Source: Acidobacteriota bacterium (GTDB lineage: Bacteria > Acidobacteriota > UBA6911). Taken from it: DNA of 64,000 nucleotides. Both the position numbers and the translations under genes were made by a program. Shown here piece by piece: positions 1 to 64,000 of this stretch (positions within the stretch are counted from its first letter, which is position 1; each line of letters opens with the position of its first letter). The stretch covers positions 3,712,001 to 3,776,000 of the forward strand of contig OY761556.1 in NCBI GenBank assembly GCA_963664705.1. The letters run 5' to 3'. The notes below the pieces were generated by a model. The model was given only the letters and a program-made list of their open reading frames with translations. It had not been told where the DNA came from and did not search any database.

Positions 1-2170
1 GTATGCTATTCAGGTTCGTTGTATTGCCATAGGTTGCACTGGCGCCGTATTCCACCTGCGTGTCCGCGGCCTCATTCGTCGTCCATGTGATAGCAGCGCC
101 TGAACCTGTGATATTGATTGCGGCTACGTTGCTGATAACGGGGCCCGTTGTATCTTTCCCCATGGACGTGGTGAACGTATAATCACTGGAAATAGCCGGA
201 TTGCCGGCCGCATCGCTCGATTTTACGCGATAGTGATACTGCGTATTCGCTGTCAACCCACTCAAGCCTTGCGAGTGCGTTGTCGACAGCGTGGCATCCA
301 ACATCGTGCTGCTGCCATAGCTCGCGCTCGTTCCATATTCCACCTGCGAATTGGCCGCTTCATTGGTGGTCCATGTAATGGTCGCACTCGAACTGGCAAT
401 GCTTGTAGCCGTCACCGCGGTGATGACCGGCGCTGTTTTATCCTGAGTGGCGGAGGTGGTGAAGGTATAATCCCCCGATGTTGCAGGATTGCCGGCCGCA
501 TCGCTGGATTTCACGCGATAGTGATACAGCGTGTTGGCGGTCAAGCCGCTCAGGCTTTGGGAGTGGGAGGTTGCAAGCGTCGCATTCAGCGTAGTGCTGC
601 TGCCATAGCTCGTGCTTGTCCCGTACTCCACCTGTGTATTGGCCGCTTCGTTGGTAGTCCAGGTTATGGTTGCCCCTGAACTTGTGACGCTCGATGAGCT
701 CACACTGCTGATCGTTGGAGCAGTTGTGTCCGGCGAGGCAGATGTCGTAAATGTGTAATCGCCCGACGTTGCCGGATTGCCGGCCGCATCGCTGGACTTC
801 ACGCGATAGTGATACAGCGTGTTGGCGGTCAAGCCGCTCAGGCTTTGGGAGTGGGAGGTTGCAAGCGTCGCATTCAGCGTGGTGCTGCTGCCATAGCTCG
901 TGCTTGTTCCATACTCCACCTGTGTGTTGGCCGCTTCGTTGGTGGTCCAGGTTATGGTTGCCCCTGAACTTGTGACGCTCGATGAGCTCACACTGCTGAT
1001 CGTTGGAGCGGTTGTATCCGGCGTGGCAGACGTAGTGAATGTATAGTCACTGGATGTTCTCCCGTTACCGGAACCGTCACTGGATTTCACCCTGTAATGA
1101 TATAGGGTACCGGCAGTCAGGCCGCTCAGACCTTGGGAATGCGAAGTTACAAGCGAGGCATTCAGCGTGGTGCTGCTGCCATAGCTCGTGCTTGTTCCAT
1201 ACTCCACCTGCGTGTTGGCCGCTTCATTGGTGGTCCAGGTTATGGTTGCCCCTGAACTTGTGATGCTCGAAGAACTCACGTTGCTGATTGTCGGGGCGGT
1301 GGTATCCGGTGTGGTGGTGGTAGTAAAGGTATAGTCACCGGATGTTGCCGGGTTGCTCGACGCATCGCTGGATTTCACGCGATAGTGATACAACGTGCCG
1401 GCAGCCAGACCGCTCAGGCTTTGGGAATGCGAGGTCACCAGCGTGGCAATCAGGGTCGTGCTGCTGCCATAGCTCGCGCTCGTTCCATACTCTATCTGTG
1501 TTGTGGCTCCTTCATTAGTGGTCCAGGTAATGGTTGCACCCGTGCTGCTGATGCCGGAAGAAGTCACATTGCTGATCGTTGGAGGCGTGACATCCGCAGC
1601 CGCCGAGGTTGTAAAGGTGCAATCCCCGGAAGTTGCCGGATTGCCGGCGGCATCGCTGGATTTCACGCGATAGTGATACACCGTGCCGGCGGCCAGGCCG
1701 CTCAGGCTTTGGGAATGCGAGGTTACCAGCGTGGCATTCAGTGTTGTGCTGCTGCCATAGCTCGCGCTTGTTCCGTATTCCACCTGTGTGGTGGATCCTT
1801 CATTGGTGGACCAGGTAATGGTTGCACCTGTGCTGCTGATGCCGGCAGAGGTCACATTGGTGATCGTTGGAGGCGTGGTATCCGCAGCCGCCGAGGTTGT
1901 AAAGGTGTAATCACCGGAAGTTGCCGGATTGCCGGCGGCATCACTGGACTTGACGCGATAGTGATACAACGTGCCGGCCGTCAGACCGGTCAGACTCTGG
2001 GAATGCGAGGTTACCAGCGAAGAATTCAGGGTAATGGTGCCGTAACCGGTAGTGGTCCCGTATTCCACCTGCGTGGTAGCCGCTTCGTTGGTGGTCCAGG
2101 TAATCGTCGCCCCTGCGCTGGTGATGCTCGAGGAAGTCACACTGCTGATGGTTGGAGGTGTTGTGTCAGC
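1..2170 (-). repeat. Intragenic tandem repeat, ~288-bp period (FN3 units)
   Basis: W(T/S)TNE-coding motif recurs near 85, 370, 655, 945, 1230, 1520, 1810 and 2095; 493-720 and 781-1008 are almost identical at an offset of 288 bp. Confidence 0.9.
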
Positions 2171-2656
2171 CGTGGCCTGAACGGTAACGCTGCCGTTAGT
2201 TGAGGTTGTTGTAACAGCCGTGGCATTGGACGCGGACGCTACGACACCGGAGATTGTGACCGGAGTGGTGCCAGCCGAGGCGCTTCCCGAAATTGTGAGC
2301 TGAATATTGGCAACGGTTCCGGACCCGATTGAATTTGTGTTCAGCCCGAAGACAAGGATGCGCACGCCTCCCGTGATCGCATTGCCTTGAGCCTCTTTGT
2401 TTGCAGCGGTTGCAGCCGCTCCTGAAGAGGTACCCGAATAAGTCACGGAGGCGGAGAATGCCAGGTCGAATTGGAGCGTGCTTACGCTGGTGGTGCCAGC
2501 GGTGAACGCAACCGGCAGGGTAACGGTAGCGCCCGGTAGTCCCGAGGCAGTCCCGACTGTCACGGCAGCTGTTTGTGCCATCGCGCCTGTGCTGCAAAAT
2601 GTCAGCATTATCATTAACAGCGCGAAAAATGCGGAATAGTTGTATTTCCTATCCAT
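1..2656 (-). CDS. Secreted protein with N-terminal cohesin-like domain and at least 8 tandem ~96-aa fibronectin type III repeats (runs off the left edge, >885 aa)
   Basis: Absent from ORF track (no stop in window). Hand translation from ATG 2656: MDRKYNYSAFFALLMIMLTFCSTGAMA|QTAAVTVGTASGLPGATVTLPVAFTAGTTSVSTLQFDLAFSASVTY...VRILVFGLNTNSIGSGTVANIQLTISG (signal peptide + cohesin pattern), then repeats like DTTPPTISSV...ATITWTTNEAATTQVEYG...YHYRVKSSDAAGNPATSGDYTFTT. The same frame is in register at position 2. Confidence 0.9.
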   Translation of the reverse strand, partial: MDRKYNYSAFFALLMIMLTFCSTGAMAQTAAVTVGTASGLPGATVTLPVAFTAGTTSVSTLQFDLAFSASVTYSGTSSGAAATAANKEAQGNAITGGVRILVFGLNTNSIGSGTVANIQLTISGSASAGTTPVTISGVVASASNATAVTTTSTNGSVTVQATADTTPPTISSVTSSSITSAGATITWTTNEAATTQVEYGTTTGYGTITLNSSLVTSHSQSLTGLTAGTLYHYRVKSSDAAGNPATSGDYTFTTSAAADTTPPTITNVTSAGISSTGATITWSTNEGSTTQVEYGTSASYGSSTTLNATLVTSHSQSLSGLAAGTVYHYRVKSSDAAGNPATSGDCTFTTSAAADVTPPTISNVTSSGISSTGATITWTTNEGATTQIEYGTSASYGSSTTLIATLVTSHSQSLSGLAAGTLYHYRVKSSDASSNPATSGDYTFTTTTTPDTTAPTISNVSSSSITSSGATITWTTNEAANTQVEYGTSTSYGSSTTLNASLVTSHSQGLSGLTAGTLYHYRVKSSDGSGNGRTSSDYTFTTSATPDTTAPTISSVSSSSVTSSGATITWTTNEAANTQVEYGTSTSYGSSTTLNATLATSHSQSLSGLTANTLYHYRVKSSDAAGNPATSGDYTFTTSASPDTTAPTISSVSSSSVTSSGATITWTTNEAANTQVEYGTSTSYGSSTTLNATLATSHSQSLSGLTANTLYHYRVKSSDAAGNPATSGDYTFTTSATQDKTAPVITAVTATSIASSSATITWTTNEAANSQVEYGTSASYGSSTMLDATLSTTHSQGLSGLTANTQYHYRVKSSDAAGNPAISSDYTFTTSMGKDTTGPVISNVAAINITGSGAAITWTTNEAADTQVEYGASATYGNTTNLNSI

Positions 2657-2721
2657 ATCCGACCTTTTCACAGAGTGGTTTTTTCCAGGAAGAGCAGTAA
2701 GAGAGCGTTGATTGCGGGAGC

Positions 2722-3222
2722 TCATTGGCAGCTCCCCTGAGTCAAAATGGCGTTGTTGAGCAGCTGAAGATCGAGAACATTGATGGAACCGTCGCCGTTG
2801 AGGTCATAGATACCGCTGCCGGCTGATAGGATGACGTTAACGAGCAATTGAAGATCGAGCGCGTTTGTCAAGGAGTCCGCATTGAGGTCACATTTATTTG
2901 TAGGGGCACCAATGACTTGGGAAATTTCGTTGGAAAAATCACTCTCGTTCCCGATTGCGTCAAAGGCGGTGACCGCAAAGTAATAGGTCCCATTAGGAAG
3001 CCCGGAAACGGTGTAATTGGTTTGGTTTCCGATAGTGATTGGAGCGCCGTACGTGTGCGAACTATTACCGTAATAAACCTTGTATCCGGTGATGCCTGAG
3101 GAAGAGCTTGCATCCCATTCCAGTGCTACATCCGTGGCCAAAGCCGTGGCAGAACAGCAGAAAAGAAGCAGCAGAATCGGCAGCGTATGAAGGAAGCCAT
3201 CAAGGAAACGCCTGTTTTTCAT
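2722..3222 (-). CDS. Secreted FN3 + dockerin domain protein
   Basis: Signal peptide (LLLLFCCSATALA), FN3 (VALEWDAS..GYKVYYG..YTVSGL..GTYYFAVTAFDAIGNESDFS), duplicated Ca-loop/helix DLNADSLTNALDLQLL / DLNGDGSINVLDLQLL typical of dockerin. Confidence 0.88.
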   Translation of the reverse strand: MKNRRFLDGFLHTLPILLLLFCCSATALATDVALEWDASSSSGITGYKVYYGNSSHTYGAPITIGNQTNYTVSGLPNGTYYFAVTAFDAIGNESDFSNEISQVIGAPTNKCDLNADSLTNALDLQLLVNVILSAGSGIYDLNGDGSINVLDLQLLNNAILTQGSCQ

Positions 3223-3258
3223 ATTCCCTCTTCAATATTTATGGAGCAGAGGGAATAT
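3221..3258 (-). promoter_or_regulatory. Hairpin covering the RBS and start codon of the dockerin gene
   Basis: 11-bp perfect inverted repeat ATATTCCCTCT (3221-3231) / AGAGGGAATAT (3248-3258); on the minus-strand mRNA the downstream arm is AGAGGGAAUAU(G). Confidence 0.5.
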
Positions 3259-3364
3259 CGACGATTCCTTGAAACTAGGTGGTGACGGTCGTCACCAAAC
3301 ACCTCAAATACTCATTCGTTAGGACTCGGAAGGTTCGTTGCCGGAAGCACGAGCGCTCCAGCCA

Positions 3365-3393
3365 TTGACATAGTAGCTACAGGTAGCTACTAT
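3365..3393 (+). promoter_or_regulatory. Sigma-70 promoter with palindromic operator for the TA operon (leaderless)
   Basis: TTGACA 3365-3370, 17-bp spacer, TACTAT 3388-3393, ATG at 3400; palindrome TAGTAGCTAC-AG-GTAGCTACTA 3371-3392. Confidence 0.8.
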
Positions 3394-3399
3394 TATTCC

Positions 3400-3711
3400 A
3401 TGAAAAAACCTCTTAAAACCGTCGGCGTCAAGGAGCTTAAAAACAACCTCAGCTCTTATCTCCGTGAGGTCCGCGGCGGTGCCAGCGTTCTTGTCACTGA
3501 TCGCAACAATATTGTCGCAGAATTGCACGAACCCTATACCCGGCCTGACATTGCCGGCTCTGTTCATCCGCTGCTGCTGTCGTGGGCGGAATCGGGATCC
3601 ATAAGGCTCCCATTGGCAGGCAAGGAGCCTCTTGCTCTTCCCGGCCTTCGGAATCCGGTTGGGACTGTGAAGTCAATATTGGAAAATGACCGAAAGGAAT
3701 CCGGCGATTGA
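3400..3711 (+). CDS. Type II antitoxin, Phd/YefM family
   Basis: KTVGVKELKNNLSSYLREVRGGASVLVTDRNNIVAEL Phd signature; stop overlaps the PIN gene start. Confidence 0.9.
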   Translation: MKKPLKTVGVKELKNNLSSYLREVRGGASVLVTDRNNIVAELHEPYTRPDIAGSVHPLLLSWAESGSIRLPLAGKEPLALPGLRNPVGTVKSILENDRKESGD

Positions 3712-4145
3712 GAACCATTTATTTTGAAACTTCGGCACTCCTGGCATGGCTGCTGGGCGAACCTGCGGCCGGAGAAGTGAAGTCGCACATTGACAACGCT
3801 CAATCGGTAGCAACATCCTGCTTAACGCTTCTCGAGGCGGAAAGAGCTTTGATTAGAGGAGAGATTCAAGGTGTGTTGACTGCCAGCGACGCCGAAAAAT
3901 TGCGTGGACTCCTGGCAAGGGCGCAATCGGGGTGGGTACTGATGGAGATTTGCGAAGAAGTGCGGATGCGGGCAAGCCGATTCTTCCCCTCAGAACCCAT
4001 ACGAACACTGGATGCCATTCACCTGGCAACAGCACTGGTGTTCACCCGGGTATTCCCCGCGCTGGAGATTCTCAGCTACGACAGGCGCATCGCAAAGAAC
4101 GCGGCAGCCCTCGGCATTCCAACAACAATCAAGCTTCCCGCGTAA
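3708..4145 (+). CDS. vapC: Type II toxin, VapC family PIN ribonuclease
   Basis: YFETSALL...LTLLEAERAL...IRTLDAIHLATA...SYDRRI PIN motifs; TTG start coupled to the antitoxin stop. Confidence 0.88.
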   Translation: MRTIYFETSALLAWLLGEPAAGEVKSHIDNAQSVATSCLTLLEAERALIRGEIQGVLTASDAEKLRGLLARAQSGWVLMEICEEVRMRASRFFPSEPIRTLDAIHLATALVFTRVFPALEILSYDRRIAKNAAALGIPTTIKLPA

Positions 4146-4422
4146 TCGGCAGCTCAAAGAACACTGCCTTCGCAACGTAACAATTAGTCACAGAATTTTA
4201 ACAATTGCCAACCAGGATTGTGTGCTAGAATGCAGTTGTTCGAAGGGGCAGACGAGAGGAATCCGGCTAGGGAAAAAACGGTGAGGGAAATTCCCTAGCA
4301 GGATTGTTGCGTCTGCCCTGATTTGTTTTTACCGACTATTTCCAACCGCCGAAGTAATTTTCCTGCAGACTTCAGACCAATCCGATCTCACTGCCTACTA
4401 GCTACTGCCTACTGCCTCTCAA

Positions 4423-5802
4423 CTAACTTCCCTTTTTTACCAATACGGTTTTTACCGTTTCCATCAGGATAAGGCCATCCAGAACCCACGACATATTCTT
4501 AATGTAGAATAAATCGTACTGGAGCTTTTCAACCGTGTGATCCAGCGTGTTTGCGTAGCCATAGTTTATCTGGGCCCAACCGGTAACTCCGGGCTTGACA
4601 ACATGGCGCAGTGGATAAAACGGGATGGACTCCGATAATTGCTGTACGAAGTGAGGCCGCTCCGGTCGTGGCCCGACCAGACTCATATCGCCGCGCAGAA
4701 CATTCCAGAGCTGTGGCAACTCGTCAAGACGCGTCGCCCTCATGATTCGGCCGACACGGGTGACCCGTGGGTCGTTTTCGGTGCTCCAGACAGGCCCCGT
4801 TTGAGTCTCAGCATCCTGACGCATGGACCGAAACTTGATCAGAGTGAAATTCTTCCCATCCTGACCTACTCTTTCCTGTTTATAGAAGACCGGTCCTTTC
4901 GAATCCAGTTTGACCATGATCATGAGCAACAGGATGACCGGCCAAAGCAACAGGAGCCCTATGGCCGAGATGAGCACGGAAAGAATCCGTTTTTCGGTCA
5001 ACATCCGTCTGGAAACACTGAATCCGCTGTTGAATACCATCCAGCTTGGCTTCAGATTCTCAATTGGGATCTTTCCAGCCACGCGTTCATAAAAGGTAGT
5101 AGCCTCCTCGACAGCAACGCCTCGCGTTTTGAAATCGAGGAGTTCTTTGATGGGAAGCTTCCCTCTCCGATCCTGCAATCCCACCACAATTCGGTCGACC
5201 TTGTGCTTGGCAACCAAATCCGAGAGATCTTCATAAAGACCGATCACCTTCGGGTTGACGATGGATACTCCAACCAGTTCGGGACTATCGCCAACAAACC
5301 CGACAACCTTGATTCCCAGATCCGGGTGTTTCAGGATTTCCCGAACCGCCTCACGCGCCAGGTTCCCGGTCCCCAACACCAACAGGTTTGTCCGGGGCGT
5401 TCTGATCCCGAGGTAAAGCCGGAGGATCGTATGCCAGATGAGCAGAAAGACTGTGCTCAGCAGAAGGCTGATGCCGAAGACTCCCCGGCCAAGCATGGCA
5501 TCGGGAGCCGCAAAGTTCAGCACACTGAGCGCAAGAGTAGCCATTAAAAGAGCCTGGCATATGCGGATGACGTATTCTTTAGAGGCACGCGCCTGACGGA
5601 ACTCGTAAATATCGTTTAAGTGCAGGAAAAGTTGAAAGATGGCAGCAACCAGAAGCGCCTGAAGCATGAAATGCTTAGGGGCGCCGGGCATAAATGGCGA
5701 GCTGCCGATGCGGACATAGTACGCCCCGAAAACACACCACATGATCAGCAGCGTTTCGGCAAACACCGCCCCAAGTTTCCGCAATGCCAGATATCGCCAC
5801 AT
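4423..5802 (-). CDS. Priming polyprenyl-phosphate sugar transferase, PEP-CTERM system type (TIGR03013-like)
   Basis: N-terminal TM helices, CoA-binding-like middle, C-terminal [57 protein letters not shown]. Confidence 0.93.
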
Positions 5803-6020
5803 AGAATTCGCTATCGACCCTGAATAAACGTACGGCTACTCTATCGACAAAACGAGCGCGAATCTGTTGAGAAATTGTTGCGCCCGGCCATGTTTGCCGG
5901 ACCCTTGTGCACTGCTGCCATCAGGAGGCTCGGCCAATAGTTTTTCAAGACTGTGGATGAGGGAGTGTCTATTCTAGGTAGTTATTACAAACCATGTCAA
6001 TAAGAACATGGAAGTTTCTT

Positions 6021-6049
6021 TTGCCCTAAACCGTCGCAAGCGGTACCAT
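6021..6049 (+). promoter_or_regulatory. Probable sigma-70 promoter giving a leaderless transcript
   Basis: TTGCCC 6021-6026, 17 bp, TACCAT 6044-6049, GTG start at 6057, no SD in between. Confidence 0.5.
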
Positions 6050-6056
6050 TGGCGCC

Positions 6057-6632
6057 GTGAGTTTGCGATCAGGAATTGCCCAGTCTGTTTACGACTATCT
6101 GGATGTAGGGAAATCCCCAAGGCCGGCTGACTGCATCTTTGTCCTGGCAGGCAAGCAGGAGAGAAAGACTTACGGAATCAAGATGTGGCGCTTCGGGTAT
6201 GCCCCCCAGCTGGTATTGAGCATCGGCAGGTTTGAGTGGCGGAAATATGGCGAACTGGGGCTTGAATCGGATGGAGGGCTTGACGACCAGAAAGAAAGAA
6301 TCCCACCGAAAAAGCGGCATTTTTTTGTGCGATTGGATCGACAGGACACGGTCTGCACCCCGATTCGGAAAGGATTTTTCGGTACCCGGACGGAGGCCCG
6401 GGAATTTGCCCGATATAGCCGCGATTTGTCGATACGATCGCTGCTGATAGTCTCCTCGCCGGTACACCTGCGAAGAGTGGCCCTCGTCTTCCGACGTGCC
6501 TTTCGCAAAAGCGGGATTCAGCTCACATTCGTTGCCATGCCGGAGAAACCCGATTTCAATTCCTCCCCCGCCCGCTCCGAAACCTGGTCTGAGATTAGAA
6601 AATATCTCCTGTACCGCTGGCTCGCCTTTTAG
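6057..6632 (+). CDS. YdcF/ElyC (DUF218) family protein
   Basis: ADCIFVLAG..ER, TRTEA, LLIVSSPVHLRR, SEIRKYLLY motifs. Confidence 0.8.
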   Translation: MSLRSGIAQSVYDYLDVGKSPRPADCIFVLAGKQERKTYGIKMWRFGYAPQLVLSIGRFEWRKYGELGLESDGGLDDQKERIPPKKRHFFVRLDRQDTVCTPIRKGFFGTRTEAREFARYSRDLSIRSLLIVSSPVHLRRVALVFRRAFRKSGIQLTFVAMPEKPDFNSSPARSETWSEIRKYLLYRWLAF

Positions 6633-6700
6633 CCACGAATTCCATATTCCTTTTATTCCTTTTGTGTAATTCGTGCAATTAGTGGCAGAATCTTTTTCAA

Positions 6701-8743
6701 ATGCGGATCATCCTATCAGTGCTTTTATCGTTAGCACTTATTCCATCCATCCGCCAAAGGCCGGAGTGGAATAGATTTATTATCTTCGTCTGGCAGTACC
6801 AGACTGACGTTCTCCGCGACAAAGCACTCTACGAACAAGCGGGGCTCCATGCCTTCCATATTGACCGCGGCGACGGCGAGGACGAACTCGTCAAATTTTC
6901 AATCAAGAACAATTTTCCATATTATGTCGACCACGCCGCAGGAAAAGGCATTCTTTATCTTTCCAACTCGCTGCGCCCCCAGGTAACCGGAAAACGCGAT
7001 TTACTCATTCGCCCCCGTAGTCTTGCCGACCCAAACGTCATCAAGGAATTACAAGACCTGCTTCGCGCTAATATTTCCACCACGCAAAAGGGACTTGCTT
7101 ATGCATACGCCTTCGATGATGAGATCTCGCTGGGTTCATTCAACTCTCCTGCCGAGGTAGACGTTCACCCGCTATCCATTGCCCGGTATCACCAATGGCT
7201 TTCCGAGCGCTACGGCACGATTGCGCGACTAAATGCGTCTTGGGGTACATCCTACGAATCTTTCAACGATGTCCAACCGGTCAGCTTTGAAGACGTCCGC
7301 AAATCCGCCAATTCTCCTCCCTTCGCGAATTGGAATCTTTCGCGCTGGATGGAGTGGCGCCATTTTATGGACTATCAGTTTGCGAAGGTTCTCTCTGACC
7401 TGACCCAGTATGCAAATAAGCTGGATCCCCGAATTCCGGCAGGCTTTGTGGGCGGACAACAACCCTCGGCCTACGGGGGCTACGACTATGCCTATCTCAG
7501 CCGGGCGGTTCAATGGATGGAGGGGTCGGATGAATTGCTGCGGTCTTTCTGGAATCGTCCGCGGCGCCCACATGTTCAGACCTATAATATTACCGGTTCA
7601 GTCACAAGAGATACCTGGACACTCTGGTACCGCCTGGCTCACGGCGATCAGGCTGGGATTGCCTGGCCGGATGGCTGGTTTCGCACCGATTCATTGACCG
7701 GCAAGCGAATGCTGACAAAGGAAATCCAGGAACTTGCGCCGGTTTTTCGCGAAATTCAGGGCCCGGCAAGCGAATTTATCGTGAATCCGGACACCCATCT
7801 CGAGACCGATCCCATAGGGATTTACTATTCGCATCCCAGCATTCGGGCCGGGTGGGTAATGGATAGCATAACCCATGGCAGTACCTGGCCCAATCGCGCC
7901 TCCAGCCTTGATGATGAGAATTCGTCCTCGGCTCATCTCCGTTCCTCGTGGTGCCGACTGCTCGAGGATCTGGGGTATCAGTATGATTTCATAAGCTATC
8001 TGGACGTCCAGGAAAAAAAGATTGATTTGAATCAGCGTTTTAAGGTGATCGTCCTCCCACAGACCATTTGCCTCTCCGACGTTGAAGTTGAAGCACTGAG
8101 GTCATTTGTAAAATCCGGAGGAATTCTGATCGCGGACGATCTTACAGGCTTACTGACAGACACAGGACGCGGACGCAAACAGGGGGCTTTGGATGATCTC
8201 TTCGGAATTGTCCGTGACGAGTCCAAGGGATACCTGGACGGGAGAGGATTGACCGAGATCGACGCGGAATATGGAAACAAACCATTTCAGGATCGGCTTC
8301 GAGCCTATCCGGGGTCTCTGCACAAAGGACCACTGGTTGTTTTTGAAAGAGGCACGCAACAGAAAATCCAAAACAGCAGGGCAATTTACCTAAACCTGAC
8401 CCCGCTGGCTTATGAACACTGGCGGAATGATCGTCCGGGGCAAGAGTGGCGTACGCTGATAGGAAACACGCTGAAGGAATTGGGAGTGCCGCCTCGTATA
8501 ATGACGAATTTGCCCTTTGTGGAATCGCTGCTTTGGCGAAATGGCGATCGGTATGTGCTCGCCATTGTAAAAAACAGCGAGGGAGAGACTCAACGAACCG
8601 GGCAACAGATTCGTATTCAACTGGGAATAGATGCAAAAAATATCAGAAACATCCGAACCGGAAAGGCGTTAGCCGGGCCAGACTTTACAGACGAATTCAA
8701 TCCCTGCGAGGCAAATCTCTATGGTTTTACGGGGCCCAGGTAA
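6701..8743 (+). CDS. GH42-like glycoside hydrolase with beta-galactosidase trimerisation-type domain, probably exported
   Basis: WLSERYGTIARLNASWGTSY.SF GH42-like segment, AFDDEIS, and FKVIVLPQTICLSD..LRSFVKSGGILIAD; hydrophobic N-terminus. Confidence 0.7.
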   Translation: MRIILSVLLSLALIPSIRQRPEWNRFIIFVWQYQTDVLRDKALYEQAGLHAFHIDRGDGEDELVKFSIKNNFPYYVDHAAGKGILYLSNSLRPQVTGKRDLLIRPRSLADPNVIKELQDLLRANISTTQKGLAYAYAFDDEISLGSFNSPAEVDVHPLSIARYHQWLSERYGTIARLNASWGTSYESFNDVQPVSFEDVRKSANSPPFANWNLSRWMEWRHFMDYQFAKVLSDLTQYANKLDPRIPAGFVGGQQPSAYGGYDYAYLSRAVQWMEGSDELLRSFWNRPRRPHVQTYNITGSVTRDTWTLWYRLAHGDQAGIAWPDGWFRTDSLTGKRMLTKEIQELAPVFREIQGPASEFIVNPDTHLETDPIGIYYSHPSIRAGWVMDSITHGSTWPNRASSLDDENSSSAHLRSSWCRLLEDLGYQYDFISYLDVQEKKIDLNQRFKVIVLPQTICLSDVEVEALRSFVKSGGILIADDLTGLLTDTGRGRKQGALDDLFGIVRDESKGYLDGRGLTEIDAEYGNKPFQDRLRAYPGSLHKGPLVVFERGTQQKIQNSRAIYLNLTPLAYEHWRNDRPGQEWRTLIGNTLKELGVPPRIMTNLPFVESLLWRNGDRYVLAIVKNSEGETQRTGQQIRIQLGIDAKNIRNIRTGKALAGPDFTDEFNPCEANLYGFTGPR

Positions 8744-8816
8744 TTTTTTCGCTCCGGGCCTTGTGGGTTTGGTATTCGGGACCCAATGCATGCCCATATA
8801 TTTGCCCTAAAACAGT

Positions 8817-8845
8817 TTGCCCAATTAGGGGACAAGATCTAAAAT
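8817..8845 (+). promoter_or_regulatory. Probable sigma-70 promoter of the small membrane protein gene
   Basis: TTGCCC 8817-8822, 17 bp, TAAAAT 8840-8845. Confidence 0.55.
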
Positions 8846-8875
8846 CGCACCACACTCTCTATCCTGGAGGACAAA

Positions 8876-9076
8876 GTGAAAAATTACGGCACGGCAAGTC
8901 AAGTCTTCTTGTTGTTGGCTTTATTGGGCTGGATCGGTTGGATTGCAACGAGGTTTACAGGGCCGGTTTTCAGGATTTCCTACGAGGGATTTCTTGCCTT
9001 TACGAATACATGCCTGCTTTTTGCTATTGCCGCCAGTCTGATCGGACTGGGACTATCCCAGAAGAAAGCAGAATAG
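8876..9076 (+). CDS. Small two-TM membrane protein of unknown function
   Basis: GGAGG SD before GTG, two hydrophobic segments, basic tail. Confidence 0.7.
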   Translation: MKNYGTASQVFLLLALLGWIGWIATRFTGPVFRISYEGFLAFTNTCLLFAIAASLIGLGLSQKKAE

Positions 9077-9090
9077 GAAATTTAGAAAAG

Positions 9091-9120
9091 TTGACACCTA
9101 AGCATCCTTGCGCTTAGAAT
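9091..9120 (+). promoter_or_regulatory. Probable sigma-70 promoter of the peptide-PqqD-kinase-NTase operon
   Basis: TTGACA 9091-9096, 18 bp, TAGAAT 9115-9120. Confidence 0.55.
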
Positions 9121-9245
9121 AATTTACCCTCACTCATTTTGAAGATTTGACTGCGGATGTACGATAAGGAGGAAGTGCCTGCAGCCGAAGTATCCCCGTT
9201 ACGAGCGCACAACAAACCTAGCAGGCTGTAAAGGAGTGCACCCTG

Positions 9246-9488
9246 ATGTCGGAAGAACACGAGAAAAAAGCGGGCAAGGTGGCTGCGCCTGGACTTGACG
9301 AGGAAATCGTTGCAGCTAAAGAAGGACCAACAGGGACTCGGAGGGAGATCATCAAAGCCGGGATCGCGGCAGTACCTATCCTATTGACTCTAAAAAGCAA
9401 ACCGGCGTGGGCGAAAGAGGATAAGTACACGCATTCTGACAAAATGTCAGCAACCCATTTTTCGCATCATCCTGACGACGCCAAATAA
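9246..9488 (+). CDS. Putative precursor peptide with twin-arginine-like signal (80 aa)
   Basis: AAGGAG SD; TRREIIKAGIAAVPILLTLKSKPAWA (RR motif, h-region, AxA site) followed by KEDKYTHSDKMSATHFSHHPDDAK; ends 8 bp before the PqqD-like gene. Confidence 0.75.
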   Translation: MSEEHEKKAGKVAAPGLDEEIVAAKEGPTGTRREIIKAGIAAVPILLTLKSKPAWAKEDKYTHSDKMSATHFSHHPDDAK

Positions 9489-9496
9489 TTTATCTG

Positions 9497-9781
9497 ATGT
9501 CCCCGTTCGCAGACGAAGTCTGGAAAATATCAAGCGGGTCTCGCTTGCATTATCGAAAATGGCAGAATGAATACGTTTTCTATAATGCGGGATCTGGCGA
9601 TACGCATCTATTGGATGCGGTTTCTGGAGAGGTATTGAGCTATCTGGAAAAGAACCCTTCGACGGTTGAACAGATTTCAGCCGCACTGGGATTTCCGAAG
9701 GATCCGGCTCGACGGGATCTTCTCCCTCAGATAATCCACCATCTTCGCAATGCATCATTGATAGAGCTTGAGTTGCAGTGA
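9497..9781 (+). CDS. PqqD-family peptide chaperone (RRE), HPr-rel-A system type
   Basis: WQNEYVFYNAGSGDTHLLDAVSGEVL..L...LRNASLIE pattern of PqqD/RRE; overlaps the kinase start. Confidence 0.85.
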   Translation: MSPFADEVWKISSGSRLHYRKWQNEYVFYNAGSGDTHLLDAVSGEVLSYLEKNPSTVEQISAALGFPKDPARRDLLPQIIHHLRNASLIELELQ

Positions 9782-10674
9782 AGATCGGCGAAGCTACCTA
9801 TTCACAGCTGAAGAGCCTGCTGATCGATCAGGGCCTGCCATTTCAATCCGGCCCCTTTTCGATCAAACTTCATACGGACATCCCTGCAATTATCCAGCCC
9901 CTGCAAACCCTGTACTGGGACTATGCGATTGATCCACAAAAGGAATTCTTCGATTTCCATATTTCGGTGAAACGGGCAAAGGGCCTCCGCCGATGGTGGA
10001 AACCGCAGGTCCGCTTTCTCTTGCAGAACGAATCTTTCTTTTTTCCCTTTCCCATTAGCCTTTCGTATCCACTATTCGAATGGGGGCTCAACTGGTGTAT
10101 ATCCTCCCAGGCAAATCAGTATCTTATTATCCACTCGGCTGTGTTGGAACGTAACGGTCAGGCCATATTTCTAACCGCATCCCCGGGAGCGGGAAAAAGC
10201 ACTCTTGCCGCGGCATTGACATTCCGTGGTTGGAGGCTTCTCTCAGATGAACTGGCTCTTATCCGGCTGACGGACACTCGCGTTGCACCATTGGCCAGAC
10301 CCATCAGCATCAAGAATGACTCTATCCCAATAATCAGAAACTATGCGCCTGAAGCGGTAATCGGCCCTATCTGGCATGACCCGGAAGGCACGGTTGCGCA
10401 CATTCGTCCGCCCCGAGAATGCGTCGACAAAGCGAACGAGCTTGCGAGACCTTCTGTAATACTCTTTATGGCCTACAAGCCCGATTCAAACACCGAAGTG
10501 ACGCCCGTACCCAAATCAAGGGCGTTTTTGAGGATGGGCGAGAACGCCTTTAATTACAGTCTGCTGGGAACAGCCGGGTTTGAAACCATGGCGAACCTGA
10601 TTGAGGCATGCAATATTTACGAGTTTTATTACAGCGACCTCGATGATGCAGTAGCGCAACTTGCATCCCTATAG
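9778..10674 (+). CDS. HprK-related kinase A
   Basis: FEWGLNWCI, IHSAVLE, Walker A ASPGAGKSTL, GWRLLSDELALI, RPISIKN, NAFNYSLLG. Confidence 0.88.
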   Translation: MKIGEATYSQLKSLLIDQGLPFQSGPFSIKLHTDIPAIIQPLQTLYWDYAIDPQKEFFDFHISVKRAKGLRRWWKPQVRFLLQNESFFFPFPISLSYPLFEWGLNWCISSQANQYLIIHSAVLERNGQAIFLTASPGAGKSTLAAALTFRGWRLLSDELALIRLTDTRVAPLARPISIKNDSIPIIRNYAPEAVIGPIWHDPEGTVAHIRPPRECVDKANELARPSVILFMAYKPDSNTEVTPVPKSRAFLRMGENAFNYSLLGTAGFETMANLIEACNIYEFYYSDLDDAVAQLASL

Positions 10675-10683
10675 CGGGCATAT

Positions 10684-11754
10684 ATGGCAGAACAAGCAAA
10701 TCTTCTGATAAAAGCCCTCTGTGATCCGAAAGCTGCCGGGGATTTCAGCCTTTCGGAATGGGACAGGTGTATTCGAATGGCCCGGCATTCCAATGTCTTA
10801 TCCCGGCTTTCGTTTTTGCTCAAAGACCAGACAGAAAGCGGACAGATTGCCGCGCCAGTACGCGAGCATCTGCTGGCCGCACGAGTCGTTGCGGATCAAC
10901 ACGAGCGCATCATGCGATGGGAGGTGAGGCAGGTTGAGCGTGTGTTGGGGCCGATGGCCAGGCAGACAATCCTGCTTAAGGGTGCAGCTTATGTAACCCG
11001 CGGACTTCCGCCTGCTCGAGGACGACTCTACTCCGACCTCGACATAATGGTCCCACTGAGCGAAATTGACAGGGTTGAAACAGCGCTGCTTCAAAACGGG
11101 TGGGAGCACATTAAGCTCGAGCCCTATGACCAGAGATATTACAGGCAATGGATGCACGAATTGCCTCCATTACGACATGGTGTGCGAAAGACCTGCCTGG
11201 ACGTACATCACACAATCCTGCCCCGATCCGGCCGTCTTCGCCCTGCTCCGGATCTGCTTTTCAAGGCAGCTGCTCCAATGGAAGGAACATACTTTCGGAC
11301 GCTCTCTTCGGCCGATATGGTTCTGCACTCGGCCGCGCATCTATTCCAGGATGGAGATCTTGCCGGTGGTCTGAGAGATCTGACCGATCTGGATGATCTG
11401 CTCCGATACTTTGACCTGCAGGCGGGATTCTGGGATGATCTGGTTTCAAGAGGAGAAACGCTGGGCCTCTTGCGTCCCCTGTTCTACGCACTTCGGTACA
11501 CACGGAAAATATTGGGAACGCCAATACCGGAATCAGTACGGATCAGGGCAGAGTCCGGATCACCACCGGCAATGGCTCTTAAAATAATGGATCACGCCGT
11601 ATCCCGGGCGCTCACTCCGCTGGAACCGGTTGCCAATACTCCAGGGGCAGGGTTTGCTCGATGGTTTCTCTACGTTCGTTCACACTATCTGCGCATGCCC
11701 CCTACTCTGCTCTTTGTTCATCTTCTGCGCAAAGCGGTCAGGCGTGCCCATTAG
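10684..11754 (+). CDS. Nucleotidyltransferase family protein (NTP_transf_5-like)
   Basis: ILLKGAAY, GRLYSDLDIMV (DxD), YYRQWMHELPP, LDVHH, LRDLTDLD. Confidence 0.88.
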   Translation: MAEQANLLIKALCDPKAAGDFSLSEWDRCIRMARHSNVLSRLSFLLKDQTESGQIAAPVREHLLAARVVADQHERIMRWEVRQVERVLGPMARQTILLKGAAYVTRGLPPARGRLYSDLDIMVPLSEIDRVETALLQNGWEHIKLEPYDQRYYRQWMHELPPLRHGVRKTCLDVHHTILPRSGRLRPAPDLLFKAAAPMEGTYFRTLSSADMVLHSAAHLFQDGDLAGGLRDLTDLDDLLRYFDLQAGFWDDLVSRGETLGLLRPLFYALRYTRKILGTPIPESVRIRAESGSPPAMALKIMDHAVSRALTPLEPVANTPGAGFARWFLYVRSHYLRMPPTLLFVHLLRKAVRRAH

Positions 11755-11777
11755 AAATGGCGGCAGGTACTGATCTT

Positions 11778-12668
11778 CTAGGAACTCAGGGCGGGCGTTT
11801 GATTTGAATACAATGGCAGCCTTTGAACAACTTCCGTAACCGTTCCGAAACGGAAGTCCGCAAGCAGATGCTCCAGCTTCTTTCGCATTCCGCTCAGATT
11901 CGTATAGTGCCGCAGTCTGGACTTTAAAGGAGCGTCGATTTGCGGCTGATCCGGATCGATCTCCCAGGGGTGAAAATAAACCATGGCCGGCTGCCGTTCG
12001 ACATTGTTGATTTCGCGGATCGCCCAGCGCGTAACTGCATACGGCAGGAGACGCAGATACCCGCCGCCAGCCGCTCCGATGTTATGGTTTAGTTTCCGCA
12101 TCGTGGAAGGGGGAAATTCCAATATGTGGTTTCGCCAGTGGGGAAATCGGCTTGATTCCGGCATTCCATACAGATCGTGATGCACGGGAAAAATGGAGGA
12201 GTCTATCCGGATGCCCACTTCGACGAGAATATCCAGCGCCCACAGCGTATCCCGGGCAATTGAAAAGCTTGGCGCCCGGTAGCAGAGAACAGGTTTCTGA
12301 CCCTGATCTGTCAACAGCCCCAGGGAACGTCGTGTATCTTCGCGAAATTGCTCGGGCGTCAGGCGCCGGATGTGCTGGTGGGCATAGCTGTGGCAGCCGA
12401 TCTCATGGCCGGCATTTGAAATCCTGCGCACCAGTGCAGGGGATTTTTCGGCAACCCAGCCAAGGACAAAAAAAGTCGCGGTGGTATTGTGCGCGGCCAG
12501 CAGATCCAGGATATTGTCGACATTCCGTTCAACCCGCAGTTGATATCCGGACCAGGCTGAGGGCGACACATGCTTTGCAAAAGCTTCAACGTGAAAATAG
12601 TCTTCTACGTCAATGCTGAACGCATTCAGGATTTTTTTGTCGGCTGAAATGAGATCCGTGTTCATCAT
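11778..12668 (-). CDS. XrtA-system polysaccharide deacetylase (TIGR03006/DUF3473-like)
   Basis: NAFSIDVEDYFH, ATFFVLGWVAE, HEIGCHSYAH, YRAPSFSI, GGGYLRL, YFHPWEIDP; start placed at MMN 12668. Confidence 0.92.
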   Translation of the reverse strand: MMNTDLISADKKILNAFSIDVEDYFHVEAFAKHVSPSAWSGYQLRVERNVDNILDLLAAHNTTATFFVLGWVAEKSPALVRRISNAGHEIGCHSYAHQHIRRLTPEQFREDTRRSLGLLTDQGQKPVLCYRAPSFSIARDTLWALDILVEVGIRIDSSIFPVHHDLYGMPESSRFPHWRNHILEFPPSTMRKLNHNIGAAGGGYLRLLPYAVTRWAIREINNVERQPAMVYFHPWEIDPDQPQIDAPLKSRLRHYTNLSGMRKKLEHLLADFRFGTVTEVVQRLPLYSNQTPALSS

Positions 12669-12764
12669 TAGCGAAGCCCATACTCTGACCTGGCGGACCG
12701 TCATCGACGGCGCTGGAGAGCCGGCCCACATTTTATTGACATGTCGCGTGGGCGGCTATCCTGA

Positions 12765-13661
12765 CTACTGGCCGTTTTTTTGAGAACTGCGGTAGTAATA
12801 CTGGTAATAGTAACGGGAAGTGGAAACCCGTTTCTGGCGGTTGATGACTATGCCACAAATATGGTCGCGTCCAATTCGATCCACTGCCTGCGCCGCAAGC
12901 TTCGCGGGAGTGGAATTCGCTCTCAGAACAAGAACCACGGTATCGCAGAGAGGGATCAGAAGATTAGTATCTGACAGAGAGAGGATTGGCGGAGAGTCGA
13001 CAATCACAAAGTCAAAGTTTTCCGCCGCAGCCTTCAGCAAACGCTCAAACTGCTGCGACCCGAGCAATTCCGATGGGTTGGAGGGAAGTGGCCCGGATGG
13101 CAGGAAACAGAATTCGGGATTCGCCGATTTGAGAATAGCCCGGTTGAAAGGTATGTTTCCGCGCAACACTTCAGAGAGACCGAGGGTATCCCCTGCTCCA
13201 TTGATGCCAAAACCGGCACCTGATCGAGGCTTTCTCATATCGGCATCAATCAGGAGTATTCGCTTCCCCGGCTCTTGAGCAAACACACCGACCAGCCCGG
13301 AAGCCGTAAAGGTTTTCCCCTCTTCCGGAACTGTGCTGGTAACAAGTACCGTCTTGATACCGCGCTGCTTTTGCATCAACCCAAGCCTGGAGCGCAAAAG
13401 CCGGAACTGTTCGCCTGCTACCGTAAGGGGCTCCAGCACATTTCTGATTTGCGGCGATGCGAGCGCGAGATCAAACCTGTCCGTTTCACAGATTTCGACA
13501 TCCACCGGAAGCTGTGCAGGTGGCATCACGTCAAGAGTGACTTCCGGTTTGAATTCTTCAACGGGTTCAGGCAAAGGCTCTGCAATCGCCGGCTCAGGCA
13601 CTATTGCCTTTTTCCTTCGTTCAGTTTCAGTCTTCTTGAGAAAGTCGAATATTTCGCTCAT
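12765..13661 (-). CDS. CpsD/CapB-family bacterial tyrosine kinase
   Basis: EQFRLLR, TSTVPEEGKT, LLIDADMRKP, IVDSPP, C-terminal Tyr cluster SRYYYQYYY. Confidence 0.92.
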   Translation of the reverse strand: MSEIFDFLKKTETERRKKAIVPEPAIAEPLPEPVEEFKPEVTLDVMPPAQLPVDVEICETDRFDLALASPQIRNVLEPLTVAGEQFRLLRSRLGLMQKQRGIKTVLVTSTVPEEGKTFTASGLVGVFAQEPGKRILLIDADMRKPRSGAGFGINGAGDTLGLSEVLRGNIPFNRAILKSANPEFCFLPSGPLPSNPSELLGSQQFERLLKAAAENFDFVIVDSPPILSLSDTNLLIPLCDTVVLVLRANSTPAKLAAQAVDRIGRDHICGIVINRQKRVSTSRYYYQYYYRSSQKNGQ

Positions 13662-13753
13662 TGGTCCCGCGGCATTTTTGCCGCCCATGTAAAGAGGTCG
13701 TGCGACCCCGCAGATGTGTTATCGACAGCCTTGACTCAGAACTTGTGCCTTAT

Positions 13754-15295
13754 TCACGCCGGCTTGCCTTTTCCAATTAGTTTCATTGCCCGGCCCGCCT
13801 TCACCGCGGGTATCTCGGAGATGGTCACCAACACCGGAAGCTTCAGGGCAAAGGACACCTCATCCTCATTGCTTAATGTGGAATCCAGCAACTCTCGGCC
13901 GAATGCCGCGCCGATTCCGGCAGCGAACCCGACACCAATTCCCATCCAGATAATCTGAATTCGATTGGGAAAGGAGGGTTTTTCCGGCATGTTCGGTTCA
14001 TCCATAACCCTGTAGGTATCGCTGTTTTTGCTGTTTTCCAGGTTCGCGGTCATCTGCGACTGAAACTTCTTGCTCTGCAGATTGGCATATTGCTGCTTCA
14101 AGGCTTCATAATCTCGAGAAAGCGCGGTAAACATCTGATCCAATGCCGGAGCCAGATTCAGCTTGCCCTGGTAGGTTTTGATTTCCGCCAGAATTCCCTC
14201 TTTCTCTTTTTCGCGTTTGGCTATTTCATTTCTGATGCTTTCGTTTTCCATTCTCAGTTCGGCCGCTTCCACATCCAACATGGATTCTGCCCCGGTAATC
14301 ACCCTCTCAGGCTTTGCCACGGCTGCGTTATCATCAGTGGATATCGGCGTATCGGCTGCCGCCCTTGCCTCCTCAATGCGCTTCAGTTCCTCCAATTCCC
14401 TCTTGAGCCGGATGACGTCCGGGTGGCTGGCGGTATATTTGACAAGCGCGTTGTTTAATTCTATCTGTTTGGCCGAAATCAACGGATTCGGTGGCACAAC
14501 ATTCCTGGCGGCTTTAGCCGGAGCTGATGGCGGGGGAGCGATAAGGTCACGCGTCAGAGTGCTAAGCCGCTTCTGCTCCTGGTTTCGCATATCCAAAAGC
14601 TTCAACAGGTCCCTGGCACGTTGAAGAGCGCTCTCGACAGCAGCCAACTGCGCCCTCGCTCCGCTCAACGCATTCATGTTGGTCGCAGCCTGCTCCGGGA
14701 GTTCCCCCAGGTGCTCCATCTTGAACTTTTTGATTTTGTCTTCCTGCTCCGCCAGGTTCTGCTGCGTCTGCCGCAATTGCTCATCAAGAAACTGATCCGC
14801 TTCCACTGCCCGGCTCTTTCTTGAAGAATTGCCGGTAGTGATCAGCGTTTCGACAATGCGCCGGAGAATCTGCTGCGCCTGTTGCGCCTCGGGGGCGGCA
14901 TAGGATATCGAAAAGACATTTCCGGCAGTACTCACTACCTGGATGTTTCTGCCAATGCCTGTAACGGCATAATCCATGGAGAAATTTTTGTCGTTCCCGT
15001 ACCCGAAGAGTCCGAATTCCGTCACCATGCGCTCGAGGAAACTCCGGCTTTGGATCTGAACTCGGATGGCGGCAATCTGCTCCTCGGGACTCGTATGATC
15101 GGACCGTACATAATCTTGGGAAATCAGGCCATTCTCAACGAGAATCCTGGCTTCCGATTTATAGACATTGGGAGTCCGCCAGCTGTATGCGGCGGCACCG
15201 GCACCCACCAGAATAAAGCATGCCAGTGCGTACCACTTCCTCCGCCACAATATTTTTAAGTACTCTAATGGCTCCAGGTTTCTGAAATCTTTCAT
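13754..15295 (-). CDS. Polysaccharide co-polymerase / chain length determinant (GumC/Wzc N-part)
   Basis: Two TM segments around a coiled coil, YTASHPDV, P.MPEKPSFPNR, LKLPVL. Confidence 0.9.
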   Translation of the reverse strand: MKDFRNLEPLEYLKILWRRKWYALACFILVGAGAAAYSWRTPNVYKSEARILVENGLISQDYVRSDHTSPEEQIAAIRVQIQSRSFLERMVTEFGLFGYGNDKNFSMDYAVTGIGRNIQVVSTAGNVFSISYAAPEAQQAQQILRRIVETLITTGNSSRKSRAVEADQFLDEQLRQTQQNLAEQEDKIKKFKMEHLGELPEQAATNMNALSGARAQLAAVESALQRARDLLKLLDMRNQEQKRLSTLTRDLIAPPPSAPAKAARNVVPPNPLISAKQIELNNALVKYTASHPDVIRLKRELEELKRIEEARAAADTPISTDDNAAVAKPERVITGAESMLDVEAAELRMENESIRNEIAKREKEKEGILAEIKTYQGKLNLAPALDQMFTALSRDYEALKQQYANLQSKKFQSQMTANLENSKNSDTYRVMDEPNMPEKPSFPNRIQIIWMGIGVGFAAGIGAAFGRELLDSTLSNEDEVSFALKLPVLVTISEIPAVKAGRAMKLIGKGKPA

Positions 15296-16653
15296 TGTAT
15301 ATTCCTGATGGGAGGTTCATAGTCGCTGCGCTTTCGGGACGGCCAAACATACTGCAATCCTGCGTAGGCACTGAATCGGTTCAATCCCAAACCGTCCACA
15401 GAGAAATTGCGCGCCTGCTGATTCTGATAAAAACTGTTAACGCTGAGGAAGAGATCCCGCAGCAGAACAAATTCGAAGCCCCCGCCACCGGAAAATGTCT
15501 TCAGTAATCCGTCATAATCCTGTTCGGTGCTTCGATAATAATAGCCCTGCAATCGAGCGCTAATCCTGGGTGTAATCCGATAGCCCAATTCGGCGCTGGC
15601 AATGTTGGAGGTCATCAGCCGTGAAATGCCTATTGCCGAAGTAAAGCCCCGCTGGTATGTCAAACTGAACATGGTATTTCTCGATGTATACCCTATTCCG
15701 CCACTCACGCTTTCGCCAAAGCGATTCCTGTTCTGATATTTTGTATACTCAACCCCTCCACTGGCAGATAAACTCCAAGAGTGACTCAATCGAAAATCAA
15801 AGCCGGCCAGCTGGAGGCGATGAATCTGAGCATCACGGGATTGCTCGTCAACGTAATTCAGATAGGTGGAATATTGGCTGGAAAAATGCAACCATTTCGT
15901 AAACTCGTATTCAAAGCGCCCACCAACATCAAAGGCATTAGAATTTCGTAAATTTTGCTGCGGATACTTGTAATAATTGAATCCACCAAAAACTCCAAAT
16001 TGGGCCTTTTTCGTCAGGCGGAAATCAGCAGCAGCCTGAAGGGAGTTTCGCGTTATCCGTTGCCTATTAAAGAGCACTTCATTTGAAAAGCTGGGTTCAT
16101 AATGCAATGGAGAGTAAAGTGACAGGAAGGACCAGGAATCATTGAAAGAGGATGTAAGCTGGTTTGTAATCTGGAAAGATGTCCGCTTGGACATCTGATA
16201 CGAATACTGCGCGTCCCCATAATAATCCCAGCTGTTTAAATCCCGATGTCTTTCGTAATAGCGATACCCCGCTCCGATATCTACATGAAATTTGGATTTT
16301 TTCCTGCCGGCATTAAAGAATGTTCTTGGCAGAACAGCCGAAATTCCAGAGGACTCCCTTGGCCCATACATAGGGGAGATATCTGTCGTATACGCCTGGT
16401 AGGCACTCAGAGAGAAGCCCCAACTGTTTCGGACGCTCTGAAAAACATCATCGACAAAGGTTTTTGCGGCTAGAGATTTCTGATTCTCCGTATCCTGAAC
16501 CGGGATAGGAATTGGCTCTTCGTTATCCAGCGTCGTATCGTTGGGTTCCTGGGCCGGGCATAATGGAGCGCTGAATAGAAGAATGGCCAGGCCAAGCCAC
16601 AATTTCATGTTTCCAAAAGCTAAACGATTTGAAGGTCTAATTTTATGGAACAA
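15292..16653 (-). CDS. Outer-membrane beta-barrel protein of the EPS export operon
   Basis: Signal peptide, alternating aromatic beta-strands, terminal AGLQYVW; lies between wza and the co-polymerase; may start at 16608. Confidence 0.75.
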   Translation of the reverse strand: MFHKIRPSNRLAFGNMKLWLGLAILLFSAPLCPAQEPNDTTLDNEEPIPIPVQDTENQKSLAAKTFVDDVFQSVRNSWGFSLSAYQAYTTDISPMYGPRESSGISAVLPRTFFNAGRKKSKFHVDIGAGYRYYERHRDLNSWDYYGDAQYSYQMSKRTSFQITNQLTSSFNDSWSFLSLYSPLHYEPSFSNEVLFNRQRITRNSLQAAADFRLTKKAQFGVFGGFNYYKYPQQNLRNSNAFDVGGRFEYEFTKWLHFSSQYSTYLNYVDEQSRDAQIHRLQLAGFDFRLSHSWSLSASGGVEYTKYQNRNRFGESVSGGIGYTSRNTMFSLTYQRGFTSAIGISRLMTSNIASAELGYRITPRISARLQGYYYRSTEQDYDGLLKTFSGGGGFEFVLLRDLFLSVNSFYQNQQARNFSVDGLGLNRFSAYAGLQYVWPSRKRSDYEPPIRNIQ

Positions 16654-17218
16654 TGATCACATCCCCGCTTTTGAGAACGATATTCTGTTGAAGGTTTCTG
16701 CCATCCGATACTTCCTTGAAGTTGAAGGGAAAGTTGATTGTTTTTCCCCCATCCTTCCGAACAACCAGTATCTTTTTTACTTTGGCTTCTTCCTTGAATC
16801 CGCCTACGCGCGCAAGCAGCTCAAGCACCGTCAAAGGAGATCCCAGATAATAAACTCCAGGCTTGGCAACCTGACCAACAACGGAGACCGATTGGCTAGC
16901 TATCTTTAATACGACGACCGTTACGGTCGGCGAAGCGACAAATTCCTTGAGCTTCTCCGTGATCTTATCCTGCAACTGCCTGGGCGTAAGTCCGTTCGCC
17001 TGGATCTCGCCAACCAGCGGGAGGCTGATCTTTCCATCGGGCCGAACGCCAACCTCTTTTACCGATAGCTCCGCCTCTTTCCAGACGTTCACCGCTAGAA
17101 CATCTTCCAGGCCGATGACAAAATCAGCAGAAATGACAGGCGGCGGTGGGGCTTGATTGGCTAACCCGGGAACCCCAGCAAGTATTGCTGCAAAAAACGT
17201 GAGCAGGAGAATTTTCAT
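16643..17218 (-). CDS. wza: Polysaccharide export protein (short OPX/Wza: Poly_export + SLBB)
   Basis: FVIGLEDVLAVNVW, VRPDGKISLPLVGEI, VSVVGQVAKPG, NIVLKSGDVIIVP. Confidence 0.9.
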   Translation of the reverse strand: MKILLLTFFAAILAGVPGLANQAPPPPVISADFVIGLEDVLAVNVWKEAELSVKEVGVRPDGKISLPLVGEIQANGLTPRQLQDKITEKLKEFVASPTVTVVVLKIASQSVSVVGQVAKPGVYYLGSPLTVLELLARVGGFKEEAKVKKILVVRKDGGKTINFPFNFKEVSDGRNLQQNIVLKSGDVIIVP

Positions 17219-17285
17219 TTTGTATCCCTCATATCAAATGTGTATATCGGCGGAAGGGAGAAAAAGCTTACTGGTGAGAGGATTT

Positions 17286-17316
17286 ATGCTACCGCCCGCA
17301 GCCGCAGTCCGTCAAT
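17286..17316 (-). promoter_or_regulatory. ops-like motif, or alternatively a sigma-70 promoter, upstream of wza
   Basis: Minus strand reads TTGACGGACTGCGGCTGCGGGCGGTAGCAT; contains GGCGGTAG and also TTGACG-N18-TAGCAT. Confidence 0.4.
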
Positions 17317-17485
17317 AAAAATTGATTTTTGACAAATATTTCACGTAGCTTGATTCGATTCAACTGATTGCTACATAATATCAACTCCCTCGCCGATATA
17401 GGAGATGCGCTGCGCGCAGTGCGTCTGCTCCGAATCGCGCAATGCAGCGATAATCTGATAAATACAAAATAGGGTCTCAAATATT

Positions 17486-18541
17486 GTGTCTGATAGCCAA
17501 TTTGTGACTGAGAGGGCGAAGCTGTCATTAGAGGAGTGGCGGCAATGGGACGATTACATCGATGCCCATCCTCAAGGAACCGTGTTTCATCTAAGCCAGT
17601 GGCAGAAGATGATTCAATCCTCATTCAATCACCAGCCGCGTCACCTCCTAATAAGAGAAAAAAACGGCCGCATCCGAGGTATTTTGCCGCTTTTCCTGGT
17701 CTCAAGCCGGCTCTTCGGCAGAATGCTCATTTCAACCCCACAGGCTGCCTACGGAGGCATTCTCGCGGACGATGAGGCAACTTCCGTCAGCCTGCTTATG
17801 GAAGCCCGGCGGGTCGCAGAAGAAGATAGCGTGCGGTTTCTTGAATTGCGCAATTTTCAAAACGACATCAAAAATACCGAGCTGCAGGTCAAAGATCTAT
17901 ATGTAACATTCCGGCAGGAACTCTTCTCTGACCCCGAGAAGAATCTTCTGGCAATACCAAGAAAAACGCGCGCGGAATGCCGGGAAGGGATCAAGAACGA
18001 ACTGGAATTCCGGACCAACGCAATTGGAGTTGACGAATTTTATTCGGTTTACTCGAGAAGCGTCCGCGATCTGGGCACGCCCGTATTCTCTAAACGGCTT
18101 TTCGCAAACGGACTGAAAGAATTCGGGCATAACTGCCGTATCTTTTCCGTGCATTCACAGGGCAAGTTGGTTTCGGCGGTCTGGACTTTGTTTTATAAAG
18201 ATGAAGTGATTCCCTATTATGGGGGGTCCATTCGGGAATATAACCGTCTTGGCGTGAACAACTTCATGTACTGGTCGCTTATAAAATATGGCTGCGAAAA
18301 TGGCTACAAGTTTTTTGACTTCGGCCGCAGCAAGAAGGGCACGGGCTCCTTCGATTTTAAAAAGCGTTGGGGGCAGGTCATGACGGATCTTCCATATCAA
18401 TATGCGCTTGTCCGTCAAAAGACTTTGCCAGACACATCCCCGCTCAACCCCAAGTTCTCGCTGAGCATTCGCATCTGGCGCAAGCTTCCACTTCCCATTG
18501 CCAACACCTTTGGCCCAATCATTGCAAACCATTTAGTGTAA
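17486..18541 (+). CDS. FemAB-related protein, PEP-CTERM system-associated (TIGR03019-like)
   Basis: WDDYIDAHPQGTVFH, LPL..V.SRLFG, S.P.AAYGG, RDLGTPVF, FDFGRSK.GTG..DFKKRWG, PLNPKF. Confidence 0.92.
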   Translation: MSDSQFVTERAKLSLEEWRQWDDYIDAHPQGTVFHLSQWQKMIQSSFNHQPRHLLIREKNGRIRGILPLFLVSSRLFGRMLISTPQAAYGGILADDEATSVSLLMEARRVAEEDSVRFLELRNFQNDIKNTELQVKDLYVTFRQELFSDPEKNLLAIPRKTRAECREGIKNELEFRTNAIGVDEFYSVYSRSVRDLGTPVFSKRLFANGLKEFGHNCRIFSVHSQGKLVSAVWTLFYKDEVIPYYGGSIREYNRLGVNNFMYWSLIKYGCENGYKFFDFGRSKKGTGSFDFKKRWGQVMTDLPYQYALVRQKTLPDTSPLNPKFSLSIRIWRKLPLPIANTFGPIIANHLV

Positions 18542-18544
18542 TCT

Positions 18545-19720
18545 GTGTCCAAAATCCTTTTCCTCTGCCATCGAGTGCCTTATCCGCCAAACAAAGGAGA
18601 TAAGATACGCTCGTTCAATGAAATCAGGCATTTCAGCAAAAATCACGAGATTCACCTTCTGGCTTTTTGCGACAGCCCGGACGAGCAAAAATATGCCTCG
18701 GAATTAGGTCAATACTGTAAGCACATAGAACTCATTCCTCTCCGCGCCAATTGCCAGAAGTTCAAAGCTATGTTTTCCATGATAAATGGGAAGCCGTGGA
18801 CACTCGGCTATTACGATGATGCCCGCATGCATGCTGCCGTTAAAGAGATGTTGCATCAGGAGCCGATTGACTTGGTATTTGCCTACTCTTCATCCATGGC
18901 ACCTTATGCGTTGCTTGCGGAGAAGGCACCCAAGGTACTGGATTTTGTCGATTCAGATGCGGCAAAGTGGCGACAATATGCCAAATTCAAACCAGCCTAT
19001 TGCCGCTGGCTCTATGGATATGAAGCGGATCGTCTCTCTGTATTTGAAAACGATATGGTGCAGAAATGTGACCGCTCCGTGTTTGTCTCCCCGAGAGAAA
19101 CCAGGCACCTGTCCGATCCATGCAACAAGATCAGCTTTATCCAGAATGGCATAGAGTTGAATGGAACCGTCGCGTCTTCTCCTGATCGGTCCAATCCCAA
19201 GGCGATTTTCGTTGGCGCAATGGATTACTACCCCAATATCGATGCCGTACAGTATTTTGCACTGGAAGTTCTGCCCCAAATCAGGAAGTCCAGAAATATT
19301 GAGTTCTATATCGTTGGAAGCAATCCAGCACCTGCAGTCAAAAAACTGGCTGGACAGCCGGGTGTAGTTGTCACTGGCACGGTCCCGGATGTTGCTCCCT
19401 ATTTGCAGAAAGCCAGCGTCGCCGTTGTTCCAACGCGGATTGCACAGGGGATCCAAAACAAGATTCTTGAAGCGCTTGGATCGGGATTGCCTGTGGTGGC
19501 CAGCCGGGCCGCCGCTGAAGGGCTGCATACACTCAAGGGGATTCCGGTACGGGTGGCGGACCATCCCTCTGATTTTGCCAGGCAGGTTCTTGATTATCTG
19601 GATCATCCCATTTCATCGCAACAGATCGCAGACAGCCTTGATCATCTGAAGCGGCATTATTCGTGGGAAGCCAATCTCTCCGCATTCGATCAAATGTTCT
19701 GTCAACTCAGGCGAGTTTAA
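18545..19720 (+). CDS. GT4 glycosyltransferase (TIGR03087-like)
   Basis: LCHRVPYPPNKGDKIRSFN, DFVDSDAAKWRQY, FVGAMDYYPNIDA, GIQNKILEA. Confidence 0.92.
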   Translation: MSKILFLCHRVPYPPNKGDKIRSFNEIRHFSKNHEIHLLAFCDSPDEQKYASELGQYCKHIELIPLRANCQKFKAMFSMINGKPWTLGYYDDARMHAAVKEMLHQEPIDLVFAYSSSMAPYALLAEKAPKVLDFVDSDAAKWRQYAKFKPAYCRWLYGYEADRLSVFENDMVQKCDRSVFVSPRETRHLSDPCNKISFIQNGIELNGTVASSPDRSNPKAIFVGAMDYYPNIDAVQYFALEVLPQIRKSRNIEFYIVGSNPAPAVKKLAGQPGVVVTGTVPDVAPYLQKASVAVVPTRIAQGIQNKILEALGSGLPVVASRAAAEGLHTLKGIPVRVADHPSDFARQVLDYLDHPISSQQIADSLDHLKRHYSWEANLSAFDQMFCQLRRV

Positions 19721-19724
19721 CCAT

Positions 19725-20930
19725 TTGCCAATAAAGATTCTGACCTTTTCCACGTTATACCCGGATTCCAGTAGACCCACACACGGAATCTTTGTAGAAA
19801 ACCGGTTGCGACAACTTCTTTCTGGAAGCAAAACGGAGGCTCGTGTCCTGGCGCCGGTTCCATGGTTCCCTACAGCTGGAAAACGGTTTGGCAATTATGG
19901 CAGCTTCGCCAAGGTGCCACGGCGTGAAGTCCGACATGGCATCGATATCGCACATCCAAGATACCCACTCGTTCCGAAAATAGGAATGACTCTGGCACCC
20001 TGGCTAATGGCTGTTGCGGTAAGAAGTCGCTTCCAAAAGATCGTTGAAGATGGCTACGATTTTGACCTTATCGATGCCCACTATTTCTATCCCGACGGTG
20101 TGGCAGCGGCCATCCTTGCCAGGACAATTGGAAAGCCCCTTGTGATTACGGCTAGGGGGACTGACATCAACCTGATACCAAAATATTTCTTTGCCCGTCA
20201 GATGATCCGGTGGGCCGCCACCAGCGCAGCGGCTGTCATCGCCGTGAGTACCTCGCTAAAGGAGACTCTCGCTGCGCTTGGAATATCGCGGGACAAGATA
20301 ACGGTATTGCGGAACGGAGTCGACCTCAGCCAATTCAAACCACCTCAGAACAGAGAGGAGTTGCGCAAGAAACTTGGCTTGGTCGGCAAAACACTGCTGT
20401 CCGTTGGAAATCTGGTGCCATTAAAGCGACAGGACAATATCATTGGAGCGTTAAGATCGCTTCCGGATACAACCCTGATGATTGCAGGGGCAGGTCCTGA
20501 GCGCAAAAAACTGGAATTGATGGCGGAACAGCAAAAGGTATCCCATCGCGTCCGCTTCCTGGGAACGATAGAGCATGAGCGTCTTCAGGAATTTTATGGA
20601 GCGGCCGATGCCTTTGTGCTGGCCTCCAGCCGTGAAGGCTGGCCGAATGTATTGCTTGAATCCCTCGCCTGCGGGACTCCCGTCATTTGTACAAAGGTTG
20701 GATGCACTCCGGAATTAATAGCAGCTCCCGAGGCAGGGTTGTTGCTGGAAGATTCCGCTCCTGAGACCATTGCACGGACATTTGAAGAGCTCTTGCTTCG
20801 CCGGTCGAATCGCGATGCAACGCGAAGATATGCAGAACAATACGGTTGGGGCGAAACCACTCTCGGCCAGATGCGGGTATTTGAAAAGGTACTGACTGGG
20901 AGCGCCGGCGGGACGGCAGCAAGAGCGTAG
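19725..20930 (+). CDS. GT4 glycosyltransferase (TuaC-like)
   Basis: FSTLYP...HGIFVENRL, IDAHYFYPDG, TARGTD, SSREGWPNVLLESLACGTP. Confidence 0.9.
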   Translation: MPIKILTFSTLYPDSSRPTHGIFVENRLRQLLSGSKTEARVLAPVPWFPTAGKRFGNYGSFAKVPRREVRHGIDIAHPRYPLVPKIGMTLAPWLMAVAVRSRFQKIVEDGYDFDLIDAHYFYPDGVAAAILARTIGKPLVITARGTDINLIPKYFFARQMIRWAATSAAAVIAVSTSLKETLAALGISRDKITVLRNGVDLSQFKPPQNREELRKKLGLVGKTLLSVGNLVPLKRQDNIIGALRSLPDTTLMIAGAGPERKKLELMAEQQKVSHRVRFLGTIEHERLQEFYGAADAFVLASSREGWPNVLLESLACGTPVICTKVGCTPELIAAPEAGLLLEDSAPETIARTFEELLLRRSNRDATRRYAEQYGWGETTLGQMRVFEKVLTGSAGGTAARA

Positions 20931-21167
20931 CCTCCGCCATGGTGCTGATGCTGCCGGGACGTCTAATGCTGCACATTATTTGCCCAAGGAATTTGGGATG
21001 CGATACATATCAGCCCCGAGGGGCGGCAGAATGCCCGATCTTTCGCCCCTACAGGGCTCTTTCTCGCGCTTATCTCTACCGGGGGTTCGCTTCGCTTCAC
21101 CCCCGGCTACTTGCTTTCGGCCCTCCAGGCCTGGACGGTATTAGCTGTGACGGCAGCGCCCCTGGTT
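20895..21167. repeat. Composite palindromic intergenic element, copy A (rearranged)
   Basis: Shares ACTGGGAGCGCCGG end, TATTTGCCCAAG, ATATCAGCCCC and CCGGGGGTTCGC..CGCTTCACCCCCGGCTACTTGCTTTCGGCCCTCC with copies near 46.9 kb and 48.9 kb. Confidence 0.85.
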
Positions 21168-21212
21168 TACTGGCAACCAATATCTCCCATCCTTGATTGA
21201 AGGTAGCTACTC

Positions 21213-23108
21213 TTGATTCATCTAAGCGCATTTGTCCCTAATCCATCAAATCAACCAATTCCCGACCACCGCATCCAACAATGGAAACAGAATTGTGTCT
21301 CCGCAAGCCATGACAATCGCTGGATAAAAGCCGGGGACCGCTATTTCCTGCTGATTCAGGGAGACTGCAGTCTGGAGCATTTTGTTTACAGCTCTGATGC
21401 AGTCGATTTGATCTGCTACACAGATCTCCTCGGCTCCGGGTCCGGCGAGGATTTTGCCGAAGCAAATCAAAATCCAGCATCATATCTGGCGCATCGATAC
21501 GAAAAAATGGGCGAAGCGTTTGCCAGGGAGCTTCGAGGATGGTTCGGCGTTATTCTGTATGACCACAAGGAAAAGCGGCTGAAGGCCTGGACAGATCACT
21601 TCGGTGTGCGCAGGCTGGTATACCAAAAAACATCTCAGGGATTCGGCATGGCATCGGATTTGCGGCTTCTGAATGCCTTCTTTGATCGTAAGCCTGAAGT
21701 GGAGCCGGCATCCATTCTTGAATACCTCCAATATACCTGCATCCCGGCTCCACACACCATATACAAAGGGATTTCGCGGCTGGAGCCTGGTCATTGGATA
21801 ACCTCTGATCCAGATTCGATTTCGCAGCCCTTCTGGGGCTTGAATTACCAGGAAACCAAAGGGCGGAATCAGCAAGCCTGGGAGGAGAGCACATACCAGG
21901 CCATCGAATCGGCCGTGGCCCGATCGTCAAAGGTCATGGACAACTCGCAGCACATCGGCTGTTTTCTCAGTGGAGGAACCGACAGCAGTTCGGTAAGCGG
22001 ACTGGTGGGGAAAATCACGCAGGCATCTCCCACAACCATATCCATTGGATTTGAAGATCCGCGATATAACGAAATCGAATACGCCCGGATTGCGGCAAAA
22101 CATTTTAAAACGGATCACCACGAATATTTTGTAAAGCCGGCCGATATCCTGAGTCTTCTGACTCGTATCTACGATGTCTACGATGAGCCATTCGGCAATT
22201 CATCTATCGTTCCAGCCTTCTTCTGCTCAAAAACAGGCCTGGAAAATGGCGTCACCCACATGCTCGCCGGTGATGGCGGAGATGAGCTGTTTGGCGGCAA
22301 TCAAAGATACGGAAGTGACAGGCTGTTCCAGCGCTATCACTGGATTCCCAGGTTTATCCGCAAAGGAGCGCTGGAGCCTCTGGTCGCAGGATCTTCCCGC
22401 CTGCTGAAGATCGACAAACTGGATCTCATTCAGCGCTATATCCGCAGGGCCAATATCCCTTTGCCTGATCGCTACTTCTCTTACGACTTCATTTCGTCAG
22501 TCAATCGAGCGGAGCTGTTCTCGAATTCCCTTTTATGCGATCTCAAAGACATTGATCCCCTGGCTGTCGCCAGAAAGCACTTCCGGAATGCAGTAGCCAC
22601 CGAAGATCTGAACCGCTGGCTTCAGCTTGACTTGAAAATAACGATTACGGATAACGACATACGTAAAGTAACAGTAATGGCCGAACTGGCGGGAACCGTT
22701 CCCAGGTATCCGCTCCTGGATCCGGGGCTGGCGGAATTTGCAGCCACCATTCCATCCGCACTGAAAGTAAAGGGGATGCAGCTGCGGTACCTGTTCAAAC
22801 AGGCCATGAGCAGGATTTTGCCCCGGGAGATTCTGACCAAGACAAAACATGGATTTGGGCTGCCCTTCAGTACCTGGTTGCTTGAAGATCCGAATCTGCA
22901 TACCTTTGTTTTCGATATTCTCGGTTCAGGTGCCGCCCGCCAGCGCGGCTATCTCCGCCCCGACATGCTTGAATGGCTGTGGACGCGCTATCAGACAGAA
23001 AGCAAGGTCTATTATGGCGATGTGCTCTGGACCTTTCTGATGCTTGAATTGTGGCACCGTTCCCTTGACAGGCAAATGAGTGACTTCAACACCATGGGAT
23101 CCAATTGA
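21213..23108 (+). CDS. Asparagine-synthetase-like amide ligase without N-terminal catalytic Cys
   Basis: FLSGGTDSS PP-loop, DEPFGNSS, AGDGGDELFGG, KHGFGLP; no MCGI start. Confidence 0.88.
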   Translation: MIHLSAFVPNPSNQPIPDHRIQQWKQNCVSASHDNRWIKAGDRYFLLIQGDCSLEHFVYSSDAVDLICYTDLLGSGSGEDFAEANQNPASYLAHRYEKMGEAFARELRGWFGVILYDHKEKRLKAWTDHFGVRRLVYQKTSQGFGMASDLRLLNAFFDRKPEVEPASILEYLQYTCIPAPHTIYKGISRLEPGHWITSDPDSISQPFWGLNYQETKGRNQQAWEESTYQAIESAVARSSKVMDNSQHIGCFLSGGTDSSSVSGLVGKITQASPTTISIGFEDPRYNEIEYARIAAKHFKTDHHEYFVKPADILSLLTRIYDVYDEPFGNSSIVPAFFCSKTGLENGVTHMLAGDGGDELFGGNQRYGSDRLFQRYHWIPRFIRKGALEPLVAGSSRLLKIDKLDLIQRYIRRANIPLPDRYFSYDFISSVNRAELFSNSLLCDLKDIDPLAVARKHFRNAVATEDLNRWLQLDLKITITDNDIRKVTVMAELAGTVPRYPLLDPGLAEFAATIPSALKVKGMQLRYLFKQAMSRILPREILTKTKHGFGLPFSTWLLEDPNLHTFVFDILGSGAARQRGYLRPDMLEWLWTRYQTESKVYYGDVLWTFLMLELWHRSLDRQMSDFNTMGSN

Positions 23109-24040
23109 AGCGATCTGTTGCAGGCCTTTTCACAAAACTTCGTCTCGACGATATTCTGAATCCTGTTCTCGAGTACCCGAAAAACCGACATCGGTACCAG
23201 GTGCTTGTGTATCACAAAGTTTCGCCCGATCCCCATCCATTTTTCCAACCAACTCCCCCGGGAGAATTTGAACGTCAGGTTCTGTTCCTGAAGGAACATT
23301 ATCGAGTTATGGATCTGGAAGAACTGGTGGACCGGAGCGCCCGGGGCAGCATTCCGAGGAATGCCGTTGCCATTACTTTCGATGACGGCTATCGCGACAA
23401 TTATGATTTCGCGTTCCCTATCCTCAGAAAACACGGGATTCCGGCAACAATATTTCTGACAACCTCCGCCCTCGATAACCAGCAGAAGCTCTGGCATGAT
23501 CATGTTTTTGACAGCTTCCGTTTTGCAACGAAGCGAGATCCCTCTCTTACTCTGGAGGATGTCATTCGGCGCGCAAAAGGGATGAGGGCCCAGGAGCGAT
23601 CCGGCTATGTCATGAAAGTGACGGACATGCTGGCACCGGAAATTCCTGAGCCGTTCAAAGCTCCTATGCTCTCCTGGAATCAGGTAATCGAGATGAAGAA
23701 GTCGGGGATAGCCTTTGGTTCCCATACTTGCACGCACCCCATCCTCGCAAGGGAAAAACAGACCGATGTCATCAGAGAGCTGGTTGAATCCAGATCGGAA
23801 ATTCGAGAACGCACTGGCAATGATGCATTGCTCCTGGCATACCCCAACGGCCTGAAAAACGATTTTTCGGATGAGGTGGTCGAAGCGGCCCGCAAAACGG
23901 GCTATAAATGCGCGTTCACTATGATCACGGGACCTAACAGCACTGGCACTCATCCATACAAGCTGAAACGAGGACAACCCTGGCAAACCGATCCGAGTAT
24001 TTTTCGTTTTGTATTTTTCCTGCAAAGACATTTCGGGTAA
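23105..24040 (+). CDS. Polysaccharide deacetylase (CE4/NodB)
   Basis: VLVYHKV, AITFDDGYRDN, FGSHTCTHPIL, LAYPNG. Confidence 0.9.
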   Translation: MKRSVAGLFTKLRLDDILNPVLEYPKNRHRYQVLVYHKVSPDPHPFFQPTPPGEFERQVLFLKEHYRVMDLEELVDRSARGSIPRNAVAITFDDGYRDNYDFAFPILRKHGIPATIFLTTSALDNQQKLWHDHVFDSFRFATKRDPSLTLEDVIRRAKGMRAQERSGYVMKVTDMLAPEIPEPFKAPMLSWNQVIEMKKSGIAFGSHTCTHPILAREKQTDVIRELVESRSEIRERTGNDALLLAYPNGLKNDFSDEVVEAARKTGYKCAFTMITGPNSTGTHPYKLKRGQPWQTDPSIFRFVFFLQRHFG

Positions 24041-24046
24041 ACACCG

Positions 24047-25174
24047 GTGGCCTCAGATAGAATTCGGATTCTTCATATTCTTCACGCCTTTTCGGCCGGC
24101 GGGCTCGAAAATGGAATTGTAAACATCATTAATCATTCACCGGATCATCTTGAGCATGAATTATGCTTGCTCACCAGGGGCGGCGAATTTCTGAAGCGGC
24201 TTGCCCGCCCGATCCCAGTTCATGAATTGCACAAGCGGGAAGGTAATGATCTGAGAGCGCTGGGAAGGCTTTGCCAATTACTGCATCATAAGAATTTCGA
24301 TATAGTCCATACCAGAAACTGGGCAGCATTTGACGGCGTGCTTGCAGCCATAACGACGCCATCCGTAACGCTGATTCACGGCGAACATGGTCGGGACATC
24401 CAGGACCCCCAGGGATTAAACAAGCGCCGAAATTTCCTGCGCAGACTGGCGGGGCATCGAATCCATCGCTTTGTGGCAGTATCCTCAAACCTTTATGAAT
24501 GGCTCTGGAAAACAGTTCAAATCCCCAGGAAAAAGATAACGCTGATTCACAATGGCGTGGATACGGCAAAATTCCGACGAACTTCATCCTTAAGCTTGCG
24601 CAAGGAATTTGCAATCCAGGACAGTGAGTTTGTGGTGGGAACAGTGGCTCGCCTGGATCCTGTTAAGGACCATGAGGGCATGATAGAGGCAGTCCGGCTG
24701 CTCAATCAGTCCGGAAATAACATACGCCTCATTATCGTTGGGGAAGGCCCCAATCGCAGCTCACTGGAAAAACTCATCCGCGGGTGGCAAGACGGCCCCA
24801 CGCCCATTCTAACGGGGTATAGGGAAGATACTTTGGACTTCTACGGGCTGTTCGATGTATTTCTCCTGACTTCCTATGCGGAAGGGATGTCCAATACGCT
24901 TCTCGAGGCAATGTCCTGTATGCTCCCTGTGATCTGCACTCCCGTTGGAGCGAATGTCGAAGTCGTCGAGCACAATGTGACGGGAATGATCGTCCCCGTC
25001 GCGGCATCGGCAGAACTTGCAGCAAGTATTTCATCGTATAAAGGATCGGAAGGAATGCGGGCTTCTCATGCGGAAAACGCACGTAATTTCATCGAGAAGA
25101 ATTTTTCGCTCAACAAAATGGTAAACACTTACCTAAATCTCTATCAATCCGGGGGATCATGCGCGACTTTTTGA
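24047..25174 (+). CDS. GT4 glycosyltransferase (TIGR03088-like)
   Basis: GGLENGIVNIIN, IVHTRN, HGEHGRD, EGMSNTLLEAM. Confidence 0.9.
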   Translation: MASDRIRILHILHAFSAGGLENGIVNIINHSPDHLEHELCLLTRGGEFLKRLARPIPVHELHKREGNDLRALGRLCQLLHHKNFDIVHTRNWAAFDGVLAAITTPSVTLIHGEHGRDIQDPQGLNKRRNFLRRLAGHRIHRFVAVSSNLYEWLWKTVQIPRKKITLIHNGVDTAKFRRTSSLSLRKEFAIQDSEFVVGTVARLDPVKDHEGMIEAVRLLNQSGNNIRLIIVGEGPNRSSLEKLIRGWQDGPTPILTGYREDTLDFYGLFDVFLLTSYAEGMSNTLLEAMSCMLPVICTPVGANVEVVEHNVTGMIVPVAASAELAASISSYKGSEGMRASHAENARNFIEKNFSLNKMVNTYLNLYQSGGSCATF

Positions 25175-26457
25175 TCATTGCCATTGTATTCCTGAGCCTT
25201 CCGGTAGGTGTATTTCAGCCCTTTTATGGAATACTGGTTTATGCCTGGATCAGCTACATGTATCCGCACATGCTGGCATGGTCTTACGCGCAGACCGCTC
25301 CCATCGCCAAGCTCGCAGCCTTATCCGTCCTGGCAGGCATAATAATCAGACGAAACGGCAGCCTTGCGGCCCTGAAAGAGAGAGAGATGAAATGCATGCT
25401 GATTCTGTTTCTCTTCTTCACTCTCTCCAGCTTTTTTGCCTTCTACCCTGACGCAGCTTGGGGAAAGTGGCAGGATATGGCCAAGGTAATATTGATGTCC
25501 TTCGTCATATCCGCATTTCTGACAGACCGCAGAAAACTCAAAATTTTTCTAATTGTTGTGGCCTTGTCGCTCGGCTTTTATGGGTTTAAAGGAGGGATCT
25601 TCAGTCTCGCAACACAGGGGCAGTTCATGGTTTGGGGTCCCGGAAATTCAATCATCGGCGCCAACAATAATCTTGGCCTCGCTTTGTGCATGGTGTTGCC
25701 CATGTTCTGGTACCTCGCCAAAGCCGAAACGCGTCAATGGCTGAAACGTGGATTGCAGGTATGTGCTCTTCTGACCATTCCCGCGATTATGTTTACCTAT
25801 TCAAGAGGGAGCTTTGTGGGACTGGCCGTTGTGCTCGCTTTGATTATCATCAAGAGCAAGCATCGCATACTTTCAGCGGCTTTAGCTGTTTTGTTATCCC
25901 TGGCAGTGATTGGATATCTCCCGCAGCGCTGGACCGAACGGACCGGCACCACCATCGATTATGAAGCCGACAGCTCAGCAATGTCGCGCCTGGACAACTG
26001 GAAATTCTGCTGGAAACTTGTTCTGGACCGTCCGCTGGTAGGGGGAGGATTCAATTTCTTTACAACGGAAACCCTCAGTCGCTATGACCCGGAATTTGTT
26101 CGAAAATACGGTAAGGCATGGGATACCCATAATATCTATTTCGGCATATTGGCCGGCCACGGTTTCCCGGCATTTGGTGGTTTTATCGCCATGATCGTTC
26201 TGACATTTCTAAGTTGCTGTAAACTTAAACGGGAGAGCAAAGGAAACCCTCAACTTGTATGGATAGCTCAATATTCAGACATGATCCAGATTGCACTTAT
26301 GGGCTGGGCGGTCAACGGTATGTTTGTAAACATGGAGTACTTTGAACTTCCCTATCACCTGATCGCCGTCACCGCAGCGCTAAAGGTCATGCTTCGTCAG
26401 GAGATAGCCGGCACTGTCATCGATGCAGAGCATCCGATCCAGCATGCCGCGGCATAG
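25159..26457 (+). CDS. Putative O-glycosylation ligase/polymerase, exosortase A-associated (TIGR03097-like)
   Basis: MRD...YAWISYMYPH, GFYGFKGG, NNNLGL, TYSRG, DSSAMSRL..W, PLVGGGF, HNIYF; multi-TM. Confidence 0.9.
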   Translation: MRDFLIIAIVFLSLPVGVFQPFYGILVYAWISYMYPHMLAWSYAQTAPIAKLAALSVLAGIIIRRNGSLAALKEREMKCMLILFLFFTLSSFFAFYPDAAWGKWQDMAKVILMSFVISAFLTDRRKLKIFLIVVALSLGFYGFKGGIFSLATQGQFMVWGPGNSIIGANNNLGLALCMVLPMFWYLAKAETRQWLKRGLQVCALLTIPAIMFTYSRGSFVGLAVVLALIIIKSKHRILSAALAVLLSLAVIGYLPQRWTERTGTTIDYEADSSAMSRLDNWKFCWKLVLDRPLVGGGFNFFTTETLSRYDPEFVRKYGKAWDTHNIYFGILAGHGFPAFGGFIAMIVLTFLSCCKLKRESKGNPQLVWIAQYSDMIQIALMGWAVNGMFVNMEYFELPYHLIAVTAALKVMLRQEIAGTVIDAEHPIQHAAA

Positions 26458-26460
26458 AGT

Positions 26461-27504
26461 ATGGCAATAATCATTCGGGAAGCGGACCTGCAATCCGATC
26501 GCAGTCTCATTGTTCGCTTCCTGCACGACAACCTGACCGAAAATTCCAACGACGATCGCTACAACTGGCTGTATCTTCAAAATCCAGCCGGCGCGGCAAA
26601 AATATGGATTGCCTGGGATACTGTGCTGGACAAACCGGCGGGAATATCGGCCGCCATCCCAAGAACTTTGAGCATCAAAGGACAGAAACGCCCATGCTGG
26701 ATCCTGGCTGATTTCTGCATGGATCGATCCTATCGAAGTCTCGGACCGGCCCTCAAACTTCAGCGAGAGTCTCTTGAAGCCGCGGACAAATCCCGGATCT
26801 GTTGTTGCATTGATTTTCCCAGCCAAACCATGGCTGCCATATATGCCCGTCTTGGCATCCCGGTGTTTGGTGATTTGGGCCGTTTTGCAAAACCGCTCAA
26901 TGTAAGCAATCGAATAAACAGGTTGATTCCGGTTTCTGCGCTCTCCGCCCCCATCGGTTGGATCGGAAATGTTGTCCTTAGGCTTTCAGACCTCAGATTA
27001 CGATCATCATCGAAAATAGTCCTGGAGAAAAGTGAAGGCGTCATAGGTGGGGAATTCTCCGACCTCGCATCCATGGCATTGAAGCCCTTCGATGTCTTCA
27101 CCGACCGCCCGCCGGAATATTTGAATTGGCGCTATCGGGAAGTTCCTTTGCAGCAAAATACCGTTCTCGCGTTCAGACGGGCAGGCAGATTGGTGGCCTA
27201 TGCCATTGTTAGCTTCACATCTGATGAAGCCGCCATTCACGAGGTATTTTCTCTCCCGGAAACAGATCTCTGCTCTGATATAGTCATCAAGCTTTGGGAA
27301 TATCTGCGGAATGCTGGAATGCAGTCTGCCTCTTTCTGGCAATCCACAAATAAGAACGCTTCCCTGCTTGGTTTTAAGTCCGGGTGTTACCTGCGCAACA
27401 CTTCACCCATCGTTGTTTACCAGAGCAAGCTGGCAGCCGATTCCGGGGAATCGAAACTTATCGACTTGAGTTTCCTTCTTGTGAACGGGGATCGTGACAG
27501 TTGA
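26461..27504 (+). CDS. GNAT-fold protein
   Basis: YNWLYLQNPAG, LADFCMDRSYRSLGPALKLQR, YLNWRY, terminal GDRD. Confidence 0.75.
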   Translation: MAIIIREADLQSDRSLIVRFLHDNLTENSNDDRYNWLYLQNPAGAAKIWIAWDTVLDKPAGISAAIPRTLSIKGQKRPCWILADFCMDRSYRSLGPALKLQRESLEAADKSRICCCIDFPSQTMAAIYARLGIPVFGDLGRFAKPLNVSNRINRLIPVSALSAPIGWIGNVVLRLSDLRLRSSSKIVLEKSEGVIGGEFSDLASMALKPFDVFTDRPPEYLNWRYREVPLQQNTVLAFRRAGRLVAYAIVSFTSDEAAIHEVFSLPETDLCSDIVIKLWEYLRNAGMQSASFWQSTNKNASLLGFKSGCYLRNTSPIVVYQSKLAADSGESKLIDLSFLLVNGDRDS

Positions 27505-27544
27505 TGTATTCCGAACTTTTTCACTCTTTTGAGATAGATACGAA

Positions 27545-27799
27545 ATGGATAAAGACATCAGTTTGCGGACCATAGAATTTATCAGGACCCACTTTCCGCT
27601 GGCGCGAAAGCAATCCATAAATGAAACCACGCCACTTCTCGAAACGGGCATTATCGATTCCCTTGGAATCCTGGATCTTGTAGCCTTTATCGAAGATGCA
27701 TTTGCGGTTCACGTGGATGATGATGATCTAACGCCTGAGCATTTTGCCTCGGTGCAAACCATCTCCGATATGGTTCAAGGTAAGGCTAGGCGCGCTTAA
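27545..27799 (+). CDS. Acyl carrier protein
   Basis: LLETGIIDSLGILDLVAFIEDAF phosphopantetheine site; DDLTPEHF. Confidence 0.92.
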   Translation: MDKDISLRTIEFIRTHFPLARKQSINETTPLLETGIIDSLGILDLVAFIEDAFAVHVDDDDLTPEHFASVQTISDMVQGKARRA

Positions 27800-27829
27800 A
27801 CTCACTATTACGGGCAACCCGGAAAAAGT

Positions 27830-28420
27830 ATGAATCTACTAAACAAATTAGCCAGTGCATCCTTCCTGATTGTCGGTTGTATTGTATTGATCGCATCTTT
27901 GACGATCCATTCTGTCCATGCAGAGCAAGACCGCTCCGGCATTCGGATCCCCAACTTAAGGCAAACCGCAATGAGAGGAATGACACATTACAATACCGGG
28001 CCCTGTACCGGCGAAATCCTCAATGCACATTTCTATCCAGGGCTTCTTGAATATCTGGATGGCAATTATGCCTATGCCGTATCACAAATGGATTACTTTA
28101 TCGACAGGCCTGATTACACAAAGATGAATCCCAACCAATCGGAGTATTTCAGCATTGCGCACTATATTCGAGGAAGCATCCTGCTGGAGCATGCGGTTGG
28201 CAACCGGCGATTCCAATTGGCCATCAGTGATCTCGAGGCATCCATTAACTGGAACAAGCAGAATTATCAATCCTACATAAAACTGGCTGCTGCCTATAAA
28301 GAAACAGACATGAAGGAACGCGCGGTCAGTATCCTCAAATCGCTGCTGACCTTGCCAGCCCCGGAAACCATAAAGCAGGAAGCCGTTCAGACGTTGACTG
28401 CTCTGACAGAAAAACAGTAA
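27830..28420 (+). CDS. Exported TPR-like protein
   Basis: Signal peptide ending VHA; helical repeats AHYIRG..AISDLEASI..SYIKLAAAY. Confidence 0.65.
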   Translation: MNLLNKLASASFLIVGCIVLIASLTIHSVHAEQDRSGIRIPNLRQTAMRGMTHYNTGPCTGEILNAHFYPGLLEYLDGNYAYAVSQMDYFIDRPDYTKMNPNQSEYFSIAHYIRGSILLEHAVGNRRFQLAISDLEASINWNKQNYQSYIKLAAAYKETDMKERAVSILKSLLTLPAPETIKQEAVQTLTALTEKQ

Positions 28421-28480
28421 TTCCTCACGAACGTCTTTGAGTTCTCTCGAGCCATACATTTTCTCTGGAACAATTCTTAT

Positions 28481-29521
28481 ATGAATAAAAGCGTGTGGCA
28501 GGTTTTCAATGCCCTGGAACGATTTGAAGAAGTGCGCCAGCAATGGGATCAGCTAAACCATAGCGATGCAAATCATATTCTGCTGGATTCCCGATTCATT
28601 GCCGCGCTGCTTCGCCATTTTGCATCAAATACGGTGATGCTTGCATCTAAACCCGGCGCTTGCATGTGCCTTATTCAAAGAAACAAGATAGGACTGTGGT
28701 CTACCTTCCAACCCTCCCAGGCACCCATTGGCTTGATTATGGGCTCCCACGCGCAAGTGGGCGTTCCCGCAATCAAAGAACTCATGGCGTCCTTGCCCGG
28801 CTATGCCATCCAGATCAGCATCCTGCAGCAGGACCCCGCCTACTGCAGCCTGCCAAGGACCTCGGACAGCTCCGATGTGCGGTTCATGGATTATATCCAG
28901 ACTTCACGGCTAAAGATTGAGGGACAATTTGAGGATTACTGGAATAAACGAAGCCGAAATCTCAAGCACAATTTGGACAGGCAGGCTCGAAGGATTGGAG
29001 AGGAGGGTCAAAATATAGAACTGTGCTGTGAGAAAGACCCGCCTCAAATGGCCGGGTGCGTGAATGAGCATGGGAGGATGGAGAGCGAAGGCTGGAAGGG
29101 CAAGGAAGGCACAGCTATTTCGTCAGACAACACTCAGGGCCGATTTTATCGGGACTTGATGGCCACATTTGCATCCACCGACGAGGCTCGAGTATATCAG
29201 CTGAAACTGAATGGTCGTGTTATCGCAAGCGATCTCTGCCTGTCGCGTAAAGGGATGCTTATAGTTTTAAAGACCGCGTATGACGAGACCATCCAGGGCT
29301 TTTCCCCTGCACTTTTGATGAGAAAAAAGATAGTGGAGCGACTGTTCGCAGAAAAAGAAATTGAAGTTATTGAGTTTTATGGGAAGGTAAGGACCTGGCA
29401 CCTGCAATGGACCGAAGATGTTCGGGATATGTATCACGTCGATGTTTTCCGCGCACCCATTGCGGCAACAATCCGGGATTGGATAAAAAGTGCAAGACAA
29501 CATGCAGAGCCACCTGTTTAG
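28481..29521 (+). CDS. GNAT family protein (CelD/BcsL-like)
   Basis: FEDYWNKRSRNLKHNL, ESEGWKG, LKTAYDE...SPALL, IEFYG. Confidence 0.85.
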   Translation: MNKSVWQVFNALERFEEVRQQWDQLNHSDANHILLDSRFIAALLRHFASNTVMLASKPGACMCLIQRNKIGLWSTFQPSQAPIGLIMGSHAQVGVPAIKELMASLPGYAIQISILQQDPAYCSLPRTSDSSDVRFMDYIQTSRLKIEGQFEDYWNKRSRNLKHNLDRQARRIGEEGQNIELCCEKDPPQMAGCVNEHGRMESEGWKGKEGTAISSDNTQGRFYRDLMATFASTDEARVYQLKLNGRVIASDLCLSRKGMLIVLKTAYDETIQGFSPALLMRKKIVERLFAEKEIEVIEFYGKVRTWHLQWTEDVRDMYHVDVFRAPIAATIRDWIKSARQHAEPPV

Positions 29522-30659
29522 CATCCCAAAGGATCAATTCCTTCAGCTGCAATTCCTGAAATGGCGGAATTCCCTTCCTGATCCGAATTCCACCTATCAC
29601 TTTTATTTGGCACGGAATGCAATCTACAGCGCTCTGAAACTGTTGAAAATTGATCCGAATTCCACCGTATTACTTCCGAGCTATATTTGCCGCGCAGCCG
29701 TTGAACCTGTGTCGGCATACGGGTGCAGAGTTGTCTATTATGGAATTCAAGAAAATTGCGCAGCGGACATAGACGATTTGGAGAGGAAGCTGGAAGGAAA
29801 TGCCCGCCTCGTCCTGGCAGTTCATTATTTTGGATTTCCACAACAAATGGACCAGATCCGGAAGCTTTGTGACAGCCGGGGAGCCAAACTCATTGAAGAC
29901 TGTGCCCATCAATTGGGAGGATTAGGTCAGGGCCCATTGGGGGAAGGCCCGGGTGATGTCCGTATATTCAGCCTGAGAAAACAGCTCCCGGTATATGACG
30001 GTGCATTGCTCCACATGCGAAGCCCGATCGATCTGCCGATTCAGTGGCAGCTTGACGATTTCATGCATACCATGAAGGCAACCCTTGATCTCCTTTCCTA
30101 TTCGGCCCGCAGAGGAAAGCCCGGATCACAGGGTGCATTGGCCAGTGCCGGCAGGACTGTAAAAAAACTGCTCCGCAATCGGCTTTTGTCGCGGGAAACG
30201 CAGACTGAACTCAAGAAGATCTCGGAAACAGGTTCAGATTTTAGCGCAGATATGGCAACAATGCCGATGACACGAATTTCCCGCTGGATTTACCGCCATA
30301 TGGATTTTGACAAAATAATGGAGCGGAGAAGGGAAAATTACGTCTTTTTATCCAATGCACTCCGAACTGAAAGACGGATCACCCTCCTATATCCTGAGTT
30401 GGACGAGGGTGTTTGCCCGTGGGTGTTGCCTTTCCATATTAGGGGATTCAAGGATGCCCATTTACGGATGCGAGCCGAAGGCATCCCAGCTGTAACATGG
30501 GGAGGAGTCCGCCCGGAGAGCCTGACTCGAGGGGATTATCCGGAGGCAGATTTTCTCTATGACAATTTGATCTTCCTTCCCGTTCATCAAAGCCTCAAAA
30601 GGAATGATCTGGCATTGATTTCTACAACTGTATCCCGGGTTTTACGCGCTTCAGAATAA
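29490..30659 (+). CDS. DegT/DnrJ/EryC1/StrS-family PLP aminotransferase
   Basis: ARNAI, LLPSYIC, VHYFGF, LIEDCAH, FSLRK (PLP Lys), LPVHQ. Confidence 0.85.
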   Translation: MQDNMQSHLFSIPKDQFLQLQFLKWRNSLPDPNSTYHFYLARNAIYSALKLLKIDPNSTVLLPSYICRAAVEPVSAYGCRVVYYGIQENCAADIDDLERKLEGNARLVLAVHYFGFPQQMDQIRKLCDSRGAKLIEDCAHQLGGLGQGPLGEGPGDVRIFSLRKQLPVYDGALLHMRSPIDLPIQWQLDDFMHTMKATLDLLSYSARRGKPGSQGALASAGRTVKKLLRNRLLSRETQTELKKISETGSDFSADMATMPMTRISRWIYRHMDFDKIMERRRENYVFLSNALRTERRITLLYPELDEGVCPWVLPFHIRGFKDAHLRMRAEGIPAVTWGGVRPESLTRGDYPEADFLYDNLIFLPVHQSLKRNDLALISTTVSRVLRASE

Positions 30660-30669
30660 TTCATCCTCC

Positions 30670-31929
30670 ATGAAAAACATTTTGATGGTTGCATTTCACT
30701 TTCCGCCGCAATCGGGCAGCAGCGGAATTTTGCGAACGCTGAAATTCTGCCGCTATCTCCCGGATTTTGGGTGGAAACCAACCGTTCTCACGGCGCATCC
30801 GCGTGCCTATGAAAAAACGGATCAGGGCCAATTGGCAGAGATACCTGAAAATGTTACGGTTTTGAGGCCATTTGCCCTGGATTCCAAACGTCATTTATCG
30901 ATAAGGGGACGCCATTCGCGTCTTTTGTCTCTTCCCGATCCATGGGTTTGGTGGACTATTGGGGCGGTTCCAGCTGCAATGCGCCACATGCGCCAACAAC
31001 AAACCGACGCCATCTTCAGCACCTATCCAATCGCCAGCGCGCAACTCATCGGTTATCTACTCCATCGTCTCACCTCAAAGCCATGGATCGTGGATCTTCG
31101 CGACTCCATGACCGAGGACAACTATCCTGTAAACAAAACTGTTCGCAAGACATATCTCTGGATAGAACGAAAGGCAGCAAAATATGCGTCGCTGATGATT
31201 TTTACCGCACCTTCCGCTCAAAAGATGTACCTTCAACGCTATCCTTCGCTTCATCCGGATCGCACATGCGTAATCCCCAATGGTTTTGACCGCTCGGATT
31301 TTTCCGGCATTTCATCCACCAATTCTGGAGCGGACAAGGAGTACCCCCTGCATCTAGTACATAATGGCCTGATATACCCTGAAGAGCGGGATCCGCGACC
31401 CTTCTTTGCGGCACTGGCGGAACTGAAGAAATCCGGCCAAATCAGTTCCCAAAAGCTGAAGGTGGAATTGAGAGCCTCCGGATCGGAATCATCCTACCAG
31501 GCAATCCTCAACGCAGCCCAAATTGATGATATCGTGACACTTCAGCCACAGATCAGCTATAGATCATCGCTTGAGGAATGCATGAATGCGGATGGCATGC
31601 TGCTTTTTCAAGCACGAAATTGCGATCATCAAATTCCGGCCAAAGTATATGAATACTTCGCCATTGGAAAGCCGATTCTGGCTTTGACTTCAGAGAGCGG
31701 GGATACCGCCAGGCTTCTCAATGAAGTGGGCGGAACCACCATGGCCGACATTGCCGATCAGAATAATATCGCTTGTCAACTGGTGGACTTCCTGAATAAA
31801 ATTTATTCAAAGCAGCATCCTGTGCCGGATCCGCAGAGGGCAGAAGCTTTCTCACGCAGAAATGGAGCCAAAACACTTGCAGCGCATCTTACCAGACTGA
31901 CAGCCACTGAAAAAACCGCGAGATCCTGA
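30670..31929 (+). CDS. GT4 glycosyltransferase
   Basis: AFHFPP..GSSGILRTLKF, WIVDLRD, IPNGFD, QIPAKVYEY. Confidence 0.9.
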   Translation: MKNILMVAFHFPPQSGSSGILRTLKFCRYLPDFGWKPTVLTAHPRAYEKTDQGQLAEIPENVTVLRPFALDSKRHLSIRGRHSRLLSLPDPWVWWTIGAVPAAMRHMRQQQTDAIFSTYPIASAQLIGYLLHRLTSKPWIVDLRDSMTEDNYPVNKTVRKTYLWIERKAAKYASLMIFTAPSAQKMYLQRYPSLHPDRTCVIPNGFDRSDFSGISSTNSGADKEYPLHLVHNGLIYPEERDPRPFFAALAELKKSGQISSQKLKVELRASGSESSYQAILNAAQIDDIVTLQPQISYRSSLEECMNADGMLLFQARNCDHQIPAKVYEYFAIGKPILALTSESGDTARLLNEVGGTTMADIADQNNIACQLVDFLNKIYSKQHPVPDPQRAEAFSRRNGAKTLAAHLTRLTATEKTARS

Positions 31930-32111
31930 GTCCGGCATAATCCAAGAGTCATAATTGTGATGATCCACACCATCTATGCCAGCTTTTTGCCGAATAATCA
32001 TGCTTCGTCCCATATTTCGGCTGAAGAGATGTATCAAAAGGACGATATTGACGTCAGGGCCTTGGGCCCGACACTGGCTTATTTGTCGTGAATCAGAGTG
32101 CAGGAGCAAGC

Positions 32112-35100
32112 ATGAGCCGCCAAACCTTTAAGTTAGTCCTGATGTTAGGCGTAATTAGCGCCCTATTAGGTTTCCCGATACTTTCGCAGGCTCAACTCTC
32201 GCCTCCAAAGGTGCTCAGGTTTGGTTCGTCAGGCCTTGTACCGGTTCAATTAACCTCGACTCAAACCGGTTTACTCCCCTACACGGTGGGACTGGCATTC
32301 AAGGCCGGCGATATTCCAGGCTATCCGTCTATAAACGGTGCGCAGGTCGTGGTCAAGCGACGATGGAATGACGGCAGCGTGAAACATGCCATCGTCTCGG
32401 GAGAATCCAATTTTTCCGGAAGTGCCATTCCATTGCCGGTGACGAATTCCTCTTCGGCGCCTTCCGGCGCTGATTTGACCTCCGCCGATATTCAGGCCGC
32501 CGCGCCTTCTGCTTCCGTACAACTTGGCAATATCGGTACCGTCAATTTGACGACATTGCTTGCCAGCCCATTTCGAACCTGGATCAGTGGGCCGCTCATG
32601 GTTGAATGCCATTACAGAAGCCCGGTAGGCAGCGATCCAACACTTGCAGTATGGTTCTATGTCCGCCTGTATAAACATGGGCGAATCTGGATCCGGGCAA
32701 TTGTCGAAAATGGCTATGTTGATGTAACTCCAAACGATAAATCCTATGTACCGACTGTGATCATCGGGGGGGCTACTGTCTTTAGTAATAGCGGATCCGC
32801 TCTTACTCATTATGCCCATACACGGTGGACGGCGGAAGGATGGATCGGCGGGAATCCTCAGGTCGTCCCGAAGCATGATCCGACCTATCTGATATCCACA
32901 AAACTGGTCCCAAACTATTGGAAGCGCAGTCCCAGCGCCGCGACATTGAACGCATTGGTCCAGACATACGCGCCTATGGGTCGCGCGGGCCTCACCCAAA
33001 GCATGGGCGCGGCTGGCTTTCAAAACCAGATCGGTCTCTTGCCCCTATGGGATGCGCTCTATGCGACAACCGGGGATTCACGGGCTTACAATTCAGTTCT
33101 GGCAAATAGTTCTGCACTGAATTCCTATCCAATTGTCTGGAAGGATTCTGCTTCCGGCTTACCACCTAAGCCATCCAGCTATCCCAATACAACGCTCGCA
33201 GCCGATAATTATTCAGCAGGATCGCTGTCCTGGGAACTGAATCATCATCCATCGGAGGGATACCTAGCCTATATCTTGTCTGGCGATTACTGGCATTATG
33301 AAACAGCGCTCCTTCAAACCTCGCTGATATATTTGATGAAATCGACAGCAATCTATACTCCCTACGGGGGAGGCGGCGTTGGGCTGAACAGGATACTGAC
33401 ATTCCAGACTCGCGGAACAGCGTGGAATATCCGCACCATATCTCAGGCCGTCGGCATAGCACCCACAGGAGATGCAGTTGCTTCTGATTATGCTACGCTG
33501 CTTTCCAATAATGTCGCCTATTGGGTTTCGATTATCAACTCCCTCGGCGGAACTGGAATCGGCTATATATATGAATATGGCGCCAGTGGCAATCTCGATG
33601 GATATGGCCCGGGATTAAATTCTCCCTGGATGCAGCACTTCTGGATGCAGTCCATGGGGCTTGGCTCCGACATAGAACCGCTGGCATCCATGACAAACTT
33701 TAATGCGGTAAGGGATTGGCTTTATCGCGGTATAGTCGGCATTTTAGGAGACTCAAATGGGTATGGATTTGCTTATGCTTCAAATTATAGCATAAAAATT
33801 TCAAATGGGATAAGCTTGGATCCCACGACGTGGTATAGGACGTGGCCAGAGGTTTGGAATGCCACTTTTACGCCGCCACCTGCATATACAAATACCTTAC
33901 AGGGCAGCAGCGCAGGAATAGCATCTGAAGCGCCTACCGGCTATTGGGGCAACCTGCTTCCGGCAATAGCATATGCGGTGGACCATTCGGCGGCAGGAGC
34001 CTCTGCGGCTTGGTCAAGACTGACGGGGTCTACCAATTGGGCAACTGTCGAGGGAAGTGGATTTGACAATACGCCGATATGGGGGATAGTGCCGCGTTTT
34101 TCGCCCAACCCCATATTATCTAACCTTCAATCCAATAGCGCTTTGGATTTGGGTGTGTATTCACTAAACTCAACACCAGCCGGCGGAATCAATGAAAACA
34201 GCATCACCGACTATTCAGGATTTGTATATAGTAGTGACCATGCATCCATGCTAATGTTTGGCGGTGGCCATTCTGCGACCATGGCTGATTACATTGCGCG
34301 CCTTAAACTCGATGCCTCATCCGATCTTACTTGGACACCTGATTATTCTAGAACTAGCATTGCATCAATGACATCTGCAAACGCCGGAGCAAATGGCATA
34401 TGGACCTCCACCGGCTTCCCAATGTCAAGGCATACATATGATATGCTATCCTATGCTTCGAATGTCGGCAAACTGGTCATGTTGACTATGAACCCAAATC
34501 AGGGCGACAATCTTTCTTTCGATCCATCCAATTACGTCACTACACCGAAGGTAATGACATATAGCCCATCATCAAAATCATGGTCAGTCAGCTCTGCTTC
34601 AGCAAATTCCTCCTGGATATATTACTCCTCATCTGAATATGACCCCATTAGTGGAATGGTTATTGTTCTTGATCCATATGATAAAAGAAAATTATCGTTT
34701 TTCAATCCGTCAACCAATTCAATAACTGACATAAAAGTGGTTGATATTCCCGCTATGGGATACGCTCAGAATCTTGTGTATTGTCCATACAATGATAAGT
34801 TTTATTGGATAAAATCTGGTTCGCCTGTACGCGTCTGGGAGATTAATCTAAATAGATCCTCATGGTCAAGTTCTACAGTGTCCGAGATCACTGCAATGAG
34901 CAATGCGCCAACAATATTGAATGAGACCGGATGGGCATGGAATGATCGGTCTAAGGTCATTGGAGGAGGCGTGCAAAGTGGTCATTTTTTTGCATATGAC
35001 CCTTTAACAAAACAATGGACAGATAAAGCAATGATTTCGAGTTCAGGATCCATTGGCACGCTTGCCTTTCACGCTTTGGCATTTGATTCTCTAAATGGCG

Positions 35101-35159
35101 TGTTTATATTCATCACCGATGGCGCTTCTGGGCGCCATACCTGGGCGTATAAGTATTGA
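32112..35159 (+). CDS. Large secreted protein (lyase/hydrolase-like N-region plus beta-propeller-like C-region), function unknown
   Basis: GGAG SD before ATG 32112; signal peptide ending SQA; VKRRWNDGSVKHA, HHPSEGYLAY, QTRGTAW; C-part with PMSRHTYD, SEYDP, YDP..KQW repeats. Confidence 0.7.
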   Translation: MSRQTFKLVLMLGVISALLGFPILSQAQLSPPKVLRFGSSGLVPVQLTSTQTGLLPYTVGLAFKAGDIPGYPSINGAQVVVKRRWNDGSVKHAIVSGESNFSGSAIPLPVTNSSSAPSGADLTSADIQAAAPSASVQLGNIGTVNLTTLLASPFRTWISGPLMVECHYRSPVGSDPTLAVWFYVRLYKHGRIWIRAIVENGYVDVTPNDKSYVPTVIIGGATVFSNSGSALTHYAHTRWTAEGWIGGNPQVVPKHDPTYLISTKLVPNYWKRSPSAATLNALVQTYAPMGRAGLTQSMGAAGFQNQIGLLPLWDALYATTGDSRAYNSVLANSSALNSYPIVWKDSASGLPPKPSSYPNTTLAADNYSAGSLSWELNHHPSEGYLAYILSGDYWHYETALLQTSLIYLMKSTAIYTPYGGGGVGLNRILTFQTRGTAWNIRTISQAVGIAPTGDAVASDYATLLSNNVAYWVSIINSLGGTGIGYIYEYGASGNLDGYGPGLNSPWMQHFWMQSMGLGSDIEPLASMTNFNAVRDWLYRGIVGILGDSNGYGFAYASNYSIKISNGISLDPTTWYRTWPEVWNATFTPPPAYTNTLQGSSAGIASEAPTGYWGNLLPAIAYAVDHSAAGASAAWSRLTGSTNWATVEGSGFDNTPIWGIVPRFSPNPILSNLQSNSALDLGVYSLNSTPAGGINENSITDYSGFVYSSDHASMLMFGGGHSATMADYIARLKLDASSDLTWTPDYSRTSIASMTSANAGANGIWTSTGFPMSRHTYDMLSYASNVGKLVMLTMNPNQGDNLSFDPSNYVTTPKVMTYSPSSKSWSVSSASANSSWIYYSSSEYDPISGMVIVLDPYDKRKLSFFNPSTNSITDIKVVDIPAMGYAQNLVYCPYNDKFYWIKSGSPVRVWEINLNRSSWSSSTVSEITAMSNAPTILNETGWAWNDRSKVIGGGVQSGHFFAYDPLTKQWTDKAMISSSGSIGTLAFHALAFDSLNGVFIFITDGASGRHTWAYKY

Positions 35160-35723
35160 TGTGGAAAAATGCGCGCTATCATTCTCATTGCACATGCAAA
35201 CATATTGTCCTTTTTCAAACTTCACACGATTTAAACAGCGCTTTAAAAGGCATAAAAGCAACATCCACCTATTCTCAGGCAAGGATGAGTTATCTTGAGC
35301 AACGCCGCAAGAACATGCCGTTGCAATAATTCAAGTTAGGCGTCCTAGCCCTCTTCGCAGGCTTTGCTTTCAGCACATTGTCTATACTACTGCACCAAGA
35401 ACATCTAGGCTTGGAAAGATACAGTGGAAGCCAAGAAGAACCGATAATGCAAATATCTCCCAGAATCTTCTTCCCAAATTCCCGCTATGGTCTCGTGCAA
35501 GGATTTTGAATAGCTAATGACATTGCTAAGACATTCCACTATGGGATTTTTGCTAATCGAAGTTAAATAGAATGCCAATCCGTTGGCTCGATTGTTTACA
35601 TGGTCTCACCAGATCAAACACAGATGAAACAGTTTCGTATGGAACAGAATTACCCTTGGCGCTTATCTCGGACCCAATAATTCAATATAACCCTATTAGA
35701 CAATATTTACCGGATGATACTTC

Positions 35724-37202
35724 TTGCAAACACCCGATAGCGCAATAATTGATCGTAATAGACATAATTCCATTGATAGGGCCTTTCTTCGAGGCGTAGC
35801 CTGGGTTGGCAGCGTCAAGTGGATCATACAAGTCGTCAGCTGGGCGACAACACTGGTCCTCGTGCGCTTGCTGACACCATCAGATTATGGATTGGTGGGC
35901 ATGGCCAGTGCATACTTGGGCTTTCTATCAATCATTAATGAGTTGGGACTTGGCTCGGCGGTAATAGTTTTCAGAACCCTCGACAACAAACAGTTGGAAC
36001 AGCTCAATACCATCAGCATTTTAACAGGGTTTCTCTTCTTCCTCATCTCCTGCCTTCTTGCCGCCCCGGTAGCAGCCTTTTACCGAACTCCGGAATTGGC
36101 AAGAGTCATCGTTATTATGAGCTCCAGCTATATCATCAGTGCATTCAAAGTAGTGCCTTCAGCGCTTCTATCGCGCGATCTCAAGTTCAGGCTACTCTCG
36201 ATTGCGGAAGCCGTTCAAGTCTTGTCTCAATCGATTCTGATGATTATTCTGGCACTTCTGCATTTTGGCTATTGGACTTTGGTCATAGGATCGCTGGCGT
36301 CAATTTTTGTGCCAACAGGAATTTTGGTTAAATCGCGCTTTGTAAAATACAGAATCCCTTCACTACAAACACTGCGTCCAGCACTTTCCTATAGCAGCCA
36401 TGTCCTGGTGTCCCGCATTTGTTGGTATATCCAGTCGAATGCGGATTTCGCGGTTGCGGGTAGACTATTCGGCAAAGCAGTTCTGGGACCCTATACATTT
36501 GCATGGGATCTGGCAAGCGTACCAGTCAACAAAATAAGCTCAACAATAGGACAAATTACTCCTTCATACTTTTCCTCTCTTCAAAATGATCTGAATAGTC
36601 TGGGGAATAGATTTCTTCGCATAACCGAATCTCTTTCCCTGGTAACCTTTCCTATTTCAGTTGGCATAGCATTTGTAGCCGAGGATTTCGTCCATGTTGC
36701 CCTCGGCCCGGAATGGATTGGAGCGATCGTACCATTGCGGCTTCTAGGGCTGTATGCAGCCTTTCGTTCCATATCCGCTTTGCCTCCGCAGATTCTATTT
36801 GTTACCGGCGAATCAAAATTTCAGATGAACATGTCTATCTTATCAGCGATTGTCTTACCGATTGCCTTCGTCATTGGCAGCCGCTGGGGGATAGAAGGAA
36901 TCGCCTGGATTTGGATAATTGCGTATCCACCACTCACTTTGCCAATATTCGCGCTCTCTCTAAAGCGAATGCAGCTAAAACCTCAGCAATACTTTGAATC
37001 GGTTAAGCCAGCTCTTTGGGGATGTATTGCTATTATCGCATTTGTATCTCTGTCAAAGGTCATCACGGTGGACTCCCATGCCGTCAGATTAGCGCTGCAG
37101 GTAACCGTCGGCGCTGTAGCATATATCATGTGCCTGTTTTTTTTGTCGCGCGACAGACTGGTTGAAATTTACCGATACTTGCGCTCCGGTGTAAAAGGAT
37201 AG
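35724..37202 (+). CDS. wzx: Wzx-type flippase (lipopolysaccharide biosynthesis protein family)
   Basis: RLLTPSDYGLVGM, ELGLGSA, GYWTLV, NADF..AGR, WIGAIVPL; many TM helices. Confidence 0.88.
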   Translation: MQTPDSAIIDRNRHNSIDRAFLRGVAWVGSVKWIIQVVSWATTLVLVRLLTPSDYGLVGMASAYLGFLSIINELGLGSAVIVFRTLDNKQLEQLNTISILTGFLFFLISCLLAAPVAAFYRTPELARVIVIMSSSYIISAFKVVPSALLSRDLKFRLLSIAEAVQVLSQSILMIILALLHFGYWTLVIGSLASIFVPTGILVKSRFVKYRIPSLQTLRPALSYSSHVLVSRICWYIQSNADFAVAGRLFGKAVLGPYTFAWDLASVPVNKISSTIGQITPSYFSSLQNDLNSLGNRFLRITESLSLVTFPISVGIAFVAEDFVHVALGPEWIGAIVPLRLLGLYAAFRSISALPPQILFVTGESKFQMNMSILSAIVLPIAFVIGSRWGIEGIAWIWIIAYPPLTLPIFALSLKRMQLKPQQYFESVKPALWGCIAIIAFVSLSKVITVDSHAVRLALQVTVGAVAYIMCLFFLSRDRLVEIYRYLRSGVKG

Positions 37203-37268
37203 TGATCCTCTGCAAAAATGCATCACGGCACAAACACAATAAGGCCGCATATGTCTTTGGTTCATAAT

Positions 37269-38495
37269 ATGAATGTTCTTCACCTGCTAGACCATAGTCT
37301 GCCCCTGCATAGCGGATATTCATTCCGGAGCCGTAATTTATTGGAAGCCCAGCAGAGAATGGGTCTTTGTCCTGTTGCTTTAACCTCTCCCCGGCATAAT
37401 CGCGAAGCCAATGAGGCACTGAGGCCCTTTGAGGATATTGAGAACATCCGCTACTACAGATCTCCTTCCATCCATGGAGGTATTCCTGGCCCCGCTGCAG
37501 ATCTGAATTTGATGAGGATTCTGTCAAAACGCTGCCGCCAGGTTTGCCGGACAGCACAGGCCCAATTGATCCATGCTCATTCACCCATCCTGAACTGCAT
37601 GCCTGCATTTCCTGTGGGTAAATCACTTGGGATACCGGTTGTCTATGAGATCCGGGCATTCTGGGAGGATGCAGGCGTCGATCAGGGGACTTACCGCGAG
37701 AATTCTCTCAAATATAGGGCCGTGCGTGCTCTGGAGACCTGGGCCTGCAGACGAGCATCTCAGGTAATGGTCATTTGTAACGGACTAAAGCAGGACCTCG
37801 AAAGCCGCGGCATCGACTCCAACAAAATCACCATCATAGGTAATGGGATTGACATTGCTGGATTCCAACCATGCGAGCCCGATGCGGTTTTGAGAAAGGA
37901 ATATGACCTTTACAACAAAAAGGTCATTGCCTTTATGGGATCCTTTTACCACTACGAGGGATTGAATCTGCTGGTCGATGCATTCAAAACTATTGCAATG
38001 CGTCGGTCCGATACAGTTCTGCTTCTCATTGGAGGCGGGGCAGAAGATGAGAAACTAAAGGCTCAAGTCAGGAGCCTGAACCTGGAAGGAAAGGTGCAAT
38101 TCCCTGGAAGAATACCGCATGAACGCATTCCCGCCATCTATGCCCTTTCCGATATACTCGCTTTCCCACGATACTCAATGCGCCTGACCGAACTGGTTAC
38201 GCCTCTCAAGCCGCTTGAAGCCATGGCTATGGCAAAGCCTCTCGTGGCAAGCAATATCGGTGGGCATCGGGAGCTCGTCCGGGATGGCAAAACCGGGCTG
38301 CTATTTGAGCCCGGCAGTAAAGAATCTCTGGCAAAAGCATTGGAATTGCTTTTGGATAATCCGGAACTTGGAAAAACCCTGGGCCAGCAGGGTCGAGATT
38401 GGGTTAGTCGTGAACGGACTTGGGATAAGGTCACCGCGCCATATCCCCAAGTCTATGAAAAGGCACTGCGAACCATAAAGAAAGTAACTTCATAA
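37269..38495 (+). CDS. GT4 glycosyltransferase (TIGR04063-like)
   Basis: LHLLDHSLPLHSGYSFRS, HAHSP, YEIRAFWEDA, RLTELVTPLKPLEAMA. Confidence 0.93.
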   Translation: MNVLHLLDHSLPLHSGYSFRSRNLLEAQQRMGLCPVALTSPRHNREANEALRPFEDIENIRYYRSPSIHGGIPGPAADLNLMRILSKRCRQVCRTAQAQLIHAHSPILNCMPAFPVGKSLGIPVVYEIRAFWEDAGVDQGTYRENSLKYRAVRALETWACRRASQVMVICNGLKQDLESRGIDSNKITIIGNGIDIAGFQPCEPDAVLRKEYDLYNKKVIAFMGSFYHYEGLNLLVDAFKTIAMRRSDTVLLLIGGGAEDEKLKAQVRSLNLEGKVQFPGRIPHERIPAIYALSDILAFPRYSMRLTELVTPLKPLEAMAMAKPLVASNIGGHRELVRDGKTGLLFEPGSKESLAKALELLLDNPELGKTLGQQGRDWVSRERTWDKVTAPYPQVYEKALRTIKKVTS

Positions 38496-38526
38496 TAGCA
38501 AAGCGGTTTCTTCCCTCAGAAAAAAC

Positions 38527-40377
38527 ATGAGCCTATTCCTGGTCGTTACAGCAGATCCGAAGCTGGCCAATTCCAGTCAATCGATTTTTGAATCGCTTGT
38601 TCAGGCAGGCCAGTTGCTAACGGGTCATGCGCCTGCGTCGAAACATAAAACCGGAAACACGCAAATCGCAATCTTCCCGAGAATTAATGGATCCAGCCCT
38701 AAACTGGTTATGGACCAGGAGACGGGAAACTGGCTGCTTCCCGCCGGGCAATGGTTCCACAGTTCAGGGTATGGCTGCGGGTCAGAAGAAGCACTCCTTC
38801 GACGCTACCTGGAAATCGGCGCGGAACAAATGCATCGGGAACTAGAGGGCTTCTTTGCCATTGCACACGGCAATGAGCTGACAAATGAGGTCAGTGTTCT
38901 GACGGACGTAATCGGCAGCTTCCATTGTTTTTCACGATCATGGCCCGGAATTACCGCCATATCCAGCTCATCGCTGCTTCTCGCATCCATTGGAGCCGAT
39001 TCCCTCGATATGGAAGCACTGGCAGAATTCCTGGGCACCGGAATCATTTATGAAAACCGCTCGCTGCATCAGAGCATACGCAAGCTGGGCCCGGCATCAA
39101 GAATACTTTACCGGAACGGCAGACCTCAAAGCGCTCATCGGTATTGGGATCTGAGCGCCTTTGCTTCCAAACCTCTTTCTGATGCTGCCGCACTGGATTC
39201 ATTGCATGAGGAACTCCTTGTCATAGGGAAACGAATATCCTCCATTTATGCCCGCCCGCTGTGCGATCTGACGGGGGGGTTCGATTCCCGCGCTCTGCTG
39301 GCGTCCCTCTTGCCGTCCGCAATGCCACTGACCACCGTCGTCACCGGTTCCGAGCAAAGCCCCGATGTTCAGATATCAAGAGCACTCGCCGGGCTAAAAG
39401 GACTGCCGCACATCCATTTAAACCCGGCAATGGAAGGAATTGTTTCGGAGGTCACCCCAGTTCTGCCCCTGACCGACGGTGAGTATGATGCGGTGGAATA
39501 TAGCAGAGTGTTTAAGGTTCATGGGACCCTATCGGCCAATTTCGATATCAGCCTGAACGGATCATTCGGTGAGCTCGCCCGAGGCTATTGGTGGGAGCTT
39601 CTCTTTCCGCATTTGGGAGACGCTAAAGAAATTGATGCAGGGAAGATTGCCAGGCTGCGGTTTGCGGCGGGCAGTTTTGATTCAGGCCTCTTCTCCGGCA
39701 AGGCCGATTTTAGCCTGGCCGACCATTTCACGGAAGTCATCAAGCGCACCAACAAGGGACTGGAATCGGCTCCAAACAGCCTGCAAATGGACAACCTGTA
39801 CCTCATGATGAGAATGCAGAGCTGGCAGGGACGTATAGCAAGCAGCACAGACCGAATCTGGCCTTGCCTTTCTCCATTCATATTCCGCTCCGTTCTGGAG
39901 GTAATTCTCCGTACGAATCCTGCGCTGCGACGACGCGGATTATTTGTGCGAAAATACCTCGCTTTGTTTGACAGGCAATTGGCCGAATTCCCTCTTGAAC
40001 ACGGATACCCGGCACTGCCGGTGTCGCCAGGCACTTTGTATCGATTCTGGCCTATCATTCCTTTGTATGCAGGGAAAGTAACAAGGAAGATACTGGCAAA
40101 AGCAGGCGTTCAGCGCTCTGTACACAAGACGCAATCGAAAACACCGGCACGATTAAGACTGTGGCAGGATGCAAAGATACGGGATACGTTGGATATCTCG
40201 ACCATGAAGCTGGCCTCGATGCTTCAATACGACCATCTTCGCGCATTCCTGGAACAATCCAAACAGTCTGCATTTGGATACGACGCACAATGGGCCAGGC
40301 TACTGACGGTCGAGCTGGCGTTACGGAGACTCGAAGAAATTAAGTGTTCCATCCATCAGCCCCTATCGGAGAGGTAG
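38527..40377 (+). CDS. Second, divergent asparagine-synthetase-like protein
   Basis: DLTGGFDSR PP-loop variant, NGSFGELARG, SPF; no N-terminal Cys. Confidence 0.8.
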   Translation: MSLFLVVTADPKLANSSQSIFESLVQAGQLLTGHAPASKHKTGNTQIAIFPRINGSSPKLVMDQETGNWLLPAGQWFHSSGYGCGSEEALLRRYLEIGAEQMHRELEGFFAIAHGNELTNEVSVLTDVIGSFHCFSRSWPGITAISSSSLLLASIGADSLDMEALAEFLGTGIIYENRSLHQSIRKLGPASRILYRNGRPQSAHRYWDLSAFASKPLSDAAALDSLHEELLVIGKRISSIYARPLCDLTGGFDSRALLASLLPSAMPLTTVVTGSEQSPDVQISRALAGLKGLPHIHLNPAMEGIVSEVTPVLPLTDGEYDAVEYSRVFKVHGTLSANFDISLNGSFGELARGYWWELLFPHLGDAKEIDAGKIARLRFAAGSFDSGLFSGKADFSLADHFTEVIKRTNKGLESAPNSLQMDNLYLMMRMQSWQGRIASSTDRIWPCLSPFIFRSVLEVILRTNPALRRRGLFVRKYLALFDRQLAEFPLEHGYPALPVSPGTLYRFWPIIPLYAGKVTRKILAKAGVQRSVHKTQSKTPARLRLWQDAKIRDTLDISTMKLASMLQYDHLRAFLEQSKQSAFGYDAQWARLLTVELALRRLEEIKCSIHQPLSER

Positions 40378-40381
40378 AAAA

Positions 40382-41959
40382 ATGGATTACCTGGTTCATC
40401 ACATGTTGCGATCCAGTACCCAACGCTATCCCGACAAAGAAGCCTTGGTCCATGGTAGCGAGAGACTTGCCTACAATCAACTCAGCGAAAAGGCATCTGC
40501 GTTAGCCGGAATACTGCGCTCGGCGGGGATACACCGGCTGGATCGCATCGGCATATACCTGGAGCCTTCCGTTGCCCAGGTTGTATCCATTTTTGGCATC
40601 TCCGAGGCGGAAGGAGTATTTGTTCCTATCAATGCTGTTCTGTTTCCGGATCAGGTAGGCCACATCGTCCGGGACTGCTCGATGACCGGCTTGATTACCT
40701 CCAGAGCCAAGTTAGGTTCGCTGATCGAGATCCTGAAGGACATTCCTTCGTTGAAATTTATCGTTCTTACCGGAGATGGACCCGAAGCCAATCTTCCGCT
40801 GCAAGTCTTCGAGTGGGATCAGACCGCTTCGCCAGCAGCGCAGGGCGGGCTAAGGGAATCGTCCATAAGCAAGGACCTGGCGGCTATTCTTTATACTTCC
40901 GGGTCGACCGGCAAACCCAAGGGCGTCATGCTGAGTCATGCCAATGTTATGGCCGGAGCCTCCATCGTTTCCACCTACCTTGGCATTACGGAAAAGGAGC
41001 GCATCCTGGCAGCACTCCCGTTTAGCTTTGACGCGGGACTGAATCAACTGACAACCGCGATCCAGCAAGGCGGGACTATTGTCCTAATCAATTTTGTGTT
41101 TGCCCGGGAAATCGTTCAAATGCTCCTCAAGGAAAAAATAACCGGACTGGCAGGCGTACCGACCTTGTGGAGCCTATTATCGCAGCCAAATTCGACTCTG
41201 GAGAAACAGCCTTTGCCGGATCTGCGTTACATTACCAATACGGGCGGGGCCATGCCGCAGGCAGTTCTGGCAATACTCAAACGGGCACTGCCGACGACAA
41301 AGATATTCCTCATGTATGGGCTTACCGAGGCATTCCGTTCCACCTACCTGCCGCCTGATGAATCGGATCGGCGCCCCACATCCATGGGCAAGGCAATTCC
41401 GGATTGCGAAATATTGGTTATCAACGAAGCGGGAGAACTGTGCAAGCCCGGAGAAATCGGAGAACTCGTGCATCGAGGACCTACTGTTTCCATGGGCTAT
41501 TGGGGACGACCGGAGGATACGGATAGAGTCCTGAAACCGAATCCTCTGTTGCCAAAAGAACTCGGTGACTGCGAAAGAGTCTGCTACTCGGGGGACCTCG
41601 TCAAAATGGATGAAGATGGCTTTCTCTATTTTATCGGACGCAGAGATACCATGATCAAATCTTCTGGATACCGGGTTAGCCCAACAGAAGTTGAGGAGGC
41701 CCTATTCTCGAGTGGCAAACTGCGTGGGGCAGCCGTAATTGGCATTCCCGATGAAATATTGGGCCAGGCCATTAAGGCATTTGTTGTTCCCAAAGATGGT
41801 GCAGCTCCAAGCACGGACGATCTCATCGCGCATTGTGGCCAGAAATTGCCTCGGTATATGATACCCAAACATATTGAGCTTTTGACCGAGCTTCCCAAGA
41901 CATCCAGCGGAAAGGTGGATTATCCAACGCTCCGCAAACGAGAGGGATTGCAGCGATGA
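40382..41959 (+). CDS. Acyl-CoA/AMP ligase, exosortase A-associated (TIGR03098-like)
   Basis: ILYTSGSTGKPKGV, LPFSFDAG, YGLTEAFRS, SGYRVSPTEVE. Confidence 0.93.
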   Translation: MDYLVHHMLRSSTQRYPDKEALVHGSERLAYNQLSEKASALAGILRSAGIHRLDRIGIYLEPSVAQVVSIFGISEAEGVFVPINAVLFPDQVGHIVRDCSMTGLITSRAKLGSLIEILKDIPSLKFIVLTGDGPEANLPLQVFEWDQTASPAAQGGLRESSISKDLAAILYTSGSTGKPKGVMLSHANVMAGASIVSTYLGITEKERILAALPFSFDAGLNQLTTAIQQGGTIVLINFVFAREIVQMLLKEKITGLAGVPTLWSLLSQPNSTLEKQPLPDLRYITNTGGAMPQAVLAILKRALPTTKIFLMYGLTEAFRSTYLPPDESDRRPTSMGKAIPDCEILVINEAGELCKPGEIGELVHRGPTVSMGYWGRPEDTDRVLKPNPLLPKELGDCERVCYSGDLVKMDEDGFLYFIGRRDTMIKSSGYRVSPTEVEEALFSSGKLRGAAVIGIPDEILGQAIKAFVVPKDGAAPSTDDLIAHCGQKLPRYMIPKHIELLTELPKTSSGKVDYPTLRKREGLQR

Positions 41960-43242
41960 GCTCCGCGGCAGATTTGATCCAGCGAAATTTTGGGCTCAAG
42001 GATGGATGCCTCTCCGTTGGCAATATCCCGGTAACGGATATTGTCAAAACCTATGGAACGCCACTCTACATCTATGATCAGGGTGTTCTGGAGCGCAACT
42101 TCAGTCTTTTGCGCGAAACCTATCCCCAGGAATTTTCGATCTACTACTCCATCAAGGCAAATCCCAGCCCTCTCATTATCAAATTCTTTCTTGCCAAAGG
42201 GTGCGGATTGGAAATCGCCTCCTCCGGCGAGCTCCATCATGCCTTAAACGCCGGTTGCACGCCGGGGAGAATTCTCTTTGCAGGTCCGGGAAAAACTGAA
42301 GCAGAGATCGAGGAGGCAATTCGTTCAGGCATTGGTGAATTACATGCGGAATCGATGCTTGAAATTCAGCGAATCGGCCGCATCAGCAAGAACCTGGGCG
42401 TTGTAATGAATGTCGCGATTCGAATCAACCCCGGAGAAGAAGCCGAGGGCGGAGCCATGCGCATGGGCGGAAAAGCAACGCCCTTTGGAATTGATGAAGA
42501 ACTGATGGAAGCAGTACTTAGGGCCACCATTGCCGAAAAGCACATTCACCTCAGCGGTCTGCATTTATTCAGCGGGACTCAGATCCTCAATCATGAAACT
42601 CTATTGCGACAGTATGGCAAGGGGCTTCAAATTGCAGGCCGTTTCGCCGAGGAATTGGGATATGGTCCGGAAACCATCGATTTTGGTGGTGGATTGGGCA
42701 TCCCGTATTTTGCGGGCGAGAAGCCACTGGACATGGACCTGCTCAAAAAGGGTCTTATCGACATGATGGGATCCTTCAGGGAAAACAAATGCTTTGAAAA
42801 GACGCGACTCATTATTGAGCCCGGCAGATACCTTGCCGGGGAAGCTGGCATCTACCTGGCCCGGGTCAACGACATTAAAGTATCCCGGGGGAAGAAATTT
42901 CTGATCCTGGATGGAGGAATGAACCATCATCTAGCAGCATCCGGCAATCTGGGCCAAACCATTAAGCGCAATTTCCCCATTGCCATTGCCAACAAATTGA
43001 GTGCGGATTCAGTCGAGAAGGTGGAGGTGGTTGGCCCGCTCTGCACTCCATTAGATGTGCTGGCTCGCAATGCCGAATTGCCGGAAGCCGACATCGGCGA
43101 CCTTTTTGCCATTTTCCAGTCGGGAGCCTATGGCCGAACTTCGAGCCCGCTTGGCTTTTTGAGTCATGACGCACCGGCAGAGATTTTTATTCGTGACAAT
43201 TTCACGGAACTGATACGGACGCGAGGAGACAGCTCTAACTGA
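41956..43242 (+). CDS. PLP-dependent decarboxylase, LysA-like (TIGR03099-like)
   Basis: YSIKANP, FAGPGK, DFGGGLG, IEPGRY, DGGMNHH, VGPLCTPLD, SGAYG. Confidence 0.92.
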   Translation: MSSAADLIQRNFGLKDGCLSVGNIPVTDIVKTYGTPLYIYDQGVLERNFSLLRETYPQEFSIYYSIKANPSPLIIKFFLAKGCGLEIASSGELHHALNAGCTPGRILFAGPGKTEAEIEEAIRSGIGELHAESMLEIQRIGRISKNLGVVMNVAIRINPGEEAEGGAMRMGGKATPFGIDEELMEAVLRATIAEKHIHLSGLHLFSGTQILNHETLLRQYGKGLQIAGRFAEELGYGPETIDFGGGLGIPYFAGEKPLDMDLLKKGLIDMMGSFRENKCFEKTRLIIEPGRYLAGEAGIYLARVNDIKVSRGKKFLILDGGMNHHLAASGNLGQTIKRNFPIAIANKLSADSVEKVEVVGPLCTPLDVLARNAELPEADIGDLFAIFQSGAYGRTSSPLGFLSHDAPAEIFIRDNFTELIRTRGDSSN

Positions 43243-43281
43243 ACAAACCTGATCATAGCCGATGGAGCAGGTTAGAATCCC

Positions 43282-43310
43282 ACTGGGAGCACCGGCGTCT
43301 CGCCGGCAAG
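43282..43310. repeat. Solo REP-like terminus of the composite element
   Basis: ACTGGGAGCACCGGCGTCTCGCCGGCAAG matches the ends of the 48855-49234 copy. Confidence 0.7.
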
Positions 43311-43342
43311 AACGAACATAATTAGGCACAAGTAAACAGATA

Positions 43343-45391
43343 ATGATTCATTGGATTGAAGGAATAGCATCCGTTGTTGCCCTGGGACTGGCCGCCCTAT
43401 TGGCGGTATCGCCCCGGTTTGGCAAAGGGACTCGGCAGCTTCTCTACCTTCTGCTGCCGGCGAGCCTCTCTGCTGCCGTTCAGGCCCTCGGGCCCGATAT
43501 ACTGAGCCGCTCCACCCAGGATTGTTTCCGGATATCCTTTGCATTCATTATTCTCGCGTCAAGCGGCGGACTGATCGCTATCGGCAGTCTTAATGGCCGC
43601 GCCAAAAAGAAGTATTTCATCCCGGTATGCCTGTTGGCGCTTCTATTTTCCGGGCTGCTGCTTTTCGTCAATCCTTCGGAAGAAGAGGGGTTGCAGGCCC
43701 CGGAGGGTTATTTTTCGCTGGGAATCCCGGGCTATCTATCGGGCTTGTTCCTGCTTATAACCGCAGTCCTGGTACTTGCCCTGATCGAGCAAATGCTTCG
43801 AAATGCCAGCGAAACCGCACGCTGGGAGCTGAAGTTCCTTTTTCTTGGAGTCGGCGCCCTTTATGCCTCGATCATCTACATGAGTTCTCAGGTGCTGCTG
43901 TTCTCCCCGCGGAGCGGCTTTATTCTCACCAGTGCGGTTGGCCTTTTCCACACGATGCTTTTGATATCGGTAGGACTTATCACCTTGTCCTGGAAACGAA
44001 GCTCCGGGAAAGCACGATTTGCGGTATCTCACGGCGCAATCTACAGTTCCATTACCCTTCTGAGCATCGGAATCTACCTGATTGCCTCCAGCCTGATTGC
44101 CCGTCTAGCGAGCCGCTGGGGCGGCGTCGATCTGCCGACGGAAGCTCTGATTTTCCTTTTATCGGCCCTGGCTCTGACCACGCTCTTCCTGGGGACAGGA
44201 TTCCGGCATCAGACGCGAGCCTGGATCCGGAGGAATATTTTTGCCGGAAGATATGACTACCGTCGGTTCTGGCTGGAGGCAACTGAGCATGTGCGGTCTA
44301 TCGACCCTTTGCCCACAGCCGCAGCAGCCTTGGCCGATATCGTACACCGTGCTCTTGGCGCCATCGAGGTCAGTGTCTGGGTCCGCCTCTGGGATCCCAA
44401 TCGCCTGGCTCTGCTCAGCGCGATGGGAAGCCTTTCAGACTCATTGGGCAAAGAGGAATCAGGAATCATTGAGGAAATACTGGACATTTCGGAACCCATA
44501 GCCGCCGGCGACCTTGAAGATGCAAAAGGCCGTGCGCAAACAAGGGAGTTCATCGCGAGGACGCACGCTTCCCTTCTGGTCCCGCTGCTCTCCAGCAATC
44601 GGATTGTAGGTGTGATTGCGGTTGGGACCGATCGCAGCGGGCACCCCTACGATTATGAAGCAAAGGAATTTCTCCGGGCTCTTGCCGGTCACGCAGCCGG
44701 CGAATTTCATAAATCGGATCTCCTGGCAACGCTGGTGGAGGCCAAGGAAGACGAAGCCTTCCGCAATTTTTCTACCTTTGTCCTGCACGATTTGAAGAAT
44801 TTTGCCTCGACATTGTCCTATATCGCGCAGAATGCGCCCCGGCATCAAAACAACCCGGAATTTCAGAAAGACGCCTTCCAATCGGTTTATGAGACGGCAG
44901 AAAAGATGAAACGTCTCTGCAACAGCCTGAAAACTTTTTCAAGCACCCTGGCAGCCGATAAAAAACCTGCGGATTTAAATCAGGTTGTGCGCTCAGTCGC
45001 CGATAGTCTTAATGGAGTGCTGTCCAGGTATCTGAAACTGGAGCTTGAAGATCTGCCTCCTGCCGCCATCGATGCCGAAGAAATCAAGCGCGTGCTTCAG
45101 AACCTGATTCTGAATGCAAGGGAGGCAATTTCGGAAGATGGATATATAATCATTCGATCTGCCGCGCGAACAGATCACATTGAAGTATCGGTCGAGGATA
45201 ACGGCAAAGGCATGAGCCGGCAGTTTCTGGAAAAGGAGCTTTTCCTTCCGTTCCATACAACGAAAAGCAGTGGATTGGGCATCGGGCTTTTTCAGTCCAA
45301 GAAAATCATGGAAGCCCACCAGGGAACCATTGCGGTTGACAGCGAGGAAGGGAAAGGAACAAAGGTCAGCTTGATTTTTCGCACCCTATAG
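43343..45391 (+). CDS. prsK: PEP-CTERM system histidine kinase PrsK
   Basis: Multi-TM N-terminus, RWELKF, RYDYRRFW, GAF-like region, FVLHDLKN H-box, DNGKGM, PFHTTK..GLGIGL. Confidence 0.92.
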   Translation: MIHWIEGIASVVALGLAALLAVSPRFGKGTRQLLYLLLPASLSAAVQALGPDILSRSTQDCFRISFAFIILASSGGLIAIGSLNGRAKKKYFIPVCLLALLFSGLLLFVNPSEEEGLQAPEGYFSLGIPGYLSGLFLLITAVLVLALIEQMLRNASETARWELKFLFLGVGALYASIIYMSSQVLLFSPRSGFILTSAVGLFHTMLLISVGLITLSWKRSSGKARFAVSHGAIYSSITLLSIGIYLIASSLIARLASRWGGVDLPTEALIFLLSALALTTLFLGTGFRHQTRAWIRRNIFAGRYDYRRFWLEATEHVRSIDPLPTAAAALADIVHRALGAIEVSVWVRLWDPNRLALLSAMGSLSDSLGKEESGIIEEILDISEPIAAGDLEDAKGRAQTREFIARTHASLLVPLLSSNRIVGVIAVGTDRSGHPYDYEAKEFLRALAGHAAGEFHKSDLLATLVEAKEDEAFRNFSTFVLHDLKNFASTLSYIAQNAPRHQNNPEFQKDAFQSVYETAEKMKRLCNSLKTFSSTLAADKKPADLNQVVRSVADSLNGVLSRYLKLELEDLPPAAIDAEEIKRVLQNLILNAREAISEDGYIIIRSAARTDHIEVSVEDNGKGMSRQFLEKELFLPFHTTKSSGLGIGLFQSKKIMEAHQGTIAVDSEEGKGTKVSLIFRTL

Positions 45392-45471
45392 AAATCGAAC
45401 TATTACCAGCAAGGCTCAGAAGATAGCCTGGGCCACATTGCAGCGATTTGCCTGCGGCAGTCCAAAGGAAG

Positions 45472-46839
45472 ATGAAAACAGGAAAAAGTGTATTGCCGAA
45501 GATACTGATTGTGGATGATGACGAACAGATCCGAAAGCAGATTCAGTGGGCGCTGAGTGATGAATTCAGCGTTTTTTCGGCGGGCGACAGACCGGCTGCA
45601 TTAGAAGTATTCAAGGAGGAACAGATCCCGGTCGCCCTGCTCGATCTGGGACTCCCACCTCATCCACGGGAAGCCGTTGAGGGATTGCAGACGCTGGAAG
45701 AAATGCTTGGGTTGAATCCCCTGGCAAAGGTCATTATCGTCTCCGGAAATTCCGAGCGAGCCAACGCCCTGGCTGCCATCGATAAAGGGGCGCATGATCT
45801 TTTCCCGAAACCGGTAGACCTCGACGAACTCAAGGTTGTATTGCATCGCGTTTACCGCAGGCTCGAACTGGAAAAGGAAAACATCGACGAGCGGAACCTC
45901 GCCAATCGAGTTTCGTTTGAAGAAATCATCGGTTCAAGCCCTCAAATGCAGGATATTTTCGCAACCGTTCGCAAGGTTGCGGCCACGGACATTCCGGTTT
46001 TGATTACGGGAGAAAGTGGAACAGGCAAGGAATTAGTTGCCAATGCGGTTCATAACCTGAGCCAGCGGAAAAACGGTCCCTTTATTGCCATAAACTGTGG
46101 AGCCATCCCGGACACGCTTCTGGAAAGCGAGCTCTTTGGCCATGAGAAGGGATCCTTTACGGGAGCCTCTGCACAGCGAAAAGGCAAGGTGGAGTATGCC
46201 AATGGAGGAACCCTTTTTCTTGACGAAATCGGCGATCTCCTTCCGGAACTCCAGGTCAAGATCCTGAGATTTCTGCAGGAGAGGGTCATTGAGCGCATCG
46301 GAGGCAGACAGCCAATTCCAGTAGACATTCGGGTGATTGCAGCGACGAACCAGAATCTGGAGGCTGAGGTCAAAGCAAACCACTTTCGAGAAGATCTTTT
46401 CTTTCGTTTGGCCGTAGTCAAAATGGCGTTGCCCCCCTTAAGACAAAGGGGTAATGACGTAATCCAGCTGGCCGAACATCTGGCTTTGGCATTTGCAAAA
46501 GAATTAAAAATGCCGCCGAAGAGGTTTTCGAAAGCCGCTCTCGACGCCATGCGCCGCTATGAATGGCCTGGGAACGTCCGGGAATTGCAGAATCGCGTAA
46601 AACGGGCATTGGTGCTGGCGGATGGACCGACCATTGGCCCGGCTGAACTGGAACTGGAAGTCCCGGGGGGAGCATCGGGATCAGCCGCATCAACGCTTAA
46701 GGAAGCCAAAGAAGCGTTGGAAAAGGAAATTCTGGCCAACGCATTGCGGGATAATAACGGAAACATATCCAAGACAGCAAAATCGCTCGGCATATCCAGG
46801 CCTACTCTCTATGATCTGATGGCCCGATATGGACTTTAG
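45472..46839 (+). CDS. prsR: Sigma-54-dependent response regulator PrsR
   Basis: Receiver LLDLGLPP, GESGTGKE, ELFGHEKGSFTGA, WPGNVREL, Fis HTH ISRPTLYDL; exact start uncertain. Confidence 0.92.
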   Translation: MKTGKSVLPKILIVDDDEQIRKQIQWALSDEFSVFSAGDRPAALEVFKEEQIPVALLDLGLPPHPREAVEGLQTLEEMLGLNPLAKVIIVSGNSERANALAAIDKGAHDLFPKPVDLDELKVVLHRVYRRLELEKENIDERNLANRVSFEEIIGSSPQMQDIFATVRKVAATDIPVLITGESGTGKELVANAVHNLSQRKNGPFIAINCGAIPDTLLESELFGHEKGSFTGASAQRKGKVEYANGGTLFLDEIGDLLPELQVKILRFLQERVIERIGGRQPIPVDIRVIAATNQNLEAEVKANHFREDLFFRLAVVKMALPPLRQRGNDVIQLAEHLALAFAKELKMPPKRFSKAALDAMRRYEWPGNVRELQNRVKRALVLADGPTIGPAELELEVPGGASGSAASTLKEAKEALEKEILANALRDNNGNISKTAKSLGISRPTLYDLMARYGL

Positions 46840-46851
46840 ACAGGAATAAAG

Positions 46852-47175
46852 CCAGGTTGCGCGCCGGCTAGAAAACCGAGACGGCCTAATGCTCTATTTT
46901 ATATCAGCCCCGGAGGGGCGATCAGAGAGTAGCCGGGGGTGAAGCGCAGCGAACCCCCGGAAGAGATAAACGCGAGAAAGAGCCCTGTAAGGGCGAAAGA
47001 TCGGGCCTTCTGCCGCCCCTTCGGGGCTGGTTACTGGTCTAATCCAATCCGGGGGTTCGCTGCGCTTCACCCCCGGCTACTTGCTTTCGGCCCTCCGGGC
47101 CTGTTGCTTCACTCGCGTCGCAGGGCATAGAACAAATAGTTTATGTGGCATTAGCCGGGACGACGGCGCTACCGG
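46852..47175. repeat. Composite palindromic intergenic element, copy B
   Basis: Perfect 32-bp inverted repeat 46929-46960 / 47049-47080 enclosing GCCCTGTAAGGGC and GCCCCTTCGGGGC hairpins. Confidence 0.88.
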
Positions 47176-47298
47176 CAGGCAAAAGTGGGTCTTTGCAGAC
47201 TCGGATTGATGTGAGGGCCAGGACTTATCCACAGGAAGCGTCTCAGCGCAGACTCTCCAAATACAAACAATGTATAGCAAAAGTGATTCTGACACCCT

Positions 47299-48139
47299 GA
47301 TGAGACTAGACAAAAAGACTTTGGCTGCGTTTGTGGTGCTGGCAGGTTGCTTTGCATGGCTGTATCAACATGTCATCGCCAAACTCGTGCGGGACTGGTA
47401 CATTGATGAAAACTATTCCCATGGATTTCTGATTCTTCCGATTGCTCTATATTTTGTCTGGGAGCGCAGAAATGAATTAAAGGAAACGCCGCAACACCCG
47501 AATTCTTGGGGGATTGTGATCGTCCTGGGCAGCATGGGCAGCCTGCTGGCAGGCGTGCTGGGATCGGAGCTGTTTTTAACCCGAATATCCATTCTCGGAA
47601 CTATCGCAGGTGCCGTATTGTTTCTGTATGGATGGAGACATTTAAAGATTCTGCTCCTCCCAATTCTGTTCCTGCTTCTGATGATCCCCATTCCGGCCAT
47701 TATCTTCAACCAGATTGCATTTCCCCTTCAGTTGCTGGCCTCGCGTTTCGGTGAAATGGCATTGATTGCGACGCAGATACCCGTTTTGCGTGAAGGAAAT
47801 GTCATTCACCTGGCGAACACCAGTCTTGAAGTTGCCGAAGCATGCAGCGGAATCCGTTCTCTAATCTCTTTGCTGACCTTGGGAATCGTCTATGGATATT
47901 TTATCGATTCCCGCATATGGGTAAGGCTGGTTCTCGCCATTGGCACGATTCCCATCGCTATTGTGGCGAATGGAATTCGAGTCGCGGGAACCGGTATCGC
48001 GGCGCATTACTATGGAGCGGAGGCGGCGCATGGATTCATCCATACTTCCGCCGGGTGGGCCATTTTTGTCATCGCGTTCATTATGATGTTTATTTTGTAT
48101 AAACTGATTGCCTTGTTCGCACCTGCGGATAGAAAATAG
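47299..48139 (+). CDS. xrtA: Exosortase (XrtA/EpsH type)
   Basis: W..DENYSHGFLI, PLQ, LEVAEACSGIRSL (Cys), ANGIRV (Arg), GFIH (His); multi-TM. Confidence 0.93.
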
Positions 48140-48195
48140 CTTCGCGGCTGCCGGGTCCCATCCAAAAACAAAGGCAGCCTGCGCACCCTAAAACT

Positions 48196-48840
48196 ATGAA
48201 AATTCGACTAATTTTACTTTGTCTGGTTCTTGTGGCGGCATCTGCCTTTATCGCGCACGCCTCGCGGCCGGAGGAGGTGCCCATTCGGGCATCGCTCTCC
48301 GAGCTGCCAATGCAGCTTGGCAACTGGTCGGGCCGCCAGTCTCCGGATATGGACTCCAATGTCCTGGCGGTCTTGGGTGTGGACGATTACATCAACCGTA
48401 CTTACTACAATTCCGAATCGCTTCCCGCCGGGCTTTATATCGGGTATTACCGGAGCCAGCGGGAGGGCGATACCATCCATTCTCCGCTGAATTGCCTGCC
48501 TGGCGCGGGTTGGAATCCTGTAAAAAACGAACATATTGCTATTTCGGCGGAAGGTCTTCCTTCCATTGAAATCAACCGCATAATCATCGCGAAGGGAATG
48601 GAAGAACAAGTGGTATTGTACTGGTATCAGAGCCACGGGCGAGTGATAGCCAGCGAATACTGGGGAAAGATCTATACGGTCTTAGATGCCCTGCGCACCA
48701 ATCGGACGGACGCAGCCCTGGTCCGCGTTATTTGCCCCGTAGCCGGCAATGATCCAAAAGCCGAAATGCTGGCAGAACAGAACGGAACGGATTTTGTAAA
48801 ATCGCTCTATCCGCAATTAGGGCGTTTTTTGCCGGAATAG
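48196..48840 (+). CDS. epsI: EpsI family exosortase-associated protein
   Basis: YINRTY, LYIGYY.SQR, IHSPLNCLPGAGW, VLYWYQ, RTDAALVRV. Confidence 0.92.
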   Translation: MKIRLILLCLVLVAASAFIAHASRPEEVPIRASLSELPMQLGNWSGRQSPDMDSNVLAVLGVDDYINRTYYNSESLPAGLYIGYYRSQREGDTIHSPLNCLPGAGWNPVKNEHIAISAEGLPSIEINRIIIAKGMEEQVVLYWYQSHGRVIASEYWGKIYTVLDALRTNRTDAALVRVICPVAGNDPKAEMLAEQNGTDFVKSLYPQLGRFLPE

Positions 48841-48854
48841 TGGCCATTGAACGA

Positions 48855-49234
48855 ACCGGGAGCGCCGGGGTCTCGCCGGCAAGAGCGTGTCCGCTTCCAC
48901 GGCGCTGATGCCGCCAGCTACCGCTCCCTATTATTTGCCCAAGTAGCAGGTTGGGCGATGCATATCAGCCCCGGAGGGGCGATCAGAAAGTAGCCGGGGG
49001 TGAAGCGCAGCGAACCCCCGGTAGAGATAAGCGCGAGAAAGAGCCCTGAAAGGGCGAAAGATCGGGCATTCTGCCTAAACTTCGGGGCTTGTTACGGGTC
49101 TAATCCAAGCCAGGGTTGAGCGTAGCGAACCCCTGGCTGCTTGCTTTCGGTACTCCGGGCCTGTTGATTCACTCGCGTCGCAGGGCTCAGAACAATTAGT
49201 ATGCAGCATTAGACGGGGCGCCGGTGCTCCCAGT
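48855..49234. repeat. Composite palindromic intergenic element, copy C (with terminal inverted repeats; MITE/REPIN-like)
   Basis: Ends ACCGGGAGCGCCGG ... CCGGTGCTCCCAGT (12/14 inverted match); core 48963-49195 closely matches copy B. Confidence 0.88.
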
Positions 49235-49322
49235 TTCGAACGGCTTCCAGAAACTCGATGATCAATCTATTCGCCGTAAACCTGCAAAGCGGCAGTTTGC
49301 TGCCGCATTCCAAAGGAAGAAT

Positions 49323-52300
49323 ATGAAAAGGACTATTTGCCTACTGTTGACTCTTTGCCTGCTGATGGCAGCCTGTTCCCGAAGTCCGCAAAAATCCGTT
49401 GAACGCGGAAAGCAGTTTCTGCAGGAAAAGAAATACAGCGAAGCGATGATAGAATTCCGGAATGCCCTGAAGGCAGATCCCAAACTAGCCGATGCTCATT
49501 TCCAGATGGGAATGACCTATCTCGCCTTGGGCCACATCTCGGATGCAGGCCCATCCATTATTCAGGCGGCAACACTGGATTCAGGAAACATCGAAGCCCA
49601 GATCCTGGCGGGCTATTTTCTTATTCTCGACCGCAAGTTCGAGGAAGCCACATCAAAAGCCCTGGCCGTTCAAAAAAAGGATTCTCGGAATATACGGGCA
49701 CAAATCCTCCTGGGAAATAGCTATGTGGGGAAAATTGATCTCAATGCGTCCATTGGGGCGTTGAGAAACGCCCTGCTGGTTGAGCCCAAATTTCTGCCGG
49801 CCTTTTTCGTATTTGCCATGCCTCAGGAAGCCAGGCGCGATCCATTGGCAGAAGAAACCCTGAAAAAGACGTGCGATCAGGATGCCGGCTCCATTGAAGC
49901 CAAGCTGGCCCTGGGCAATTTTTATCTCATGTCCAAACGCATGCCGGAAGCAGAACAACAATACCGGGCAGCCCTGGCTTCCAATCCGCGATCGATCGAT
50001 GCCAACCAGGCATTGGCTTTTTGCTTTCTGCAGATGCAGAAACTTGACCAGGCTGAACAGCTTTACGCTCAACTGAAAGACCAGAACCCGCAGGAACCCT
50101 CCCTTGGAATCATGCTCGGCGATTTCTATGCCGGGACCGGTAAAATGGAAACCGCGGTCCGGACATACCAGCAGGTAATGACGGCAAATCCGAAATTTGC
50201 AGTCGCCAAGAGGCGTCTTGCCGGCATTTACCTGTCTCAGAAAAACTTCGATACAGCATCCCAGCTGGCGGGTGAGTTGCTGAAGGAAGATCCGCGGGAC
50301 TTCGAGGCGGGTCTGGTTCAGGGACGTATTCTTCTGATACAGAATAAGCCCGAGGAAGCTGTCAAGCAGCTCGAAAACACAGTCAAGACTGCGCCTCGCT
50401 CTTCGGCGGCGCATTATTTCCTGGGTATTGGCTATTTGCAGATCCGCAATACGCAAAAGGCAGAGCCGGAATTTACAGCGGCAACACGGCTGGATCCGTC
50501 ATTCCTGCAGGCAAAGCTGGCATTGGCGCAGGTAGTGTTGGACAACGGCGATGCGGATGCAGCGATTCGCTATTCACAGGAGGCTCTGACGCAGAATGCC
50601 GGTGCCCTGGATGCAAAGCTGATTTTGGGAAGTGCCTATGCGGTTAAAGGAAACTTCACAGCCGCCATTCCGGAGTTAGAGGAATACGCCAACAAAGTAC
50701 CCGCCAACCCGATCGGACGATATCGCCTCGGAGTGGTTTATCTGAATCAGAAAAATGCGGATAAAGCATTAGCGCAGTTTGAAGCGGCACTGAAAGCAAA
50801 TCCGCTTCATCTGGAAAGCCTTGCAAGCCTTTGCAACATCTATCTGACGCAAAAGGCTCCCGACAAAGCGATCAGCCGGTTGACCCAAACAATTGCCACT
50901 TATCCCAATGTGCCCGAGCTCTATCAACTGCTTGGACGGATATATCTGGCCCAAAACAATACGGCAAAAGCGGAAGAACAGTATCGAAAGGCTGCTTCCG
51001 TTAATTCCAAGAACCCTAATGCCGGCCTGTCTCTGGCAGGCTTTTATTCCACAATCGGCCAGACGGATAAGAGTGTCGTTACGCTGCAAGGCATTTTGAA
51101 GGAAAATCCGGGGAATACGGCTGCAGCTACTGCTTTAGGAGACCTTTACATCTCCCAGAAGGCTTTTGACAAAGCCCTCTCGACTGCAGACGAGATGATC
51201 CAAAAGAATCCCAAGAGCGCGGAGGCATTGACTTTAAAGGGACGAGTTCTCCTGGCTCAAAACAAGCTTCAGGATGCCATCGGCCAATTGCAGAATGCAG
51301 TGAATCTGAACGGCGCTTCACCGGTGGCTCGATATTATCTCGGCATCGCGCAATTGCAGGCCAGGAACCCGCAACGCGCCGAGGCCGAGTTGCAGGAGTC
51401 CGTCAAGACGGCAGGAAGATTTGTTCTCCCCTATGTTGCGCTTGCGACATTGAAGCTTGATTCTGGAGATTCCGACGCGGCCGCGCAACTGGCTCAAAAA
51501 GCGTTGAGTATCAACGCAGCCCTGCCGGATGCAGCCCTGATTCTGGGACAAGCCTATACGGCTAAGCGAGACTATGCCAATGCGTCCAAGATTCTCGAGG
51601 ATCTGGTCAAGCGCTATCCGGACAATGCGGCAGCAATCAAGTCGCTGGCCCAGGCAAACCTCGCCATGGGAAATGCGGTTCAAGCCGCTTCCCTGTTCAG
51701 CAAAATCCTCGAAAAAGATCCGCAGAATGTGGAAGCGCTGACTGGAATGGCCGGCGTGCAGATGATGCAGAACAACCCGGCAAAGGCCGAGGAACTGTAC
51801 CGGAAAGCCGCTCAGCTGGCGCCGCAAAACAGCGGCCCTAAAAAGGGGCTTGCGAGTTTGTACATTCGCCAGAAGGCCTATGATAAGGCATTGCCACTGG
51901 CGGACGAGATCATCAAGATCGGAGATCCGGATGGAAAAACGCTGAAGGCACAGCTTCTCCTTAGCCAAAATAAGGGAGCGGAGGCGGCAAAGGAGCTTCA
52001 ATCAACGGCCGGCACGAAGGGCAACTCCGCGCAATCGCGCTTCATGCTGGGAGCAGCGTACCTTCAGGATAAGAAACCAGCTCAAGCCGAAAGCGAGTGG
52101 AACCAAGCCATTCAAATTGACAACAAGTTTGCCCCCGCCTATTTAGCACTAGCCCAGCTAAAGCTGAATAGCGGAGATCCCGACGCCGCCATTCGCTTTG
52201 CACAGGAGGGGCTGAAGGCCGATGCGTCGATGAACAATCTTCACCTGATCCTCGGCAATGCGCTTGCAAGCAAGGCGGACTTCTCTGGTGCGATCAAGGA

Positions 52301-53102
52301 GCTCGAGGAATATAACCAAAAATCACCCGGCAATCCGCAGGCAATGCACAGCCTGACCTTGGCCTATGTCAACAAATACATGAATGAAAAGAAACCGGAC
52401 AAGGCGATTCAGGTTATAAACCAGCAGGTAGCCAAATCTCCCGGAGCCGATCTTTTCCAGCTTCTAGGACAAGTCTATGTTTATCAGAAAAATTACGCCA
52501 AAGCAGAGGAAGCCTATCGAAAGGCATTATCACTCGACAGGAATAGTCTGGGCGTTTACGGTTTGTTGGGACAGCTTTACATGATTCAGAATTCCGCGGA
52601 TAAGGCAATCCAGGAACTAAAGAATGCACTAAAGGCAAATCCGCGTTCTGTAGAAGCCCACTTGGTTCTTGCGTCAATCTTGGAATCGAAAAACGATCGT
52701 GAAGCCGCGAAATTCCAATACCGCGAAGCGCTAGATGCGGATCCCAAATCGCCTGTAGCTGCAAATAATCTGGCTTGGATACTGGCAGACTCTGGATCCG
52801 ATCTGGACGAGGCTCTGCGCTTGGCCAGAATTGCGTCAGAGAGATTCCCGGATGTCGCCAATATACAGGACACACTGGGATGGGTTTATTATAAGAAGGG
52901 TTCATACAAACCTTCCATTGACATGCTGGAAAGCTGCGTTCGCAAGGATCCAAAGAATGCAGCTTATCAATATCACCTGGGAATGAGCTATTACAAGAAT
53001 GGCAACAGGCCACAAGCCAAGGCCGCCCTGGAACAGGCCTTAAAACTAAGTGCTTCCTTTCCCGGAGTGGAAGAAGCAAAGCAGACGCTGGCAAAGCTTT
53101 AG
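49323..53102 (+). CDS. PrsT-like TPR-repeat lipoprotein 1 (~1260 aa)
   Basis: MKRTICLLLTLCLLMAAC lipobox, A.IEFRNALK, continuous TPRs, AANNLAW...DTLGWVYY...YHLG C-terminus. Confidence 0.88.
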   Translation: MKRTICLLLTLCLLMAACSRSPQKSVERGKQFLQEKKYSEAMIEFRNALKADPKLADAHFQMGMTYLALGHISDAGPSIIQAATLDSGNIEAQILAGYFLILDRKFEEATSKALAVQKKDSRNIRAQILLGNSYVGKIDLNASIGALRNALLVEPKFLPAFFVFAMPQEARRDPLAEETLKKTCDQDAGSIEAKLALGNFYLMSKRMPEAEQQYRAALASNPRSIDANQALAFCFLQMQKLDQAEQLYAQLKDQNPQEPSLGIMLGDFYAGTGKMETAVRTYQQVMTANPKFAVAKRRLAGIYLSQKNFDTASQLAGELLKEDPRDFEAGLVQGRILLIQNKPEEAVKQLENTVKTAPRSSAAHYFLGIGYLQIRNTQKAEPEFTAATRLDPSFLQAKLALAQVVLDNGDADAAIRYSQEALTQNAGALDAKLILGSAYAVKGNFTAAIPELEEYANKVPANPIGRYRLGVVYLNQKNADKALAQFEAALKANPLHLESLASLCNIYLTQKAPDKAISRLTQTIATYPNVPELYQLLGRIYLAQNNTAKAEEQYRKAASVNSKNPNAGLSLAGFYSTIGQTDKSVVTLQGILKENPGNTAAATALGDLYISQKAFDKALSTADEMIQKNPKSAEALTLKGRVLLAQNKLQDAIGQLQNAVNLNGASPVARYYLGIAQLQARNPQRAEAELQESVKTAGRFVLPYVALATLKLDSGDSDAAAQLAQKALSINAALPDAALILGQAYTAKRDYANASKILEDLVKRYPDNAAAIKSLAQANLAMGNAVQAASLFSKILEKDPQNVEALTGMAGVQMMQNNPAKAEELYRKAAQLAPQNSGPKKGLASLYIRQKAYDKALPLADEIIKIGDPDGKTLKAQLLLSQNKGAEAAKELQSTAGTKGNSAQSRFMLGAAYLQDKKPAQAESEWNQAIQIDNKFAPAYLALAQLKLNSGDPDAAIRFAQEGLKADASMNNLHLILGNALASKADFSGAIKELEEYNQKSPGNPQAMHSLTLAYVNKYMNEKKPDKAIQVINQQVAKSPGADLFQLLGQVYVYQKNYAKAEEAYRKALSLDRNSLGVYGLLGQLYMIQNSADKAIQELKNALKANPRSVEAHLVLASILESKNDREAAKFQYREALDADPKSPVAANNLAWILADSGSDLDEALRLARIASERFPDVANIQDTLGWVYYKKGSYKPSIDMLESCVRKDPKNAAYQYHLGMSYYKNGNRPQAKAALEQALKLSASFPGVEEAKQTLAKL

Positions 53103-53111
53103 TTAACTGAC

Positions 53112-53165
53112 AGATACACAAATTCCACAGAAACCTTCATGAAGGTCTGTGGAATTTGTGTATCT
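53112..53165. repeat. 54-bp near-perfect intergenic palindrome
   Basis: AGATACACAAATTCCACAG-AA-ACCTTCATGAAGGT-CTGTGGAATTTGTGTATCT; no U-tract. Confidence 0.85.
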
Positions 53166-53188
53166 AACGCTACTTTGGGGGATCTGAA

Positions 53189-56100
53189 ATGAAACGAATA
53201 TTCCTTTGCCTCATTGCATCCGTCCTTCTTTTGGCTTCATGTTCTCATGATCCCAAGAAATATATTGAAAGCGGGAAGAAATATCTCTCAGAAAAGAAGT
53301 ATAAAGAGGCGGCTCTGGAATTTCGAAATGCGCTCAAACGCGATTCACAGTCAGAAGAGGCTCACTACCAGATGGGCCAGGTTTATTCAGCGGTGGGAGA
53401 CTTCGGAGATGCGCTCCCTGAGTACCAAAGAGTAATCACCACCAATCCAAACCGATTGGATGCCCAACTCAAAGTCGGCAATCTATTGCTTCTCCAGCAT
53501 AGGCTCGCAGATGCACGAGCCAAAGCAGAGACAATTCTAAAGAAACAACCGAAAAATACCCGAGCTCTAATTCTTCAAGCCAATTCGTACTCCGGCTTGA
53601 TACACCTCAATGATTCCATTGAGGAACTGCGTTTATGGTTTGAACGAGAACCCAGACTCGTCCCCTCCTATCTTGACACCGGGGCAGACCAGGAAGCCAA
53701 GCTTCATACGCAGCTTGCCGAGGATATCTACCTGAAGGTCGTGGCTGTGGATGAAGGGTCGGTTGAAGCTCGCCTTGCGCTGGCGAATTACTACATGCAT
53801 CTGAAGCGCAATGAGGAAGCTGAGCAGCAATATCAAAAAGCAGCCGGCATCGACTCTAAATCGCGAGATGCCAATGCGGCGCTCGGGTTCTTTTATCTCC
53901 AGAATAAGAAATACGATCTGGCAGAAAAGTGGTATTCAAAGATCGGAAGTACCCATCCCGACAAAGAGGGAGCCGGGTTTTTGCTGGCGGATTTCTACAT
54001 TGCCTCCGAGCAGATTGATCGTGGGATTGAAGCATATCAAAAGATTCTATCGGCGGACTCAAAGTCAATTCTTGCACGAAAGCGGTTGGCAAATGTCTAT
54101 TTAAGTCAGCGAGCACTCGACAAAGCCATCCAGCAGGCAAATGAAATACTCAAACTGGACGCCAGCAATGCCGAGGCAAAATTTGTAAAGGGAAGAGTTC
54201 TTCTCGCACAAGATAAGCCAACAGAGGCGCTTACGGAGCTTGACAGCGTTGTAAAGTTATTTCCGGCATCGGCATGGGGACACTACTTTATGGGGATCGC
54301 TCTCGTTCGGACGGGCAATACGCAACGCGCGGACGAAGAGATATCTGCCGCAATTCGGCGCGATCCCACCATGGCCGATGCATACATAGCCCGAGCTGAA
54401 ATTAGGCTGGTCTCAGGAGACACCGAAACTTCATTGGCGGATGCCAAACAAGCAATAACTCTCAATGCCAATCTGGATCAAGGCCACCTCATTCTGGGCA
54501 GGGTATACCTTCAGAAAAAAGACTTTCAAAATGCACTGTCTGAATTGGAGGGATTTGCCAAACGAAATCCTTCAAGCGTCGCCGGTTCTCAAGCGCTTGG
54601 TCAGTTGTATGCACTCCAAGGAAAATCGGCTCAAGCTGAAGCTCAGATCGACGCGGCAATCAAAGCAGATCCTTCAAACATTGATACCTGGTCCCTTCTT
54701 GCCAGGTTTTATATCAGCCAAAAGAAACCGGAATCAGCTATTCAAAAGCTGAACCAGGCAATTGCCCTGGCTCCCACACAGGCAAAGCTCTATCAAATTC
54801 TGGGCCAGGTTTATGTTGCACAGAATAACCATGCAAAAGCAGAAGAGGCCTACCAAAAAGCAGCTCAACTGGACTCCAAGAACATCTCACAACAGCTGAA
54901 TCTGGTGAGCTTTTATTCTGGAACGGGCAATCTTGAGAAGAGCATTGAAACGCTTGAAACGATTATTAGAAATCAGCCCAACGACAATTCCGCAAGATTT
55001 ACGCTCGGACAGATTTATCTGGGGCAAAAGGCTTATGACAAAGTAACCGCCATTGCGGACGAAATGCTCAAGAGGGACACAAAGAGCAGCGATGCCCTTT
55101 TGCTGAAGGGGCGGGTTCTACTGGATCATCAAAAACCCAAGGAAGCAATCTCTCCGCTGCAAAATGCGGTTATCGCCAATCCATCCTCATCATCAGCCAG
55201 GTATTATTTGGGAGTTGCGCTATACCAAACAAAGGATGCAAAGCGGGCAGAGATGGAATGGAGCGAGGCTGTCAAAACTGCTGGCCGCTTTGTTCAACCA
55301 TTTATCGCACTCGCCCAACTCAAACTGGACTCAGGCGATACGGATTCAGCGATTCAGTATGCCAAGCAGGCATCCAGCCTGGATCCCACCGCTTCTTCCT
55401 CCAGACTGATACTGGGCAGTGCATACGGCAGCAAGCGAGACTATAAAAATGCTGTTGTAGAGCTCGAGGAATTTACCAAACGCGAACCTCGGAATGCCAT
55501 GGGCTTATATAGACTTGCATTGGCCTATTTGGGTGCCGGCAACCAGGCTCAAGCAGAACTCAAGTTCGAAGCATCGCTTGCGGCCGATCCCAATTCCATG
55601 AATGCGCTGGCGGCGTTGACCCGAATATATCTGGACCAAAAAAAACCTGAGAAAGCGATCCAGCGCTTAAACCAACAACTGAGTCGTACCAATCACCAAC
55701 CGGACATTTATCAGCTGCTTGGGCAGGTTTATGCCTTTCAGAAAGACTATCCCAAAGCAGAAGAGGCCTACCAAAAGGCGGTCCAGGCGGATCCTGGCAA
55801 TGTAACACGCAGAGAGTCCCTGGCAAGCTTCTACACAAGCATCGGCAAACCTGAAAAAAGCATTCAGAACTATGAGGCAATTCTGAAACAAAACCCAGGG
55901 AATGCGGAACTGAAAAAACGACTTGCAGAGCTATATCTGAGCCAAAAGCTCTATGATAAAAGCCTTCAAATCGCGGAAGATATGCTTAAGGCCAATCCTA
56001 AAGATGGCAATGCTTTGCTTGTAAAAGGGAAAATATATCTGGTTTCGAACAAGAATGATCAAGCCGTTGCAGAACTACAAAAGGCCATAGCCAGTAATCC

Positions 56101-57283
56101 TCAATTGGTTGATGCGCGCTACTACCTTGGCATGGCTTATCTACAGAAAAAAAACACCAGCCAGGCAGAGGTAGAATTGAGTGAGGCGATCCGGAAGGAT
56201 AATAAATATTCCCCGGCATTGCTTGGCCTTGCGCGGATCAGATTGGAAAAAAAGGATAATAAAGGAGCGATCCGCTACGCCCAGCAGGCACTGCAGGCAG
56301 ATCCCAATTCGGGAGAAGCCAGACTTTTGCTTGGCGGCGCCCTTTTGGGTGATGCACGCTATAAAGAAGCCCTTGAACAATTGGAAATTGCAGCGAATCT
56401 CAACGCGAACAACTCACGCATTGCCTATATGCTGGGCACGGCAAATGCGGCCTTGGGCGCTGATTCAAAAGCAGAAACAGCTTTTGAATCAGCGCTAAAA
56501 AATGATCCTCAAAATATGGATGCCCTGGCAGGTCTTTCCACCATCTACCTAAAAAACAAAAAGCCGGAAAAAGCACTGCAGCGAATCGAAAAGTACCTTC
56601 AGCAGTTTCCCAATTCTCCCATAGCCTATGAGATTGCGGGACAGGTTTATTCTGCACAAAAAAACTATGCTAAGGCAGAGGAGTCCTATCGTAAGGCACT
56701 TTCTCTCGACAAAAACAGATTTGCGGCCTATTCCTTCCTGGCCAGGCTGTTTCTAAAGCAGAAATCCTATGACAAAGCCATAGCAGAACTGCAGAATAAA
56801 CTAAAATCCGGCCCTGAATCCAGCCAAAGCCATCTGCTTTTGGGGATGATCTATCAAGCCCAAAAGAAAGATGATTTGGCAAAATCCCAATATGCCAGCG
56901 CACTTAAAGTTGATCCAGGCCTGGCAGTGGCAGCCAACAACATGGCTTGGCTGATCTGTGAAACCGGAGGAAACCTGAATGAGGCGCTTGCCTTCGCGCA
57001 AAAAGCCAAAGACGGAATGCCTGATTCGGCAGAAATTGCGGACACACTTGGATGGATATATTTCAAGAAAGGCGCTCACCGCTCTGCCATAGATCTGTTC
57101 AAATTCTGCACTTCAAAGGATCCCAATAACTCTCTGTTCCACTATCATCTTAGCCTGTCGCTTTCTAAAAATGGTGAAAGCGCCAAAGCAAAGGAGTCGA
57201 TGGTCAAAGCAGTGAGTATAGATGCCACTTTGGGCAAAAATTCAGAGGCCAGGCAGATATTGGGATTAGGAGGCACCAAGTGA
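53189..57283 (+). CDS. PrsT-like TPR-repeat lipoprotein 2 (1364 aa)
   Basis: MKRIFLCLIASVLLLASC lipobox, EFRNALK, TPR array, AANNMAW...DTLGWIYF; paralog of the upstream gene. Confidence 0.88.
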   Translation: MKRIFLCLIASVLLLASCSHDPKKYIESGKKYLSEKKYKEAALEFRNALKRDSQSEEAHYQMGQVYSAVGDFGDALPEYQRVITTNPNRLDAQLKVGNLLLLQHRLADARAKAETILKKQPKNTRALILQANSYSGLIHLNDSIEELRLWFEREPRLVPSYLDTGADQEAKLHTQLAEDIYLKVVAVDEGSVEARLALANYYMHLKRNEEAEQQYQKAAGIDSKSRDANAALGFFYLQNKKYDLAEKWYSKIGSTHPDKEGAGFLLADFYIASEQIDRGIEAYQKILSADSKSILARKRLANVYLSQRALDKAIQQANEILKLDASNAEAKFVKGRVLLAQDKPTEALTELDSVVKLFPASAWGHYFMGIALVRTGNTQRADEEISAAIRRDPTMADAYIARAEIRLVSGDTETSLADAKQAITLNANLDQGHLILGRVYLQKKDFQNALSELEGFAKRNPSSVAGSQALGQLYALQGKSAQAEAQIDAAIKADPSNIDTWSLLARFYISQKKPESAIQKLNQAIALAPTQAKLYQILGQVYVAQNNHAKAEEAYQKAAQLDSKNISQQLNLVSFYSGTGNLEKSIETLETIIRNQPNDNSARFTLGQIYLGQKAYDKVTAIADEMLKRDTKSSDALLLKGRVLLDHQKPKEAISPLQNAVIANPSSSSARYYLGVALYQTKDAKRAEMEWSEAVKTAGRFVQPFIALAQLKLDSGDTDSAIQYAKQASSLDPTASSSRLILGSAYGSKRDYKNAVVELEEFTKREPRNAMGLYRLALAYLGAGNQAQAELKFEASLAADPNSMNALAALTRIYLDQKKPEKAIQRLNQQLSRTNHQPDIYQLLGQVYAFQKDYPKAEEAYQKAVQADPGNVTRRESLASFYTSIGKPEKSIQNYEAILKQNPGNAELKKRLAELYLSQKLYDKSLQIAEDMLKANPKDGNALLVKGKIYLVSNKNDQAVAELQKAIASNPQLVDARYYLGMAYLQKKNTSQAEVELSEAIRKDNKYSPALLGLARIRLEKKDNKGAIRYAQQALQADPNSGEARLLLGGALLGDARYKEALEQLEIAANLNANNSRIAYMLGTANAALGADSKAETAFESALKNDPQNMDALAGLSTIYLKNKKPEKALQRIEKYLQQFPNSPIAYEIAGQVYSAQKNYAKAEESYRKALSLDKNRFAAYSFLARLFLKQKSYDKAIAELQNKLKSGPESSQSHLLLGMIYQAQKKDDLAKSQYASALKVDPGLAVAANNMAWLICETGGNLNEALAFAQKAKDGMPDSAEIADTLGWIYFKKGAHRSAIDLFKFCTSKDPNNSLFHYHLSLSLSKNGESAKAKESMVKAVSIDATLGKNSEARQILGLGGTK

Positions 57284-57324
57284 ATAGTGCCCAAAACGTC
57301 GGTGCATCGGTCAGAAAAAGTGTC

Positions 57325-57499
57325 TGTCGGAATACCTTACGAAGCCTGTCGGCAAGCTTTACAAAACGCAGGCTGCCGTCAAATATCCCAGGGACCGACG
57401 TTTTTTATTTTTGCGCATGTTATTCATTTGTTTTCAATGCTTTACACAGATAATTGTCATTGCTACTTCAGAAAATGGAGATTTGGCACGGATATTGTA
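57325..57499 (+). promoter_or_regulatory. Sigma-54 promoter with tandem candidate PrsR enhancer sites and IHF-like site
   Basis: TGGCACG-GATA-TTGTA 57484-57499; TGTCGGAATACCTTACG 57325-57341 and TGTCGGCAAGCTTTACA 57347-57363; TTTCAATGCTTTA 57432-57444. Confidence 0.7.
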
Positions 57500-57542
57500 T
57501 TAAACATGGCGACGCTCAACGCAATCTTTGAAGGAGGATGTG

Positions 57543-58232
57543 ATGAAAAGAGTATTTTCGTTAGCTATGTTGTTGTTGGTGACCATGACCGTATCGGTTT
57601 TTGCAACCCCAACTCTCTGGTTGGATGATCCCAATGATGCCTTGGCTCCGGTAATAGTAGCGGATGGAAGCGGTCTCGATGCCAATTCGGCCGTTGGTGT
57701 TGTTACCTATGTAGGCGCGGTTGGAAGTGTGTGGACAATTAATGTAAGCACTGGTCTTACCAAGCCTGAACAGGGAAGTGCGATATCTCCATACATGGAT
57801 TTTAGCAGCGTGAACAAAAGCAAGACTGGTGGAACGCTTTACCTGTGGTTTACTGAAACAGACTTTGTCCCTGCAGACGGCAACTTCGCCGCATCACTTA
57901 ATGTTGGCGGAACGGTTGCAAACGGTGGGCAAGCTATTTTTGGATGGTACTTGGATCAGAATAATTCACAGCTTGCTTTAAGCGGAAGCACCAATCCGCT
58001 TGCCTTAACTCCCTATTTCGATGCCGGCGCCTTTGCCTATAGCTCCTCAGCATCGGTTACCGGTTTGACTGGACCTTTCTCGCTTGCGCTTGGAGCCAAC
58101 ATCTTCCACGCCAGCGAAGGAACAACCAGTTTTGACCAAGAGTTGAGCCCAGTTCCAGAGCCGGTTTCGGTAGCACTGCTCGGTTTCGGACTGGTAGGAC
58201 TTGGATTGGCCAGAAGATTCGGAAAAAAGTAA
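57543..58232 (+). CDS. PEP-CTERM sorting domain protein
   Basis: AAGGAGG SD, signal peptide, Ser/Thr/Gly-rich body, VPEPVSVALLGFGLVGLGLARRFGKK. Confidence 0.95.
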   Translation: MKRVFSLAMLLLVTMTVSVFATPTLWLDDPNDALAPVIVADGSGLDANSAVGVVTYVGAVGSVWTINVSTGLTKPEQGSAISPYMDFSSVNKSKTGGTLYLWFTETDFVPADGNFAASLNVGGTVANGGQAIFGWYLDQNNSQLALSGSTNPLALTPYFDAGAFAYSSSASVTGLTGPFSLALGANIFHASEGTTSFDQELSPVPEPVSVALLGFGLVGLGLARRFGKK

Positions 58233-58273
58233 ATCCGCTAGTAACTTAGGCAATAGCCTAAGTGCGGTATGGC

Positions 58274-58307
58274 AAAAAAGGGATGCAATGGTTTGCATCC
58301 CTTTTTT
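58274..58307. terminator. Bidirectional intrinsic terminator
   Basis: AAAAAAGGGATGCAA-TGGT-TTGCATCCCTTTTTT between convergent genes. Confidence 0.9.
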
Positions 58308-58436
58308 ATTGGTGTCTGGTGCTAAACCCAGCGGAGGTACGGCATGCCTGGGGCGGTCATAACCGATCTTCGCAGCCATATATTCCCCAAGAATTTCCCG
58401 GGCGAGATCCACAAGAATCACGGGAAAGTAGAAGCG

Positions 58437-58936
58437 CTAGAACAGGTTTTTTCTTTTTGCAAAAAGACATAGGCCGGCTAATCCCGTACCCAGAAGCAGC
58501 AGCGAAGCAGGCTCTGGAGAATGGACACCAGGGTAATTCGGATCAGACAGGGCACTCCCATACTGGAAGCTGACATTGGAAATGTCTAAGAGCTGAAATC
58601 CCGTCGGAAGATTGCCTATCGTGAGTATAGCGGAATCCTTGATCAATCCTCCGCTGCCAAGGATATTCCCCTTTGCTCCCGTGCCGCGGTTATCCCCCGC
58701 TGAAAGCAGGCCATAATCCCCGCCGCCTTTCATTCGCTCCATTTGGCGTCCCGGTCAAGCTGTTTTTGTAAGCCCACTCCCCCCCGACAATACCTCCCAC
58801 AGGCTGTCCCTTGCCCAATAATGGATTGCCGACAGAGGTGAAAACAATCCGGAAAAAACTTGTTTTTTCAACAAGAGCATCCCAGTCCCCGTGCTGGAAG
58901 AGCGATGAAAAAGCAACCTAATCTCTGGAAGTTCAT
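58437..58936 (-). pseudogene. Degraded PEP-CTERM surface protein gene (XDD4-like)
   Basis: Intact C-terminus SPEPASLLLLGTGLAGLCLFAKRK; upstream GQPVGGIVGGEWAYKNSLTG lies in another frame; signal-like MNFQRLGCFFIAL in the third frame followed by a stop. Confidence 0.75.
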
Positions 58937-59127
58937 TGATGGATTGTCAGTGCTATAGGCGCATTTTTTGAGCGAGATCCATTTCCCAGATCGTTGGCTT
59001 CTCGTTCAATGGCAAGCAGCCGGTTTATTCTATCCATCGTCAAAGGCGATATACTCCAAATTGAAAAATCCTTCCATCGTTTAGAAAATTCGATAACTAT
59101 GGGTTATCATTTGCCGAATATAAATAA

Positions 59128-60912
59128 ATGACAAATAACCATCTTGATTACGCAGAGCTACTTCGGGAATCACGTCTAGCAAATGAATCTGCAGGCTGGC
59201 CTGTCATCCGGCTGGCATTGCTGGGCGATAATGCAGTCCAGCAATTTACGCCATTGCTTCGGGCATTATTCCTTCGCGCAAATATCAAAGCTGAGATTTT
59301 CGAGGGCAGCTTTGACGGATCAGAATTTGAATCGCTGAACAAAGCATCCGCGCTATATGCATTTAAACCTGATTTCGTTGTTATTCTGGACTCAGCACAG
59401 GGCTTACGCGATAAATATTACCAGTCCTCAAATGATTCATTCATGCAAGAAATTTTGGCCAAAACGGTCAGAATTTGGGATGCAATCCACGATAACTGCG
59501 AAGCCCAGATAATCCAAACCAATTATGCCTCCGTAGTTGAACGCATATACGGGAATTATGATTTAAAAGCTCCATCCTCATTAACAAGAATCGTTTCTTC
59601 TCTTAATTGCTCAATTGTGGAAGCGGCTACAGGCCGTCGGCATGTATTATTGCTGGACATCGAAAATCTGGCATCTTGGTTTGGACGAAGAGATTGGTTT
59701 GACGAACGCTTTTGGACGATGTCGAAATCCTTTTGTGCTCCTGAGCTTATGCCACAGGTGGCAAAGAATATCGTGGATATGGTGCTTTCAATGCGGGGCC
59801 GCACGGTGAAATGCGTGATTCTGGATCTGGACAACACGCTTTGGGGGGGAGTGATTGGCGATGAGGGCGTCCACGGAATAAGCATCAGTGCTCATGGTGC
59901 AGGGGAGGATTTCTATCGTTTCCAATGTTTTATGCGTGAACTAAAAAACCGGGGCATTTTGCTCGCCGTTTGCAGCAAAAATGAGTATGCAAACGCTGTT
60001 GCGCCTTTTGAAGAAAACGATTCGATGGTACTAAAGCTGTCCGATATTACGGTTTTTGTGGCAAACTGGGACAATAAAGCTGCCAATATTGAACGCATTC
60101 AGAAAGCACTCAATATTGGTCTCGATTCAATGGTATTCTTGGATGACAATCCTTTCGAACGTAACCTTGTGCGCGAAATGCTTCCCGCAGTAATCGTTCC
60201 CGAGCTTCCGGAGGATCCTTCGGAGTATGTCCGGGCAATCTGTGATCTTAATCTGTTTGAAACCAGTTCGCATTCCATTGAAGACGGACAAAGAACTGAG
60301 TTGTATCGGGTTGAAGCGCAACGAGAGATGGCAAGAGCAGATGCCGCAAGTTTTGAGGATTTTCTGCAATCGCTTAACATGCAGATTAAAATAGGCCGCT
60401 TTACGCAGGAACAGCTACCAAGGATAGTTCAGTTATTGCAGCGGAGCAATCAGTTCAACCTGACCACTCATCGATATACATCAGCGCAGTGTGAATCGAT
60501 GGCGAACGAGCATGAAAACTGTTTGCCCATCATTGCCTCCCTGAACGACCGTTTCGGCGATCATGGGCTTATTTCAATAGTTGTGGCGCGCACTGAGGCC
60601 GAGACGGGAACATTTGTAATAACCGACTGGCTTATGAGCTGCCGCGTACTGAAGCGGGGCGTAGAGCAATACATCATGAATTTTATATTCGAGGAGGCAA
60701 GGGCGCGCGGCTTAGCAATGGTTAGAGGTGAGTACATCCCCACAGCGAAAAATGGAATGGTACGGGATTTTTTTGAACAATTTGGATTTTTGAAGACGCA
60801 TGAAAATGTGGAGGGTCAGTCGATATGGACACTGGATACAAATGCATATTTGCATTCCACCACATTTGTAAAGGCGATAGACAAACCCAGTTCAACAAAT
60901 ATTGAAAAATAG
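59128..60912 (+). CDS. fkbH: FkbH-like HAD-IIIC protein (glyceryl-ACP forming)
   Basis: KCVILDLDNTLWGGVIG, LAVCSKN, VFLDDNPFER, RSNQFNLT, DRFGDHG, LMSCRVLKRGVE. Confidence 0.92.
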   Translation: MTNNHLDYAELLRESRLANESAGWPVIRLALLGDNAVQQFTPLLRALFLRANIKAEIFEGSFDGSEFESLNKASALYAFKPDFVVILDSAQGLRDKYYQSSNDSFMQEILAKTVRIWDAIHDNCEAQIIQTNYASVVERIYGNYDLKAPSSLTRIVSSLNCSIVEAATGRRHVLLLDIENLASWFGRRDWFDERFWTMSKSFCAPELMPQVAKNIVDMVLSMRGRTVKCVILDLDNTLWGGVIGDEGVHGISISAHGAGEDFYRFQCFMRELKNRGILLAVCSKNEYANAVAPFEENDSMVLKLSDITVFVANWDNKAANIERIQKALNIGLDSMVFLDDNPFERNLVREMLPAVIVPELPEDPSEYVRAICDLNLFETSSHSIEDGQRTELYRVEAQREMARADAASFEDFLQSLNMQIKIGRFTQEQLPRIVQLLQRSNQFNLTTHRYTSAQCESMANEHENCLPIIASLNDRFGDHGLISIVVARTEAETGTFVITDWLMSCRVLKRGVEQYIMNFIFEEARARGLAMVRGEYIPTAKNGMVRDFFEQFGFLKTHENVEGQSIWTLDTNAYLHSTTFVKAIDKPSSTNIEK

Positions 60913-60923
60913 GCAATAATCAA

Positions 60924-61169
60924 ATGAATCAAATAGAAATTGAAAAACTGTTGCAGGGAGTTTTCCATAAGGTATTCGATAATCCTGACCTATGCGTGTC
61001 GCCACAAACGACGGCAAGCGATGTCACAGGCTGGGACTCCCTTACACATATAAATCTTATTGTAGCAATCGAAAAGGCTTTTAAGGTTCGATTTACAACG
61101 GCGGAAGTATCCGGAATGCAAAAAGTGGGAGACCTTCTTGTATTAATTGAGCGTAAAACCGGCAAGTGA
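60924..61169 (+). CDS. Acyl carrier protein
   Basis: TTASDVTGWDSLTHINLIVAIEKAF. Confidence 0.92.
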   Translation: MNQIEIEKLLQGVFHKVFDNPDLCVSPQTTASDVTGWDSLTHINLIVAIEKAFKVRFTTAEVSGMQKVGDLLVLIERKTGK

Positions 61170-61182
61170 GAGGATACATTAA

Positions 61183-62601
61183 GTGCCGTTTATTTCGTTG
61201 GCTGGCCTTTTCTTCATAGCTATTACAGCAACTATCTGCTGGATAAGTCCAGTCCGTTACAAACCTGCATTGTTGCTTATCTTTTCCTACGCGTTTTACT
61301 GCACATGGAATGCAGGAATGGCCTTGGTTCTGGGGGCGACAACAGGCATTTGCTATTGGGCGGCTTTGGAAATTGATCGTTTGCGTTCCGCCAACCAAAG
61401 AACGCTCTTGTTCACCGCCACAGTTGGCGCCTTCATTTTATTCATCTGCTTTTTTAAGCTCAGGGTACTACTCACACCTAATGCAGCCCTTGCTGTACCC
61501 TTGGGAATCTCCTACTATACATTCCGACTTATAAGCTACATAGTTGATGTGCATTGGGGTAAGATTCAACCCGAGCGTAGTGCAATTCGCTTTGCCGCGT
61601 TCATCGCCTTCTTTCCTCATTTGGTTGCCGGACCCATTCAGCGCGCGCATGAATTTCTGCCTCAAACATATGCCGACCGGGAAGGTTGGTCACCAAAGCC
61701 GTGGAAAGGTAGCCAGCGCATTCTTCTGGGATTTTTAAAAAAAATTGCCGTTGCAGATACGCTTGCGATGCTGGTTAATTATGGCTTCGCGCATGCAGGT
61801 GAATCATCAGCAGCACCAAGCATGCTGGCATTTTACCTATTTCCGCTTCAACTTTATTTTGATTTCTCGGGGCTGACCGATATCGCTGTTGGCATTGGAT
61901 TGCTATTCGGAATAGAGTCCCCGGAAAATTTCAATCACCCGTTCTCAGCGTCCAACATCTCTGAGTTTTGGCGGCGTTGGCACATAAGCCTTACCGAATG
62001 GCTGCGAGATTATGTTTTCATGCCCCTGCGAATGGCCTTGCGCGAATGGGGAAACTCCGGGCTTGTTATAAGCCTTACTGTCAACATGTTGCTTATAGCG
62101 CTGTGGCATGGTTTCCGAAGTAATTACCTGGTCTTCGGAATAATCCATTCAGCCTATTTAACATTTGACGTCCTATCATTGCCCTATCGCAAGCGATATT
62201 TTAAATCCCATGCCTCCGCAGCCAAAATTGCCGCCATTTTGGGTCCAGTTTTTACTTACAACCTAGTAGCCATCGCGAATATTTTTTTCCGGGCGTCTTC
62301 ATTCGCCGATGGTGCCCATCTGCTCGTCGGGTTGGCGGCAGGATATAAAAACTTCATTGAGGGAATAGCCTTAGCAATGGCCCCGCCCAACGGCCACGCT
62401 TGGGCCGCCTTACCTTTTGCTGCACTTGCCATACTGGGGGACTGGGCCCGAAAACAGTGGCCTGACATGTTATCCCAAATTGAGCCTCGATGGCTTCGTT
62501 GGTCCGCCGGCATGGCAATTGTGGTCTCCACTATCTTTGTGGCACTGATGATGGCGGCCGGCCGCCATGAAGCGAATCCTTTTCTATATGAAAATTTCTA
62601 G
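61183..62601 (+). CDS. MBOAT O-acyltransferase (AlgI/DltB-like)
   Basis: PLGISYYTF, FFPHLVAGPI, YFDFSG, ENFNHP, FWRRWHISL, LWHG. Confidence 0.93.
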   Translation: MPFISLAGLFFIAITATICWISPVRYKPALLLIFSYAFYCTWNAGMALVLGATTGICYWAALEIDRLRSANQRTLLFTATVGAFILFICFFKLRVLLTPNAALAVPLGISYYTFRLISYIVDVHWGKIQPERSAIRFAAFIAFFPHLVAGPIQRAHEFLPQTYADREGWSPKPWKGSQRILLGFLKKIAVADTLAMLVNYGFAHAGESSAAPSMLAFYLFPLQLYFDFSGLTDIAVGIGLLFGIESPENFNHPFSASNISEFWRRWHISLTEWLRDYVFMPLRMALREWGNSGLVISLTVNMLLIALWHGFRSNYLVFGIIHSAYLTFDVLSLPYRKRYFKSHASAAKIAAILGPVFTYNLVAIANIFFRASSFADGAHLLVGLAAGYKNFIEGIALAMAPPNGHAWAALPFAALAILGDWARKQWPDMLSQIEPRWLRWSAGMAIVVSTIFVALMMAAGRHEANPFLYENF

Positions 62602-63790
62602 GGATTGCACCCTTGTTTTTGCCGTATGTCTACTCATCATAGGCTTGATTGAACTTAGTATTCGGATATCAGGTCTTAAGTTTGAGCCATCTTTATACGA
62701 GCCCCACCCCATCCTTTATACCGTATTTCGGCCAAATGCCGAGGGTTGGACTAGCGAAGAGGGCGAAAACTATGTTCGTATCAATAGCTTAGGCATGCGG
62801 GACCGCGAGCGCACAGTTCAATCGCAGGCAGGCACCATTCGTCTGGCCCTATTGGGAGACTCAATGGTGGCCGCCCAGCAAGTCCGCTTGGAAGAGACAA
62901 TGGCGCAGGTTATGGAACAGGCACTAGATCGAACTATGAAAGGCTCTGGGCAGGGCCGAGTAGAAGTATTGAATTTTGGAGTCGGCGGGTACGCCTTGTC
63001 GCAAATGTATTTATCGCTTAATGATAGGATTTGGGCATTCCACCCCAATATCATTGCCGTTTTCGTTTCTGGCTTTACAGTACCCAATAGCTATCGAAAG
63101 ACCAAATCTATGGATAACCTGCCGTTTTTTTCCATGAAGGGCACGGACCTAATCCCTGATCCAGAAAACAACCCACCTGAGGAAATTGGCTCGAATAGCA
63201 AATTTTGGCACAAGGTATTTGGCGACCTTCATAACCAGTTCCGTGTACTTCAACTGGTCCGCGCCGCACAGCAAACAGGATGGCAGAAAGCTTTAGCATG
63301 GTCCAAAACCACTCCCTCTACTCAGGAAAAGCCCAAACCTGACGAGTTAATGCGCATATGGCCTTATCTGCCACCGAAAACCTCAGAACTGGCAATGGCT
63401 TGGAATATTACTGAAGCAATCCTGGGCCGCATGATAGCTGAGGCTCGCAAGCATGGTGTTGAATTCTGGCTGATCCAAATTGGCAGTGATATTGACGAAG
63501 ATCCCCGCGAGGCCAAGCGGGAGCAATTTCTTCAAATAAACCATCTTGCCAGTTTTGATTACGCAACACAACGCTACGCGGATTTCGCCGCGCGTCAAGG
63601 AGTATACTTCCTAGATCTTGGCAAGCCTATGCGTGAATACTCGACAGTAACACATACTTCCTTAAGGGGATTCTTCAACACGATTCCCTACAAAGGCCAT
63701 TGGAACGAGTCTGGAAATGCGGCCGCTGCCAACATTGTTAGGAGAGAACTCCTGCAAAGGAGTAGGGTCTTTTCATCGATATTGCATTGA
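62588..63790 (+). CDS. SGNH/GDSL-family periplasmic protein (probable acyl-transfer partner)
   Basis: N-terminal TM, INSLGMRD, LLGDS, VLNFGVGGY, GHWNESGN. Confidence 0.85.
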   Translation: MKISRDCTLVFAVCLLIIGLIELSIRISGLKFEPSLYEPHPILYTVFRPNAEGWTSEEGENYVRINSLGMRDRERTVQSQAGTIRLALLGDSMVAAQQVRLEETMAQVMEQALDRTMKGSGQGRVEVLNFGVGGYALSQMYLSLNDRIWAFHPNIIAVFVSGFTVPNSYRKTKSMDNLPFFSMKGTDLIPDPENNPPEEIGSNSKFWHKVFGDLHNQFRVLQLVRAAQQTGWQKALAWSKTTPSTQEKPKPDELMRIWPYLPPKTSELAMAWNITEAILGRMIAEARKHGVEFWLIQIGSDIDEDPREAKREQFLQINHLASFDYATQRYADFAARQGVYFLDLGKPMREYSTVTHTSLRGFFNTIPYKGHWNESGNAAAANIVRRELLQRSRVFSSILH

Positions 63791-63945
63791 ATGTGACGTC
63801 GATCTACTGATCCATCATGATCCTCCCGGCCGATCCTTTTTGATTTATTCGGGTAATCTAAAACCATATCGGCAAAACCAATTGCGGTGAGTCCCGTTCA
63901 CATTATCACTCCCATTTTTTGATCCCCTTTTAGGTTATCAAAATC

Positions 63946-64000
63946 ACGATGACACATGCTTACAAACGGAACGGTACGACCACTCTTTTTGCTGCTATGG
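63946..64000 (+). mobile_element. IS630-family transposase fragment (5'-truncated, runs off the right edge)
   Basis: Translates TMTHAYKRNGTTTLFAAM, matching the IS630 internal motif THDYxRxGTTTLFAAL; no N-terminal part upstream. Confidence 0.75.

Follow-up and report, generated by a model that had tools for sequence, protein, structure and literature searches.

An 80-residue peptide with a Tat-type leader is a candidate substrate of the HPr-rel-A cassette in an Acidobacteriota EPS locus

The window analysed here, a stretch of 64,000 nucleotides from contig OY761556.1 of an Acidobacteriota bacterium, contains a four-gene unit whose first ORF encodes an 80-amino-acid peptide with a twin-arginine (RR) leader. 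The leader family and the cassette of RRE, HprK-related kinase and PF14907 transferase pair near one-to-one, from both search directions. As a gene with the same signal adjoins nearly every related unit examined, the peptide is likely to be the missing substrate of such units, and we consider it reasonably probable that the RR-leader peptide is modified by the RRE, kinase and transferase and then exported by Tat. In this scheme the RRE would grip the PxL-T-L stretch in the hydrophobic region of the Tat signal; the kinase would phosphorylate one or more core serines in the cytoplasm; and the PF14907 enzyme may add a sugar to phosphoserine. The product would then leave by Tat and be cut after A56 by housekeeping signal peptidase I; it likely has its role on the cell surface, in many cases together with polysaccharide of the XrtA type.

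Table 1. Features of the four-gene unit and its precursor peptide (window positions)
Feature	Positions	Strand	Remarks
Sigma70-like promoter candidate TTGACA-N18-TAGAAT	9091-9120	+	11/12 consensus; best site in 8700-12000
Shine-Dalgarno-like AAGGAG	9231-9236	+	9 nt 5' of ATG; read from sequence
80-aa precursor gene	9246-9488	+	Unnamed family; no Pfam or NCBIfam match
Leader, aa 1-56	9246-9413	+	Charged N-region, RR, P44 (-13), L46 (-11), T48 (-9); predicted signal-peptidase site A54-W-A56
RR at aa 32-33 in leader	9339-9344	+	Invariant in 65/65 rows of alignment A2
Predicted 24-aa core	9414-9485	+	S64-x3-S68-x4-S73, candidate phosphorylation sites (modification inferred)
S64, S68, S73 codons	9435-9437, 9447-9449, 9462-9464	+	Family motif enrichment
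Discrete RRE gene, 94 aa, PqqD-fold	9497-9781	+	TIGR04353 40.3 bits, cut-off 35
HprK-related kinase A gene, 298 aa	9778-10674	+	TIGR04352 353.4 bits, cut-off 200
PF14907 nucleotidyltransferase-fold enzyme gene, 356 aa	10684-11754	+	PF14907 180.9 bits, cut-off 31.2

The four same-strand ORFs are separated by gaps of 8, -4 and 9 bp, the tight coupling that an earlier sequence-only reading of this DNA had described, and the identities it gave to the RRE, kinase and nucleotidyltransferase are borne out by scores above all three model cut-offs and by intact catalytic motifs. In the kinase H119, G137-x-G-K140-S141-T142 and D157-E158 are all kept, with a His-Lys-Asp spacing (21, 17) equal to that of BsfK (H148, K169, D186); in the transferase L98-K-G, D118-x-D120 and D173 are invariant. 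Among solved structures the RRE family profile matches two lasso RREs best, TfuB1 and TbiB1 (E about 1e-3), and a search with the transferase profile found no solved relative. The unit had also been credited with its own promoter; the 11/12 match stands as a candidate, but a scan of 8700-12000 returned 5 sites against 3.3 +/- 1.9 in shuffles, i.e. not above shuffles, and an own promoter is therefore only plausible. Two contig runs gave no substitutions by which coding could be judged: one spans the entire stretch unbroken and identical throughout, and may be where this DNA comes from, and a second consists of short near-identical pieces. As claimed, the unit sits in an EPS locus, here of the XrtA/PEP-CTERM type, whose genes include exosortase A, PrsK/PrsR, Wza/Wzc and an O-ligase.

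The peptide runs from T31-R-R-E-I-I-K through an uncharged stretch (A38-L49) to K-S-K-P-A54-W-A56, leaving a 24-residue remainder with three Ser (64, 68 and 73), two Thr, one Tyr and four His; the charged leader, A-W-A end and core composition are thus as first read. A held-out leader-only HMM, from which this ORF and L083-L088 were left out (73 of 78 rows kept), scored the ORF at 43.5 bits, while nothing else in a six-frame translation of the 6.9-Mb genome exceeded 15.5, and so the ORF is more than chance; a six-frame leader-profile search found no second leader copy in the same genome. AlphaFold modelling of the peptide gave a pLDDT of 57.6, with one helix (32-50) at low confidence and an uninformative core. 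All Atlas clusters returned for the peptide are unnamed; families that bear a Tat signal appear at 0.87-0.89, which is a lead only. For a long form the Atlas gave one cluster with the automatic name 'Tat pathway signal sequence domain protein'. A truncated long form was rejected, the stop lying only 8 nt from the RRE and all six phylum loci being short too, as was a lipoprotein, there being no Cys after the cleavage site or anywhere else in the peptide. A His-based metal binder was likewise rejected: His is not conserved in family alignments, and the metal-binder role once suggested is without comparative support because only this peptide has a His-rich core.

An RR..LLTL.S.P..A ORF had been predicted upstream of homologous kinases. 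The kinase set comprised 86 loci (the best 80 of 426 relatives plus 6 others), of which 5 with less than 1100 nt upstream were dropped; among the 81 evaluable loci the leader motif RRxF..PxL-T-L-x-S-x-P-x-x-A was found by HMM at 79, a count of loci that are not independent of one another and with a first HMM seeded on ORFs picked for lying upstream of the kinase. The leader ORF is directly upstream in 76 of the 81, and locus L086 has a divergent leader recognised by eye. Held-out plasmid cassettes of Vibrio, Sphingomonas and Leisingera have an RR-leader 'hypothetical' upstream in 3/3 cases and, of the 7 genomes with the kinase among 401 from the phylum, 6 are matched by the leader profile at E <= 5.1e-6; genome G225 has an orphan leader, with no kinase found by the queries tried. 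For the reverse direction, 80 metagenome loci were chosen solely by their YxxP-type peptide, which belongs to a sister subfamily with kinases in a clade of their own. At least one of RRE, kinase and transferase was present at 53 of these 80, and on 26 of 28 contigs of at least 4 kb. Sister and main profiles are homologous (97.5%), and the sister leader also has Y-16. A profile of the mature part alone finds 126 full-length proteins, in 113 of which the leader scores at least 20 bits. Within the cassette, the PF14907 transferase is present in 84 of the 86 loci (best 80 of 426 plus 6) and the order RRE/kinase/transferase is kept in most of them.

A kinase together with a nucleotidyltransferase is a common sugar-activation logic. 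The two enzymes might instead act on an EPS sugar or other small molecule, the small ORF being a co-inherited secreted protein; the cassette does lie within an XrtA EPS locus, 26 of 52 long loci have Wza, Wzc or the autokinase no more than 6 kb away, and locus L007 has kinase and transferase without RRE or leader. We consider this very unlikely, however, given that a discrete lasso-type RRE adjoins the kinase in 82/86 loci (best 80 of 426 relatives plus 6), that 109 of 115 XrtA-type Wzc genomes are without a kinase match, and that the related kinases LppK and BsfK act on peptides (PMC13381572, PMC10368454). Moreover, the constant partner of the cassette is the leader gene and not EPS genes, also in non-EPS contexts. 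The association with EPS is frequent, nucleotide-sugar and EPS genes lying near 43 of 52 loci of at least 12 kb, but not obligatory.

The Tat consensus approximates S/T-R-R-x-F-L-K near the N-terminus, and for the h-region the TatFind threshold is an uncharged stretch of at least about 13 residues. The T-R-R-E-I-I-K of the window peptide (aa 31-37) follows an S/T-R-R-x-F-L-K-like pattern; among 80 family leaders RR is present in 79, F at +3 in 60 and K at +5 in 46, with L at +4 in only 8, and a KR subfamily exists. The uncharged run is 12 residues in this peptide, against medians of 14 in the family and 18 in Tat-like controls, and reaches at least 13 in 65/80 family members and 37/45 controls. 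The leader is distinct from ordinary Tat signals: the pattern P-hydrophobic x3-[TS]-hydrophobic occurs in 40 of the 80 family leaders but in none of 45 Tat-like proteins that a regex picked from this genome. Long TIGR04352-linked leaders have Pro at -13 in only 53% and Gly in 36%.

The peptide is probably exported by Tat and cleaved. If it were a substrate that is neither exported nor cleaved, the RR leader would be a recognition sequence or an uncleaved anchor, in keeping with the short uncharged stretch, the atypical +4 residues, the KR subfamily and the Tat HMMs, which gave no match for the window peptide and, among 23 family members, one above the TIGR01409 cut-off and none above that of PF10518. 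This reading seems decidedly unlikely in view of Ala or Gly at -1 in 51/52, 7/7 and 56/57 leaders (114 of 116 anchored rows), small residues at -3, the invariant RR of alignment A2 and the recurrence of the passenger domain in large SdrD-B/DUF11/DUF7507 proteins; nor does any other exporter co-occur with the cassette. Two TatC genes are present in the genome. That the cassette has no dedicated protease or exporter, as the sequence-only reading held, agrees with the 86 loci (best 80 of 426 plus 6), across which neither co-occurs: an ABC-ATPase regex matched in 1/86, and S26 peptidases were found in 0/86 with two queries from this genome, which could miss a distant SipW type. The window ORFs scanned gave no match to a TIGR02228 SpI-like peptidase (the nearest PF10502 gene is about 38 kb away) or to an MsbA-like ABC exporter.

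Conserved Ser spacing, a further prediction, proved to be enriched but not universal. S-x3-S-x3-S occurs in 33 of 52 long forms, where shuffles average 2.5 and never exceed 8. Short homologues have it in 26 of 57 cases against a mean of 2.0, a count partly biased because they were ranked by likeness to a query with the motif; in 38 long mature forms S8 and S12 are invariant and S16 is at least 90% conserved. Among seven short cassette-linked cores, however, only three have a relaxed Ser motif and two are free of Ser up to residue 20. 'GS at +3/+4' was counted in 59/59 of the sister subfamily, a biased figure, as the query to which these loci were ranked by likeness itself has GS. Thr or Ser at -9 is the best-conserved hydroxyl of the family, being present in all anchored rows, although this position was itself the anchor and 2 rows were missed. 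This residue could be the true target, its modification or RRE binding acting as a Tat proofreading switch with the core as passenger, and some cores do lack Ser; the strong enrichment of core Ser spacing and the core modification by known RRE-kinase pairs (PMC13381572, PMC10368454) make such a switch highly improbable. Phosphorylation of the peptide by the kinase, in our reading on core serines and by analogy with these pairs, is in turn quite probable.

The description of the system as a short-peptide RiPP needs correcting for the family, most members of which are proteins of 140-310 amino acids comprising leader, S-x3-S-x3-S segment and folded domain; because of this passenger domain, the system appears to be a modification tag for exported products, beyond a short-peptide RiPP. 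Since in Proteobacteria a folded helical domain follows this leader and Ser segment in one protein, the cassette may amount to a portable tag for 'modify, then export', with the window peptide as a minimal form. In the predicted structure the tri-Ser stretch of long forms is a low-confidence segment ahead of the folded domain. The passenger domain recurs by HMMER in large surface-type SdrD-B/DUF11/DUF7507 proteins, although a word-index search found no forms above 327 aa. No fold relatives of the long-form model were found (best Foldseek E 0.87, best VIA Z 3.8), which does not make the fold new.

RRE-leader binding is predicted from LppB/LppK, BsfB1/BsfK and PsmK/PsmN, and the Tat signal likely doubles as RRE leader because its Pro at -13 and Leu at -11 are placed as in LppA. 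As a counter-point to this explanation, the window leader has Ala at -16, not Tyr or Trp. In a co-evolution analysis the partial correlation of the leader with the RRE, 0.14, did not exceed that with the kinase (0.14) or the transferase (0.22). For the transferase, addition of hexose rather than NMP is a tentative assignment that we would put a little short of even. In pseudomycoidin PsmN is needed for hexose on phosphoserine, with +162 and +324 Da on phosphate seen in cells (PMC6993621); as deletion of lppN was without effect, PsmN is the sole precedent for the chemistry proposed for PF14907. With substrate and kinase unchanged, the enzyme could otherwise transfer NMP onto phosphoserine or polyphosphate, or make a co-substrate: its nucleotidyltransferase motif is intact, LppN gave no product in B. 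subtilis (PMC13381572), and the PsmN authors leave open that PsmN merely makes the substrate for a host glycosyltransferase (PMC6993621). This alternative is unlikely, as those hexose adducts are the one in-cell product seen for such an enzyme and nucleotide-sugar and EPS genes lie near many of the cassettes.

A more far-reaching proposal, for a widespread Gram-negative phosphoglycosylation tagging, would have one sequence serve as RRE leader, Tat signal and signal-peptidase site, with a three-serine tag phosphorylated and glycan-primed in the cytoplasm and carried by Tat on a bare peptide or folded surface domain as protein anchor or primer for XrtA-type polysaccharide; in this full form it is, on balance, rather unlikely. 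Under the main reading, an orphan NCBIfam system (426 kinase relatives, hundreds of species) gains a candidate substrate, candidate sites (S64, S68 and S73) and a candidate export route. It would be a RiPP-type pathway in which the leader is also a Tat signal and housekeeping machinery replaces the LPP-type peptidase and exporter. The small substrates are offered for settling PF14907 enzyme function, which the LPP study could not settle. If the tag is portable, to which the short and long forms point, it could serve to have selected proteins phosphorylated and exported. Surprise is limited, because the chemistry itself has published precedent.

With TIGR04352 and TIGR04353 above cut-off and the PF14907 transferase adjoining, the window unit is a member of the HPr-rel-A system, which we take to be the three-gene cassette TIGR04352 + TIGR04353 + PF14907; the fourth gene here has no Pfam or NCBIfam family and is 'hypothetical' in RefSeq plasmid records. 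No description of the system was found in the open literature searched, nor any mention by term search of the RRE-Finder paper (PMC7470986). The kinase family had been said to have no known substrate; in the linear polyphosphorylated peptides (LPP) of Bacillota (lppA/K/B/S/D/N; Popov et al. 2026, PMC13381572), however, LppK is labelled TIGR04352 and phosphorylates core Ser3 of LppA, so that a substrate of a TIGR04352-labelled kinase is in print. LppN is labelled PF14907 (also PbaN) in the supplement, and its deletion brought no change in the heterologous host B. subtilis; LppB binding is weakened by Y-16A in the leader; and LPP precursors have 35-200 aa, of which the N-terminal part is conserved and the C-terminal part varies (PMC13381572). 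By family label, the window unit shares with LPP the discrete RRE, HprK-like kinase and PF14907 transferase, and no cyclase; it also shares this precursor layout, the position within a polysaccharide locus and P-13 (with L-11 for the V-11 of LppA) ahead of A(-1) and a type I signal-peptidase-type cut. It is not an LPP, because counterparts of the dedicated peptidase and the ABC exporter, SpI-like LppS and MsbA-like LppD, are lacking. The LPP leader is YxxPxVLxHQxIxFETxxS, whereas the window leader has A-16, P-13, L-11, T-L-K-S-K-P-A-W-A, a twin-arginine and an A-x-A end; LPP modifies Ser3, as against three spaced Ser from +8, ahead of which the predicted core has none; and window-type systems occur in Gram-negative phyla, often fused to a folded domain. 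Neither 'Tat' nor 'signal peptide' occurs in the main text of PMC13381572, nor 'twin-arginine' or 'Tat' in its supplements.

The phosphorylated and phosphoglycosylated lasso pathways, PsmK/PsmN and BsfK/BsfB1/BsfN, likewise have an HprK-type kinase, an uncharacterised transferase and a discrete RRE, and BsfB1 boosts BsfK (PMC10368454). The window kinase has the catalytic His/Lys/Ser/Asp spacing of BsfK, and its RRE is nearest to lasso B1 proteins; the cassette differs, however, in having no macrolactam cyclase, B2 protease or ABC exporter, with a predicted linear product and a Tat-type leader, and the first core Ser of BsfA is at +3, as in LppA, versus a first core Ser at +8 here. No B2 protease matched among the window ORFs scanned. 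A lasso pathway via AsnB-like locus genes was rejected: the AsnB-like ORF at 21213-23105 scores 120 against a lass_lactam_cya cut-off of 525, lies about 9.5 kb from the cassette and is not co-inherited, such a gene being present in 1/86 loci (best 80 of 426 plus 6). Bufferins (PMC11626156) are also RiPP precursors that use general export and signal peptidase; they have a Sec signal, dispensable for modification on overexpression, and a Cys-rich core modified on Cys by an MNIO, to which none of the four genes here gave a match. The window peptide, by comparison, has no Cys, a predicted Ser phosphorylation and a Tat-type leader with conserved RRE-like determinants.

The sequence-only reading described the four ORFs of the cassette (gaps of 8, -4 and 9 bp) and the peptide sequence correctly, and its PqqD/RRE, HprK-related kinase and nucleotidyltransferase assignments all score above the family cut-offs. 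Kinase residues H119, G137-x-G-K140-S-T and D157-E158 are intact and invariant in 44/44 aligned relatives' rows, as are L98-K-G, D118, D120 and D173 of the transferase (42/42 rows). The His-Lys-Asp spacing of residues shown to matter in the lasso-peptide kinase BsfK equals that of the window kinase (PMC10368454, available sections). The RRE profile finds its top solved relatives in the lasso RREs TfuB1 and TbiB1 (E ~1e-3). The kinase is patchy (0/29 congeneric genomes, 7/401 phylum genomes) and in a quick tree clusters with that of compared locus L083 and rows labelled Acidobacteriota. As candidate for the promoter proposed for the cassette, a TTGACA-18-TAGAAT site stands 125 nt before it, although shuffled sequence is no poorer in promoter-like sites.

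Features of the cassette, its surroundings and related loci
Feature	Location	Strand	Remarks
Tat-leader peptide	window 9246-9488	+	80 aa; no family match (Pfam, NCBIfam profiles)
RRE	window 9497-9781	+	94 aa; TIGR04353, 40.3 (cut-off 35)
Kinase	window 9778-10674	+	298 aa; TIGR04352, 353 (cut-off 200)
Transferase	window 10684-11754	+	356 aa; PF14907, 181 (cut-off 31.2)
Hydrophobic ORF	window 8876-9076	+	66 aa; just 5' of candidate promoter; no Pfam/NCBIfam match
Inverted repeat	window 9098-9117		6 bp, CTAAGC / GCTTAG, within 18-bp spacer of candidate promoter, by eye; operator or chance
AsnB-like amidotransferases (two)	window 21213-23108, 38527-40377	+	lasso-cyclase matches below cut-off; read as EPS-locus enzymes
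Putative O-glycosylation ligase	window 25159-26457	+	exosortase A system; TIGR03097, above cut-off
Second cassette, window's genome	G000:C1:6217040-6222300 (L109:5040-10296; L002)	-	GT2, GT2, PqqD (lasso_PqqD_Bac-like, below cut-off), HPr-like kinase, GT2, related transferase; no Tat-leader precursor found nearby
Orphan leader gene, genome G225	L094:1471-1752		distant from any cassette
Second leader-family copy, genome G147	L103:1336-1665		away from cassette; possible trans substrate
Passenger domain family	L033:5254-5664		~115 aa, helical (proteins P0125, P0205, P0264, P0268); 4747 representatives at E <= 0.001; no Pfam family, no clear match in fold searches
Sphingomonas plasmid cassette	L117:5218-11751		just upstream of glmU-glmS (UDP-GlcNAc supply); possible hint at sugar donor
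Leisingera plasmid cassette	L118:5182-7573		precursor with longer leader and Lys/Arg-rich tail; kinase N-terminus resembles fused RRE by eye; then transferase, polysaccharide export gene

The 86 kinase loci sampled were the best 80 of 426 relatives plus six from the window's phylum; the RRE adjoins the kinase in 82 and the transferase was found in 84. A search for a conserved RR..LLTL.S.P..A ORF upstream of kinase homologues had been suggested, and an HMM recovered a leader ORF in 79 of the 81 loci evaluable once five with <1100 nt upstream were dropped, directly upstream in 76. It is separated by a wider gap in L024 and lies downstream on the opposite strand in L041 and L074; in L086 a divergent leader was recognised by eye. 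L007, without RRE and leader, keeps kinase and transferase beside housekeeping genes, an arrangement compatible with small-molecule chemistry by these enzymes; set against the 79 leader-bearing loci, such chemistry is very improbable.

Because the HMM was seeded on upstream ORFs and is circular in part, less circular checks were run. Built without the window ORF and L083-L088, it scored the window ORF at 43.5 bits and nothing elsewhere in the genome above 15.5, ordinary Tat signals included. In each of three plasmid cassettes outside the training set (Vibrio, Sphingomonas, Leisingera), a hypothetical gene with an RR leader lies upstream; a fourth plasmid match (Methylosinus) is without annotated cassette. 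Among 401 genomes of the phylum, the leader profile reached E < 1e-5 in eight, six of them kinase genomes; in G171 the peptide is flanked by a PqqD and by an HPr-like kinase of a different kind, and in G225 the queries tried found no kinase. Six more genomes gave weaker matches, mostly ordinary long Tat-type proteins. A reverse search from a peptide of the sister subfamily (YxxP-type leaders) found RRE, kinase or transferase in 53/80 metagenome loci (26/28 on contigs of at least 4 kb), which tests the design and not the window's exact subfamily, since sister-subfamily peptides adjoin HPr-like kinases of a separate clade. In loci L197/L198, precursors, kinases and transferases, two of each, share 7 kb with a single RRE.

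Leaders of the family (residues 1-56 in the window peptide) have the consensus RRxFxKxGxxAxPVxL-T-L-x-S-x-P-x-x-A. By Tat and TatFind consensus rules they are Tat-like in RR (79/80 leaders), Phe at +3 (60/80), Lys at +5 (46/80) and a -1 residue that is Ala or Gly in 114/116 anchored rows, and the window genome has two TatC genes. The leader looks Tat-type, as proposed, albeit atypical in part: Leu at +4 occurs in only 8/80 leaders, and the uncharged run is short, 12 residues in the window peptide (family median 14, controls 18). Ordinary Tat signals also lack the sequence conservation that these leaders show in their h- and c-regions. A Pro-hydrophobic-Thr pattern marks 40/80 leaders versus 0/45 controls, and a looser form 68/80 versus 3/45.

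Counted from A56, P44 and L46 fall at -13 and -11, the positions at which P-13 and V-11 of LppA, from the linear polyphosphorylated peptides (LPPs) of Bacillota, are inserted into the RRE (PMC13381572, accessible part). The sister subfamily, whose profile is homologous to the window family's, has Y-16 too; the window peptide carries Ala there, and Gly replaces Pro at -13 in 36% of long TIGR04352-linked leaders, so the lasso binding mode is unlikely to carry over unchanged. Judged from sequence, leader and Tat signal seem to have merged in an LPP-like phosphorylation module. The sister subfamily is large (L120-L199, L095/L108). Its leaders read RRxFxKKAAYxxPxILTL..P.FA and are followed by G-S at +3/+4 and tails of low complexity. 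With Y-16, P-13 and an early Ser it fits the LppA register more closely than the window peptide does, and tests may be easier on it.

The view of the small ORF as a phosphorylated, Tat-exported substrate seems largely right in outline, given the cassette-tied leader family and Ser spacing, but in Proteobacteria the product is mostly of 140-310 aa. Among 38 such mature long forms C4, S8, S12, W32 and N88 never vary, and conservation of S16 reaches at least 90%. S-x3-S-x3-S falls within the first 30 residues of 33/52 de-duplicated long forms (mean 2.5, maximum 8 in 500 shuffles), or 40/52 with x3-4 spacing (4.4 in shuffles), and in 26/57 short homologues, which were chosen in part by their core (shuffle mean 2.0). 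The window peptide reads S64-x3-S68-x4-S73; its four His residues are particular to it. The anticipated Ser conservation holds as enrichment in long forms but weakens in short cassette-linked peptides, where only three of seven carry the relaxed motif (four with Thr allowed) and those of L087 and L088 lack Ser throughout their first 20 core residues. Peptides of the latter kind would suit modification of the leader itself, which the long-form serines make extremely improbable.

In a long-form structure model (pLDDT 88.2 overall) the serines occupy the low-confidence first 20 residues, followed by a confident helical domain. Large surface-type proteins with SdrD-B, DUF11 or DUF7507 repeats contain this domain as well, some of them in repeated copies. 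Leaders are missing from 10/12 domain matches >300 aa and present in 113/126 full-length matches of 170-300 aa. Because the domain occurs with and without it, leader plus Ser segment seemingly behaves as a tag, bare in the window or bearing an extracellular-type domain.

We consider it probable, taking the mechanism whole, that the RRE would hold the leader, the kinase phosphorylate core Ser, the PF14907 enzyme decorate the phosphate, Tat export the product and signal peptidase I release it. Observed here are the genes, motifs, co-inheritance, leader specificity and Ser spacing, and the lack of a co-inherited peptidase (0/86 kinase loci), ABC exporter (1/86) or cyclase (1/86), in agreement with the earlier remark that no dedicated protease or transporter is present. 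Tat is the proposed route because a chain decorated in the cytoplasm needs post-translational export; that the peptide is not exported, as the atypical Tat traits might suggest, is quite improbable beside its RR motif and -1 residue. Phosphorylation and transferase roles we infer from papers on LPP, Bsf and Psm enzymes. In the accessible parts of these, LppK phosphorylates Ser3 of its own precursor, lppN deletion has no visible effect, and the supplement labels lppK TIGR04352 and lppN PF14907, possibly as best matches below cut-off (PMC13381572); BsfK is stimulated by BsfB1 (PMC10368454), and hexose on phosphoserine needs PsmN (PMC6993621). NMP transfer by the PF14907 enzyme, to which its nucleotidyltransferase assignment might point, is unlikely beside the PsmN hexose.

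As first read, the cassette lies inside an XrtA/PEP-CTERM EPS locus. An XrtA-associated gene occurs within 6 kb in 30/52 loci of at least 12 kb (26 for Wza, Wzc or autokinase alone), and XrtA-type Wzc in 6/7 phylum kinase genomes versus 115/401 overall, with a same-contig Wzc within ~62 kb of the cassette in five. Of the 115, 109 gave no kinase match, and no EPS locus surrounds the plasmid cassettes of Vibrio and Sphingomonas. The EPS link is genuine but not obligatory; that the modified, exported peptide serves as anchor or primer for polysaccharide is possible, if rather doubtful. As speculation, the O-glycosylation ligase could act on exported Ser-rich acceptors, window peptide included.

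The cassette belongs to the HPr-rel-A system, on what we take to be the NCBIfam definition of that family. By analogy, it would work like LPPs and like the tailoring module of phosphorylated lasso peptides. LPPs have a dedicated peptidase, an exporter and a leader consensus, all three absent from the window cassette, which is ruled out as an LPP. Bufferins provide a precedent for general-pathway export, although modification does not need their Sec signal (PMC11626156, available sections). No description of the Tat-leader gene was found in the literature searched (subscription journals and preprint supplements being outside its scope), and Tat-leader terms are absent from the accessible parts of the LPP paper and supplements (PMC13381572). 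Compared with these systems, what appears new is an LPP-like phosphorylation module whose leader is apparently merged with a Tat signal.
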